NCBI GenBank assembly: GCA_016839555.1
Contig: JAEOUA010000008.1
Coordinates: 160,001-224,000 of the forward strand
Origin: Promethearchaeota archaeon
GTDB taxonomy: Archaea; Asgardarchaeota; Lokiarchaeia; Sigyniarchaeales; SOKP01
Length of the DNA: 64,000 nt
Direction: 5' to 3'
The position numbers and the translations under genes are program-made. Below are positions 1 to 64,000 of this stretch, piece after piece. Every line of letters begins with the position of its first letter. The stretch's first letter is position 1. The notes beneath the pieces were generated by a model. That model saw only the letters and a program-made list of their open reading frames with translations, had not been told where the DNA came from and did no database searches.

Positions 1-357
1 CTTTTCTAGGCGTTTTATCTTTTCTTTTATTTCTTTTAAGGCTTTAGTGTCTTCTGTTTCTGAATATAATTTATCTAATTCCTTTTCTTCTTTATTTAAG
101 ATCTCACAAACTTGGTCAAATTTTTCTTTTTTATCAAAATATTCACTTTCGAACTTAGATAATGCGTTAGGATTTCTTTTATAAAAATCGTTTCTCTTAT
201 TCTCTTGATAGTTATTTAATTCTTTATTCAATTCCTCCTTTTTTTTATAAAATTTTTTTCTAAATTCTTTGACTTTTTCCTCTTGATTTTTAATCTTTAT
301 TATATCACTTTTAGATTTTTCCTTATCCCTTAATGAATTAAGTTTCGTTTTACTCAT
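1..357 (-). CDS. Partial K/E-rich coiled-coil protein (runs off the window's left edge)
   Basis: Read manually: ATG at 357, open to position 1 (MSKTKLNSLRDKEKSKSDIIKIKNQEEKVKEFRKK...); not in ORF track. Confidence 0.7.
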   Translation of the reverse strand, partial: MSKTKLNSLRDKEKSKSDIIKIKNQEEKVKEFRKKFYKKKEELNKELNNYQENKRNDFYKRNPNALSKFESEYFDKKEKFDQVCEILNKEEKELDKLYSETEDTKALKEIKEKIKRLEK

Positions 358-776
358 TTTATTATATTTTTACTTTATTTTTAAATTATTATTTTTATTA
401 AAAAAGGGAATTAATAAAGTCCTCTATTATATTAGCGGTTAGATTAAAAAATCGTTAAAAATATTCATTATTCTTTTTTTCCACTCTTTCAGAGTTTATA
501 TAAAGAAATAAAAGACAAATAAAAGTGAAAACATTTAAAGTATTGACTGAGCTGTCTAAATGATTATATTTGAGGGAATATTAAAATTAAATGAAATCCA
601 TTTTTTAAAAAAAGAAATAATAGTATATTTAAACTGATTTATCAAGCATTTATAGGATTGAACAATACATAATTATTGACATATTTAAAATCTAGGAGTT
701 TATAAAGATTTTTCTATAATTACAAAAGATTATATATCTAAAGAGTTAGCCTTTGAGAAATAATAAAAGGAAAAAA

Positions 777-1772
777 ATGAAGCTCGAAGAAAAAGTTGGA
801 TCTTATTTAGATGATATTAAAAAACTACCAGGAGTGGAGAATGTCGTTCTAACCCAGAGAGACGGAAATCCAATTCATTCTTCAGGAGTATGGCTTAGTA
901 AGGATGAGATCTTTAATGTCTGTTCAGCAGCTAGCGCTATTTATAATGTTGGGATAAAATTACATCCAAAAAATCTAAAATATATTCTCATTGAGGGAAA
1001 GAAAGCAAAGATTCTTATTGTTCCTTTGAATAATCCAGTCCATGAATCGCTAAACAGATATCTTGAACAGTCAGAAGCTAATATCCATGAATTTTTTATA
1101 AGCATAACGGCCCAACCACAAGTAAATTTAGGGAGTATCTTTCTGCAAACAAATAACTGTTTAAGTTCAATTAAAACTACCTTGCTAAATTCAGGGCAAA
1201 CATTTAAACCTCCTCTAATCGAATATGACGAAATTAAATTGCAAGAAATTTTAAATCGATTTAAAATTAAAGACGACGAAGAAGAAAGTTATAATTTTTC
1301 TTCAATTCTTTTTAATATTTCAGAAGAATTATCGTGGGAATTAAATAAAATATTAAAAAACTTTTCAACTTTAGTTTTAGATCTTAACTATGCTTTTTTA
1401 TCTATAGAAGGAGGTTTTATATTATCAAAAATCTTAAAGAATTTAAAATTACCTGATAGAATTATTGACAACATTTCTGCAATGAGTTATTCGCTTTTTC
1501 ACGTAGCAAATAGATGTGCATGGTTATTAAAAAAAATGAATGCTGAAAATATATTATTAGAATGTAATAACACTTTTCACTTTATAAACAAAATCAATGA
1601 AGGTGTTTTTTCTTCTGAAATCAGAAAAGGGCGACAAAAATTGGGTTTAATACGACTTTATTTGCCGCAATTTTTAAAAAAAATCTCTACGGTATTATCA
1701 AGTGTAGAACATGATCAAAAACATGAATCATTTGACGTTAACAAATTTTTAGATAATATGACTATTAAATAA
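777..1772 (+). CDS. Tandem Roadblock/LC7 (MglB-like) domain protein
   Basis: Two Roadblock-like units (PGVENVVLTQRDGNPI..SAASAIY..ILIEG; YAFLSIEGGFI..SAMSYSL..ILLEC..KLGLIRL); upstream of MglA-like GTPase; ATG 777 preferred over TTG 753. Confidence 0.85.
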   Translation: MKLEEKVGSYLDDIKKLPGVENVVLTQRDGNPIHSSGVWLSKDEIFNVCSAASAIYNVGIKLHPKNLKYILIEGKKAKILIVPLNNPVHESLNRYLEQSEANIHEFFISITAQPQVNLGSIFLQTNNCLSSIKTTLLNSGQTFKPPLIEYDEIKLQEILNRFKIKDDEEESYNFSSILFNISEELSWELNKILKNFSTLVLDLNYAFLSIEGGFILSKILKNLKLPDRIIDNISAMSYSLFHVANRCAWLLKKMNAENILLECNNTFHFINKINEGVFSSEIRKGRQKLGLIRLYLPQFLKKISTVLSSVEHDQKHESFDVNKFLDNMTIK

Positions 1773-1870
1773 AATAATAAAATAGAATATTTTTAAAAAA
1801 AAATCAAAATTTTTATTATAGAAAAAAACGAGTATTTCTTATTTTATCGAAATTAAAATTATTAAATACT

Positions 1871-2050
1871 ATGCTGATTGATTCAAAAATAGGTAGCAAA
1901 ACATTGTTAGAAACAATTAAATATAAAGATATCCCTATTGAAAAGATAATATCATTTATCAAAAAAGAGTGGGGGGGAGATTTTTCCAAGTTAATAGAAA
2001 ATGATAAGCTTACTTTAATTGGAAATAAAATACAATCTTTTTTGGGTTAA
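1871..2050 (+). CDS. Small 59-aa hypothetical protein between Roadblock and GTPase genes
   Basis: ATG 1871 to TAA 2050 (MLIDSKIGSKTLLETIKYKDIPIEKIISFIKKEWGG...), ends 4 nt before the GTPase ATG; below ORF-track cutoff. Confidence 0.55.
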   Translation: MLIDSKIGSKTLLETIKYKDIPIEKIISFIKKEWGGDFSKLIENDKLTLIGNKIQSFLG

Positions 2051-2054
2051 AAAT

Positions 2055-2636
2055 ATGATCTTAAATTATGAGTCAAAAACAATTCAAGTTAAAATTGTAT
2101 ATTATGGCCCTGCTATGTCAGGAAAAACTACCTCACTTAAATTTTTATTTAATTACTTTAATAAAGAGGATCAAATAAATTCTATTGAAAATACAGTTGG
2201 AAGAACTTTGTTTTTTGATTTTGGAGTATTAGAATTTAAGGGGTCTCAGTGGGATCTTAAATTTCTTATTTATTCGGCAACTGGACAAGACTTTTATTCT
2301 AGCACAAGACCTACTACGCTAAGAGGAGTTGATGGGATTATATTTGTTGCTGATTCTAAAAGAGAATGCTTAGAGCATAATATTCGCTCTTGGAAAGAAT
2401 TAAAGTATTATTTCGGTGAAAATTTATATCAAATCCCAATTGTAATCGCCTTAAATAAATATGATTTGAATAATGGTAAAAAAATTGAAAAAAATGATTT
2501 AAAGCACAAAATTGATTTTAACAGATTTAGAATGATTAATATGACTAAAACAATTGCTATTACGGGAGAGGGTATTTTAGATTCGTTCAAAAAGTTAATT
2601 AAATCTATCTTTCCAAAAATAAGATTTACTATTTAA
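2055..2636 (+). CDS. mglA: MglA-family small GTPase
   Basis: G1 GPAMSGKTT, MglA signature GRTLFFDF, G3-like ATGQ, G4 NKYD, G5 AITGEG; ATG at 2055. Confidence 0.9.
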   Translation: MILNYESKTIQVKIVYYGPAMSGKTTSLKFLFNYFNKEDQINSIENTVGRTLFFDFGVLEFKGSQWDLKFLIYSATGQDFYSSTRPTTLRGVDGIIFVADSKRECLEHNIRSWKELKYYFGENLYQIPIVIALNKYDLNNGKKIEKNDLKHKIDFNRFRMINMTKTIAITGEGILDSFKKLIKSIFPKIRFTI

Positions 2637-2862
2637 AGAGATCTTGAAATATTTTTAATAGTAAAAATCAACTATTTATTGAAAGTCTATTAAACCTTAT
2701 AACTATTTATGAAACTCATATGTTCATAAAAATATCTTCTGAGTTTTATTTCTTCCACCATTATCTACAAAACGTATTTCCATTGTCTAGTTAACATATA
2801 AAATAATAAAGATTTTTAGCAAGGATATAAAAAAAGATAAAAATTAGAAAAAAAATTAAAAG

Positions 2863-5800
2863 TTAGGAGCGCTTTTTCTTTAGATAGGTAGTATAGATGA
2901 TGATTCCAAGGGGAAGAGCGATTGAAATGATGAAAATCGGAAATAATATCGTAGAATATGTTGATAATAATGTGCCCTCTTTTCGATAATTAGAATCTGC
3001 AGATGGAATGAATGGAAAATTGGGATTTTGTAAGCTTTTATATGAAAAGCTATAAGTTCCGATATAATGGGCTGTTCCATTTAATCCATCATTTACGTAT
3101 AATTCAAAACTATACTCTCCAAAAAGATCATAGTGAATAGTTTCCATGAATTCAGTGTGATGTGCGAAATTTTGCATAGCAAGATATTTCCTTTGAATGA
3201 ATTTACCATCCCGATACACATCAACATAGGCACTTCCCTCATAGAGAGCCACATTCCCCGTAGCAGTAGAAAGATAGGCGTAAATGCTCACATCTCGGGT
3301 ATCCGTAGAATTACTTACGGAATAAGAAAAGTCAAAAGTATATTCTGTGCTAAATGAAATGGGATATTCTTTAATTTTTTGCGAGGTTTCATAGAGGCAT
3401 ACATTAGCATACACTATGGGATAATTCGCAGGATCTAAAGGGATGGTTGCGATATATTCGTATGTTCCCATTCCTGTCTCATCAAAGGTGTGAGTACCTA
3501 GTTGCTTGCTCTCAAGTCTTAAGGTAGCGTACGGACTTAAGCCTTCCAATACAATATTACAAATAGAAGCATTAATGTGGTTTTCTCCATTCAGTTGGAC
3601 TATCGTATCATAGTCGATGGTACAGCGATATTCATCGTTTACTGCCATATAACTCAGCCAATATAAGATTTCATAGCTTATAGTGATATGTTCAGGCGTG
3701 AGATAAAATTCGTGCTTATTTTCATCGTAAATCGTATGGACTAATAGGTGGGTTTGATCCAAATCAAATTGAAATCCAAGATTAAGCGCCTCATCTATTT
3801 TATAACTATAATATACACTTTCAATGTTGGAATAGTTAACTGTTTGAAGCACAAAATTTTTAATCTTCTCGGTATTTAAGGAATATTGGTCGATGATGGT
3901 CAAGAGATCGATAAGGTAATAGGTATTTTTGAGTAAAGTTTCCGGATTGTTAGTATATTCCGGATCATAATAAAGAATTTGTGGAGTCTCTTCAATATGC
4001 TTAAAAAGATAGGTATATACCGCATCTAAGTCTACATTAGTATTTGATATATTTCCGAGTTCTAAAGTCTCCATAAGATACGCTAAATTTTTTATTGCAA
4101 AATAAGTCTGCTCGAATGTAATCATTTTTTCTTGACGATCTAAGGGTTTTGCTCTCCAATATTCAAAGGGCACAAATGCTCCAAAATAGCCCGAAGATCC
4201 CTCTGTAATCTGACAATTTTCTATGCTTTCTATGAGTTCTGATACATTATGATCTGTAATAAAATCGTCTAATTTATAAATCTTTTCTAAAGAAGTTAGA
4301 GCTTTATAGGTGAATTTGTGATTATTATGATAATCCACATATTTACTGAAATTATGAATGCCTTCATTATAGAATTCAATAGGAAACAAGCGTAATAAAC
4401 CGTAATCACCATCAATATTGGTATATCCATAAAATCCCTTCCAATCTTTCACTTGCATTTCGAAATATGCCTCTCTAAAATAGAGATATAACTCTTGCAA
4501 TTCTAAGTCGGAAACGCAATCGAACAAAGAACAAGATTGAATAATAGAAAATATAAGATCTGCTCTCATATATTCTTTTGAAGTAAAGCTATAGCCCCGA
4601 TAACTCTCGAACATCTCCATTGCATCTACAATATTATCTTTATCTTCAGTGTTTAATTCACTTATTTTATTGGCTTCAGAAAGAGATCGAATAATTTGGA
4701 AGGTATCGATCAACTCGTAAAACCCATAAGATGTGGTGGAATCCCAAATATCCAGTTCATTGCGACTATTCAATAGAAAATTCATTATTTCTGTTTCATT
4801 GATTTCCGTGTATCCCATAAGCACAGAAAGATCTAAGCCCATAGCAGTAGCAGCAAATATAGAATAATTAAGATAAATATTATAGTCAGAGTAGTCAAAA
4901 TAATCACCGTTTTGATGATAACCACTACTTAAGAAATGGTAAAATAAATCAATGTTGATAGAGTTTTCCACACCAAATATCTCTAATGATTTGATTGCAT
5001 AATAGCTGGAAAGCATATTCGGACCATACGCAATAATTGATAAAAAGTCTTCATTCGCCTCATTATTAAATCCTCCATAGAAATCATAGCTTGGATCTAA
5101 TACTTGAAGATCTTGAATAAACTCGATAATTTGCGTCTTTTGGGTGCTATATCCCTGCCAATTCTCTAATAATGCATCCAGAGCTTTCACTGCATAATAG
5201 GTATTATCCAAGGTGCTGGTTTTAAAATATTCGTGAAGGTTAGTATCATACAATTGTCCGATAAAACCCCCTGTGTTGGAATCATAACAGCTCCAGATAA
5301 AATCTAAGATTTCTTGAGTATCTATTTGGTTTAATTGTCCCAAAATCTCCAAAGAGAGTATGGCATAACAATTGACTTCTAATAAGGTGCTGAGAGGGTA
5401 ATATTCTAACTCAAAATCCGTATCCAAATAGCGCTGTGCATACTCATCTACAAACATACCAACATCTGAATCATAATACTCCATAATAATCTCTGTAATT
5501 TCCGATTGATTAATACTATCTAATGCGTCTAGATTATTCAAAATAGAAAGGACAAAATAAATACCTTGTAAGGATGGCTCATAAGTAGATGGAAAATAGC
5601 CATTTTCGGTGTATTCATCGAGATAGCTATCAATAATTTCTTCTATTATGTCCGTTACTAATTTATTCATTTCTATTACGGTAACTTTAATTTGAATACT
5701 CTCCGTATTTCCGTAGGTATCATTCACGTTTATAGTAAAGGGATACACACCAATAGTAAGCACAGAAGTATTAGTGATGACTCCATTATTGTCAATAGTA

Positions 5801-7125
5801 AAAGAGGAAGTTCCTGTCAGCCAGTATCGATCAATATCAGACGGATCTGAGGCATTGATATTATAACAAAAAGGTTTTCCCAAAGGAACCCATTGATTTG
5901 CGGGAACTTGATCCCAAGTTGGGGCGGATGACTCTTGCCCCAAAAAAATTGATAAAGTGTCATCATTCTTATTTGCGACGACAATATCATTTACCCCATC
6001 ATTGTTTACATCTCCAATTCTTACTCCTCGTGGAGAATCACCTACGTTTTTTCTTATTTGAGAGCCCCAACCCATACTTGTAGGATTCCAATATATAACA
6101 GAAATTGTGTCTTCCGCCTCATTAGCAGTCACAATATCGTTGTATCCATCATTATTTATATCTTCCACATCTACTCCTCTTGGGTTTACTCCGACATCCA
6201 TATCGAGTAAGAGAGACCACTCATTTAAATCTTCATTCCAATAAAGAATCGATATAGTATTATCTCCATAATTGGCAACTATAATATCCTTTATTCCATC
6301 ATTATTAGCATCTGCAATGCAGGCTCCAATTGGAGTTAATCCTACAGATTTTACAACAGGGGAATCCCAATTACTTAATTCTTCATTCCAACAGAATATT
6401 GAAATAGAGGCATTGGCTTCGTTAGTAACTATAATTTCATTTCTACCATCATTATTCACATCTCCAATACATACCCCTCGAGGAGAATTCATCAAATCTT
6501 TTGAAATCAAAGGATCCCAATCTCCTACTCCTTCATTCCAACAGAATATTGAAATAGAGGCAGCATAATAGTTTGAGACAACAATATCATTAAATAAATC
6601 GTTGTTCACATCTCCGACATCTAACCCGTAAGAAAATCCTCCAGCATAGACGGTTAATGTTTCACTCCAATTACCCAATGACTCATTCCATAGTAATATG
6701 GATATATCATTAGTTACATGCGACATAGTAATATCATTAAATCCGTCGTTGTTTACGTCTTCAATGACAATGTCAGTGGGGCCATCTAGCCAGTTGCCCA
6801 ATGCTTGTATTTCCCAATCTATCACTGTCTGATTCCAGCTCAATAATGAGCTGTGAAAGTCTAAGTAATTTGCCACAGCAATATCTTTTATTTCATCGTT
6901 GTTAGCATCGCCAATATCTATGCTATAAGGATAACCCCCGACCTCGATAATGATCTCATAGCCTAACTCTCTTGATGTGTGAAACTTATTTTCGGCGTTT
7001 GAAGGAAATTGAATCATAGAGAATTCTATTGTATTATTAAAGTTAAATAGCGGTAAGAGAAAAAGCACTGCAATACACATCAAAATTGTAATACTTATTT
7101 GATAATTTTTGGTTTTATTCGACAT
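2863..7125 (-). CDS. Secreted/membrane-anchored protein: seven FG-GAP repeats, Ig/cadherin-like linker, prenyltransferase/squalene-cyclase-like helical repeats, C-terminal TM
   Basis: N-terminal hydrophobic signal; 7x D[VAI]NND..DI motifs; GGF..TYYA/SSYYA repeats; C-terminal TM followed by KKKRS. Confidence 0.85.
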   Translation of the reverse strand: MSNKTKNYQISITILMCIAVLFLLPLFNFNNTIEFSMIQFPSNAENKFHTSRELGYEIIIEVGGYPYSIDIGDANNDEIKDIAVANYLDFHSSLLSWNQTVIDWEIQALGNWLDGPTDIVIEDVNNDGFNDITMSHVTNDISILLWNESLGNWSETLTVYAGGFSYGLDVGDVNNDLFNDIVVSNYYAASISIFCWNEGVGDWDPLISKDLMNSPRGVCIGDVNNDGRNEIIVTNEANASISIFCWNEELSNWDSPVVKSVGLTPIGACIADANNDGIKDIIVANYGDNTISILYWNEDLNEWSLLLDMDVGVNPRGVDVEDINNDGYNDIVTANEAEDTISVIYWNPTSMGWGSQIRKNVGDSPRGVRIGDVNNDGVNDIVVANKNDDTLSIFLGQESSAPTWDQVPANQWVPLGKPFCYNINASDPSDIDRYWLTGTSSFTIDNNGVITNTSVLTIGVYPFTINVNDTYGNTESIQIKVTVIEMNKLVTDIIEEIIDSYLDEYTENGYFPSTYEPSLQGIYFVLSILNNLDALDSINQSEITEIIMEYYDSDVGMFVDEYAQRYLDTDFELEYYPLSTLLEVNCYAILSLEILGQLNQIDTQEILDFIWSCYDSNTGGFIGQLYDTNLHEYFKTSTLDNTYYAVKALDALLENWQGYSTQKTQIIEFIQDLQVLDPSYDFYGGFNNEANEDFLSIIAYGPNMLSSYYAIKSLEIFGVENSINIDLFYHFLSSGYHQNGDYFDYSDYNIYLNYSIFAATAMGLDLSVLMGYTEINETEIMNFLLNSRNELDIWDSTTSYGFYELIDTFQIIRSLSEANKISELNTEDKDNIVDAMEMFESYRGYSFTSKEYMRADLIFSIIQSCSLFDCVSDLELQELYLYFREAYFEMQVKDWKGFYGYTNIDGDYGLLRLFPIEFYNEGIHNFSKYVDYHNNHKFTYKALTSLEKIYKLDDFITDHNVSELIESIENCQITEGSSGYFGAFVPFEYWRAKPLDRQEKMITFEQTYFAIKNLAYLMETLELGNISNTNVDLDAVYTYLFKHIEETPQILYYDPEYTNNPETLLKNTYYLIDLLTIIDQYSLNTEKIKNFVLQTVNYSNIESVYYSYKIDEALNLGFQFDLDQTHLLVHTIYDENKHEFYLTPEHITISYEILYWLSYMAVNDEYRCTIDYDTIVQLNGENHINASICNIVLEGLSPYATLRLESKQLGTHTFDETGMGTYEYIATIPLDPANYPIVYANVCLYETSQKIKEYPISFSTEYTFDFSYSVSNSTDTRDVSIYAYLSTATGNVALYEGSAYVDVYRDGKFIQRKYLAMQNFAHHTEFMETIHYDLFGEYSFELYVNDGLNGTAHYIGTYSFSYKSLQNPNFPFIPSADSNYRKEGTLLSTYSTILFPIFIISIALPLGIIIYTTYLKKKRS
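6381..6562. repeat. Identical 32-bp direct repeat at 150-bp spacing inside FG-GAP repeats
   Basis: cttcattccaacagaatattgaaatagaggca at 6381-6412 and 6531-6562. Confidence 0.95.
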
Positions 7126-7313
7126 AAAATATACAAATTTTTATTAGATTATATTTAAGATTTAGGGAAAGTATTTAAATAAAAAATTGAGACCGAAAAA
7201 GATGTTCCCGAAAAATAGAGAAATATAAAAAAAAGAAAAAATATATCAAAAAAGTAAGAAAAAGAGAAAAAAACATAAATAATCAGATTATATGCATTCT
7301 AATTAAAGTCGAA

Positions 7314-8546
7314 TTATGAACGAGTTGTTGGTGGTCCTGTAGGATAATGATACACAATTTTTTGAAATCTAATTTGCTTTTGATATTTTGATTGCTTCTT
7401 TTTGATTTCCTTTTTCTGGTGATTACTTCTGATTTTCATTAAGATACAAATAGGATTATAATTAGCACTCTCAATGGCAAAAATAAATTGTTTTTCTCGT
7501 AGTGCTGCTTCAAATTTTACATCTACATCAATTTCGATAACTATGGAAACATCTTTCTGCTCTTTTTCTTCGTTAGCCTCTGATTTCGTACTCTCAATGC
7601 TTTCAAAGATTCCCAATTTGTAGACAATAGTTTTTACCAGATCGGCAGATTTGACAAGACTCTCAAATCCAGGAACATTAAATCGTTCGAATAGTTTTCG
7701 TTTTACTTGAGACTGAATGGTGCTCATTTGAATGTTTAATGCACTACATATAGAGCTTATAGTAATCTTATTACGATAATTACATAATACAGCAACAGAT
7801 GATATTAATCCAGCAATTACATTATCCGTGGTGCATTTTATCCCTTCCCATAAGTTTATCAACACCCTTTTTGCATCATAATAAAACTCCATTCCTAAGT
7901 TATATTGCTCGGACAGCCCCAACACTTTGTTCATGATAAATTGTTTACGATTCCGCTCATAATATTCTGGAATAAGCCGGGAAATCTTTAATTTACAATA
8001 ATTATAATCTTTTTTCTCCACTTTCGAAATTTCTAATAACTCAGGTTCATTAATTACAATTCCTTCTTTTTTAAAATGAAAGTACAAGAGAGTGGGAAGT
8101 AATTTTTCAGGATTACGATATTTTGTTCCCTTTTGCAGTTTTTTCCGTATTTCCTTAAACATCTTAAAGATAGGATCCTTAAAACTACGAGATAGTGATA
8201 ATCCTGTAAGTAATCGGGAGATCTCAATTTTTGCCGATTGATTTACATAATCTCCATTGGATTTTATATTTTGAATCTTTTGTAATCTTTCTAACTTAGT
8301 TGAATGTATATCTCTAATCCGTTCTTTTTGATGTCCTATATATGTATTTCCAAAAGAGACCTCGTGTTGAATTCGTTTCTGGATATAAGGTTTATCATAC
8401 TCCATTCGAGGGATTTTTAGGACAAGTCCGCAATGTGGGCACACATACCCTTGTTCTGTCTCTACTATCTCATTGGAATGACATGAATCACATGTAAGAT
8501 CCATTTCATTTAAAGATGTTTTTTTAGAATAACTTTTTATTACCAT
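7314..8546 (-). CDS. Divergent TFIIB/TFB-like protein with C-terminal extension
   Basis: Zn ribbon CDSC..CPHCG, two cyclin-like folds, no B-reader EWR motif, tail ending PTGPPT. Confidence 0.8.
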   Translation of the reverse strand: MVIKSYSKKTSLNEMDLTCDSCHSNEIVETEQGYVCPHCGLVLKIPRMEYDKPYIQKRIQHEVSFGNTYIGHQKERIRDIHSTKLERLQKIQNIKSNGDYVNQSAKIEISRLLTGLSLSRSFKDPIFKMFKEIRKKLQKGTKYRNPEKLLPTLLYFHFKKEGIVINEPELLEISKVEKKDYNYCKLKISRLIPEYYERNRKQFIMNKVLGLSEQYNLGMEFYYDAKRVLINLWEGIKCTTDNVIAGLISSVAVLCNYRNKITISSICSALNIQMSTIQSQVKRKLFERFNVPGFESLVKSADLVKTIVYKLGIFESIESTKSEANEEKEQKDVSIVIEIDVDVKFEAALREKQFIFAIESANYNPICILMKIRSNHQKKEIKKKQSKYQKQIRFQKIVYHYPTGPPTTRS

Positions 8547-9235
8547 TGTTTTTCAATCCTATATTTCATTTTTCTTAAGTAAGTATAGGAAGGAGTTTTA
8601 TTTTTAAATGTTACCAAAACTGAAAAATGTTCAGAAATATGATAAGAAATGACGAAATGTGATCATTTCTTTAATATTATTTGGATAATTATAAACATTG
8701 TTTAATAAAAAAATTAATATCTAAATCTTGCATGAAATTTTAAAAAATTATAATATCTTAAAATTAAAAAAATAGGCATTGTTCCTACATATATTATAGA
8801 GCACTCTAAGGTGTACCACTTTTGAATTTAACTATATATTTCTGCAAATCTAGAAAATGTTAGCCAATTTTATTTGGCAAACTTACTAAAATCTAAGAAA
8901 TTTCTATTTAAAGGAAAAATAATTTTTCCTTAAAATCTTTAATAAATATTAAATTCCTTTTTAATTCAAAAACAAGTTTTAAATTTTATATATATTCTTA
9001 TGACTTTTTTTAAAAAAATGGTAAACTGCTATACCTTTTTTTTAAATAATTATACTAAATAACAAATTTATTATGACATTATTTAATTATATTGGCGATA
9101 TCAAAGAAGGAGTCAGCTAACTCTTTGGAACGTATATATTCAATGATTTTCTGATACAACATAAAACTCTTTTTTTGGCACCCTATATGAAATCTTATAT
9201 AATTTAAGCTTATAATCTTATTGGTTAGATTTTAT

Positions 9236-9940
9236 ATGAATTTTATAAACATTTTGAATAAAGCAGAAGAATATTATAAACAAAATCAGTTAGAAGAGGC
9301 CTTGCGACTTTTTCTTAAATTATATTATTTTTATGAATCCCATGTCTTACCTCAAAAAAGTCTTAAAGACTTTTATATAACTATAAGAAGGATAGCAAAG
9401 ATTTACAATATAATAAATGAACCTGCTAACGCAATATTCTATTGTAAAAAATTATTAATTATATGTGATAAACTTAAACCTTTTCCTTTTGAAGATAAAA
9501 TTAATATATTAAATGATTTAGGGGAATTACATGAAAAAATTAATGATTATAATTCAGCTATAAAATATTACAATCAATTAATAGTTATTCATAAAGAGAA
9601 TAGAATAACGGAAGGATTAGCTAATGATTATCATGCTATAGCAGATATATATTTCAAACAGAAATCTTACGAAAAAGCAAAACAAGTATATTTAGTTGCC
9701 CTGAAATTTTATGAATTAAGTGATAATAAAGAATTAACAGGTATTATATATTACCGTCTTGGCATAATTTCTTATTTGCAAAACGATTACAGAAAAGCTA
9801 TGGCTAATCTAAATAGTTCTCTTTTAGTATTTGAAAAACTAAATCTAAATGATGATTTATTAAATATTAAAGAGGAAAAATATTACAAGAATGCGAAAAA
9901 ATTATGGAAAAAAATAAAAAGAGAAGGGAAATTCAAATAG
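9236..9940 (+). CDS. Tetratricopeptide repeat protein
   Basis: Repeated TPR patterns (LGELHEKINDYNSAIKYY; IADIYFKQKSYEKAKQVY; LGIISYLQNDYRKA). Confidence 0.9.
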   Translation: MNFINILNKAEEYYKQNQLEEALRLFLKLYYFYESHVLPQKSLKDFYITIRRIAKIYNIINEPANAIFYCKKLLIICDKLKPFPFEDKINILNDLGELHEKINDYNSAIKYYNQLIVIHKENRITEGLANDYHAIADIYFKQKSYEKAKQVYLVALKFYELSDNKELTGIIYYRLGIISYLQNDYRKAMANLNSSLLVFEKLNLNDDLLNIKEEKYYKNAKKLWKKIKREGKFK

Positions 9941-10332
9941 AAACCCACTTTTTAAAAAAGAGTAGAGTTAGGCGATTTGCTTGGGATCACTATTTGATTG
10001 TGTGTGATTTTAAAAAATTTATTTAACAATATATAAAGTGACCCTTAGATTGTTTTCTGATTTTATTGTATTACTCAATTTTTTTATTAATACTCCATTT
10101 TCTTTTGAATCAGAATATTTTTTTTCTATATTAATATTGGGCAATTTCGTGAAACGCCCATTTCACGTTCTTTCATATATACCATGATATATTCCTAAGT
10201 TATAAAGTTAAAAATTCATAATACGAAATTAGAGGTTTGCTTCATTTTAAGAGCTAGAGTATAATGCAAATCTCAATGCTAATTAAAGCTCTGAGAAAGA
10301 GGGAGATAACGGTTCGCAAAAAGCTTGTAATT

Positions 10333-11892
10333 CTATATAGGGGGCATACTCAGCGCCTTAAAAATTCGTGTTTTTATTTTTACATTTTTTTCTAGCAATT
10401 TTTCAATGACTTTTTTGGAATTATAATGGTATTTTGCCTCTATAATTAATGATGCAAGATGGGGTATTCTTAATAGTGACTGGGGGAGAGTCTTGAAATC
10501 ATTTCCTCTTAGAGCTAATACTTCTAGTGAATGAAGATTGGCTATTGATTCTGGGAGAGTCGTTAGGTTGTTATCCTCTAATCCTAGTTTCTTAAGTGAT
10601 ATAAGATTCGTTATAACATTTGGGAAAACTGTAATATTATTATACCCTAAGTCAAGTATTTTTAAAGATAAAAGATCCCCCATGGACTTAGGTATAGTAG
10701 AGAGAAGATTTCCACTTAGGTCAAGTATTTTGAGTGACGGGAGACCTCCTATCGCTGCGGGCAGCTTTTTAAGTCGATTACCCACAAGAATAAGCGTCTT
10801 AAGTGATTTTAAGTTATTGATGGTCTGTGGAAGCGTCGATAGGTAATTTTCAAAGAGATCTAAATAAGAAAGATTATATAATTCTGTAATTACCTTGGGA
10901 AGTTTCGAAAGACAATTATAAGCTAGGTTGAGTTTTTTAAGGTTTTTAAGAGCCTTTATAGTGCGGGGGATGCCTCCAAATCTTAGCCGGTTAATACCCA
11001 AATACAATTTTTTGAGTTGTTTTAGCGTCCCAATGTGATCGGGTAGGTTGCTAAAATGATTATCTGCGAGATCCAGTGATTCAAGGCATTTAAGATTTTC
11101 AATTGATATTGGTAGGGTTGATAGATAGTTGGAACCTAAACCAAGTACTTTAAGACCTCTATAATTCCTTATCGCTTCAGGGAGGGTAAAAAACTTGTTC
11201 CCATTTAACCATAATTCTTTCATATTTATTAGATTAATAAAACATTTGGGAAGAGAAGAAAGTTTATTACCGCTAAGGTTTAAATATTCAAGATTGCTTA
11301 GTTCGCATAGGGGCTCGAGTTCGGAGGGGCTTTCTATATTCAAGTGTCTTAAATCTAAATAATTGTTAATGAAGACTATTTTTTTAGATTTAAATGTTAT
11401 ATATGGGAGATCTATAGCTTCCAGTTCCTCTCGACTTAAATATTTTAAATAATTTTCATCCACTAAATATCGGGTAACCGAAGGAACATTCGATTGGAGC
11501 CTTTTGGCGATCTCTTCCTTGAAAACCTTATTTGCAATCGGATCTCCTACATCTCTCAATTTTTTTAATAATTGGAAGGCAAGGTTCATATCTAGTATCT
11601 CAGTATCGTAGTTATTTTCGGCCCATCCTTGAAGGTTGGAGCAATGCCCCCAGAATTCGGTCTCCTTATCTAATAATGTTTTATCCATTTCGTTTTCCTT
11701 ATTATAAAGCGCTATGAATTCATCAATGCTCTCAATATTATCATATTTCTCTATTTCTTGCCTGTCGATATTGAAAAGTAGATATTTGCAAGTAATGAAT
11801 TCTTCGTTACAGACATATATTTTCGTTTTGCCTTTCTTTAATTTTAATTTAAGATACTCGTTGATCTTAAATTCTTTCTCTTTTTTATCCAT
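10333..11892 (-). CDS. Leucine-rich repeat protein with Lokiarchaeia-type N-terminal domain
   Basis: N-terminal EFKINEYLKLKL..EFWGHCSNLQ.W motif; ~12 LRRs (L..L.L..N.L..LP). Confidence 0.92.
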   Translation of the reverse strand: MDKKEKEFKINEYLKLKLKKGKTKIYVCNEEFITCKYLLFNIDRQEIEKYDNIESIDEFIALYNKENEMDKTLLDKETEFWGHCSNLQGWAENNYDTEILDMNLAFQLLKKLRDVGDPIANKVFKEEIAKRLQSNVPSVTRYLVDENYLKYLSREELEAIDLPYITFKSKKIVFINNYLDLRHLNIESPSELEPLCELSNLEYLNLSGNKLSSLPKCFINLINMKELWLNGNKFFTLPEAIRNYRGLKVLGLGSNYLSTLPISIENLKCLESLDLADNHFSNLPDHIGTLKQLKKLYLGINRLRFGGIPRTIKALKNLKKLNLAYNCLSKLPKVITELYNLSYLDLFENYLSTLPQTINNLKSLKTLILVGNRLKKLPAAIGGLPSLKILDLSGNLLSTIPKSMGDLLSLKILDLGYNNITVFPNVITNLISLKKLGLEDNNLTTLPESIANLHSLEVLALRGNDFKTLPQSLLRIPHLASLIIEAKYHYNSKKVIEKLLEKNVKIKTRIFKALSMPPI

Positions 11893-11904
11893 GTCAAAAA
11901 CACT

Positions 11905-12417
11905 TTATAATGTATTAATATTCTCTATTATAATCTCTTTCCTTACCTTCATCAATAATTTACCAAGAAGATTTCTCCCAGTCCCTTTCTTTCCAATGCC
12001 CCATATTGAATCTGTTGAAGAGTCTTCAACAAGTACTGCATTTTTTGTATTTATAAGTCTCTTCCTTAAATCCGGATCTTTGAATTTAACTTTTAAAATT
12101 TCATACATTCTTTGTTTTTTGATTTCGGACCAATTCGAGACAACATCCCAATGAGGTAATGAATGAGAGACTATTGCCACTAAATACGGCTGGGGAGCTT
12201 TCATTACCCATTCCCTTATTTCGCTATCCTCATATTTACCGAACTGATACGCATGTTCGACGGTCGGAAACTCTCGACCTTCAAACAGAATTGGACTTTT
12301 ATAGAGATTAGATAAGAATCCGTATTCATTAGATGATCTATAAAATTTGATTACACCCTCTTTAATTAGAGTAAGCTGTTTTTTCTCTCTAATTTGGGAT
12401 TTTTTATTACAATTCAT
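11905..12417 (-). CDS. NADAR family (YbiA-like) protein
   Basis: FY..YGFLSN..FPTVEHAYQ..DSIWGIG..GRNLLGKLLMKVR. Confidence 0.92.
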   Translation of the reverse strand: MNCNKKSQIREKKQLTLIKEGVIKFYRSSNEYGFLSNLYKSPILFEGREFPTVEHAYQFGKYEDSEIREWVMKAPQPYLVAIVSHSLPHWDVVSNWSEIKKQRMYEILKVKFKDPDLRKRLINTKNAVLVEDSSTDSIWGIGKKGTGRNLLGKLLMKVRKEIIIENINTL

Positions 12418-12454
12418 ATTTATTTTTGGATAATATTAACTCTTATTATATATA

Positions 12455-12760
12455 CTATAGTTTTAATTTACGTAATTGCTGACTCATCTCTTTTCTCCTA
12501 AGAATTTTTGAGAAAAGCGACTCGTGATTGTCTAACTGATGGAAAAAGGTTTCTAAATCATCAAAATTGTTAAAAAAAACCCGGATTTTATTATTGACGG
12601 TTAATTCGACCCCTTTTTTCTCTTGAATATTACATATTTTGGCATAGATCGCCCCGATTTTTATATCATGCTTTAACAATATTTTTTGATTACCTTTTAT
12701 TGACCAGAAGCCTCTTTTTAATAAATACCCTCTAAACATACCACCTCTATATGATGACAT
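12455..12760 (-). CDS. Hypothetical protein
   Basis: ORF tightly coupled in the cdc6 operon. Confidence 0.6.
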   Translation of the reverse strand: MSSYRGGMFRGYLLKRGFWSIKGNQKILLKHDIKIGAIYAKICNIQEKKGVELTVNNKIRVFFNNFDDLETFFHQLDNHESLFSKILRRKEMSQQLRKLKL

Positions 12761-12761
12761 T

Positions 12762-13124
12762 TTATTTTTCTACCTCAATTCCTAATATTTTATCTATGAT
12801 AAAATCTAATAAATATATATATGAATCGCTTAAGGGATTTATTTTATTCAAAAACATTCTAATATCATTTATAGTTAAAATTTTAATTATTTCTATAATT
12901 ATTTCTTTTAGATTCTTATTTTTTTCCCCATTAATTTCAATATATCTTTTAACTTTTTTAAAAAGAGGTTGCAAATCTTTATCGTTAAATATAGGTTCTA
13001 AATGCTTCTCTAATACTTCATATTCTCCTTCATTAATATTTAATAAGTTCCATTTTTTCCATAACTCTGGTAAAAGAGCATAAAGGCTTTTAAAATCTAT
13101 CTCCCTTCTCATTTTGTTCTCCAT
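12762..13124 (-). CDS. Hypothetical protein
   Basis: ORF overlapping the end of the NIF3-like gene and abutting the next gene. Confidence 0.6.
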   Translation of the reverse strand: MENKMRREIDFKSLYALLPELWKKWNLLNINEGEYEVLEKHLEPIFNDKDLQPLFKKVKRYIEINGEKNKNLKEIIIEIIKILTINDIRMFLNKINPLSDSYIYLLDFIIDKILGIEVEK

Positions 13125-13986
13125 ATTTTTTATTTTTAAAATTAAGATTTTCGTTTGGAAATTGTTTTATTGGATTATGAGATAAAAAAAAATCGAATTT
13201 AGTTAGGGGGAATTCCACACTTAAGTAGTTGGCTAATTTTTTGAAAAAAAGGTCATAAATTTTCCAAATTGGGACTTTAACTACTGAAATTTCTTGTTCA
13301 AGGGCATAAATTATATCATAAAAAGAAAAATCTGAAACTATGATACAATCGCAGCCCTTCTCTTTACATTTTAATATTATATTGGGATTTAATTGTCTAT
13401 AACCAAGAATTAAGGCTATTGATTTTAGAATTTGATTTAATTTACCTGCATACTCAATTACAGGCATTTTAACTTGTTTCCTGATTTTTATAAGTATGTC
13501 TTTAAGTCTTAAGTTTGGGATGTTAGCTGTGTTTGGAAGGGATTTTTGGACACATATAAGCCCTATTGGGTATTCGGTTTTTTTTTTAAAAGTAAATATC
13601 GCATCTTGATTTTCAAGGGATAATATTTTTGTTAGAATACCATAGGGCCCAAAATTTTGTTGAAAATTTGTTAGAGGATTTAAATGATAGATTATCACAG
13701 GATATTTTGTCAATAGACTAAATTTCTGTATTATATATTTATTTGTAATCTTTTTATTTTGATTTAATAATAAGTTAGTAGTAATTATTAAATCATATTT
13801 TTCACAAACGGCCTTTCTTATTGAATCTATTGATAAATCAATAGATAAAAGCACCCTTTTTGCTTTCCTATTTTCATTAGCTGCCCCAAAAATAAATTCA
13901 CTTTTTTTATCCATTGAGTTTTCATTCGGAAATTGTTCTTTAAAGTATTTTTCAATAGATTCTAATTTCAAATTATTCTCCCTCAA
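13090..13986 (-). CDS. Degenerate NIF3/YbgI-like protein
   Basis: FG..KAKRVLLSIDLS..A..DLIIT; SIALILG..A-like..DCIIVSD pattern; usual His-His metal motif replaced by TN. Confidence 0.75.
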   Translation of the reverse strand: MRENNLKLESIEKYFKEQFPNENSMDKKSEFIFGAANENRKAKRVLLSIDLSIDSIRKAVCEKYDLIITTNLLLNQNKKITNKYIIQKFSLLTKYPVIIYHLNPLTNFQQNFGPYGILTKILSLENQDAIFTFKKKTEYPIGLICVQKSLPNTANIPNLRLKDILIKIRKQVKMPVIEYAGKLNQILKSIALILGYRQLNPNIILKCKEKGCDCIIVSDFSFYDIIYALEQEISVVKVPIWKIYDLFFKKLANYLSVEFPLTKFDFFLSHNPIKQFPNENLNFKNKKYGEQNEKGDRF

Positions 13987-14251
13987 TTAATTTAATAAAG
14001 TTTATGATTCCTCTTACTATAGGATTTTCCTTCTGAAATCGGTAAATTCTAATTCTGCCAATTTTTTTTTCCTGTACTAAATTCATTTCGGTGAGGGTTC
14101 CAAGTTGTTTGGAAACAGATTTATGTGTTGATTTGGTTTTTTTAATTATTTGAGTAATATTCAACTCTTTTTCAGAAGCTAAAACCTTTATAATTTTCAC
14201 CCTGGAACGAGTGCCAAACAACTTTAAAAAAGTTAAATTACTTGGACCCAT
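13973..14251 (-). CDS. ArsR-like winged-helix regulator
   Basis: FGTRSRVKIIKVL..ELNITQI..L..L..MNLVQEKKIGRIRIYR. Confidence 0.85.
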   Translation of the reverse strand: MGPSNLTFLKLFGTRSRVKIIKVLASEKELNITQIIKKTKSTHKSVSKQLGTLTEMNLVQEKKIGRIRIYRFQKENPIVRGIINFIKLIEGE

Positions 14252-15461
14252 AAAGAATCGCCTCTTGATTGTTGATACTATTGATTAAATGAGGTTGCAA
14301 TTGTTCCAGTGAAATATTTTTAAGTGATAGCCGCGCCTTTCGCCCTTTAATGTTCTCGCTAACAACCCTTACTTTTAATATGGACTCCTCCTCAAATATA
14401 TGCAGATAATTCCATATTGTTGAATATGAAAGTGGATTAAAATTCCTTTTTACACATTGAGATTCGTATTCATTCATTATTTTCTTAACCGAAGCATACT
14501 CTATTTTGTTTTTTTCTAATAATATTGTAAAGCTATATAAAAATAACAACTGATGAATGTTCATCTTCTTAAGAAATTCAAATGAAATATATTGGTAAGG
14601 AAAAAGCGAAATATTTGCCCTTTGTAAATGTATCATTTTTATTGTGCTTGCTTTGCCTTGTTCTGCAAATTTACCTGCTTTATACAATAAATGCATAGCA
14701 GCTCTGACATCGAGATTACCATCTAATAACTCAATGGCATATGATATCATTGCATTAGAAATAATATCAGTGTTAAATGCTCTATTCGCTTTATCTTTCA
14801 ATATATCAAACAATTCATTTGCAGAATAAGTGTTAAAAACTATGAGATTTTTTTGAAAATAATTCACAATATTCGGCATAATCCTTAATAATCCTTTTTC
14901 TGATTTTACTATGCCAACTATAGATAATTTTTCTTGTTTAAATCCAAAATTTTCTGTTATACGTGTTAAATAGTATAAAAATTCTTTCTCTTTTTTAATA
15001 ATATTGTTAGCTTCATCAAGAATAATGATCACTGAAGCTTTATTTTTATGTATTTCTTTAGAGATGAATTCTATTATTTCTTCTCTCCTGAGCCCCCTTT
15101 CTGGAAAGGCTTTATTAAATAATCTAGCAATTTTTATTAGAATTTGATAAGTTGATGTCATACGACAATTGAAATAAAGATATTTTATATCAATATTATG
15201 CTGTTTTGCTATCTTTGTAAAATCTTTGAAAAAATGTTTGATCACTGTAGTTTTACCTACGCCTGAAGCACCTTGAACCAAAACATTTATCGAAGAGTTT
15301 GGATGAATAAGCAAATTCGAGTATAATAGAAATAGTTTTCTTAGTTCATTATCTCTGCCAACAACTTCTTCTGAGGGATAAAAATACCTTAAATAGTGCT
15401 CATTTTTAAATAGAGAATGCGAATGCATTAATTCATCAAATTCCTTTTCAAGATCAAACAT
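14238..15461 (-). CDS. cdc6: Orc1/Cdc6 replication initiator
   Basis: Y.P..VVGRDNE, Walker A GASGVGKT, YFNC, Walker B ILDEA, DVR.A sensor region, C-terminal wHTH. Confidence 0.92.
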   Translation of the reverse strand: MFDLEKEFDELMHSHSLFKNEHYLRYFYPSEEVVGRDNELRKLFLLYSNLLIHPNSSINVLVQGASGVGKTTVIKHFFKDFTKIAKQHNIDIKYLYFNCRMTSTYQILIKIARLFNKAFPERGLRREEIIEFISKEIHKNKASVIIILDEANNIIKKEKEFLYYLTRITENFGFKQEKLSIVGIVKSEKGLLRIMPNIVNYFQKNLIVFNTYSANELFDILKDKANRAFNTDIISNAMISYAIELLDGNLDVRAAMHLLYKAGKFAEQGKASTIKMIHLQRANISLFPYQYISFEFLKKMNIHQLLFLYSFTILLEKNKIEYASVKKIMNEYESQCVKRNFNPLSYSTIWNYLHIFEEESILKVRVVSENIKGRKARLSLKNISLEQLQPHLINSINNQEAILYGSK

Positions 15462-15502
15462 TTTTCTTTGGATCTGATTCTTTATTATCTACTATTAAAA
15501 AA

Positions 15503-15598
15503 TTAAGGGAAAGGAATAAGTTTCCTTCCCCTAACCCAAATCGCCTTTTATTACTTTTAAAGGAGGGGTGAGATCTAAAAAATTCCACCCCACCCTCT
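15503..15598. promoter_or_regulatory. G/C-string inverted repeats upstream of cdc6 (candidate origin or operator)
   Basis: TAAGGGAAAGGAA-N5-TTCCTTCCCCTAA (15504-15534) and GGGGTG-N15-CACCCC (15565-15591), followed by AT-rich DNA; no canonical ORB match. Confidence 0.4.
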
Positions 15599-16164
15599 CA
15601 CACAATCCTTTCCTTGCAAATTCCCTTAAACCCATAAATATAAATCTTTTATATAATTTTATGAGAATATATTTAATAAAATAATATAATTTCATTATTT
15701 ATAAATATTTTGCATAAGATTTTATAAATTCTCACGGAACCGAATTTTTCCGACATAAATTTCTCTTCATTATAACTCTATTATATTACTAAAGACTTAT
15801 TTGATCGGCTTTCTCAATTTAAAGATGAAAGTGACATTTTATTTATTGATATATCAAAAGATGTAATAATAAAAGGATTGAAGAAATGAAAACTCCTATT
15901 TCTTTCTTATATATTAATTTGTGGACTTTAACTTAGTTTAAAGATTCTCTCTTTAATTGTTTCTATTTTTAAGATTTCAATATGTTACCACGAAAAATTT
16001 CTCTTTTTTTCTTATGATCTTTTATATAAATTTATATAATGTTAGATAATTAGAAGATAGATTTTGATCTTTTATGAGAATATTGCATAGAATGGGATAT
16101 ATCCCCATAAATACAAATATAATTATAAAAATTAATTAAATTTCGATTATATATTATTATAATT

Positions 16165-16350
16165 ATGAATGCCGATGAAGAAAAAAAGAAGAAAATAGTT
16201 CTTAGGGTAGAGCTGGATCCAAAAGATGACCAACCGATTTATGATTATTACATCAAAATAAAAGAAGACAACGGATTAAAGAGTCACGCAGAAGTAATGA
16301 GATTTATCATTACAAAATATTATACAAATACTTATGAACCAGAATCATAA
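16165..16350 (+). CDS. Small ribbon-helix-helix (CopG-like) DNA-binding protein
   Basis: Beta strand IVLRVEL then helix-GLKSHAEVMRFII; divergent from cdc6. Confidence 0.65.
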   Translation: MNADEEKKKKIVLRVELDPKDDQPIYDYYIKIKEDNGLKSHAEVMRFIITKYYTNTYEPES

Positions 16351-16361
16351 GTGTATCCTTT

Positions 16362-17036
16362 CTAATAAGCAATATTAATGTGGTTAATTTTTTCATCAAT
16401 TTCTTTAGAATTTTTCTTTATGAAATGGTAAATTAATTTAGATTTTTTACTACTTTTAGGAAGATGAATTGATATTTTTTCAAGCAATTCCTCCTTTGTA
16501 AAGTTTTTCCATATTTCAATATATCTGCTTCGGCGAACTCTTAAAACATTTAAAAAGGTTAAGCATTCTAAAATCGTTGCTGCAATAACTAGCATATGAA
16601 ACTTATTTTTAAATACTAAGCGATCATTTTGATCAATATAAACAATTATGTCGTCTTCATTTTTCATCTTTCTATAATATTTTTCAATTTTATTCCAATA
16701 CCAGCAATATTTCTCACTTTTATCAAAAATTAAAATATCTCCAAATTTTGATAGATAAATTGTCTCAGGAAGATTTTCTATAATTTTGATTTTGGTTTTA
16801 ACTTTCGAATCTAGCCAAGAGCCAGTGATAAATTCAGGAGTAGTATAAAAAGCAAAATTATTTCTTAAACTCAATCCTAATTTAATATATTCTTGTAAAT
16901 AAACTTTATCTGATAAGTCGTCTTTCATGATTCCAATCTTTTTTGCTTTATTGAGGAAGAATAACTTCTTCTTTTCTATTTTATCCTTATCAGATTCCAC
17001 TGTTGCAATCTTTTTTTCTAATTTTTTATCAATCAT
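16362..17036 (-). CDS. Hypothetical protein
   Basis: Start moved to ATG 17036 (MIDKKLEKK) to avoid overlap with the opposite-strand ORF. Confidence 0.6.
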   Translation of the reverse strand: MIDKKLEKKIATVESDKDKIEKKKLFFLNKAKKIGIMKDDLSDKVYLQEYIKLGLSLRNNFAFYTTPEFITGSWLDSKVKTKIKIIENLPETIYLSKFGDILIFDKSEKYCWYWNKIEKYYRKMKNEDDIIVYIDQNDRLVFKNKFHMLVIAATILECLTFLNVLRVRRSRYIEIWKNFTKEELLEKISIHLPKSSKKSKLIYHFIKKNSKEIDEKINHINIAY

Positions 17037-17159
17037 ACTTATTAGTTTTGTAAAAAAATTATAAAAAGGCCCAATAAAATTTTCAAATCTTAATAGAATT
17101 TTATAGAGATTGATTAATAATAGATGAATAAGTGTGGAGTTTTTTAAAGAATTTTTATA

Positions 17160-17690
17160 ATGCGTATGATGTTTGAAATTAATATTGAAAGTATAAATGA
17201 TTTTTACGATAGATTTAAGACTATTTTTTTTGAATTTTATAAACAAGGTTTTATCGCTAGTAATTATAATAGAATTAACTTTTATCAAAGCAAAGAGCAA
17301 TTAAAAAAATTTATTCAACAAGATTTTAAATATTTCTTTGATAATAATGCCAATAATTTCTTATTACAACTACAAGATGGAAAAAGGGAATCTCCAAATG
17401 AACTAAAGACTTCAGATATTATAATAGAAAATAAATCAGGTCCTATTATTTTTCCACAACCAGATATAATTTTAGTCACCTGTCCTTTATGTGATAAAAA
17501 AATTTTATCTAAGGAAATTAATTTTGAAAAAATAGATTTATCTCACATTTTAGTTTATCCCTTTCCATATTTGTATGTTCATCATTCTGATGGGGATGCT
17601 TTTCCTCACGCTCTATTGATATATTTCGATGCTCACTTTAAAGTAAGAGGTAAAAAAGTTATAAAATTTTCAAATTTGAATAGTAAATAA
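17160..17690 (+). CDS. Hypothetical protein with C-terminal CxxC/His domain
   Basis: CPLC..YPFPYLYVH..HALLIYFDAHFKVRG, a pattern I recall from Lokiarchaeia proteins. Confidence 0.7.
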   Translation: MRMMFEINIESINDFYDRFKTIFFEFYKQGFIASNYNRINFYQSKEQLKKFIQQDFKYFFDNNANNFLLQLQDGKRESPNELKTSDIIIENKSGPIIFPQPDIILVTCPLCDKKILSKEINFEKIDLSHILVYPFPYLYVHHSDGDAFPHALLIYFDAHFKVRGKKVIKFSNLNSK

Positions 17691-17734
17691 AGTTTTTATA
17701 TTCTAATTATTTAAAATAAAATGGTGAGATAGTA

Positions 17735-18103
17735 ATCATCAAAAACGTCTATTTAGTTGAAGATAATCATAAAAACTTAAAATTATTCAAAACCATTATA
17801 TCACGTCTTAATAATGTAAAACTTTACACTGAAACCCGCGGAGATTTAGGGTTACTTCTAATTGAATCAGGTGATCCTGATCTTGTTATTTTGGACATCA
17901 AATTACAGGCTATTAATGGAATTCAGATGGTAAAAAAATTAAGAAAAATCGAAAAATTTAAAAAAATTCCAATCATAGCTGTAACTGCTTATGCAATGAA
18001 GGGAGATAAGGAGCGCATTATAGAAGCAGGTTTTACGGATTACATCTCAAAACCAATAAATATTCAAGATTTCATTAAAAAAATACAATTATATTTAAAC
18101 TAA
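17735..18103 (+). CDS. Single-domain response regulator (DivK/CheY-like), apparent non-AUG start
   Basis: Frame extends upstream of the ORF track: VYLVEDN..PDLVILDI..PIIAVTAYAMKGD..YISKP; GGTGAG SD at 17723 followed by ATA/ATC codons, no ATG/GTG/TTG after upstream TAA. Confidence 0.85.
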   Translation: MIKNVYLVEDNHKNLKLFKTIISRLNNVKLYTETRGDLGLLLIESGDPDLVILDIKLQAINGIQMVKKLRKIEKFKKIPIIAVTAYAMKGDKERIIEAGFTDYISKPINIQDFIKKIQLYLN

Positions 18104-18162
18104 GGTTTTTCCATTAAAATTTAAGTAAAGTATAATAAACTACTAATATAAGATTCTGTTAC

Positions 18163-18684
18163 TTAATTAAGTGGATTAAATTTTTGCATTTTTAGGGGAT
18201 ATCGAATTCCTAATATTTGGATTGCAATACTATTAATACTTAAAAACCTCTGAAATTGCTCTTCTGATATTTTGAACTTATTTTTTATGATTTCTGCATT
18301 AACGCGATAATCTAAATTTAAAGAATTAGAGATTATAAAAAATGCTAAAAATTCTACTTCATTTAAAGTATTGATTTCCGCTAAAAATAAATCTAAATCA
18401 GTCTTACTTTTTTTATTTACATTTTGAATATTTAGGATTTTAAAATAGTATAAGAATTCAACAAATCCATCACTTATACGGAAGATCTTAGAGGTAATTA
18501 TTTCATCATTACCTTCAATATCGAAAGTTTTCCATATAAATACAACAAAATCATTAAATTCTCGTTTACTTGTAAACACAGCTTTCTTATCAAGCCAAAA
18601 ACCTCCATATAGATTAGTAGCGTTGTTTAGGAATTTTATATATTTTTGATTTTTGCATAAAAAGCTTAGATCTAATTCATACAC
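18163..18684 (-). CDS. Hypothetical protein
   Basis: GTG start preceded by AGGTGA SD. Confidence 0.65.
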   Translation of the reverse strand: MYELDLSFLCKNQKYIKFLNNATNLYGGFWLDKKAVFTSKREFNDFVVFIWKTFDIEGNDEIITSKIFRISDGFVEFLYYFKILNIQNVNKKSKTDLDLFLAEINTLNEVEFLAFFIISNSLNLDYRVNAEIIKNKFKISEEQFQRFLSINSIAIQILGIRYPLKMQKFNPLN

Positions 18685-18812
18685 AATTATTCACCTAACG
18701 TATGAAATAAATTTTATACTCTACTATAAAAACACATGTAAAATGATGTTAAATAAAAGATGTGTTTAAATATTTATCTCTACAATTTATTAGGAAAAAG
18801 CATGTATAAATT

Positions 18813-19358
18813 GTGGTACTTTTCTTAATGATGCTTCTTAATCATATATCTTTCTGTTTTATTTCTACTATATTATTTATATGCGTAATTTATGATATAA
18901 AGATGCAAATCATACCCAATCAAATTGTTTTAATTCTATTTATTTATGGAGTTTTAATTTCTATTATTGAGGGTTTCTTTTATATTGATATTTTATTATT
19001 TTTTATTTTTAGTAAAATTTTTCTATTTTTCGGGCTATTTCTTTTATCACTCCTATTATTTAAAAAAAAATTAATTGGAGGGGGAGATGGAAAAATACTT
19101 ATTAGTTTTTTTTTGGCTCTACCTTTTAAATATCTTCCACTATTTATTGTTTTATTCTTCCCATTTTATATTTTTTTTATTGTTTTTACATTAAACATGT
19201 ATTATCTATTAAATAGATTTCGACTTTTTATAGATTTCGACTTATTAAGCCAATCTTTTCTCTTTCAAGATTCACCCTCCATTAAGCAAGATTCAATTGC
19301 TCTATTGATCCCTCATTATTTATCTTATCTTTCAATCATTTTCCTTATTTACTTATGA
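18813..19358 (+). CDS. Prepilin peptidase (A24, FlaK/PibD-like)
   Basis: Catalytic motifs YDIK..IPN and GGGDGK in a polytopic membrane protein. Confidence 0.9.
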   Translation: MVLFLMMLLNHISFCFISTILFICVIYDIKMQIIPNQIVLILFIYGVLISIIEGFFYIDILLFFIFSKIFLFFGLFLLSLLLFKKKLIGGGDGKILISFFLALPFKYLPLFIVLFFPFYIFFIVFTLNMYYLLNRFRLFIDFDLLSQSFLFQDSPSIKQDSIALLIPHYLSYLSIIFLIYL

Positions 19359-19397
19359 AATTATCCTCTATCTTTAAATAATTATTTTAATAATAAA

Positions 19398-20171
19398 ATG
19401 AGTATGATTTTGATTACTTTTTTAGATTCCTCTGAAGAAACTTTTAGAGAGATAATTTATTACTTGGACAAAGTTCAAGGGGAAGTGGTGAATGCTATTT
19501 CTATATTTAATAATTTTCTCACGCTCATTCTAAGTTTAAGTAATATTATCTTAAGTCTTATATTCTTTTCTTTTGCATATCGATTAGAGATCGGGGGGCG
19601 TACTTTTCAAATCAAACAAGAGGGATTAATTATTAAACACAAAAGAATTGGTTTTATAACTAAATTTGGATGCTATTTTTTAAGTCTCTTATCTGTTCTT
19701 TCATTGTTAAATTTATTACAATTTATGTTATTAAAACTTTTTAGTTTCATTCCTATTTCTCCAATGATGAGTCTTTTAGAAAGTATTTTAAGCTCTCTTT
19801 CTAAAATTTCAACTAGTTATGAAGATTTTAAGGCCTTATTTAATTTATTATCGAATCCTGAGAATTTAATTTTTGAGAATATTGGTAATTTATCTCCTAT
19901 TTGCCGTTTTGCTTTAGTGGGATTTAGCTGTGCCGCATTTCTTTCTTTTATTATTGTTTTAATATTCTTTTACTATATAGCTTTTAAAAAATTTATACCA
20001 AAAAAAAAGAATAAGAAATTAGCGTCCTACGGGATTCTATTTCTTATACTTCTACTCCTATTTGGATTTCCCTTGATGCTTCGTATGAGTTTGATATATT
20101 CGAACGCTTCAAGTTTTCAATCTTTGCCTTTTATTAATTCTTCCCCATATTATGGTCCTGGTTTTCAATAA
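19398..20171 (+). CDS. Polytopic membrane protein
   Basis: About four hydrophobic segments; co-oriented with prepilin peptidase. Confidence 0.65.
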   Translation: MSMILITFLDSSEETFREIIYYLDKVQGEVVNAISIFNNFLTLILSLSNIILSLIFFSFAYRLEIGGRTFQIKQEGLIIKHKRIGFITKFGCYFLSLLSVLSLLNLLQFMLLKLFSFIPISPMMSLLESILSSLSKISTSYEDFKALFNLLSNPENLIFENIGNLSPICRFALVGFSCAAFLSFIIVLIFFYYIAFKKFIPKKKNKKLASYGILFLILLLLFGFPLMLRMSLIYSNASSFQSLPFINSSPYYGPGFQ

Positions 20172-20240
20172 ATTGTTCATCCATTATGGAGTGAGAATTT
20201 TTTCAGTAGAGATGTTAAATTTAAATTTAGAGATATTTTT

Positions 20241-20642
20241 CTAATGTTGTTTTCTAATAATGTCGTCGATAACTTTTTGTAATTTATCAACCTTCTTATC
20301 TTGTTCATCCTCTTCTGCATTTTCTGTTTTTTCCTTTTTGTTGTGCTCATTAGCTTCAAATTCTTTTCCGACTATCGGGATTTTAATATCAGGAATAATA
20401 AACATTATCGCTAACAATATAATTGATAAAGCTAATGTCGAAAAATAAAATAATTCATATATTACATTTTGAATGTTTATATTATGGCTGATATATAGAT
20501 ACAAAGAAGGTGTTATGAAAATAAGTAAAAAATATTTAAAATAGGGGATTTTAATATCATTTTTCCATATTATAAAATAGATTGGGATAATAAAATGTAA
20601 TAAAGATAATACTAATTTTAATTCAGGAATATTTTCGAACAT
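20241..20642 (-). CDS. Small membrane protein with charged C-terminal tail
   Basis: Three TM segments then E/K-rich tail. Confidence 0.65.
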   Translation of the reverse strand: MFENIPELKLVLSLLHFIIPIYFIIWKNDIKIPYFKYFLLIFITPSLYLYISHNINIQNVIYELFYFSTLALSIILLAIMFIIPDIKIPIVGKEFEANEHNKKEKTENAEEDEQDKKVDKLQKVIDDIIRKQH

Positions 20643-20780
20643 TTCTATTTTTTTTTAAAAAAAACTTAATAAAGATACCTTTTTTGTTTTCTTTTATCGT
20701 TTTTTTAATAAAAATTAGTAGACTTTATTAAACTATTTTAGGAATAACAAAAAATAATATAAATTTTATGAGGTAGGCAT

Positions 20781-21026
20781 ATGCAAAAGAAAGAAAAAAG
20801 AAGAAAATTATTAAAACGCTTTTTAAAAAATGAAAGAGGTTTAAACAACATCATAATCCCTATCATCGTCATTCTAGTCGGGATCATTGTTATCCTTTTT
20901 TTAATACTATGGATTTTTGATTTATGGGATCAAGTTGTAGCACGTTTTCAAGGTTATTTCGGCTTAAATTTAGTTTTTAATAGCGTTAAGATAATTGAAT
21001 CCTTTACAGTAATATTAATGTGGTGA
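20781..21026 (+). CDS. Putative type IV pilin (class III signal peptide)
   Basis: Basic leader ending KNERG followed by hydrophobic LNNIIIPIIVILVGIIVILFLILW; SD GAGGT upstream. Confidence 0.75.
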   Translation: MQKKEKRRKLLKRFLKNERGLNNIIIPIIVILVGIIVILFLILWIFDLWDQVVARFQGYFGLNLVFNSVKIIESFTVILMW

Positions 21027-21038
21027 ACCATTTAGAAG

Positions 21039-22625
21039 ATGAGGGGAAAGGGAAGTTTAAATAGATACATTAAGTTCATTAAGAAAATTGGAAAATACAA
21101 TATTCCATTAATGAGGTTTTTGTTGGATCTTGAAGAAGATTATCGATATCTGTATGAAAAATTATATAGTGTTACCGAGGAGCAGGTTGGAAAGGCAACT
21201 TTTATTGTTTTTTGTTTCATTTTTTTATTTTCTTTTATACCTTTTTTTTTAATAACGTTTATCTTAATTGGTATGATTTCATCTTCATTTTTCATTATCC
21301 TTTTATTACTCTTGACATTAAGTATGATACTTTCTACTGTTGTTGCATATTTTTTCAATACAATTTTGTTTAGAAGAATCAGAAGTGATGAAAAATCAAT
21401 AAATGCCTTAATATATTTATTAAGGATAAATTTCTCATTGTTTAAGTTAGTCGGCGATAAATCAGATTTGGGAATAATATTTACAAAACTTATAATTCAA
21501 TTTAAGCTTCCAATCTCTCATAGATTTAAGGAAATATTCTCAAAAATGTTAATCGGTCATAGTTTAGAGAATCAATTGAAATTATTGATTACACCAAGTT
21601 TGGATTTTAATTACTATATTAAGGATTTATTGTTAAGCAATTTCTCAATTGATGAACGCTACTTCGACGAATCCAAAGAAGAGAAGCATTTTAAGAAGGT
21701 GATTCGAAATCTCAAGGTTAAACTAGGGATAATGTTTTTTATTGGATTTTTTTTTCCAATAATTTTATGTGTTATTATTTTATTTGAACTAATTCCGTTG
21801 GTATATTCGATTTTTCTTTTACCTTTTATTATCTTATGTTTATTTTTTCTTTATCAAAAACTAATTAAGAATAATTCCTCTCTAATTGGTGTTGTAGATG
21901 GATTCAATTTGTATGAAAAGCAAAAATTTATAGAATTTTTAAAATTTTTAGAAACTTTAGCAGCTTTTTTATTAAAAAAGAGCCCCGAACTTTCCTTTGC
22001 TGAGGCTTGCTTCGCAATAAAACCGCGATTTAAAGTATTAAAGAAAATATTATCATACCAGACGGCAAGACTTTTGAGTTTACAAGTAACGTTAAAAAAT
22101 ATGATTAAGAGCCTTAAAACAGAACTTGAAGATAATCGTTACTCCATTTTAATGAATATTATTTATAAGATGATGATTAAGAGTTCTAAGGGAACCAGCG
22201 ATAAAATTAGGGATATATTAATAATCCTAAGAAGACATAAAAATCTTGAAGAAAGATTTTCAGAAATTATTAAATCGAATAAGATAATCGCTTTATTGCT
22301 TGTTTTTCTCTTTCCAATAATATTAGGTGCAATTGGGGGTTTCCTTCCTCTCTTTATGGCTGCTATAGAGATTTTGAGAGAATCTGATATTTTAGCATTG
22401 AATTCTTATACTAAAATAAGTTTTTTTGAATTAATTAAAATAAATGATGTTATTATGACATTTGTAATATTATTAGCCTGTACTCTGATAACCTCATATT
22501 TTTTTATGAAAATTGTTCGATATAAAAGGTTTAAGATAATTTTATTTTTAACATGTTTTATTTTCATAGTTTCCTTTTTGGTTATTTTATTCTTTACTTT
22601 TAATCTAGAAGAAATCTACGTTTAA
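21039..22625 (+). CDS. TadC/FlaJ (T2SS-F)-like pilus membrane platform protein
   Basis: Two cytoplasmic domains separated by TM clusters; SPELSF motif; follows the pilin. Confidence 0.7.
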   Translation: MRGKGSLNRYIKFIKKIGKYNIPLMRFLLDLEEDYRYLYEKLYSVTEEQVGKATFIVFCFIFLFSFIPFFLITFILIGMISSSFFIILLLLLTLSMILSTVVAYFFNTILFRRIRSDEKSINALIYLLRINFSLFKLVGDKSDLGIIFTKLIIQFKLPISHRFKEIFSKMLIGHSLENQLKLLITPSLDFNYYIKDLLLSNFSIDERYFDESKEEKHFKKVIRNLKVKLGIMFFIGFFFPIILCVIILFELIPLVYSIFLLPFIILCLFFLYQKLIKNNSSLIGVVDGFNLYEKQKFIEFLKFLETLAAFLLKKSPELSFAEACFAIKPRFKVLKKILSYQTARLLSLQVTLKNMIKSLKTELEDNRYSILMNIIYKMMIKSSKGTSDKIRDILIILRRHKNLEERFSEIIKSNKIIALLLVFLFPIILGAIGGFLPLFMAAIEILRESDILALNSYTKISFFELIKINDVIMTFVILLACTLITSYFFMKIVRYKRFKIILFLTCFIFIVSFLVILFFTFNLEEIYV

Positions 22626-23732
22626 TTGAAAAAACTCTTTTATACTTAGGATTTTTACTTGCTCTAATTGCTCTATATTGTCGTATTGAGTCTTTAATCT
22701 CCTCAGATGTTGTTGATTGAGAAATATAATATAGATTTTAAAAATGTTTTGCATCTCTAATATTTTTATTATTCTCTCTTCATTAAATTCATCGAGTAAT
22801 ACAATCATGATACCTTTTTCTATTATTAACGCGCTTTCATTTAGTACCTCATATTTAACATTTCTTGTCTCTAATCGTGATTTAATCTTTTTTAGTATCT
22901 CATCTAATTTAGGTTTATCTCGAAGACTAAAAACCTCAAGTGAGCTATTTTCTTTATTTAATTCGCCTCTATATTCCTCTAATAATGGTAAGCGCCATAA
23001 AACTCTTCCAATATCTCTCTCTTCGGGCTTTTTAAAGTGGAGTGCTTCGATTTTAAAGAAATCATTGACATAATTTTTGAGATTGTGGTTTTCACTTCGA
23101 ATCATGAAAGATTCGACTATATAAGGATAAAAAAAAAGAGATCCAATAAATTTAAAGGGTATTATTAATCTAATTGTTGATTTTTGACTTTTCAATAATT
23201 TTATTAAGTCTGAAAAAAAGTATGCGTTTTCATTCACTTTAGTTAATGTAAAATCGATATTGTAAAATCTAAAAAAAAACGATTTATCTTCTTCTTTTAT
23301 CTCAATTAAATCTTTAAATTTCTTTATCTCTGCTTTTGGTTTGATTTTATCCATATTGAGAATTTCTAAAAAATATAATTTAATCAAATTAGGGGGTATT
23401 GAATTTGAGGTAATTCCAGGTATGGCGTTAATTTTTGAATGTATTTGTCTATATTTCATTATGATTTCATTTTTATTTTTTTCTTTAAATCGGATAATTA
23501 TCAAGGGCGCATCTTGATCTGAAATATTGTATTCTAGCGAATAGGAGTCAAGGATACCTTGCATTAAAAATTCATTAAGAATCTCTATTATTTCTATGTA
23601 TCTTTCCGATTGAAGAAAATTTAAGGCAAAATATACTTTATCCTTAACACTCATAAAATACATTAAATCTTCCTCTATGTAATGAGAAGAAAATTTAAAT
23701 TTATTTTTCTTTTTTTTATGCAAATTCACCAC
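22605..23732 (-). CDS. Hypothetical soluble protein inside the pilus cluster
   Basis: 375-aa ORF with AGGT/GTG start context. Confidence 0.7.
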   Translation of the reverse strand: MVNLHKKKKNKFKFSSHYIEEDLMYFMSVKDKVYFALNFLQSERYIEIIEILNEFLMQGILDSYSLEYNISDQDAPLIIIRFKEKNKNEIIMKYRQIHSKINAIPGITSNSIPPNLIKLYFLEILNMDKIKPKAEIKKFKDLIEIKEEDKSFFFRFYNIDFTLTKVNENAYFFSDLIKLLKSQKSTIRLIIPFKFIGSLFFYPYIVESFMIRSENHNLKNYVNDFFKIEALHFKKPEERDIGRVLWRLPLLEEYRGELNKENSSLEVFSLRDKPKLDEILKKIKSRLETRNVKYEVLNESALIIEKGIMIVLLDEFNEERIIKILEMQNIFKIYIIFLNQQHLRRLKTQYDNIEQLEQVKILSIKEFFQLNVDFF

Positions 23733-23838
23733 CTTCTTTTAATATAAATGAAAATATTTAAGATCATTCGAAATTACCCTTATTCTTTGTTATAAAAAAC
23801 TATTTGTTTTTATAAATAGATTTAAAATAAGTACGAGA

Positions 23839-26532
23839 ATGTTATTTACCTCAATTAGATACTATTATTTGATAATATTAATAGGTATTCTCTTTTGTTC
23901 AGGTATTATATTTTACAAGAAAAAAAAGTATGAAAAAATATTTCGGTTTGGGAAATATTTAATTTTACTTACTCTATTTATATCTATTTTCATTTATTTA
24001 GAAGATTTAATTTCAGGCAACTTGACAGAGGGGCTGCAGATTATAATGAATTTAGAAATGATCTTAATCCTAATCTTGTACTCTTTAGAATTCTATATAA
24101 TTCATAAGCGTTCAGTAGGGGGTACTTATTATATTTATATAGCGATAATAATCATTTTATTTCACGTTGTGCTCTCCGGAATCCTATTGCCGTTTCCTGA
24201 ATCTACGTTCATGATTATTTTTTTATCTTTAATCATAAGTGTTTCATTAGCCAACCTATCGAAAGAGCAGAAACGGATCTTTCAAATTACATTAATTGGA
24301 TGGTATATATATTTAAACTATAAGTTTATAGGAATTAGTTATTATGAAATCATCTCATTAATAATTATCTTTGTTATATTGCTTGGATATAGACCTATAA
24401 TTAATTATATAATTCATTTTTATCATACTCTCATTATTTTATTGATTGGACCTTTTATCAAATTAAAATCCCTAAACAATAAAACATCTAAGAAAAGTAA
24501 ATTATATAAACACAAGGGAAATCATTATTTAACTACTGTTGAAATTACACAAATAGGCAAAGTAACAAATGAAGATCAAAAAAAGAAACAGAAAATAGCA
24601 ACATGGTTAAAAGATTATTTTCGAGTATTGAAAGCGAATCGTGTGCAAATTAATTTAAAAAAAGGACGGTTCGAATTCAAATTTATCATTTTAACCGAGA
24701 CGGAAAAGGAAGGAATAATGAAGGGGAATAAAATCCTAACCGACTTAGAATCAGAGTATCCGGGATTAGACGGAAAAGTGTCCATAAGGCCTTTTAGAAA
24801 AAGTGAACTATATATGAAAGAGCGATGGTATAGACTAAGGATTCCCAAACCGCCATATGAAACACGATTTGAATTAATTAATCACTTGATCACAATATTT
24901 GAAAAAAAGAATATAGACCTTAAAATATCTTTAATTTGGAAAAAAGCACCTGAGAGAAAGGTGCCAGAGATGAAGGCAAGAGTTCTTGCAATGAAATACA
25001 AGGATAAAAATGAGAAAGAGAATTTCATTCGCATGTGGAGAAGAGAATTGTTTTATATGGGGATTTATATAAATTATAATATTAATGGAAATAATGCATA
25101 TGATGAGTTTGAAATTGAGGGGATTTTAAAAAGTTTAGAAATATCAATCAGAAATACTAAAAAAGTTGGTAAAATTAAAAAAGTGAGCTGTGGAACTAGG
25201 GCTGATTTCTATCGTGGGATTATTCCCCACGGAAATTATCTTACTCCACTAACATTTGATTTTACATTCACAGAGAAAATGCCTATACACACACCTCGTG
25301 GATTGAAGAATCAAACTATCAATTTTAGAAATCATACTGAAAATAGTTCCCGAATTCCTATTGGATATTGGATTAATAAGTATGGCAAGGTTACGGAAAA
25401 GTTAATATATCTAAATGTCGATGATCTTGATCAGGGCTTATTAATTGTAGGTAAGACTGGTTCGGGAAAAACTTATGTAATGGGTAATATTAATAAGCAT
25501 ATTAGGGAAAAGAGACCTGAAGTAGGGATTTTAGTTATAAACTATAAGAGAGAGATTGAAGAAAATATATATTCCGCCGAAAGACAATACACTTATGGTA
25601 AGAATTTGAAAGTTCCATACATGTACCCTGTTGACGCAAGCCTACTTGAAAAACATATCTCTGAAACATCTAAAGGCATTATGGGGGCACTTGGCTTCCA
25701 GCAGGAAGCATTCTATGCATGTTCGCAAGAATTAATGGATTATATTATAAAAAACAAATGTCCACCAAGCTCAATAAGGGAGCTTTTAAAATTGACAAGA
25801 GCTTATTTCTTTAAAGAGAAGAGCTCCTACGATATTAAATATCAAAATAGAATTACATCAGCTATTTACACTCGTTTGAATTTTAATCTGAATAAAACAG
25901 TGGAGGATATTCTTAATCCATTCAATGAAGCTTTATGGTATGAGGAATGGATTAGTGGAAAAACAGTTCAAATTAACTTAGTGAATTGTAATGATTGGAT
26001 TCAGAGACTTCTCACTATTCTCATTTTGCTGACAATAAAAACGCTTACACCTAATAAAGTTGAAGATTCGAACTTAAAATTAATTGAAATCGATGAGGCT
26101 CATCGAATAATAGGGAAAAATCCCGATGAGAGAGATCCAGAAAATGATGAATTCATCGCCTCCAAGAGAGTGGGAGAGCTTTTTCACGATTTAGCAGAAG
26201 AGTATCGGGATAGATTCATTAGTTTTATCACTGCTGATCAACAAGCGCACAAGCTTCGTGATACAGCAATTTCCTCTCCAAGTTCCAAGATAATATTAGC
26301 GCAAGATTTACTTAGTATTAAAAGATTAGCGTCAGATCCATCTCAAATTGAATATATGAAGCGTATGGAAAATAGGATAGCGATTTTTGATTCAAATTCA
26401 ACAGGGGACCTAATCTCTTTTAAAACAATAGATTTTACTCCTACTAATTCTACATCTCTCTGTTTAAAGTGTGGAGAAATTAATGAGGAGAGTGCTAAAT
26501 TTTGCTCCCAATGCGGTTCAAAGATTAATTAA
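23839..26532 (+). CDS. Membrane-anchored HerA/VirB4/VirD4-like ATPase with C-terminal zinc ribbon
   Basis: ~7 N-terminal TM segments; Walker A GKTGSGKT; Walker B IEIDEAH; R..F...TADQ motif; CLKC..CSQCG. Confidence 0.85.
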   Translation: MLFTSIRYYYLIILIGILFCSGIIFYKKKKYEKIFRFGKYLILLTLFISIFIYLEDLISGNLTEGLQIIMNLEMILILILYSLEFYIIHKRSVGGTYYIYIAIIIILFHVVLSGILLPFPESTFMIIFLSLIISVSLANLSKEQKRIFQITLIGWYIYLNYKFIGISYYEIISLIIIFVILLGYRPIINYIIHFYHTLIILLIGPFIKLKSLNNKTSKKSKLYKHKGNHYLTTVEITQIGKVTNEDQKKKQKIATWLKDYFRVLKANRVQINLKKGRFEFKFIILTETEKEGIMKGNKILTDLESEYPGLDGKVSIRPFRKSELYMKERWYRLRIPKPPYETRFELINHLITIFEKKNIDLKISLIWKKAPERKVPEMKARVLAMKYKDKNEKENFIRMWRRELFYMGIYINYNINGNNAYDEFEIEGILKSLEISIRNTKKVGKIKKVSCGTRADFYRGIIPHGNYLTPLTFDFTFTEKMPIHTPRGLKNQTINFRNHTENSSRIPIGYWINKYGKVTEKLIYLNVDDLDQGLLIVGKTGSGKTYVMGNINKHIREKRPEVGILVINYKREIEENIYSAERQYTYGKNLKVPYMYPVDASLLEKHISETSKGIMGALGFQQEAFYACSQELMDYIIKNKCPPSSIRELLKLTRAYFFKEKSSYDIKYQNRITSAIYTRLNFNLNKTVEDILNPFNEALWYEEWISGKTVQINLVNCNDWIQRLLTILILLTIKTLTPNKVEDSNLKLIEIDEAHRIIGKNPDERDPENDEFIASKRVGELFHDLAEEYRDRFISFITADQQAHKLRDTAISSPSSKIILAQDLLSIKRLASDPSQIEYMKRMENRIAIFDSNSTGDLISFKTIDFTPTNSTSLCLKCGEINEESAKFCSQCGSKIN

Positions 26533-26684
26533 AGAGCCTCTTTTCTGGTAATGCGATTAAGGATAACTTTACTAATTTATAATACTATTTATACTAAAGT
26601 TAGCAAGTAGTCTAACGATTTTTTATATAAATCATTATTATATGGTATTTTATAAACTTTTTTTTAAATTAATATAGAGTAAAA

Positions 26685-27689
26685 ATGGTAAAATCATTAA
26701 ATAATAAGAGTAGGAATAGAATAAATAAGAATAATACTAAGAATTTTTCTAAAGAAAAGAGTAAAAAAGATACAAAATCTCTAGTCAAGAAATATAGCAG
26801 AAAAAATGGTATTGTTAAAAGAGAAAAGAAACTATTAAAAAAATTAAACAGGAATTTGGCGATAAAACAAGATTCTTATGAGAAATTTGCGAAAACAGGT
26901 CATTATTTGAATAATAAAAATAAGGAAAATCAAGATTTAAAAGATATTATTAAAACACAAGACCATGTAAAACAAATTGAAGAAAATTTAAGAAAGCGTA
27001 ATGTTGAATTAAAAGACATTGAAAGTGTGATAAAGCGGAACGATAAACAATATAATCAAAGGGAAAAAAGGATTGAAAAGATTAATACAAAAATAAAAGG
27101 ACAAAAAGAATTATTAAATAAAGAGAATAATATACCTAAAGAAAAACTTTCTATTAAGGAAAACATTAAGAGAACTGAGAAGGAGATAAATAAATTAAGA
27201 TGGGATCTTTCGAGAAAGAAATTTGAATTAAATTCAATAAAGCAAGACGGTGCTAAAGAGATGATAGAAAAAAAGGAGGGTGAAATCTCAGAATTAAAAA
27301 AGAAATTACGGGCAAAAGAATCCAATTTAGCAAAAATAAAGGAGCAAATAAAGGAAAAGAAAGAAAAAAAAAATAAGGAAGGAGATACTAAGCAAGAAAA
27401 AGAAAAAAAGGGGATAGATGAGGAGATTAAAAAAAAATTAGAGGGGATAGATGAGGAGGTAAAAAAAAAATTAGAGGATTCTATTAGAAGGCTAGAAAAT
27501 AGTATAGGTCGTTTAAATGAGGATACTAAGGATAAAATCGCTGAACTTTTCGACAAACTTAAAAATTTGGAACTCAAAGAGTCTGATGATGAAAATGAAT
27601 TTTTGCGTCAGGTTATTCAATGGTTAATAAATAAAGAAGATTCTAATAAAATTACTGTTACTGCCGAAAAAAAGAATTCCTATTTATAA
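26685..27689 (+). CDS. Basic coiled-coil protein
   Basis: K/E-rich heptads across 334 aa. Confidence 0.7.
   Translation: MVKSLNNKSRNRINKNNTKNFSKEKSKKDTKSLVKKYSRKNGIVKREKKLLKKLNRNLAIKQDSYEKFAKTGHYLNNKNKENQDLKDIIKTQDHVKQIEENLRKRNVELKDIESVIKRNDKQYNQREKRIEKINTKIKGQKELLNKENNIPKEKLSIKENIKRTEKEINKLRWDLSRKKFELNSIKQDGAKEMIEKKEGEISELKKKLRAKESNLAKIKEQIKEKKEKKNKEGDTKQEKEKKGIDEEIKKKLEGIDEEVKKKLEDSIRRLENSIGRLNEDTKDKIAELFDKLKNLELKESDDENEFLRQVIQWLINKEDSNKITVTAEKKNSYL
27411..27476 (+). repeat. 33-bp tandem duplication encoding GIDEE[I/V]KKKLE twice
   Basis: gggatagatgaggagattaaaaaaaaattagag / gggatagatgaggaggtaaaaaaaaaattagag. Confidence 0.9.
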
Positions 27690-27774
27690 TTTAAGATATT
27701 ACGGGCTATGAAGAATTGAAGTAAAACTAATTAAAATAGGTAGTTTTTATAACTATTTTCGAAATTACATTTAT

Positions 27775-28185
27775 ATGAAGGTAATTGAAAAGATTTTATT
27801 AATTATAGCAGGTATATTAATTTTTATTCCGTTTTTTGCATTCATTATGCCTGAAATTAATAGAGCATTTAGTTATTCCAAAGAAGTAAATAATTTAGAT
27901 AATTCTTTATTTATAGTTCAAGATATTAATAATGGAATAAATTTTGTGAATCAAAACAGAAATCACACATATTCACATCAAATTACAATGCTTGGTAATT
28001 TAAAAATAGATATTCAAGAAAATCGAATTAATTATATATTTTTAATTGAAAAATTAATAATAATACCGAAAGATTATCCCATTAATTTAAGACCTGCAGA
28101 ATATCTCTTGGTTTCGTACTGTTCGTATCAATTAAATATTTATTTTGATAATAACTCAAATGAGATTGTTGTTGATATTTTTTAA
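27775..28185 (+). CDS. N-terminally anchored protein, possible minor pilin
   Basis: N-terminal hydrophobic helix, amphipathic helix, then beta-rich domain; directly upstream of the secretion ATPase. Confidence 0.55.
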   Translation: MKVIEKILLIIAGILIFIPFFAFIMPEINRAFSYSKEVNNLDNSLFIVQDINNGINFVNQNRNHTYSHQITMLGNLKIDIQENRINYIFLIEKLIIIPKDYPINLRPAEYLLVSYCSYQLNIYFDNNSNEIVVDIF

Positions 28186-28235
28186 ATTTATAATAATAAT
28201 TAAAAGTTAATAAAAAGAGTGCGAAATTTTTTAAA

Positions 28236-30407
28236 ATGACTTCAAATATCCAAAATATTAAAAATTTAGATGGGTCAAAAGAGAAAGTTCTAAGAATTGA
28301 ATGTAGAAATTGTTATCTATATAAAAAGGGATTTATTGATAGTAAAAAGTGTTATTATTGTCTATTTAATCACATAAAAAACAATGTAAAAAATAGGTTT
28401 TCAGATATATATATAGAATCGTTAAATGATTCGATACCAAAGTCCGCAACCCTTATATTTAAGGATTATTTCAAACAAACCAAAAGAATAGGAAAAATTA
28501 GAAATCGAATAATAGAATTAAGAGAAAAGGAATGCATTTATAGTGATTTTTCATGCAAATTACCAGATTCAAAAAAGTTATTTCTCTCAAATGAAGGTGA
28601 ATTACTTGATCCTATCGAGACTTATATTAATTTAAGTTCTATTTTAAATAACTTAGAAAGTTTTAATATACAAGATTCTAATTGTATTAATTGTAAAGAA
28701 GAAATCAGATCATATCTCATAGATATTTTAGATATATTCGAATCTACTCTTATTGTAAATTCTTATAACTCGTTTCAAGGTAAAAAACCTCTCTATTTTT
28801 ATGAATACATAATAACTAAGTCTCATTCACCTGAAAAGGTGAGAAAGTCCAGCAATGTTTCTTATTTTCATGATTTCTCAAAAGACTCAGAAAGAGAATT
28901 AATTGATACATATACAACTCAGAATGAAATTTATAGAGTAAATATATTTACGCTAAAAGAAATGAAAGAGAAATATTATGAATATTATTTAAACTATGAG
29001 AAAACTGAGAAATCTTATTATACAAAAATTGTTACGGATATTCTAAATAAAATCGAACTCTTATATTTTGACGAAATTGTTGATCTTGAAACCCTAATAA
29101 AACTATATAAAAAAGAAGTGATAAGAATTCTTGAAAATAATTATACAATTGATTCGGATATGAAAGAAAAGCTTTCCCTCTATATAACAATCCAATATAT
29201 TAACCTAGGTAAGATTTTTCCTCTACTAATTGATGATTTTATAGAGGAGATCTTTTTAGACGGTCCGGATGGGGCAATATATTTAAATCATCAACGATTT
29301 GGTAGATGTCGAAGCTCTATATTATTTAATAGAGATGATATAGAACGAATTATTACCTTGCTTAGATTATATAGCGGGCAAAAGCTTGATTACTCGACTC
29401 CTACATTGAAATGTGTTATTAAAAATAAATATTTTTATTCAAGGTTTTCAATTGATATAAAACCAATAAATGTAGCAGATTATTCATTGGACATAAGAAA
29501 GTTAGATAAGAATATATTGAATGTGCAAGATTTATTAAAATTTAATACTTTAAGTCCGGATATCGCATCATTTTTATATTTCTGCATTTTGCTTAGAGTA
29601 AACATCACAGTTACAGGGGAAACAGATACAGGAAAAACTACATTAATAAACGCCCTCGATTTTATAAGCCCATTAGAGTTTCGAAAGATTTATGTAGAAA
29701 ACATTGTTGAATCCCTCGATCAATTTACATTTGGAAAACATCAATTAAAATTTCATGCTGATGCCTTAGAAGATAATGAAAACGGATATACAAAAAGTAA
29801 ACATATAAAAACTCTTTTACATCGCACGCCAGATATTATCTTTCTTGGGGAAATTCTTACAGAAGAACAATCGAAAGCCCTATTTCATTGCTTAGAGGCA
29901 GGCCTAAAGGGATTTCAAACGATTCATTCTAACAGTATTTCGTCGCTTTTAAGACGATTTCTTGATACTTTCCACATAACTAAATCCCAACTTGATGATT
30001 TAGGTTTAGTGATATTAATGAGTCGTGATCAAGAAAGAAATCGAAGAATAGTATCAATTGTAGAAATAGATACGCTTAACCACTCTTTTAGTAATTTTAT
30101 TCAAGAAATCTTTAAATATAATCCCACGGAAGATAAGTGGGAATTAAAAAGAAACCTGTACGAATTAAAAACTGTTAAAAATCTGTGCAAATATGAATCT
30201 ATATCTGAAAAAAAATTCATTGAATATTTTACCCTTTATTCTGATATATTTGAATTTTTAGCTAATAGCAGAAAAATATCAAATCAAAAATTAATTCAAT
30301 TTTTTACTAAATTATCTTACTATTCCTCCAATCCTATGAGAGCAAGCAATTTTTGGGAAGATTGGAAGAAAAATAATAAATTCTTTGTAGAATCTAATAA
30401 TACTTAA
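28236..30407 (+). CDS. Type II/IV secretion ATPase (FlaI/TadA/VirB11-like) with Cys-rich N-terminus
   Basis: PLLIDDFIEEIFLDG, Walker A GETDTGKTT, HRTPDIIFLGE, FQTIH, RRIVSIVEI; CxxC clusters at N-terminus. Confidence 0.93.
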   Translation: MTSNIQNIKNLDGSKEKVLRIECRNCYLYKKGFIDSKKCYYCLFNHIKNNVKNRFSDIYIESLNDSIPKSATLIFKDYFKQTKRIGKIRNRIIELREKECIYSDFSCKLPDSKKLFLSNEGELLDPIETYINLSSILNNLESFNIQDSNCINCKEEIRSYLIDILDIFESTLIVNSYNSFQGKKPLYFYEYIITKSHSPEKVRKSSNVSYFHDFSKDSERELIDTYTTQNEIYRVNIFTLKEMKEKYYEYYLNYEKTEKSYYTKIVTDILNKIELLYFDEIVDLETLIKLYKKEVIRILENNYTIDSDMKEKLSLYITIQYINLGKIFPLLIDDFIEEIFLDGPDGAIYLNHQRFGRCRSSILFNRDDIERIITLLRLYSGQKLDYSTPTLKCVIKNKYFYSRFSIDIKPINVADYSLDIRKLDKNILNVQDLLKFNTLSPDIASFLYFCILLRVNITVTGETDTGKTTLINALDFISPLEFRKIYVENIVESLDQFTFGKHQLKFHADALEDNENGYTKSKHIKTLLHRTPDIIFLGEILTEEQSKALFHCLEAGLKGFQTIHSNSISSLLRRFLDTFHITKSQLDDLGLVILMSRDQERNRRIVSIVEIDTLNHSFSNFIQEIFKYNPTEDKWELKRNLYELKTVKNLCKYESISEKKFIEYFTLYSDIFEFLANSRKISNQKLIQFFTKLSYYSSNPMRASNFWEDWKKNNKFFVESNNT

Positions 30408-30432
30408 AAAAAATTGAGAGAGTGATTCTAAT

Positions 30433-30732
30433 TTGGATATTTTTAGTCTGATATTATTTCCGATATTTTTCTTTTTCTTCCTTAAAATCATAATATTTTT
30501 ATTTAATTTGCTTGTGTCTGAGCCATTCCCTCAAATGATAGCTTTCTTGCTATATATTATTCTTTTGTTTCCCTTTTACTATATTTTTATTCAATTTAGA
30601 ATTGTGATTGGCGATGATATCAATTATAATTTTATTTTTAAATTACTTTATACTCTAGCTATGATAGTTGATATATTCATTGTTATTGTTAATATTGTTT
30701 TAATTCTTTATGGGTTAGTTATGAATCCATGA
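30433..30732 (+). CDS. Small membrane protein
   Basis: Three TM segments, downstream of the ATPase. Confidence 0.6.
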   Translation: MDIFSLILFPIFFFFFLKIIIFLFNLLVSEPFPQMIAFLLYIILLFPFYYIFIQFRIVIGDDINYNFIFKLLYTLAMIVDIFIVIVNIVLILYGLVMNP

Positions 30733-31339
30733 ATTAACAGGAATTAGAAAATAAAAAATATTATTAATCTTATGATAATTAAAAATTATTTGCCTAATTC
30801 AAATGAACTAATAAAACTTGAATTTATCGCCAATCTTCATGTTTAATTGTTTGAATTTTTAAATTACGTTAAATGTTTCATTTTATTTTTATCCCTAAAG
30901 GTATAGCAATACATAGATTTAAATAAAAAGCTTTATAATGAATAATTGACAGAACAATAAAATTTGTAAGGTTGTGTCAGGAAATGGATAACCTTGCTGA
31001 GATTCCCAGATTTTTGTCTTTTGGTGATCTACTTAATATTCTCATATATAAAGTAGCAATCTTATTATCTTAACCTTTTATATTATAATCTTAAGCGAGG
31101 ATATCTATTTCTTGCTCCTTTTTCTTAAAGAGGCTCAAATAAGATTAGAGGAATCAAGAAGGGGTTCTCAATATTAATTGTCACTTTTTTCAAATAAATG
31201 ATTTTAATTCTCTAATTCCAAATATAAAAGCGAATTTTAATCTTTAAAAAGATGTTAACTTCTTTTTTGATGAAATTTATTTTTTTACTTGAATCTGATA
31301 GATTTTTTTAAAAAAAAAAGTTAAAAATGAAAAAAGGAG

Positions 31340-41521: not shown

Positions 41522-44374
41522 TTAAAAAAATTTCTCATCGTATTTATTAAATCGTCTTTTTATGGCAGATCTTCCTCCTTCCAATTTTAGAATGGAATCA
41601 ATACAACTCTCAAATCCTCCATATTTCTCAATCTCCCCAACTTCTCTATCTTCTTTCGGTCGGGTTTCTAAATGGTATAGGAGGTCCACATCTCCCAGTG
41701 TGGGGATATTAGGATTATGAGTTGCTACGATGATTTGTCTTTTTTGTTTCACGTCTAACAAATATTTTGAAAATTTCCTTATTGATTCTTGATCTAGCTC
41801 AGAATCCGCTTGATCTATTAGAAATGGAATTCTCTCTTCTAAAAGCATGATATATAGCAGAATAGCGCATCTTTCACCTATAGATACTTTACTTATATGA
41901 TAATGCCTGCTTAAGCCGCTCCTTCTATACGAAATCACGGGTTTTGAATCGATGTATGTTTTAAATAGTTCTATTAATGAATTATCGAATCTCTTTGGGG
42001 TATCATCATTTTTTATCAGTTCTTTTAATTTGTTTATCAAGACATGGTATTTCGACGGTATAATTTGCGATATTTGTTTTGCGTGTTTATTAATTATATC
42101 ATTTATAAGCTCAAAAGGTAAAAATTTATTGTGTATGATTTTTAATACTTCTTTTTTACCTCCTGAGTGAAATTTTTTTAACCAGTTGTAATATAGACTC
42201 TGTTTAAGATTTTTTGGTCTTGCTTTCATTCTTATTTTTGCTTTAATCTCCCATTCATTAATTCTTCTTTCAATGTTTTTTACAGCCTTTCGTCTTTTTA
42301 TCCGTATTTCAAGTGTTGTGTCAAATACTTTCTTGGCTAATTCATATAATTTTGTTTCCAGGATTCGTATATTTCTTTTAATCTTTGCAAAACTTTTTAA
42401 ATCTTCTTTCAATTCTTTCTTGATATCTTTTAGATTCAATACATCTTCTTGAAGCTTCAAAAGATACTTTATATCATACATTTCTAATATATCTTCGTAT
42501 TCCTTATTTTTTTTACCATAAAATAAATTCCATTCATTTAATAAGTCTTCATAATCTTTTTTAATTCTATTCTTTTTAATCGATAATATTTCCTTTATTT
42601 TATTTTGAAGTTGAATAATATTCTCATAAAAGTTATTAAATTTATTGATTAATTTATTGATCTCCTTTTTAAAATCCGAATTAATTGAGGAAAATGCATC
42701 AGCCTTAAAACTTAGATTTAAGTTCGATATTAATCGTTCAATCCAGTCATTTATTTTTATTTTTCTACTGTTTAATTCTGAATTAAATGAGATTAATGAT
42801 TCATATTTGTCTAAATTGAGTTTTTTCAGGATTTTTGTATGGGTTTCTTTTTTTTTTATTCTTTCGTTAATATCATAAATATTATTCTTGACCTCTTGTA
42901 GATTATCAAACTCATTATATTTCTCAGCCAATATCTTTTGCATTTTGGAGATTTCAGCAATAATATTATTCCTTTCCTTTTTTTCTGAAAAATCTTCTAT
43001 AAACTTGTCAACAATGTTTAATAGAGAACTGGTTTTTTTATGTAATCGAGGGATTTCAGTTTGACTCAAAGCTTCTATTTGTATGTTTTTTATAATTTCT
43101 TCTTGTTCTATTTCATAAAAAGTTCCTTGAGGGCTTAACTTATAAAATTCTCTTATAACATCATTTTCCCATTGTATTTCTTTAGTATCTTCTTGAATTA
43201 ATAATGTATTACTAATAGCAATAATATCATCATTGTCTTTGATAAATATTACTACTTTACCTTCATTTCCTAATTGCATCAAGATTTTGTTATTAAAGAT
43301 ATCTAAACATTCTTTATCCTCCGTAATGGACATTAATCCGAATCTTATGATATCAACAATGAATGATTTACCTGTGCCACGCCCCCCGATCAATACATTT
43401 AATTCGGGATTAAATCTAAAATATTTTTCTTTAAAGAACAATCCATTTACATAAAACCCAACTATGTATGGATTTTCGCGAACCCCGTCTAGAGCCGTTT
43501 TTACCCTTGTTTCAAAATCATATTCAATCTGTTTTAATCCTGTAATATTTTTTTCAGAAAGTTTCAAATATACGGTACCAATATTACAATACTCATATAA
43601 TGGGCAGGAAGGGCAAATTGAGTAAATTTTATCAAGAAGTGATGTATCGTGTGCATCTGAGGCTTTTATCTTTGCAAGGTTTCTAAGCTCTTCTATGTCA
43701 TGGAATTTCTGTGGTGTTTCTGTAAAGGTTTTCGGACAATTTTTATGTGGATTTAGACTTTTTGCTCCTATTGATGGTTTTCCTAAATTCCATAATCTTG
43801 TTAAAGGGCTTTTAACATATGTGATTAATGCCTCTCCTGTGACGTTTTTTGTAATTCCCTCTTCTCCTAGAGGATGAGGAAAGAATCCTATTACCTAATA
43901 ATTTGAAAAATCCTTTCTGAAATCATCTTTATTTCCCGATAAGCTTTTGTCTATTATATCCCCGTGATCTTTATTATTTTCATTAGGTTGGTCTTTCTTC
44001 CTTCCTATAGCACCTAGTAAATTACTAATATTTGATTCTGAAATATTTTGACCGTTAAAGATTATTGAAAAATGAGTATTTGATGAATCCTTCAATTCTA
44101 TACAAGGGAGAAATGTTATATCCGTATCGCGTTTTGTATTTAAGTTATTAAGAATTTCAATACCGCTTTTCAAATCCTTTAAATCCTTTTGCCTATGGAC
44201 CGTTAGACCAACGAGTTGAATTTTATGTTTTATTAGAATGTCGTATAGATCATTGCAATAATCTCCAATTGGAGTTTGTTCAGGTATCTCGAAATGTAAA
44301 TGTAAATCTGACTTATAAAATTGAGAGCCAATATGTTGCTCTATTAAATTTTTATAAACTTCTTCAATTTGCAT
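41522..44374 (-). pseudogene. PHP + SMC-like/ABC ATPase (TrlF/Ppl-like) interrupted by one in-frame TAG
   Basis: FYKSDLHLH, FPHP and ASDAH PHP motifs; GGRGTGKS, SIGE, IDQAD, ATHN, LEGG; single frame with TAG at 43895-43897. Confidence 0.85.
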
Positions 44375-44849
44375 AGTGTCACTTTTGCTTTTAGATATTT
44401 TATTAAAAAGTATATTAAATATAAAAATCTAATGGTCTATTAGTCTTTTAAAATAGATTCTCTGTTTTCTATTATTCATTTCCAAAGCTAAAATTAAATA
44501 ATTTATTATTAAGAAAAATTTCCCTACTATATATATTCTTGATATTAATGTTGATTATGTATTTATTAATTAACTTAGTAGATATTTAAAAAGAAACTAA
44601 ATGTCAGATTAGCTTTATCTTGATTTTCCTATTTATTTTGTGAGATGAAAATAAGAATAGAATCGCAGTTTCCCTATATAATTATGAAAGCGTTAGAAGG
44701 AGTTGTATTGCAGATCCCTCTTTCATTATATGCGTTCATAGCTTATAATACTAAGTAACGAAAAAATGGGGAAAAAGATATATTTCTAAAGTGTGTATTA
44801 TAAGTCAAGAAAGAAATATTAGAAATAAAAATCTACTTAAAGAATAATA

Positions 44850-45821
44850 ATGATATTAACTGCCCCAAGAGACAAGACAAAAAAAAGACTTTTCGCTGTT
44901 TCGGGTAATAAATGCTATTTCCCTAACTGTAATACTCCACTAGTTGATTTAGAGAGTGGAACTGTAACTGGAGAAATTTGCCATATTAAAGGTAAAAAAC
45001 CAGATTCTCCAAGGTAAGATCCCAACCAATCTGATGAGGAAAGACACGGATTTAACAACCTTATCCTTATGTGTGGATTTCACCATAAAGTAATAGATGA
45101 TGATCCAGATTCGTACACAGTTTCTCGATTGTTGGATATAAAGAAAACTCATGAACAATCAAACATTAGGGGTAAAGAACTAAGCGATAATGCTACTAAT
45201 TTATTTATAAAAAATGTTACTGACGATTCTATAATCTTTACACAGGATCAGAAAGGAGGGCAAGTCGCACATTCAATAATTAATATTAATTATAAGAATC
45301 GAGATAATATTGATAAAGAGAATAAGGATCGTTTAAAACAAGAAATAGTCAGAACCTTTGAAGAGGGTGATCTTCGATCATTTTATGCTTCAATTTTTGA
45401 TTTTGGGTTTAAGGAAATAACTAGAATCTTACAATGGATTGTAATTGAATCGTATGATGCATATAATGACGGTGTTAATATAGTTCAATTAGTAATTGAT
45501 AAGGGTGATAGAAGAGATGAAAAAGTGGGGGATATGATATTTCACAGGGGTATTGAAAAATATGAGATTCAATTTAGTCCAACAACTTGCCAAATTTTTT
45601 TTGATGTCCGACAATTTTCATGGTTTAATAAAGAGGGTAAAATAATTTTTGCTGGCGGATGGGATAGCCAATATTATGGTAGTTTGATGATGATGTATTT
45701 TAACAACCAAACGCAAAGATATGGATGGCATTCGGTTGAAAGACCTGATATTGAAGATCGAAGTGAAGAAGCAAGGAATAATATACTCATATATTTGAAA
45801 GAAAAATTAGGTGTAAATTGA
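44850..45821 (+). pseudogene. HNH endonuclease-domain protein with premature TAA
   Basis: ATG 44850: KRLFAVSGNKCYFPNC..EICHI..PR*DPNQ..NLILMCGFHHKVID; TAA at 45015-45017 where the paralogue has TAT. Confidence 0.88.
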
Positions 45822-45947
45822 ATGAGATTTTATTAACGATAAATTATCTGAAAAAATTGAATAGATATTATTTATTATTGGATATTATGGTAAGTATTAA
45901 TGATCTAATTGTTAGAAAAGTAATTTGGGAAAACTATAAAATATCTT

Positions 45948-46601
45948 TTACCTAGCTCGATTGAAGATGTTAATTTCCCATCCATATTGAGATAACATTT
46001 GTTCTAGCATTTCTTCCACTTCTAAAGGAATCTTAAAGATATTACAAATATAATGGACAAACCTTCCTCTTATTATTTCAAGTTCTTTGTCTTTAATTTC
46101 AATTTTCTTGGAATTTCTATATATATCACCTTCAATCAGTATTTTATCAATTTGGTTTTTATTATTATTAAAGTGTTCTGCTAAGATTTTAAGATCTAAA
46201 TCAGGATTAACTAATTTTCTTTCATTCTTTAAAATCCATTCAAAAGAATAACATCCAATATAATCTACTACAATACTATGGGGTAATCCTATATGTAAAC
46301 CTCTTGTTGGTTTAAAATTTCCTGCATTTGCTATAATCTCCTTATTCTCGTCACATATCTTATCCAACAATGAATTAATTTGGAGCAATTTTTTAACTTT
46401 TTTATATCTAATTGCGATTTTAATATGCGGATCAAATTTTGGAGGGTAAAAATAATAAGTAAAGTAGCACCCATATACACATTCTTCTGTTTTTAATTTA
46501 CGAAGAAATTTATATATAACTGCTCCAAATTTATCTAAACCTTGCCTCGTATTTTTCGGATATGTGAAAATATCTCTATGTTGCAGATCGCCAAGCTCCA
46601 T
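45948..46601 (-). CDS. Hypothetical protein
   Basis: 217-aa ORF. Confidence 0.65.
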   Translation of the reverse strand: MELGDLQHRDIFTYPKNTRQGLDKFGAVIYKFLRKLKTEECVYGCYFTYYFYPPKFDPHIKIAIRYKKVKKLLQINSLLDKICDENKEIIANAGNFKPTRGLHIGLPHSIVVDYIGCYSFEWILKNERKLVNPDLDLKILAEHFNNNKNQIDKILIEGDIYRNSKKIEIKDKELEIIRGRFVHYICNIFKIPLEVEEMLEQMLSQYGWEINIFNRAR

Positions 46602-46958
46602 CTTAATTTGTCAATAATAATATTACATTATAACATATATACTTTAAGATTTATATTCTATACTATTTTAGAATCAAAAATATCTAATACTTCATCGAAA
46701 CTTTTACCGCTTAACTCTTGTATCTTTTGATTTCTATTGAAATGTCTTTCAGGATTAAACATCAATCCAATGTTTTGAGTCCTATCGAATCTTACCTCCT
46801 TTATTATATAAATTATTATTTCTTTAACCTATAATACACACAATAGAAATATATTTTTATGTAACAAATAATGAATTAATAGAGAATTATATAATTCAAA
46901 TTAATAGATAGTAATTAGACTAAAATAATTAAAATAAAAAACAAAATAGGGATAAGCT

Positions 46959-48449
46959 GTGGAACCATCCATAACTAAAGTTTATAAAGCGCTAAAAGAT
47001 TCTTATAAATATATTGATTACCGTTGTGCATACTTTAAAGAAGGTAATGAATGGATAAGTATAGTGTCTGCTTTTAGATTCACACGTAAAGAATATGATA
47101 AATTAAATGAGTATCACGAAAGATTAAGGAAAATAACACATAATACAGAATGGTTTAAAATTAAATTTGAAATCTTAAACATTAAAGAATGGAGAGCAAA
47201 ATGGGAAGAAACTAAGAAAGAAGTTAACTTTTTAGAAGATAATTTTGATCTCAATTCATTAGACTTATTCATAAATATGGAGTATAATTCACATCCTCCA
47301 ATAACAAAAATTGATAGAAAATTTAATACAATTCAATTTAATGTTCGCTCCGCAAGGTATGAAGAACATCAAAAAAGGCTTGAATCTTTAAAGGAAAAAA
47401 AGGAATTAAGGAGTATGGGAGTCACATCTGTATATCCAATCATTAAAAATACTTTACAAATTGATTTTAATAAAACTTCACAAATATTCTCCATTTTCCT
47501 TTTTCCAATTTATATTAAATTTAAAGATGTTAAGTATAGGGGAGATAATCTTTCAGGTGAAATTGAATATCATAAGCTTTTTTCTAACTCTAACCTTATA
47601 GTTAAACATGATTTAAGAGGGACTAACGAAGGAATTATAAAAAATCTAAGATTGGAAGAAAAAATAAATTTAGATCAAGATTATTACACTACTCAATTCG
47701 ATATTAAAATCGATAAAGAATTACATCAAATCGAAGAAAATTTTTCTCAATTCATATTTAGCATTTACTTAAGCCCTTTAAATATGGAATTAACAGACTA
47801 TAAAATATTTGCTTATGATTCAGAACGGACTCAAGAGAAAAGAATATATGAGGAAGAAATAAAAAGTGTCGAGATCCTTAAGGAATCTCAAGATTTATTC
47901 ATTAAACTAAATATTAAGGACTTTCAATTATCTGAATATGATGAACTCATCAATTTAATTAATAGATCTGCTTATAATGACAAATACTATAGAATCCTCC
48001 CAATCTTACTCAGATGCCTTTTTGAAAACCTTTTATATGATATTTTTCAAACAGGTCTTAATGTAAAGCACACTGAATTTTTCTTTCTAAAAAACCAATA
48101 TAGATCAAGGGACTTTTCTCAGTTAATCGCACTATTAAATATTTTGAAGGATAAGGATTTTAAATTATATCATAGAGATACTCTTAACCAGAATATGATA
48201 GAAACTTTAAAAGAAATCCAAAAGTTTGGTAATTGGAGTGTTCACGATATTATAAGGCAAGTAGATAGAGATTTTGCTGACAATTGCGAACAAAAAGTAA
48301 ATAGAGTGTTATTAGCACTTTTAACATTATATAAGAAACTACAAGGTAAAAATTTAGAAATAAAGGATGAAGACACACTTAATAGAATTAAAAAAACCCT
48401 TAATCTTGTCAATCTTGATGATTCATTTAAATCCAAAATTACAAGATAG
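46959..48449 (+). CDS. Hypothetical protein with HEPN-like C-terminal domain
   Basis: ILLRCLFENLL and IQKFGNWSVH resemble DUF4145-type HEPN helices. Confidence 0.6.
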   Translation: MEPSITKVYKALKDSYKYIDYRCAYFKEGNEWISIVSAFRFTRKEYDKLNEYHERLRKITHNTEWFKIKFEILNIKEWRAKWEETKKEVNFLEDNFDLNSLDLFINMEYNSHPPITKIDRKFNTIQFNVRSARYEEHQKRLESLKEKKELRSMGVTSVYPIIKNTLQIDFNKTSQIFSIFLFPIYIKFKDVKYRGDNLSGEIEYHKLFSNSNLIVKHDLRGTNEGIIKNLRLEEKINLDQDYYTTQFDIKIDKELHQIEENFSQFIFSIYLSPLNMELTDYKIFAYDSERTQEKRIYEEEIKSVEILKESQDLFIKLNIKDFQLSEYDELINLINRSAYNDKYYRILPILLRCLFENLLYDIFQTGLNVKHTEFFFLKNQYRSRDFSQLIALLNILKDKDFKLYHRDTLNQNMIETLKEIQKFGNWSVHDIIRQVDRDFADNCEQKVNRVLLALLTLYKKLQGKNLEIKDEDTLNRIKKTLNLVNLDDSFKSKITR

Positions 48450-49823
48450 AAGATAATAATTCAAGAGGATATTACACCTATTGATGAGAAAAGTGTAATT
48501 AAGTCTCTTCAACCTGATAAGGCAGCTGATGATGAAATAAAATTAGAGTGTAATATTCAAAAAAGTAATTGGAATAAAATAAAGACATATTTACAAAATC
48601 ACATAAATAATCTTTTTAATGAGAAGGAATATTATCAATTTGCAATATCTTCACTTGCTCGGATCTCGTGTGCCGTGTATTTGGGATATCTCCTTACAAA
48701 TCGTGTTAAAATTAGATATTCTCAATATCAAAGTGATTCACAGGTCTGGAATTGGTTAAAGGCTTTAGATAATTTAGACTTACCTAAATTACATACTTCG
48801 GGCTTGATAAAGAAAGAAAAGAGCAAGATTAACGAAATTATTATAAAAATATCTCTTTCAGCGAAAATTTTAGATGACCAAATCAACGAATTAGAATTGG
48901 ATATAAGAGATAAGATTGAAATTACTATAGATAACCCTTCGGAAGATTGGCTTAAATCAGAGAGTCAAATAGTTGATCTCGGTAAGTCATTTAGGGAAAT
49001 CCTAACCAATCTAAGGATAAATACTCCTAACTTAAATAAGATTCATTTATTCTATGCCGATCCAACTGCAGGTGCGATTGTGATAGGAAGACAAATCAAT
49101 CCTAGTATGAATCCCATAGTTCAACTCTATGAGTTTGATAGAAAAAAAGTTCCTAATTATCAAAAAATTCGAGATCAACTCGAAAAACCAACTGTTTATT
49201 ATGCAGGCTCTTTTCGAAAGAAAACTATGATTAATGTTAGTTATGATCTTGACATTATCCTATATTGGTCATCAAAGGCTTCCAGTACAATTAAAGAGTT
49301 TTATACTAAAGTTGGTATGGAGTTACAAAGGAATTGGAAAAGATTACGAGCAAAAAAAGTTGGATGGGAAATAGTTTTTAAAGGGGATTTTCATATTGAT
49401 GTAATATCAGGTAAAAGAAAGCATAAGAGTTATCGGGAAGCTTATTTATATAATCGAGAGATTGATGGAAAGTTTCTAACAAGCATAAATAAGCAAGTGA
49501 ATTATATAAAACGCCGTCGGCGAGGTGATGTTATCAAATTAATCAAACTATGGAAAAAAAGAAAATAAGTTCCTATTAAAACTTTTATATTAGAACTAAT
49601 GGTTGTTCGAGGGTGTAAAGATTTGCCTCGTAAAGAACTTGAACCTCAATTAGGAGGAGCACTTAAATATATATCAGATAATATTACTAAAATTAGACTT
49701 GAAGACCCAGCTAATCCTCAAAATATTATTTCAGACGATCTAACGAAGGAGGAAAAGAATCGTATTAGAAACCTTGCAAATCAAGCTTTAAATGCTAAAA
49801 ATTGGAATCAAGTGTTTTTTTAA
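48450..49823 (+). pseudogene. CBASS remnant: SAVED domain fused in frame to an N-truncated CD-NTase, with premature TAA
   Basis: SAVED: LA.I..VYLGYLL..YSQY..W.W, IHLFYA.P..AI.IGRQIN..VQLYEF; CD-NTase: GSFRKKT..YDLDI, IDVI, LIKLWK, LEDPANP.N; TAA at 49566-49568 with the frame continuing. Confidence 0.85.
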
Positions 49824-49879
49824 TTACTAGAAAAGTTGCGATGCAACCCCTTTTATTACTTTCTTAATTATGCAAAAGG

Positions 49880-51898
49880 TTAAATTTCCTCTATTTTCTC
49901 TTTTGGTTTATAGGTAATTTCATAAAAATAAAGAAATTGGATTAAATCATCTTTATTGAAAGGTATAAATCGTTTATTAGTTGCTTTACATAAATTTAAA
50001 GCTTCTGAAATAAAATTATGTGAAGTCGGTTTGTTATTAGCAAAAAAAATTATTTTTACTGTATTTCTTTGAGTTAATTTATTAACTTGGATAGAAGCAT
50101 TGTTATATTGGTTTTGTGTATTCAGATTAGTTGCTTTTAAAACTATGGCTTTTCCTTCATTTTCAGAGATCCAATAGCAATCTGCTAATTCTTCGGCACA
50201 ATGTGGTAATACTTCTTTTCCTAAAGGAAAAGAAAAAAGTTTAGTAAGACATATTTTATTGGGATATTTCCAACATTCTTCACAATCTTTAGCAGTAATT
50301 TCTTTACCACACTTTTCTTTTAATTTTTCAATCTTTTCTTGAATAATCGAATACTTTTTTGGACCAATTTCTTTTATAAACGATTTTTGTGTCTTTAAAA
50401 AATTAAAGTATTTCTTTTTTATTTTCTCATCTTCTAAATCTAGATACTCTAATTTTACAGATTGATAAAAAGGATTTTTGTATTCCACTCTATTTAGCTC
50501 ATTGTCAAGAGGGCATAACTCAGGATCTCCGCACCATTGGATTTTAATTACAAATTCTCCTTGGTTAAGGTTTATAATCTCTTTTCTCAACCCCTCTGAA
50601 GGAACATCATATCGATTTCCATTAATTAACGTTTTACAACGGAAGGAAGTTAAATATTGTTCATCAACATCCCATTTAAATTCAATATATTTTTTTCCTT
50701 CAATTTCTTCAAATTTAGGTTCTGGAAACTGAAAAGATTTAACAGGAAAAACAATTGTAAAATTTGGCTGATCTAGAACATTAAGGTTTATGCCCATAAA
50801 ATTATTAACTTTATCCGTTATATCAATCAAGGAGCCCCCTTCACCCTGAAATTCAATATTCTCAAAATCTCGATGTGAAAATTTCATATCATGATATTGA
50901 TCTAAATGGTCAAAGAAAATAAAGTTGATTAGATCAGCGCATAATATTCTTGCATAATCAAAATTTCCCCTTATTTTCTCCTTAAATTTTTTATTAAAAA
51001 AATAAGGTGGGACAGAGTAAACAAATTCAAGTATATAGTTATTAAAATTATATATTAGAAATGGATTGATTTCTAGCTTATTTTCTAAATCATTAAAGGA
51101 TAAAATCTCTTCAAATAAGCCAATCCGATTGTGTTTTGAAAAAATAGGTTCTTTCTGTTCAAGATCAGCATCAGTAAAATCAATTCTAAAATATAAAATC
51201 TCATTTATGCCATAATATTCTGAAGGTTTATTTATCCCATTTGGATTATAAGCCACTATTCTTACACGATTATTATTATAAGGCTCAAATAGAAATGATT
51301 CTTTAGTATCATTAGCTAGTTTTAATAATGTCTTGAAATTCCAATATGGACAAAAGGATGAAAATATCTCTCTTCCTTTACTCGTTAAATCAATAGTAAC
51401 TATGGTTCCCGCTAATAAATCAGTAGAACGATAGATCAAATCCAAATCTTCGAGTAATGCTAATAAAAAATTTGCCTTATAATCAGGTCTAATAGGAATA
51501 AGATTAAAAAATGTATCATCAAATGGATCTCCTATATGCTTCTTATGGTATTCTTCAATATAATTGAGTAATTTACATAATAAAATAATGTAATTTAGTT
51601 TATGTTCAATAAACTTTTCATAATAAATATAGGTCTTTAATCTAAGTCCATTATTGATTGTTAAATCTTTTTTTTCAAGTCGTTCCAAACCAATTTTTAA
51701 TTGATCATTGATTTCTAACTTTTTTGGTTTGGGAATCTTAAGTGTCCTTAAAGAATGATGAAGATATTGCAAATTTTTTAAAAATTTCTCACAATAGACC
51801 TTGATTACTTCTATTTCCTCTTTTATAAAATCATCAATTTCAAATTCAAAAATAGTTTTGGGCTCAAAAATAGAATCTATATGATTTTTAAAATCCAT
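49880..51898 (-). CDS. Hypothetical protein, possible C-terminal Cys-associated restriction-endonuclease-like domain
   Basis: CEEC..CL..PH..EELAD..AIVLK; defence-island context. Confidence 0.6.
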   Translation of the reverse strand: MDFKNHIDSIFEPKTIFEFEIDDFIKEEIEVIKVYCEKFLKNLQYLHHSLRTLKIPKPKKLEINDQLKIGLERLEKKDLTINNGLRLKTYIYYEKFIEHKLNYIILLCKLLNYIEEYHKKHIGDPFDDTFFNLIPIRPDYKANFLLALLEDLDLIYRSTDLLAGTIVTIDLTSKGREIFSSFCPYWNFKTLLKLANDTKESFLFEPYNNNRVRIVAYNPNGINKPSEYYGINEILYFRIDFTDADLEQKEPIFSKHNRIGLFEEILSFNDLENKLEINPFLIYNFNNYILEFVYSVPPYFFNKKFKEKIRGNFDYARILCADLINFIFFDHLDQYHDMKFSHRDFENIEFQGEGGSLIDITDKVNNFMGINLNVLDQPNFTIVFPVKSFQFPEPKFEEIEGKKYIEFKWDVDEQYLTSFRCKTLINGNRYDVPSEGLRKEIINLNQGEFVIKIQWCGDPELCPLDNELNRVEYKNPFYQSVKLEYLDLEDEKIKKKYFNFLKTQKSFIKEIGPKKYSIIQEKIEKLKEKCGKEITAKDCEECWKYPNKICLTKLFSFPLGKEVLPHCAEELADCYWISENEGKAIVLKATNLNTQNQYNNASIQVNKLTQRNTVKIIFFANNKPTSHNFISEALNLCKATNKRFIPFNKDDLIQFLYFYEITYKPKEKIEEI

Positions 51899-52312
51899 TT
51901 TCTTCTAAAACTTTTATTCATTATGAATAATTTAAAACTAAAAGTTATATAGAGTTAATTAATAAATTCATAATAATTCATTTTATTAAAATTATAGTTT
52001 CCATCCTAACAATAAAATTAATTTAGTTGCTGCACCTTTTATGAGTTTTGAGACAGAACAAAAAAATATGGAAAGACTACTTTAAAGTCGCTTAATTCTT
52101 TTTTATTACCTACTAAGCAAGAAATTCAAATGACTGATTGTGGAGAATATATTTTTTTCTTGGATGCATTACAGGGAATAGATGCATTACTTTAGATGCC
52201 GATTTTTAGGAAAGGAATTACTGCTACATCTTTTGAGGCGCCTAATGTATCCCATAAGTCTTTTATAATAGAGGGAAATATTACTCATAGTTCACTTTGA
52301 AGTCCAGTTCTT

Positions 52313-52597
52313 TTGCTTAAGAAAACATTCATGAGTAACCGAGTCTTGCTTTTAGTAGTATTGACAGAAAGATTGAAGATCTTTAAACCTATATATGAAG
52401 ATAAAGAATATTTTGGTTCAGAATCAAATCAAGAGGATAAAACCGAATTATTAAGAGAATATAATGATTTGGATGTTGTTATTAATTCACAATTAATTCC
52501 CGAATTATTAAAAAAATCTATATCCGTTTACATAGAAAGAGGTAATTTTTCAAATATTAGCAAAAAAGATTTGGAATTATTTTATAATTCTGATTAA
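52313..52597 (+). pseudogene. Probable 3' remnant of a decayed gene
   Basis: Weak start, coding-like but broken upstream DNA; 3' end duplicated at 38097-38149. Confidence 0.45.
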
Positions 52598-52655
52598 ATT
52601 AACTAATGGATTTTAGTTGAAAATTATAAAAGTTGTGAGAAATAAATTATATTTT

Positions 52656-54497
52656 TTAGTATGTATAAAGATGTAGTTTAAATTTTGCTCTTGAACCTCC
52701 AATATATTTATCTCTCTTTAAATCTACTGATGTGTTTTTATTTAACAATAAGAAAACGATATCTCGTTCCAAACCTTTAAACCCTTGTATTGTTTTAAAG
52801 AGAGTCAAATAGTCTCCATTAATTTGTAGTCTCTTTCTTAATAAGGGGAGCTCCCTAATTTTATTGGGTTCTATGATGATAATCCTATTTACTGTACCTT
52901 GATCTTTCAGATAATAAACTTTATAGTACGAAAACTGTTGTCTGTATGCATTAGGTAAAATTTTATTCAATTTTTCATTTGAAAGAATTAAAATTTGGTC
53001 ATCCTTAATTCCATTATTCAAATATTTTTTCTTAATATATGCAATTGAATAGTGAAGAGCTTTTTTTCCAGAAGAGAAATGTTTTGCGCTCACTTTTAAT
53101 CCATTAATTTCAGAATAAGAAGAATAATTACCCAAATGTGTAGCATTTTTTATCCATTTTCCTATTTCAACCGTATTTCTGAGATTTTTATCTAATACAA
53201 TTAAATCTTGATCAGGGTTCATTCCAAATTGCGTTGAAATAAATTTATTAGTAAAAAGATTTTGAGATTCATCAAAAAAGATATATAGTATTGATTTTTT
53301 CTGATTTTTGAGCATTCTTCTAATAAGTGATGCAAGATCCGGATGAATATCCTGGGCTTCATCTATTAAAATTGCATCATAAATTTGTATTTCTGAAATA
53401 TCATCGAGGTTTTCGTTTAAAATATTTGCACTTTTTTCGAATTGAAAATTATTATTAAAGAAATATAATTGCTGCAAATCTTTCCCCCCTAGTAATGCTT
53501 TAGCAAGAATTTTTATAAGACTATGCAAAGTTAATATCGATATTTTTGTGGCCAATTTATCTGAATCAATATTTAATTTTTCGCATAGATACGATTCAAT
53601 TGAATCTCTCAATTCTTTATTAAAGCATAAAAAGAGAGTTTTTTTATCTTCTTTATATAATTGTATAGCTTTTTTCATTGCTATAAAAGTTTTTCCCGAA
53701 CCCGCGCTTCCTTTGAACATGCAATGCTTTTTCTGAGAGAGGGATGTTAACAAATAATCTTGAACTTGATTTAACTTTTCTAACTGTTGTTCTCTGATTT
53801 CATAGTAATGTTTTATATTTACATAAGTATTTATAGAAGGTGTGATAAGTTTTAAGAAAAAGGGTTTTATATTGGGATTAAAAACTCGATTGTTATAGAC
53901 CTCTAATAACGAAATTAAATAGTCTTCAAGTGGAGAAGGACCTATTTTCCCTATTCGTTTCCAATTATTTTCATCCTCTAAATCAGAGTAATCAAAAATT
54001 TTTGAAGGGGGTAAAGAGAGGGAAAAATCGTCTTTTATTTGGCAATCGGGAAAGAAGCACCCACAATTATAAGAAAGTGGAAAATCTAATCGCCCATTAA
54101 CATTTTTTAATAAATGGTTTTTATCAGCATTCTGGGAAGCTTTATTGATATATAAGTCTTTAATAAAATACATTGATTTCTGAGCTTGCCGTAATGGATT
54201 TGCTTTAAGCTGATGTTTTCTATTTGAAAGTAGTTCCCTTGAGTGATAACGATTATTTTCGAAAGTGATTAAGCCACCTTTTGCCTCGATTATCAAGAAG
54301 CCATAATTCGCATTAAAAATAAGAAAATCTGCCTCTCCGTGCTCTTTTCTTAAATCGCTTGCCCATTCGATTGAGTGCCATGCATACCAATCATTACTTA
54401 AATCATCCAACAAGGTATAAAATTTGATTTCTGATCTTGGTAGGTTTTTACTTCGTTGTTGTAATTCTTGTAATGTTTCTGGATATTTATGTACCAT
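52656..54497 (-). CDS. NERD nuclease + UvrD/SF1-like helicase fusion
   Basis: GEADFLI..IIEAKGG; GSAGSGKT, DEAQD, NLRNT, FKGLE, SRA. Confidence 0.92.
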   Translation of the reverse strand: MVHKYPETLQELQQRSKNLPRSEIKFYTLLDDLSNDWYAWHSIEWASDLRKEHGEADFLIFNANYGFLIIEAKGGLITFENNRYHSRELLSNRKHQLKANPLRQAQKSMYFIKDLYINKASQNADKNHLLKNVNGRLDFPLSYNCGCFFPDCQIKDDFSLSLPPSKIFDYSDLEDENNWKRIGKIGPSPLEDYLISLLEVYNNRVFNPNIKPFFLKLITPSINTYVNIKHYYEIREQQLEKLNQVQDYLLTSLSQKKHCMFKGSAGSGKTFIAMKKAIQLYKEDKKTLFLCFNKELRDSIESYLCEKLNIDSDKLATKISILTLHSLIKILAKALLGGKDLQQLYFFNNNFQFEKSANILNENLDDISEIQIYDAILIDEAQDIHPDLASLIRRMLKNQKKSILYIFFDESQNLFTNKFISTQFGMNPDQDLIVLDKNLRNTVEIGKWIKNATHLGNYSSYSEINGLKVSAKHFSSGKKALHYSIAYIKKKYLNNGIKDDQILILSNEKLNKILPNAYRQQFSYYKVYYLKDQGTVNRIIIIEPNKIRELPLLRKRLQINGDYLTLFKTIQGFKGLERDIVFLLLNKNTSVDLKRDKYIGGSRAKFKLHLYTY

Positions 54498-54604
54498 TAA
54501 AAACGCCTAACATTTAATTTCTTGCTATATATAATTATATTCTAACCCTTCTATTTAAATGAAAAACTCCTATTAATTAGTAATTTAATGATTATTCTTG
54601 GATA

Positions 54605-54755
54605 CGCAGCACCCCCATTTACATAGGGAAGATTTTTTCCCTAAAATTTTAAAGAAAGAATTCTTCATATTACCCCTGCATACATAGGGAAAAGCAAATA
54701 TACTATTTTTTTTCGTTCTTTAAATACGCTACACCCCTATATGCATAAGGAAAAA
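54605..54755 (-). CRISPR. Orphan degenerate type I-E-like mini-array (3 repeats, 2 spacers)
   Basis: 29-nt units at 54605, 54666, 54727 (exact 61-bp period, 32-nt spacers); minus strand reads TTTTTCCTTATGCATATAGGGGTGTAGCG / CTTTTCCCTATGTATGCAGGGGTAATATG / ATCTTCCCTATGTAAATGGGGGTGCTGCG, each with a 7-position stem and 4-nt loop. Confidence 0.7.
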
Positions 54756-54914
54756 ACTATAATTTTTATTAGAATTACCAATTACACTATACATTTTAGT
54801 TATTTTTAATCTCAGTATTTGGATGAGCGGAAACTTCATTGTTTATATTTATATAAATCTATGTTTTTTTATTAGAAAAAGACTATTTAAAAATCGGGTT
54901 TTTAATATAAAAAA

Positions 54915-55011
54915 GAGTGATTAGAGTGTCTTCCGTCGCAAGGAATCAATGTAAAGAGTTAGAAGTTTTTACATCTGCGTATTATGTGCTCTGGACACTC
55001 TATGAACACTC
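54915..55011 (+). ncRNA. Candidate structured RNA (multi-branch fold)
   Basis: Closing stems GAGTG/CACTC and TAGAGTGTC/GACACTCTA; inner TTCC/GGAA and ATGTAAAGA/TTTTTACAT; TATA-like TTTAAAAA ~25 nt upstream. Confidence 0.35.
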
Positions 55012-55019
55012 CCCTTATT

Positions 55020-55259
55020 CTACCGTTTATCGGAGAATAAGATAATGACAAAAGCTAAGCTTGTGTCATTTAGTTGTAATACTAAACGAGCAATCATACT
55101 TTTGTCCTCCCTTTCGGTATCATTGAAATAAAAAACTTCGCCATACTTCAAAGAAGGTCTATACATAAAATCGTCTATTATCGTGTTCATTTTTGCAACT
55201 TCTACATCGCTGTTATGTGTCTTTCTTACTGAATTGTCGAAATTGAGGTTTATTTGCAA
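55020..55259 (-). CDS. Small hypothetical protein
   Basis: TTG start with GAGGT SD upstream. Confidence 0.5.
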   Translation of the reverse strand: MQINLNFDNSVRKTHNSDVEVAKMNTIIDDFMYRPSLKYGEVFYFNDTEREDKSMIARLVLQLNDTSLAFVIILFSDKR

Positions 55260-55508
55260 TGTAAAAACCTCTTATTAATAATATAGAGAAAAAATATTTA
55301 ATTTTATTTGAAAATAATTAATTTCACCACTATTCCAAATAAAGATTAGACCTAGTCTATAATTTCCTTGATAAAGAAGTATTCTCTAAGTTTTCTAATG
55401 AAATTAATGATTTTAGATATTTCTTAAAGAAGAAATTTTTTCCTTTTCCATTTATTCTAAATTTTTATATTTATTTTTAAATTATAACATGAAATTTTGA
55501 GGAGAAAA

Positions 55509-56084
55509 ATGTCAACAGAAGGATTAATTGGGATTATATATAGCCGATTAAATATGAAGAATAAGCCCAAAACCCTTGAGAATTTCATAGGAACTTATGT
55601 ATCCAGTTTAGCGTTTACGTCAAGTTTAGGTCATGAAGTTGTTAATTTTATTAGAAAAGTTAATGAAGATAAGCAATGGGATCTTTTCAAATATAGGATT
55701 AAGAGAATAACACCAGTAAAAGCAACAGAAGAGGCAGGGTTAGAAGAGATTATCAAGTATAGACATTATGCTGATCCATCTTGGGGTGGTAAACTTTTTC
55801 ATTGGTATGTTTTATTAGGTAAGCTTCATGGAATCCAACATTACGTGGAAATATTAAAGGGAAATTTATATCATTTAATTGATAGCTCGATATTTATATT
55901 TGATAAAAATTGCTCTTATACTTATGTACTTAATTTAGACAATTTGACATTAGAGATTTATGTAAGAAGATTTGGAACCTCTTATGGTTGTGATAATAGA
56001 TTTGCAAAAGAAGTAGGTGCGATTAAAGGTGTTTTTCCATTTGAGAAGATATCTCCCAATATTTTCCCCAAGAGTATTATTTAA
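55509..56084 (+). CDS. Hypothetical protein
   Basis: ATG after GAGGAG SD; YTYVLNLD..LEIY. Confidence 0.7.
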   Translation: MSTEGLIGIIYSRLNMKNKPKTLENFIGTYVSSLAFTSSLGHEVVNFIRKVNEDKQWDLFKYRIKRITPVKATEEAGLEEIIKYRHYADPSWGGKLFHWYVLLGKLHGIQHYVEILKGNLYHLIDSSIFIFDKNCSYTYVLNLDNLTLEIYVRRFGTSYGCDNRFAKEVGAIKGVFPFEKISPNIFPKSII

Positions 56085-56238
56085 GATGACATAATAAACT
56101 TTATTAAATTATTTTTAAAAATAAGACAAAAGTCTTAATTAATTAGCAATAATAAACTCGATAAAAATCGGAAGAAAAATTATATATTTACCATTTAAAA
56201 TTAATTTATTGAAATTATCTGTTAATGAATATTATGGA

Positions 56239-56544
56239 ATGAACAGTGAAAGTTATCATTATTATGAGAAAATTATTGTTGTAATTGCGGAATATTTGAA
56301 AATTTCGATTTATGAATTAAAAATATTGGGAATAATTAATGAGATAATAGAGGATTTAAATGATTATGGAGGGTAGGGTATTTATGAACACCTTATTGGG
56401 AATTTAACAAAGTTTTTAATTGATAATCTAAAAAAAATAGAGCGCTTAAAACCTTATTTTTCAATTCTTAAGCGTAAAATAAAAAGATCTCAAAAATTTA
56501 ATGAGGAAGCAAAAGAAATACTTTTAGATTGGATATCTTTTTAA
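56239..56544 (+). pseudogene. Small gene with in-frame TAG
   Basis: ATG 56239, TAG 56374-56376 (YGG*GIY), TAA 56544; 3' end duplicated at 35080-35217. Confidence 0.55.
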
Positions 56545-56721
56545 TATTATCTCTTTAAATTAAGAAATATAAATATGGAATAAAATAATGAGGCTGCTCT
56601 TAAATTTATACCTATTTATGTTCAGACAATATTTTCAAACTTTAAGAATGTCCATTATAGATTAGTTACAGAATTATAAGTCAATTTATTCTTTTATTTT
56701 AGTCCATACTAAAGATTTAAC

Positions 56722-57558
56722 CTAATCAATTAAGATTTCCCTATTCTCCTTTATTTTTCTCCTAGCAACAATACCTAATGATAAAAATGTTCCGTTATCG
56801 ATAAGATGAAACCACCATGCAAAAAGAAGGCCATTGGTTATAAAAACAGCAGAAAAGAGCAACCCATCAATAAAACATAATATTAAAAATTTTAGAGTGC
56901 CGAAATTAAATTTCTTAAAACCATAAAGATGGCCGATCGAGAAAATAAAGCTGGATAATGCGATATTATAAATTAAATTAAAAGATGTGATGGACGCTAT
57001 TATATTTATCAAAAAATATCTAAAAATTAGCTCCTCAAAAAATGTAGAACTGCACATTAACAAAAATAAAAAACATATATTTTGACCATTAGGATTTTTA
57101 ATTAATTGGCCTATTATTGGCAACTTTCTTGATATTGAAAACCTTTTATTATTCGATTTAAATAAGAAAAATGAAGAAATGATGATTAATAAAAGAATGA
57201 TAAAATAAAATAGTATAAAATAGTGAAATCTAAACAAATTAATATAAGAATAGTCCTCTAAAAATTTCGAATCATTGAATAAAAAAGGGGATTTTGTAAA
57301 AATAATATCTATGAGTATTAAGATGAAGATTGTTATAATTAACATATATCCTGGTAACTTTTTAATTTTGTTCTCTTTAATAATGATTCGAAATCCTGTC
57401 ATAAGTAAGATAATATTGAAAAGAATATAAGATATAAAGTTTAATAAATTATTTTTTAAAATTAAGCTAAACAAAAACATATTTATTGAAATGGAACTTA
57501 AAAGAGACAGAATATTATATAAAGATCGTTCATATTTAATTAACTTATTATTTTTCAT
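56722..57558 (-). CDS. CPBP (CAAX/Abi) intramembrane protease, paralogue of 31781-32611
   Basis: EELIFRYFLIN, FSIGH, NGLLFAWWFH; collinear with the first copy. Confidence 0.88.
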   Translation of the reverse strand: MKNNKLIKYERSLYNILSLLSSISINMFLFSLILKNNLLNFISYILFNIILLMTGFRIIIKENKIKKLPGYMLIITIFILILIDIIFTKSPFLFNDSKFLEDYSYINLFRFHYFILFYFIILLLIIISSFFLFKSNNKRFSISRKLPIIGQLIKNPNGQNICFLFLLMCSSTFFEELIFRYFLINIIASITSFNLIYNIALSSFIFSIGHLYGFKKFNFGTLKFLILCFIDGLLFSAVFITNGLLFAWWFHLIDNGTFLSLGIVARRKIKENREILID

Positions 57559-57845
57559 ATTTATTTTTCCGTTCTTTTTTCTCAATTTATTAATTTAAAT
57601 TCATGCTTTTTTTACTCTAAATGAACTTTAAAGCATGACAATAGAGAAAAGCTATTTCTCAATTTAATTTATACTGGTAAAAATTTAGATCGACTTTTTT
57701 AATATTAAAAGAATCTCAGCGATTTATTCGCTTAACAGGATTTTATTTGCCTTTATATTTAAAAAAAGGATCAGCAAGTAGAAATCTTTTGCTTTAATTA
57801 ATTTGCAAGTAACTTAATTAGTAGGCAAAATGCTGATAATTTAGC

Positions 57846-58752
57846 TTAAACTTCTCTTGAGAACCGTTCTCTAGGAAAACGAGGATTCCAATTTACCCCT
57901 GTTTGCTCACATACATTCTGAAAAATCTTTAGTATCTCTTTTCTTTTTGAATCAAACCAGAACATTAGACCTTGTTCTTTCCGTATAGTCTCTCTCCTTT
58001 CACTTCTTACATCAGAAGCAAATACATCTCGAATATCACGAAGAATGTTTACAATAATCTCGATTTTATCTCTTAAATTTTTATCTGAAAGATATGACAT
58101 TCCTTTTGAGGATGCTACTTTTTTTCCATTTCTCGTAAATAGAGTACCTGTATTAAATGCGGTTATTGTATCCTCCATTGCTTTATCAAAATCTATATAA
58201 GACCTTTCCATTATGAAGAGATCTTGAAATGCTGGGCGATCAAGGCAAGATGCAAAAAATCTAATTATCTCCTTATCTTGTTTTTTCTCTGAATCAATAT
58301 CATCTTTATAGTTAATATTAATAATAGAATGGGCAACTTGTCCACCTTTTTGATCCACTGTAGATATTTTAGACTCTTGTGAAAGATTAAAAATAAATTG
58401 TTCTACAATTTCTTTACTTGGTTTAATGCCTTTAAGGTTTTTTTTTTCGTGCTCAGCTTTAATTTCTTTTAATTTAGAAACGGTATATAAATCCAGGTCA
58501 TTATCTATTATATCGTGGTGAATAGGACACATTAAAAGTAAATTGTCAAATCCGTGTCTTTCTTCATCATTCTGGTTGCTATCATATCTTGGAGCTCCTG
58601 ATCTATTACCTTTAATATGACAGATTTCACCAGTAACTTTACCACTCTCTTCATCTACAAGATTATTTTTGCAATAAGGAAAATAACATTCATTACCTGA
58701 CACTGCAAATAATCTCTTAATTGTTTTTTGGGCGAGGATAGGTTAGGGGCAT
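57846..58752 (-). pseudogene. HNH endonuclease-domain protein with 5' homopolymer frameshift
   Basis: ATG 58752; removing one base from T6 at 58724-58729 gives MPLTYPRPKTIKRLFAVSGN, matching paralogue MILTAPRDKTKKRLFAVSGN; CYFPYC..ICHI..NLLLMCPIHH. May still be expressed from GTG 58703. Confidence 0.8.
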
Positions 58753-59113
58753 TCTTAATCATTTAAATTGCATTTTTATTCTAATTAACTAATTTCTATC
58801 CTACAATTAGTTATATTAAATAGCAATATAAATCTTTCCCTATTTTCCTTAATAATCATTTTTAAGTTTAAATGAGTTGAATTCATAACAGATTTCCACA
58901 ATTAATACATTGTTTATTCTTCTTTTTATAAGTAGTAATTATTTTTAAATTCTCTATTAAACATAATTTTAAAGAAGAATTTGTTGTTTAATATTCTTTC
59001 ATTATATTTTTTTATTTGTTTATAGAAATTAGCAAAGCATTTTTTAGGATTTCCAATAGAGATTATATGGTTGGGTTTATAAATCTACTTTTAAAAAATT
59101 ATTATTCTTTTAA

Positions 59114-59782
59114 ATGATTTGTTTAAAAATGAAAACAATAAAAAAAATAAAAGAAACAGGAATAAAAAAAGAGAATTTTCTTTCAAATATAAAGGTTCGG
59201 ATAAAAGTTATGGAAAGGATTAAGAAAGAAAGGAAAAACAAAAAGTTATATTTTGATGAGTTGTTATGGGGTATAATTCTTGAAGAGCTTGAATTGTTTA
59301 GGAATAACATTAAAAAGGGGATTTTTGACATCAAAGGGAGAAGTGATTATTTGAATGAATATAAAATGATGTGCTATTGTCGATCTAAAACAGCGTTTTA
59401 TTCCGATATCCCCTATTTTGGATTTACATTGCATTTTTCTAAAGACCAGGGGCAAGCAAAAAAAGCCCTCTCGTGGTTGCCCAAGATTGCAAAGACAGCT
59501 CTTCTCCAAATAATATTAAAACAAATTTCAAAAGAATTTCACTATCTTAGCTATATAATAGAAAAATTAGTATTAGAACCTAAAGCGAGAGATATAGTAT
59601 CTATTTGGGGTGTAATTGAACCTTTCTTCATTTTAGAATCATGGTATGCTTTTCAAACCTCGTGTATAGAGGCAGACACCGAAGACACTATAGAGATTGA
59701 ATCCCAAATATTTAAAACGCCTGTTTTTATGAGAACTGTTTTCTCGGTCATTAAATCACTTGAACAAGATAAGCTTATATAG
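59114..59782 (+). CDS. Hypothetical protein
   Basis: 222-aa ORF. Confidence 0.65.
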   Translation: MICLKMKTIKKIKETGIKKENFLSNIKVRIKVMERIKKERKNKKLYFDELLWGIILEELELFRNNIKKGIFDIKGRSDYLNEYKMMCYCRSKTAFYSDIPYFGFTLHFSKDQGQAKKALSWLPKIAKTALLQIILKQISKEFHYLSYIIEKLVLEPKARDIVSIWGVIEPFFILESWYAFQTSCIEADTEDTIEIESQIFKTPVFMRTVFSVIKSLEQDKLI

Positions 59783-60062
59783 AGAGTTGAAGGGGAATAC
59801 ACAGTACGTTTTTTTTTATATAAATGGGGAATATCATTTTTTTATTGTGCTCCCTTTCTCTCTCTTAAAAGATTCTAGCTTTCTGCTTAATAAATATATT
59901 CACTTAACATTTTCTTCTCACATTTATTTTAGTGTTGTTTATTAAATTCAAAGTGAAAAATAGGGACAATTCAAGAAAATGAACTTTCTGATTTCTCAAT
60001 TCTTTAATTCAAATAAAAAATATTTGATATAATTTATCAGAAATTTGTGCTGTAAAAGTAAA

Positions 60063-60920
60063 TTAATTATCCCAGATAGCTTCCATTTCTCTGAATCTTT
60101 TATTGAATTTCTTAACCAATTTTGTATCATTATAAAATTGATTAATAATCTTCGCTATATCAAAAAGGCTCATCTTTTGGCAATACTCCCTTGGATCAGA
60201 CACTCCTAGAGTAATCCATTTTGAGATAAAAGAAGGAGAAGCAATAAGGCTTCTTTCCTTTCTATTTATAGAAATAATTCCCTTTTGCCTTAAATAGATT
60301 AGTCTTAATTTAACAAGATACATAGGATAATTTAGGATCTGAAGTGCAGTCTTAATAGTTTGCAAGGTTGCTTTCCCCACTAACATTAAGGAAACATCAA
60401 CTATATAAGAATGAAGAAGAAACAGGGCCTCTTGACTATAATAATTTAAAGTCTGAACATTTTGATCGTAGTTTGTATAAACAGCATCTTTAGGGATTAT
60501 ATTTTTATTATTATTTTTTAAATACTTTTTCCATATAGTTATACTTCCGTGATACATTTTGTCTTCATAATAAAATGCTTTTCTAAATCCTAATTCTTTA
60601 AACATCTTCCTATAATATATAAAATCAGGAACAGAAAATAAAAAAGTCTTTTTTTTTAGGATTCTCCGAATTAATCCTGAAATATTGTTTGTTGGAATCG
60701 CTAGGTTTCTATTATGTTTATACATCTTACGTATCATTCTCTTTTTTGTCTCTAGGTCTAATCTATCAAACACAGCAGAGAGCCTAATCTCGTTTCCATT
60801 TCTAGAAATATAGCTACATTTTTCAAATTTGTCTGAAGTAAATCCGATTTTCTTGCCGAATTTACTATCAGGTTTTATTATTTCCCAATTTCTTGACGAT
60901 AAAGTCCTTTTCCCTTTCAT
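60063..60920 (-). CDS. Hypothetical protein, paralogue of 60958-61905 (shared N-terminal domain)
   Basis: DSKFGKKIGFTSDKF..SYI..ELGFRK..IWKKY. Confidence 0.75.
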   Translation of the reverse strand: MKGKRTLSSRNWEIIKPDSKFGKKIGFTSDKFEKCSYISRNGNEIRLSAVFDRLDLETKKRMIRKMYKHNRNLAIPTNNISGLIRRILKKKTFLFSVPDFIYYRKMFKELGFRKAFYYEDKMYHGSITIWKKYLKNNNKNIIPKDAVYTNYDQNVQTLNYYSQEALFLLHSYIVDVSLMLVGKATLQTIKTALQILNYPMYLVKLRLIYLRQKGIISINRKERSLIASPSFISKWITLGVSDPREYCQKMSLFDIAKIINQFYNDTKLVKKFNKRFREMEAIWDN

Positions 60921-60957
60921 TTTAATAACCTTAATAATTTATTCAGAATCCGTCTAT

Positions 60958-61905
60958 TTAAACTCCCCTCACATTCACCGAGCCAACATTACAGAACGGA
61001 GACTTTTTTGGTTCCCTATGGTTACATTCTTTAAATCTATAAGGGTTTTTTTTACTATATTTCTTGCATACTTTTCTTGCAAATGTAATACTCTTGCCCA
61101 AGCTATTACTTTCATAAAGGAGCTTTAAATAACTTCTATTAAAGTCTTGCATAGTAGAAGAATTCATAACCATTAAAAATAATTCAGCATTTGAAGATGA
61201 TTTATGAAAATCTCTAATTTCAGCTTCAGTAAAATTATTAAATAATCCAACAGGAAGCTTTACATTAAGTTTTTTATTCACTTGATATTTATTTGTTTCC
61301 AAATTCTTTTGAATAGATATCCAAAATTCCTTCTCGACACCCTTTTTTGATGGTATATAATGGCAAAACCCAAGTTCCTTTAAACTCAAAAAATTATGAG
61401 TAGAGTCTCTCTTATTGAATTCACCTTCGCAAACGTAAATGGATTCTCTTCTTGCAAACAGATATTCAATTCGTTTCCAAAGAATTAAAAATCTCTCTTT
61501 TATATTTTTTTTAGGTTTATATTTCTTCCATATTACAATCTTTCTATTTAACTCTTCATCAAAAAGATATTCCTTTCTAAACCCTAATTCCTCCAATAAT
61601 AAACCATTATATTTAGATTGCGATACTATAATATTTTTATTAAGGCTTTGAATCCTCATTATTAAACTCCTAAAATATTCTAAGGGAATATATTTAGAAA
61701 TATCTATACTATCAGAAAAGAAATAATCATCAAAACTCTTCTCTCTTACATAAGATAAAATGATATCATCACCTTTCTTGAGGATATAAGAAGCTTCATC
61801 AAACCTATCAGAAGTAAGCCCAATCTTCCTTCCAAAAGGGCTATCAACCCTTACCATCTTAAATTCTTCATCTTCTATTCTAATAGTAGTTTTTTTTATG
61901 TTCAC
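60958..61905 (-). CDS. Hypothetical protein, paralogue of 60063-60920
   Basis: DSPFGRKIGLTSDRF..SYI..ELGFRK..IWKKY. Confidence 0.75.
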   Translation of the reverse strand: MNIKKTTIRIEDEEFKMVRVDSPFGRKIGLTSDRFDEASYILKKGDDIILSYVREKSFDDYFFSDSIDISKYIPLEYFRSLIMRIQSLNKNIIVSQSKYNGLLLEELGFRKEYLFDEELNRKIVIWKKYKPKKNIKERFLILWKRIEYLFARRESIYVCEGEFNKRDSTHNFLSLKELGFCHYIPSKKGVEKEFWISIQKNLETNKYQVNKKLNVKLPVGLFNNFTEAEIRDFHKSSSNAELFLMVMNSSTMQDFNRSYLKLLYESNSLGKSITFARKVCKKYSKKNPYRFKECNHREPKKSPFCNVGSVNVRGV

Positions 61906-61997
61906 TATTTTTTTACCTAATTTTAGCTGATAATTTAAATTTGTATGTTTAAACTTCTTTATTTAAAGATGTTTCTTATAAAAAGTATATATTTTAT

Positions 61998-63656
61998 TTA
62001 AAATTGCTTTCCACAGCTAATACAATATTTATTTCTCTTTTTATTTTCAAAACCGCACTTATCGCAGACTTTAATATACTTATGACTCTGTGATTCTTGA
62101 TTACTTTGTTTTAAATGTTTTATCTTTCTCTTCATTAAATATGAAGAAGTGAAAACAGTGGCAATAGAAATTAAAATAACACTTGCAATTAGTATGAGTA
62201 AGTTATATATATATTGCGAGTCTAAATTCGACTCAGAATCAGCGGGATCTTTTTGGTTTTTGATTTCAGCTCCGTCTGAATCTCCATCTCCATCAGAGTC
62301 CCAATTCAATGGATTTGTGTTCGTAATATACACTTCAAATCCATCTAATAATCCATCAATATCACTATCAGGATGTAGTGGGTTTGTCAAACCATAATAT
62401 TCATCATAATCATTAAGAAAGTCATGGTCTGTATCACTATTTTGAGGATTTAATCCTCTAAACAGTTCCAATACATCTTCAAGACCATCATTATCAATAT
62501 CTGTCGAATTGCTTCGAGAAAAAAGTCGTTTTTTATTACCTAGCACTTCTGCAAAAAAGCCCCATGAACTAGCAGATTTATTATTAGAGTAATTTATCGT
62601 TCCATTATAAGATTCAAATCCGTGTTCTGTCGTTGAACTTTCGGTTAAATCATATATTTTATAATCCAATTTATTGAGTGATTGGTTGTAAAAAGTAGTA
62701 ATTATTTTTAAATTCTCTATTAAACCCGTACCGTATATTGTAAAATTATATGCAAATCTCCCTTCAAAAGAATAAAAAAGTGGTCGAATTAAAATCGTAT
62801 TTAAAACTGAAACTCCAGAAATTTGATTATTTTGTTGTGGCTCAAAATAAAAATTTTGTGGTGGGTCAAAATAATAGCCGAACATAAATGAGAATACTTC
62901 ACACTCTTGTTTAGCATAAGCAAATATCTCTTCCATTGAAAGTACACCATCATCGTTTGAATCTGTTGCCTTTTTGGCGCCTTCTTTGAAAAAATATGTA
63001 AATACGGAACTCTGCAGAAGATACGTTTGGAAACAGGTTTCAAAGCTCCTGCATGACGTCATAATATGTACTCCTGAACCACTTGTTTCAGGGATGAACC
63101 CCCCACTATAACACGTATCCAAGATTACATATTTCTCACTACAATTTAATGAGTTTATTTTGGACGCTAAACTTTGGTCTGACATGGTAGACCAATCGTA
63201 AAAGCAAATTTTGTTTGTAGAATCAAAAGTTCCATGTCCTGTGAAATAAAATACAAATACATCATTTTCTGTTATTTTGGAGGCAATTTTATTGAAAGCC
63301 TTAGAGATTGTATGGGGAGATGCTTCTGTATCCTTTAAATATATAATATTACTATCAGCAAAATTGTATTCATTTTTCAGCAAATTCCAAATTTTCCCAG
63401 AACTATGTAAGGAGTATGGTAAATCGTCTTGGTTTCCGACATAGCCATAACTCTTAACCCCAATTATTATAGCGTAAGCATTTTTGGGTTTTAATGAACT
63501 TTGGCTTGACTCTATTTGTTCTTCTTGTTTTAGGGAATATGAATAGTCTATATTTTGTTTATCAACCTGAGCTAAAGGAATATTATATAATAACATGGTT
63601 GTTGATATAAACATAAATAAAATGAAAAAACAGCATACTATATTTATTTTCTTCAT
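61998..63656 (-). CDS. Membrane-anchored caspase-family (C14) protease with Ca-binding DxDxDG repeats and C-terminal zinc ribbon
   Basis: Signal/anchor; YAIIIG, YFTGHG and ILDTCYSGG catalytic dyad; DSD.DG repeats; TM; CDKC..CISCG. Confidence 0.9.
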   Translation of the reverse strand: MKKINIVCCFFILFMFISTTMLLYNIPLAQVDKQNIDYSYSLKQEEQIESSQSSLKPKNAYAIIIGVKSYGYVGNQDDLPYSLHSSGKIWNLLKNEYNFADSNIIYLKDTEASPHTISKAFNKIASKITENDVFVFYFTGHGTFDSTNKICFYDWSTMSDQSLASKINSLNCSEKYVILDTCYSGGFIPETSGSGVHIMTSCRSFETCFQTYLLQSSVFTYFFKEGAKKATDSNDDGVLSMEEIFAYAKQECEVFSFMFGYYFDPPQNFYFEPQQNNQISGVSVLNTILIRPLFYSFEGRFAYNFTIYGTGLIENLKIITTFYNQSLNKLDYKIYDLTESSTTEHGFESYNGTINYSNNKSASSWGFFAEVLGNKKRLFSRSNSTDIDNDGLEDVLELFRGLNPQNSDTDHDFLNDYDEYYGLTNPLHPDSDIDGLLDGFEVYITNTNPLNWDSDGDGDSDGAEIKNQKDPADSESNLDSQYIYNLLILIASVILISIATVFTSSYLMKRKIKHLKQSNQESQSHKYIKVCDKCGFENKKRNKYCISCGKQF

Positions 63657-63877
63657 ATTTTCTAAATTTACTTTTAAAGTAATTATTTAAACATAGTGAA
63701 GTTTTTATGCTGTTCTTTAAATTCTTTTTTTATATCTTTATTATTTAGCAAAAATAGAAATTAGATATGTTTTTAAGAGCATTCTTATAATAAAAATAAG
63801 CATTATTTTCGGATTTTAATTTTAAAATTATTTCTAAATAAATAATATCTACTAAATATTTTAACTAAAGTGATATA

Positions 63878-64000
63878 TTGTTGGAGGGGAAGAATAGAAA
63901 ATATTTATTGGAAGATTTACTGGGTTCTCGGGCAAGAGTAAAGATATTGAAAATTATAGCAAATGAAGGGGAAATAAATGTCAGTGCGCTCATTAGAAAG
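63878..64000 (+). CDS. Partial ArsR-like wHTH regulator, paralogue of 13973-14251
   Basis: LEDLLGSRARVKILKIIANEGEINVSALIRK, runs off the window. Confidence 0.8.
   Translation, partial: MLEGKNRKYLLEDLLGSRARVKILKIIANEGEINVSALIRK

Follow-up and report, generated by a model that had tools for sequence, protein, structure and literature searches.

The DNA analyzed here is a 64,000-nucleotide stretch (64 kb) of the genome of a Promethearchaeota archaeon, referred to below as the window. It contains three similar 29-nt units just upstream of a gene for a nuclease-helicase, and the locus raises the question of what these units are and whether they have anything to do with the gene that follows them. 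A preliminary description had taken them for a type I-E-like CRISPR mini-array without cas genes and had proposed two roles for it: a Cas6-processed regulatory leader of the helicase gene or a source of guide RNA partnered with the helicase.

A repeat search of the window returned three 29-nt copies starting at 54602, 54663, and 54724, with start-to-start distances of 61 and 61 nt and 66–79% identity to the reference copy. Placed in a type I-E frame (5 nt, one arm of a 6-bp stem, a 4-nt loop, the second arm of the 6-bp stem, and an 8-nt tail), the units occupy positions 54605–54633 (W1), 54666–54694 (W2), and 54727–54755 (W3) and share 19–21 of 29 positions pairwise. The number of units, the exact 61-bp period, and the outer limits of 54605 and 54755 are identical to those given in the preliminary description. 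Read on the minus strand, each unit has a T-rich 5-nt flank, a 6-bp stem starting from CCC, a 4-nt loop, a return to GGG, and the 8-nt tail. W1 and W3 form on this strand a full 7-pair hairpin, including a flanking U-G pair and with two pairs being G-U, and RNAfold reproduces the 7-pair hairpin for both. W2, the most degenerate repeat, forms six of the seven pairs, with one stem mismatch, and has a diverged 3' tail. On the plus strand, the G-U pairs of the hairpin turn into A-C mismatches. The W1 and W3 hairpins are retained through G-U pairs and one compensatory T-A closing pair.

Between the units lie two 32-nt sequences, spacer 1 at 54695–54726 (16% GC) and spacer 2 at 54634–54665 (19% GC), both read on the minus strand. 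In the crRNA sense, W3 would be the leader-proximal repeat and W1, which has a GTAA tetraloop, the trailer-side repeat. The AT-rich stretch at 54756–54900 (minus strand), which contains no ORF, would be the leader side, as judged from the I-E orientation of the units.

A search of Rfam at gathering and permissive thresholds assigned the units neither to CRISPR-DR nor to any other family. Therefore, we used custom covariance models. The first, R1, was built from six Cas6e-linked repeats of other organisms, and the whole 64-kb window was scored with it with the filters off. It matched W1 (24.8 bits, E = 6.8e-6), W3 (24.1 bits, E = 1.2e-5), and W2 (19.6 bits, E = 4.7e-4), each of them a full-length match in exact register on the minus strand. 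Because R1 finds exactly these three sites in 64 kb, the next match having an E value of 0.34, the sites exceed chance occurrence. The second model, R2, drew solely on Asgard arrays found by way of Cas6e and is therefore not circular. It ranked W1 (E = 1e-4) and W3 (E = 1.9e-4, or 2e-4 when rounded) on top, with W2 at noise level and yet in exact register. The comparison with CRISPR repeat families that had been suggested for these units was therefore negative for Rfam CRISPR-DR and positive for the models made from Cas6e-linked repeats.

We derived a two-repeat pattern from the units of the window and those of a related array in a genome of the same genus (G003, described below) and scanned 185,579 species genomes with it. 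The pattern was present solely in G003, Ligilactobacillus equi, and a Mucispirillaceae MAG. A scan of JGI metagenomes returned six contigs, whereas a viral contig collection contained 0 arrays of this pattern. All arrays from the species-genome and metagenome scans have a 61-bp period, and those of L. equi, the Mucispirillaceae MAG, and one contig (L094) adjoin genes for Cas6e (PF08798), Cas7e (PF09344), Cas5, Cse1, or Cas1. A family search made without the repeat pattern detected Cas6e in 10 of 400 Asgard genomes, all of them in the order of the window's genome and three in its family, and the arrays on these contigs consist of 29-nt repeats with a 61-bp period. Their repeats are identical to one unit of the G003 array (Ge) at up to 23 of 29 positions, one of the differences being a compensatory stem pair, and to the window units at 19–20 of 29.

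In type I-E systems, the 8-nt 3' tail of the repeat becomes the 5' handle of the crRNA, and Cas6e cuts the transcript into crRNAs of ~61 nt. The window array has in common with the type I-E arrays of Escherichia coli, Thermus, and Lactobacillus, and with those of three Lokiarchaeial loci (L077, L079, and L083), the 29-nt repeat, the unique 32-nt spacer, and the whole order of 5-nt flank, 6-bp stem from CCC, tetraloop, GGG-ending stem, and 8-nt tail. It differs from them in having three units that are 66–79% alike instead of near-identical repeats, in its very AT-rich spacers without found targets, and in having no I-E cas genes nearby or in the assembly. With a type I-E period, a palindrome followed by the 8-nt tail, a relation to Cas6e-linked repeats, and unique spacers, the array departs from the type in the low identity of its repeats. 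The identification of W1–W3 as type I-E CRISPR repeats, made from sequence comparison, is well supported. These data are in agreement with the I-E-like layout proposed earlier, which is borne out by the geometry, the period, and the match to Cas6e-linked repeats.

The genome that carries the window is a MAG of 3.74 Mb on 12 contigs with 29% GC, 92% completeness, and 6% contamination. We found no match to the Cas6e, Cas7e, Cas1, Cas2, or Cas6 families (including PF08798, PF09344, PF01867, and PF09827) in this 92% complete genome. A tblastn search likewise returned no cas gene or fragment from the 3.74 Mb on 12 contigs; the queries were all ORFs of 100 aa or more in eight Asgard I-E loci. Permissive tblastn of window positions 49–60 kb, to which the ORFs of three bacterial or metagenomic I-E loci were added, gave spurious matches of ORFs running through the array alone. 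It revealed no cas remnant within 11 kb of the array, and none on the presumed leader side at 54756–54900. A 79-aa ORF upstream of the array was considered as a Cas2-like candidate and rejected, as neither the Pfam search nor tblastn supported it. The absence of cas genes from the window, already remarked upon in the preliminary description, thus extends to the surroundings of the array, and the proposed search for I-E cas genes elsewhere in the genome detected none in the assembly.

The same genome (G000) contains a CRISPR locus of another kind on contig C6. A 19-unit array at C6:1–1400, with a 37-nt repeat ending in GATTGAAAT, reaches the contig edge, and at C6:3411–8074, beside this array, large proteins with two RAMP domains each are encoded, which makes the locus type III-like. 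The resident 37-nt repeat is unrelated to the 29-nt unit. Because no I-E cas match was found genome-wide and the resident locus is of a different kind, the window array appears to be an orphan with respect to its own type, with the reservation that a variable I-E island could be missing from the MAG.

We assessed the array for signs of function. The preliminary description held that substitutions in the units mostly preserve pairing. This is correct as a count, with 91% of cells in the hairpin being paired. However, shuffled alignments reach an equal value in 258 of 500 cases, and one pair alone has changed on both sides. These column shuffles gave neither significant covariation nor other statistical support for selection on an RNA structure in the hairpin. 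Hairpin stability is a weak signal as well, with z values of −1.7 for W1 (MFE −8.3 kcal/mol) and −0.5 and −0.65 for the other two units. In the MFE fold of 303 nt, the W1 hairpin gives way to a pairing that involves the end of spacer 2. At 54623–54647, the 5' stem arm of W1 recurs in inverted form over 7 bp in the 3' end of spacer 2 (also recorded as palindrome I6), and the two can pair into an alternative hairpin. A strand asymmetry of the wobble pairs, 7 in the sense against 2–4 in the antisense direction, was considered as a further signal and discarded, the numbers being too few for significance.

The spacers were examined in the same way. Their pairwise identity is no higher than that of shuffled sequences. 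Because they are unique, the earlier worry that the similar DNA preceding two of the units might betray a partial tandem duplication fails. Neither spacer has a target in its own genome above shuffled controls, and no target was found in phage and plasmid collections. The best partial matches are at the level of shuffled spacers, and matches of ~10 nt are indistinguishable from chance in DNA of 29% GC, so that the spacer search recommended in the preliminary description returned nothing above chance. Spacer GC is 16–25%, compared with 34% in the genome's intact array. We considered this low GC as a sign that the repeats had been selectively retained, but it is suggestive at most, since its weight depends on the original composition of the spacers. 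The strict 61-bp phasing was also rejected as a mark of constraint. A pseudogenized copy of the helicase gene in the same window has 110 mismatches and 1 gap in 526 nt, indicating that indels are rare here anyway, and the phasing is therefore uninformative.

The 19.5 kb around the array have no DNA counterpart in six other genomes of the genus, save for the helicase gene and a few short fragments. The region contains defense-type genes or their remnants, namely a TrlF-like ATPase, a SAVED-cyclase fragment, and the pseudogenized copy of the helicase C terminus. The ATPase, a 681-aa protein of the TrlF family or SMC-like type encoded at 41522–43567 (minus strand), matches its NCBIfam model at 1.5e-54, below the curated cut-off. 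An ORF of 297 aa at 48675–49568 (plus strand) resembles the C-terminal part of a SAVED effector in its first half and the N-terminal part of a CBASS cyclase in its second half, and has the appearance of a fused CBASS operon remnant. The pseudogene at 40924–41528 (minus strand) corresponds to the C-terminal third of the helicase, with 67% amino acid identity, 79% DNA identity, and eight stop codons. Two inverted segments of ~450 bp, at 44874–45325 and 58282–58727, are 69% identical, overlap unannotated paralogous genes (250 and 285 aa), and bracket a 13-kb stretch with the CBASS remnant, a gene for a 672-aa protein, the helicase gene, and the array. They might delimit a composite element. No integrase, tRNA, viral, or other mobile-element hallmark was found near the window's array.

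The related array in G003, at C68:10265–10719, has the same repeat subtype and consists of six good and two degenerate units, with a period of 61 six times and 60 once. Its repeats also diverge among themselves. One of its units, Gd, is identical to W3 at 25 of 29 positions. The two arrays have no spacers or leader in common, and no flanking gene either, the G003 array being followed downstream by an unrelated small ORF. It lies within an insertion of ~10 kb (locus L059, G003:C68 4512–14590) between the genes for AlaRS and FtsZ, direct neighbors in the window's own genome (C5:300.4–305.4 kb). A diverged second copy of the 5' end of the AlaRS gene (68% identity) flanks the insertion, whose cargo comprises the 8-unit I-E-type array, a 1635-aa protein without assigned function, a PLD-like protein, and a CBS-like protein. 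Because the window region is not conserved in the genus and the G003 array sits in an insertion, both arrays are in accessory DNA.

We think it likely that the array of the window is a degenerate type I-E orphan in a variable Lokiarchaeial region and that it is most likely inert, because no Cas6e or Cascade is present in the assembled genome. The array would have originated as a normal I-E array, with 29-nt palindromic repeats and unique 32-nt spacers acquired through the Cas1–Cas2 adaptation module. It would then have remained in a variable region rich in defense genes after the loss of its cas genes, or have arrived there without them. Once it was no longer accompanied by effector and adaptation genes, through loss or separation, its repeats would have ceased to be renewed and would have drifted to their present 66–79% identity, leaving AT-rich spacers without recognizable targets. 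As the assembly has no Cas6e or Cascade, any transcript would presumably not be processed into working crRNAs. Our results directly show the repeat family, the geometry, the lack of cas genes in the assembly, and the missing conservation alongside the helicase; from them, we infer a past of loss and decay and an absence of function as most likely. Three observations could speak against it. The MAG is 92% complete with 6% contamination, so the bin may have failed to capture an I-E locus; the complete hairpins of W1 and W3, with their notable G-U-only changes on the crRNA strand, together with the 25 of 29 identical positions between W3 and Gd, could reflect long-term retention; and the recurrence of orphan I-E-type units in the genus and order could point to a use.

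The main rival to an inert relic is that an unassembled or mobile I-E system uses the array in trans; a role as decoy or regulator comes next. In the former, Cas6e and Cascade from an unbinned island, a plasmid, or a virus would process the array into crRNAs for defense or for competition between mobile elements. We consider this unlikely, albeit with several points on its side. Loci with cas genes are often lost from MAG bins, and orphan arrays in some bacteria supply crRNAs in trans, but the 3.74 Mb on 12 contigs hold not even a fragment of an I-E cas gene, and the viral contig collection is devoid of the array pattern. The hairpins of W1 and W3 are intact on the crRNA strand; against this, they show no significant covariation, and the repeats have diverged strongly, including in the 8-nt tail that would have to serve as the 5' handle. 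The sister array resides on inserted DNA, as would suit a mobile system, but neither spacer of the window array finds a target in its own genome or in the phage and plasmid collections.

The distribution of such repeats in the order also bears on use in trans. I-E systems are present in the same order and family as the window's genome. Counting the window's own, 17 genomes of the order have I-E-type repeats, and Cas6e was detected in 10 genomes. Nine genomes, again with the window's own, have repeats without a Cas6e match. Among these, G110 contains an eight-unit array with 39–41 bits per unit and G039 dispersed single units, and both the nine genomes and the eight-unit array would fit arrays served by systems outside the assembled bins. 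A third genome of the genus, G006, carries a two-repeat I-E-type mini-array with a 32-nt spacer (locus L097, C429 at about 867–956, minus strand) and no Cas6e match. Its first repeat is good (32.6 bits) and its distal repeat degenerate. The repeat subtype, with a CCCCAC stem, differs from that of the window and matches the Cas6e-linked arrays of other Lokiarchaeia.

Stand-alone arrays of a recognizable type have bacterial precedents. The RliB-CRISPR of Listeria is reportedly an orphan, cas-less array that works when PNPase is available. CRISPR2 of Enterococcus faecalis is an orphan array without cas genes (PMC5491264). Like the window array, they lack the cognate cas genes and have relatives with the full system. 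Unlike it, they have well-conserved repeats and reportedly work once given a Cas protein or PNPase, whereas the window repeats are strongly diverged.

Virus- and plasmid-borne mini-arrays and RNA anti-CRISPRs have repeats that imitate those of the CRISPR system resident in their host. We find it very unlikely that the window array acts as such an RNA decoy, with transcripts that soak up or redirect I-E Cas proteins from a mobile island among I-E-bearing Lokiarchaeia, or as a regulatory mini-array that represses a gene through a partial spacer match in the manner of CreA/CreR. Degenerate repeats, AT-rich spacers without targets, and a location in accessory DNA in both genomes would fit either role, as would the two-repeat mini-array with a degenerate distal repeat in G006, and elements of this kind have been described (Shmakov et al. 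2023, PMC10120712), viral mini-arrays being discussed there as well. The window array resembles the virus- and plasmid-borne elements in having cas-less repeat-spacer units within accessory or inserted DNA, but no mobile-element hallmark gene adjoins it. The mimicry that marks RNA anti-CRISPRs is absent too: the host has an unrelated 37-nt repeat alone, in a type III-like system, which leaves nothing in the host to decoy or recruit. Regulatory mini-arrays have two repeats, are located in or next to a cas locus, and contain a spacer that partly matches a nearby promoter (PMC10120712). The window array has in common with them the small number of repeat-like units with degenerate copies, but it has three units, lies far from any cas locus of its own type, and no partial spacer target stands out. 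Cas-like genes occur solely beside the array with the 37-nt repeat, on another contig. Mini-arrays near type III loci were judged degraded and non-functional in the same survey (Shmakov et al. 2023, PMC10120712).

A broader reading joins these two possibilities. Because three genomes of the genus and nine of the order carry such arrays without a Cas6e match, cas-less I-E-type mini-arrays might be recurrent, maintained cargo of accessory islands in Lokiarchaeia, acting in trans as guides that hijack the I-E Cascades of other hosts or of co-resident elements, or as RNA decoys directed at these Cascades. We hold this to be distinctly unlikely.

The connection to the neighboring gene, which had motivated the roles first proposed for the array, survives less well. 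The gene (P0002, 52656–54497, minus strand) encodes a 613-aa protein with a NERD-like nuclease motif and an SF1 helicase core. It matches Pfam helicase families, and its homologues, labeled Lokiarchaeia, Promethearchaeota, and Heimdallarchaeaceae, carry the NERD domain PF08378. Its start codon is at 54497 (minus strand), so that 107 nt separate it from W1, and array and gene have the same orientation, as the preliminary description had stated. This co-orientation and short distance would suit a processed leader of the helicase mRNA. A supply of guide RNA would suit the best PADLOC match (RTasNERD-Hel, 8e-37; NERD+UvrD follows at 3e-24), which is the partner protein of reverse-transcriptase defense systems. 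Such systems often use non-coding RNAs, but no reverse transcriptase that could partner the helicase was found in the window's own genome.

Comparison of orthologous loci speaks against both roles. Helicase orthologues occur in 22 of 154 genomes of the order, and at the eleven loci inspected (nine, plus the extended locus of the same-genus genome G003 and that of the closest orthologue, L116, with 61% identity) no I-E unit was present upstream or nearby, so the comparison of NERD-helicase upstream regions put forward earlier turned out negative. The adjacency of array and helicase is not conserved, and the leader reading is therefore unsupported. In addition, a TATA box, TTTAAATA, lies at 54552–54559 (minus strand) between W1 and the ATG. 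An alignment of four orthologue upstream regions, the window's gene included, shows it as a conserved TTTAWATA block 55–70 nt before the start codon. The host is an archaeon, to which bacterial promoter logic is inapplicable. Because the conserved TATA box sits between the array and the start codon, archaeal promoter geometry suggests that helicase transcription most likely starts downstream of the array, from a promoter of its own. Both roles lose further ground with the sister array, which stands before a different gene, with the spacers, for which no target above chance was found, and with the missing Cas6e and Cascade. We therefore regard a role of the array as leader or guide RNA supplier for the helicase as most improbable. 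The position of the array beside the helicase is a coincidence of defense-island clustering. Directly downstream of the helicase gene, a 672-aa protein (P0001, 49880–51898, minus strand) belongs to no family in Pfam, NCBIfam, PADLOC, or PHROGs, and none of nine orthologous loci has a homologue of it within 1.5 kb of the helicase.

Finally, that the units are not CRISPR-derived at all and represent spaced protein-binding sites (iterons or operators) or a tandem-duplicated hairpin element, as a phasing of exactly 61 bp, or about six helical turns, and a location upstream of a promoter might suggest, is scarcely credible given their membership by sequence in a Cas6e-linked repeat family (R1 and R2), the unique sequences between them, and the longer array that the same type of unit forms in a different context in G003.

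As a modest result, our analysis records a type I-E orphan array in decay from an Asgard archaeon, a rather ordinary relic of CRISPR with no new guide-RNA system behind it. Its accidental position next to the helicase removes the tempting but unsupported idea of a guide RNA working with that protein. The conserved archaeal promoter block of the NERD-helicase family can be used for annotating orthologues. Orphan arrays of this kind can mislead the linking of viruses to hosts through spacers. The scattered occurrence of both I-E systems and cas-less I-E-type repeats in one Lokiarchaeial order is relevant to how CRISPR systems turn over and how genes flow among Asgard archaea. If cas-less mini-arrays did prove to be recurrent, maintained cargo of accessory islands, they would be the first RNA-level conflict element of such a kind described in Asgard archaea.
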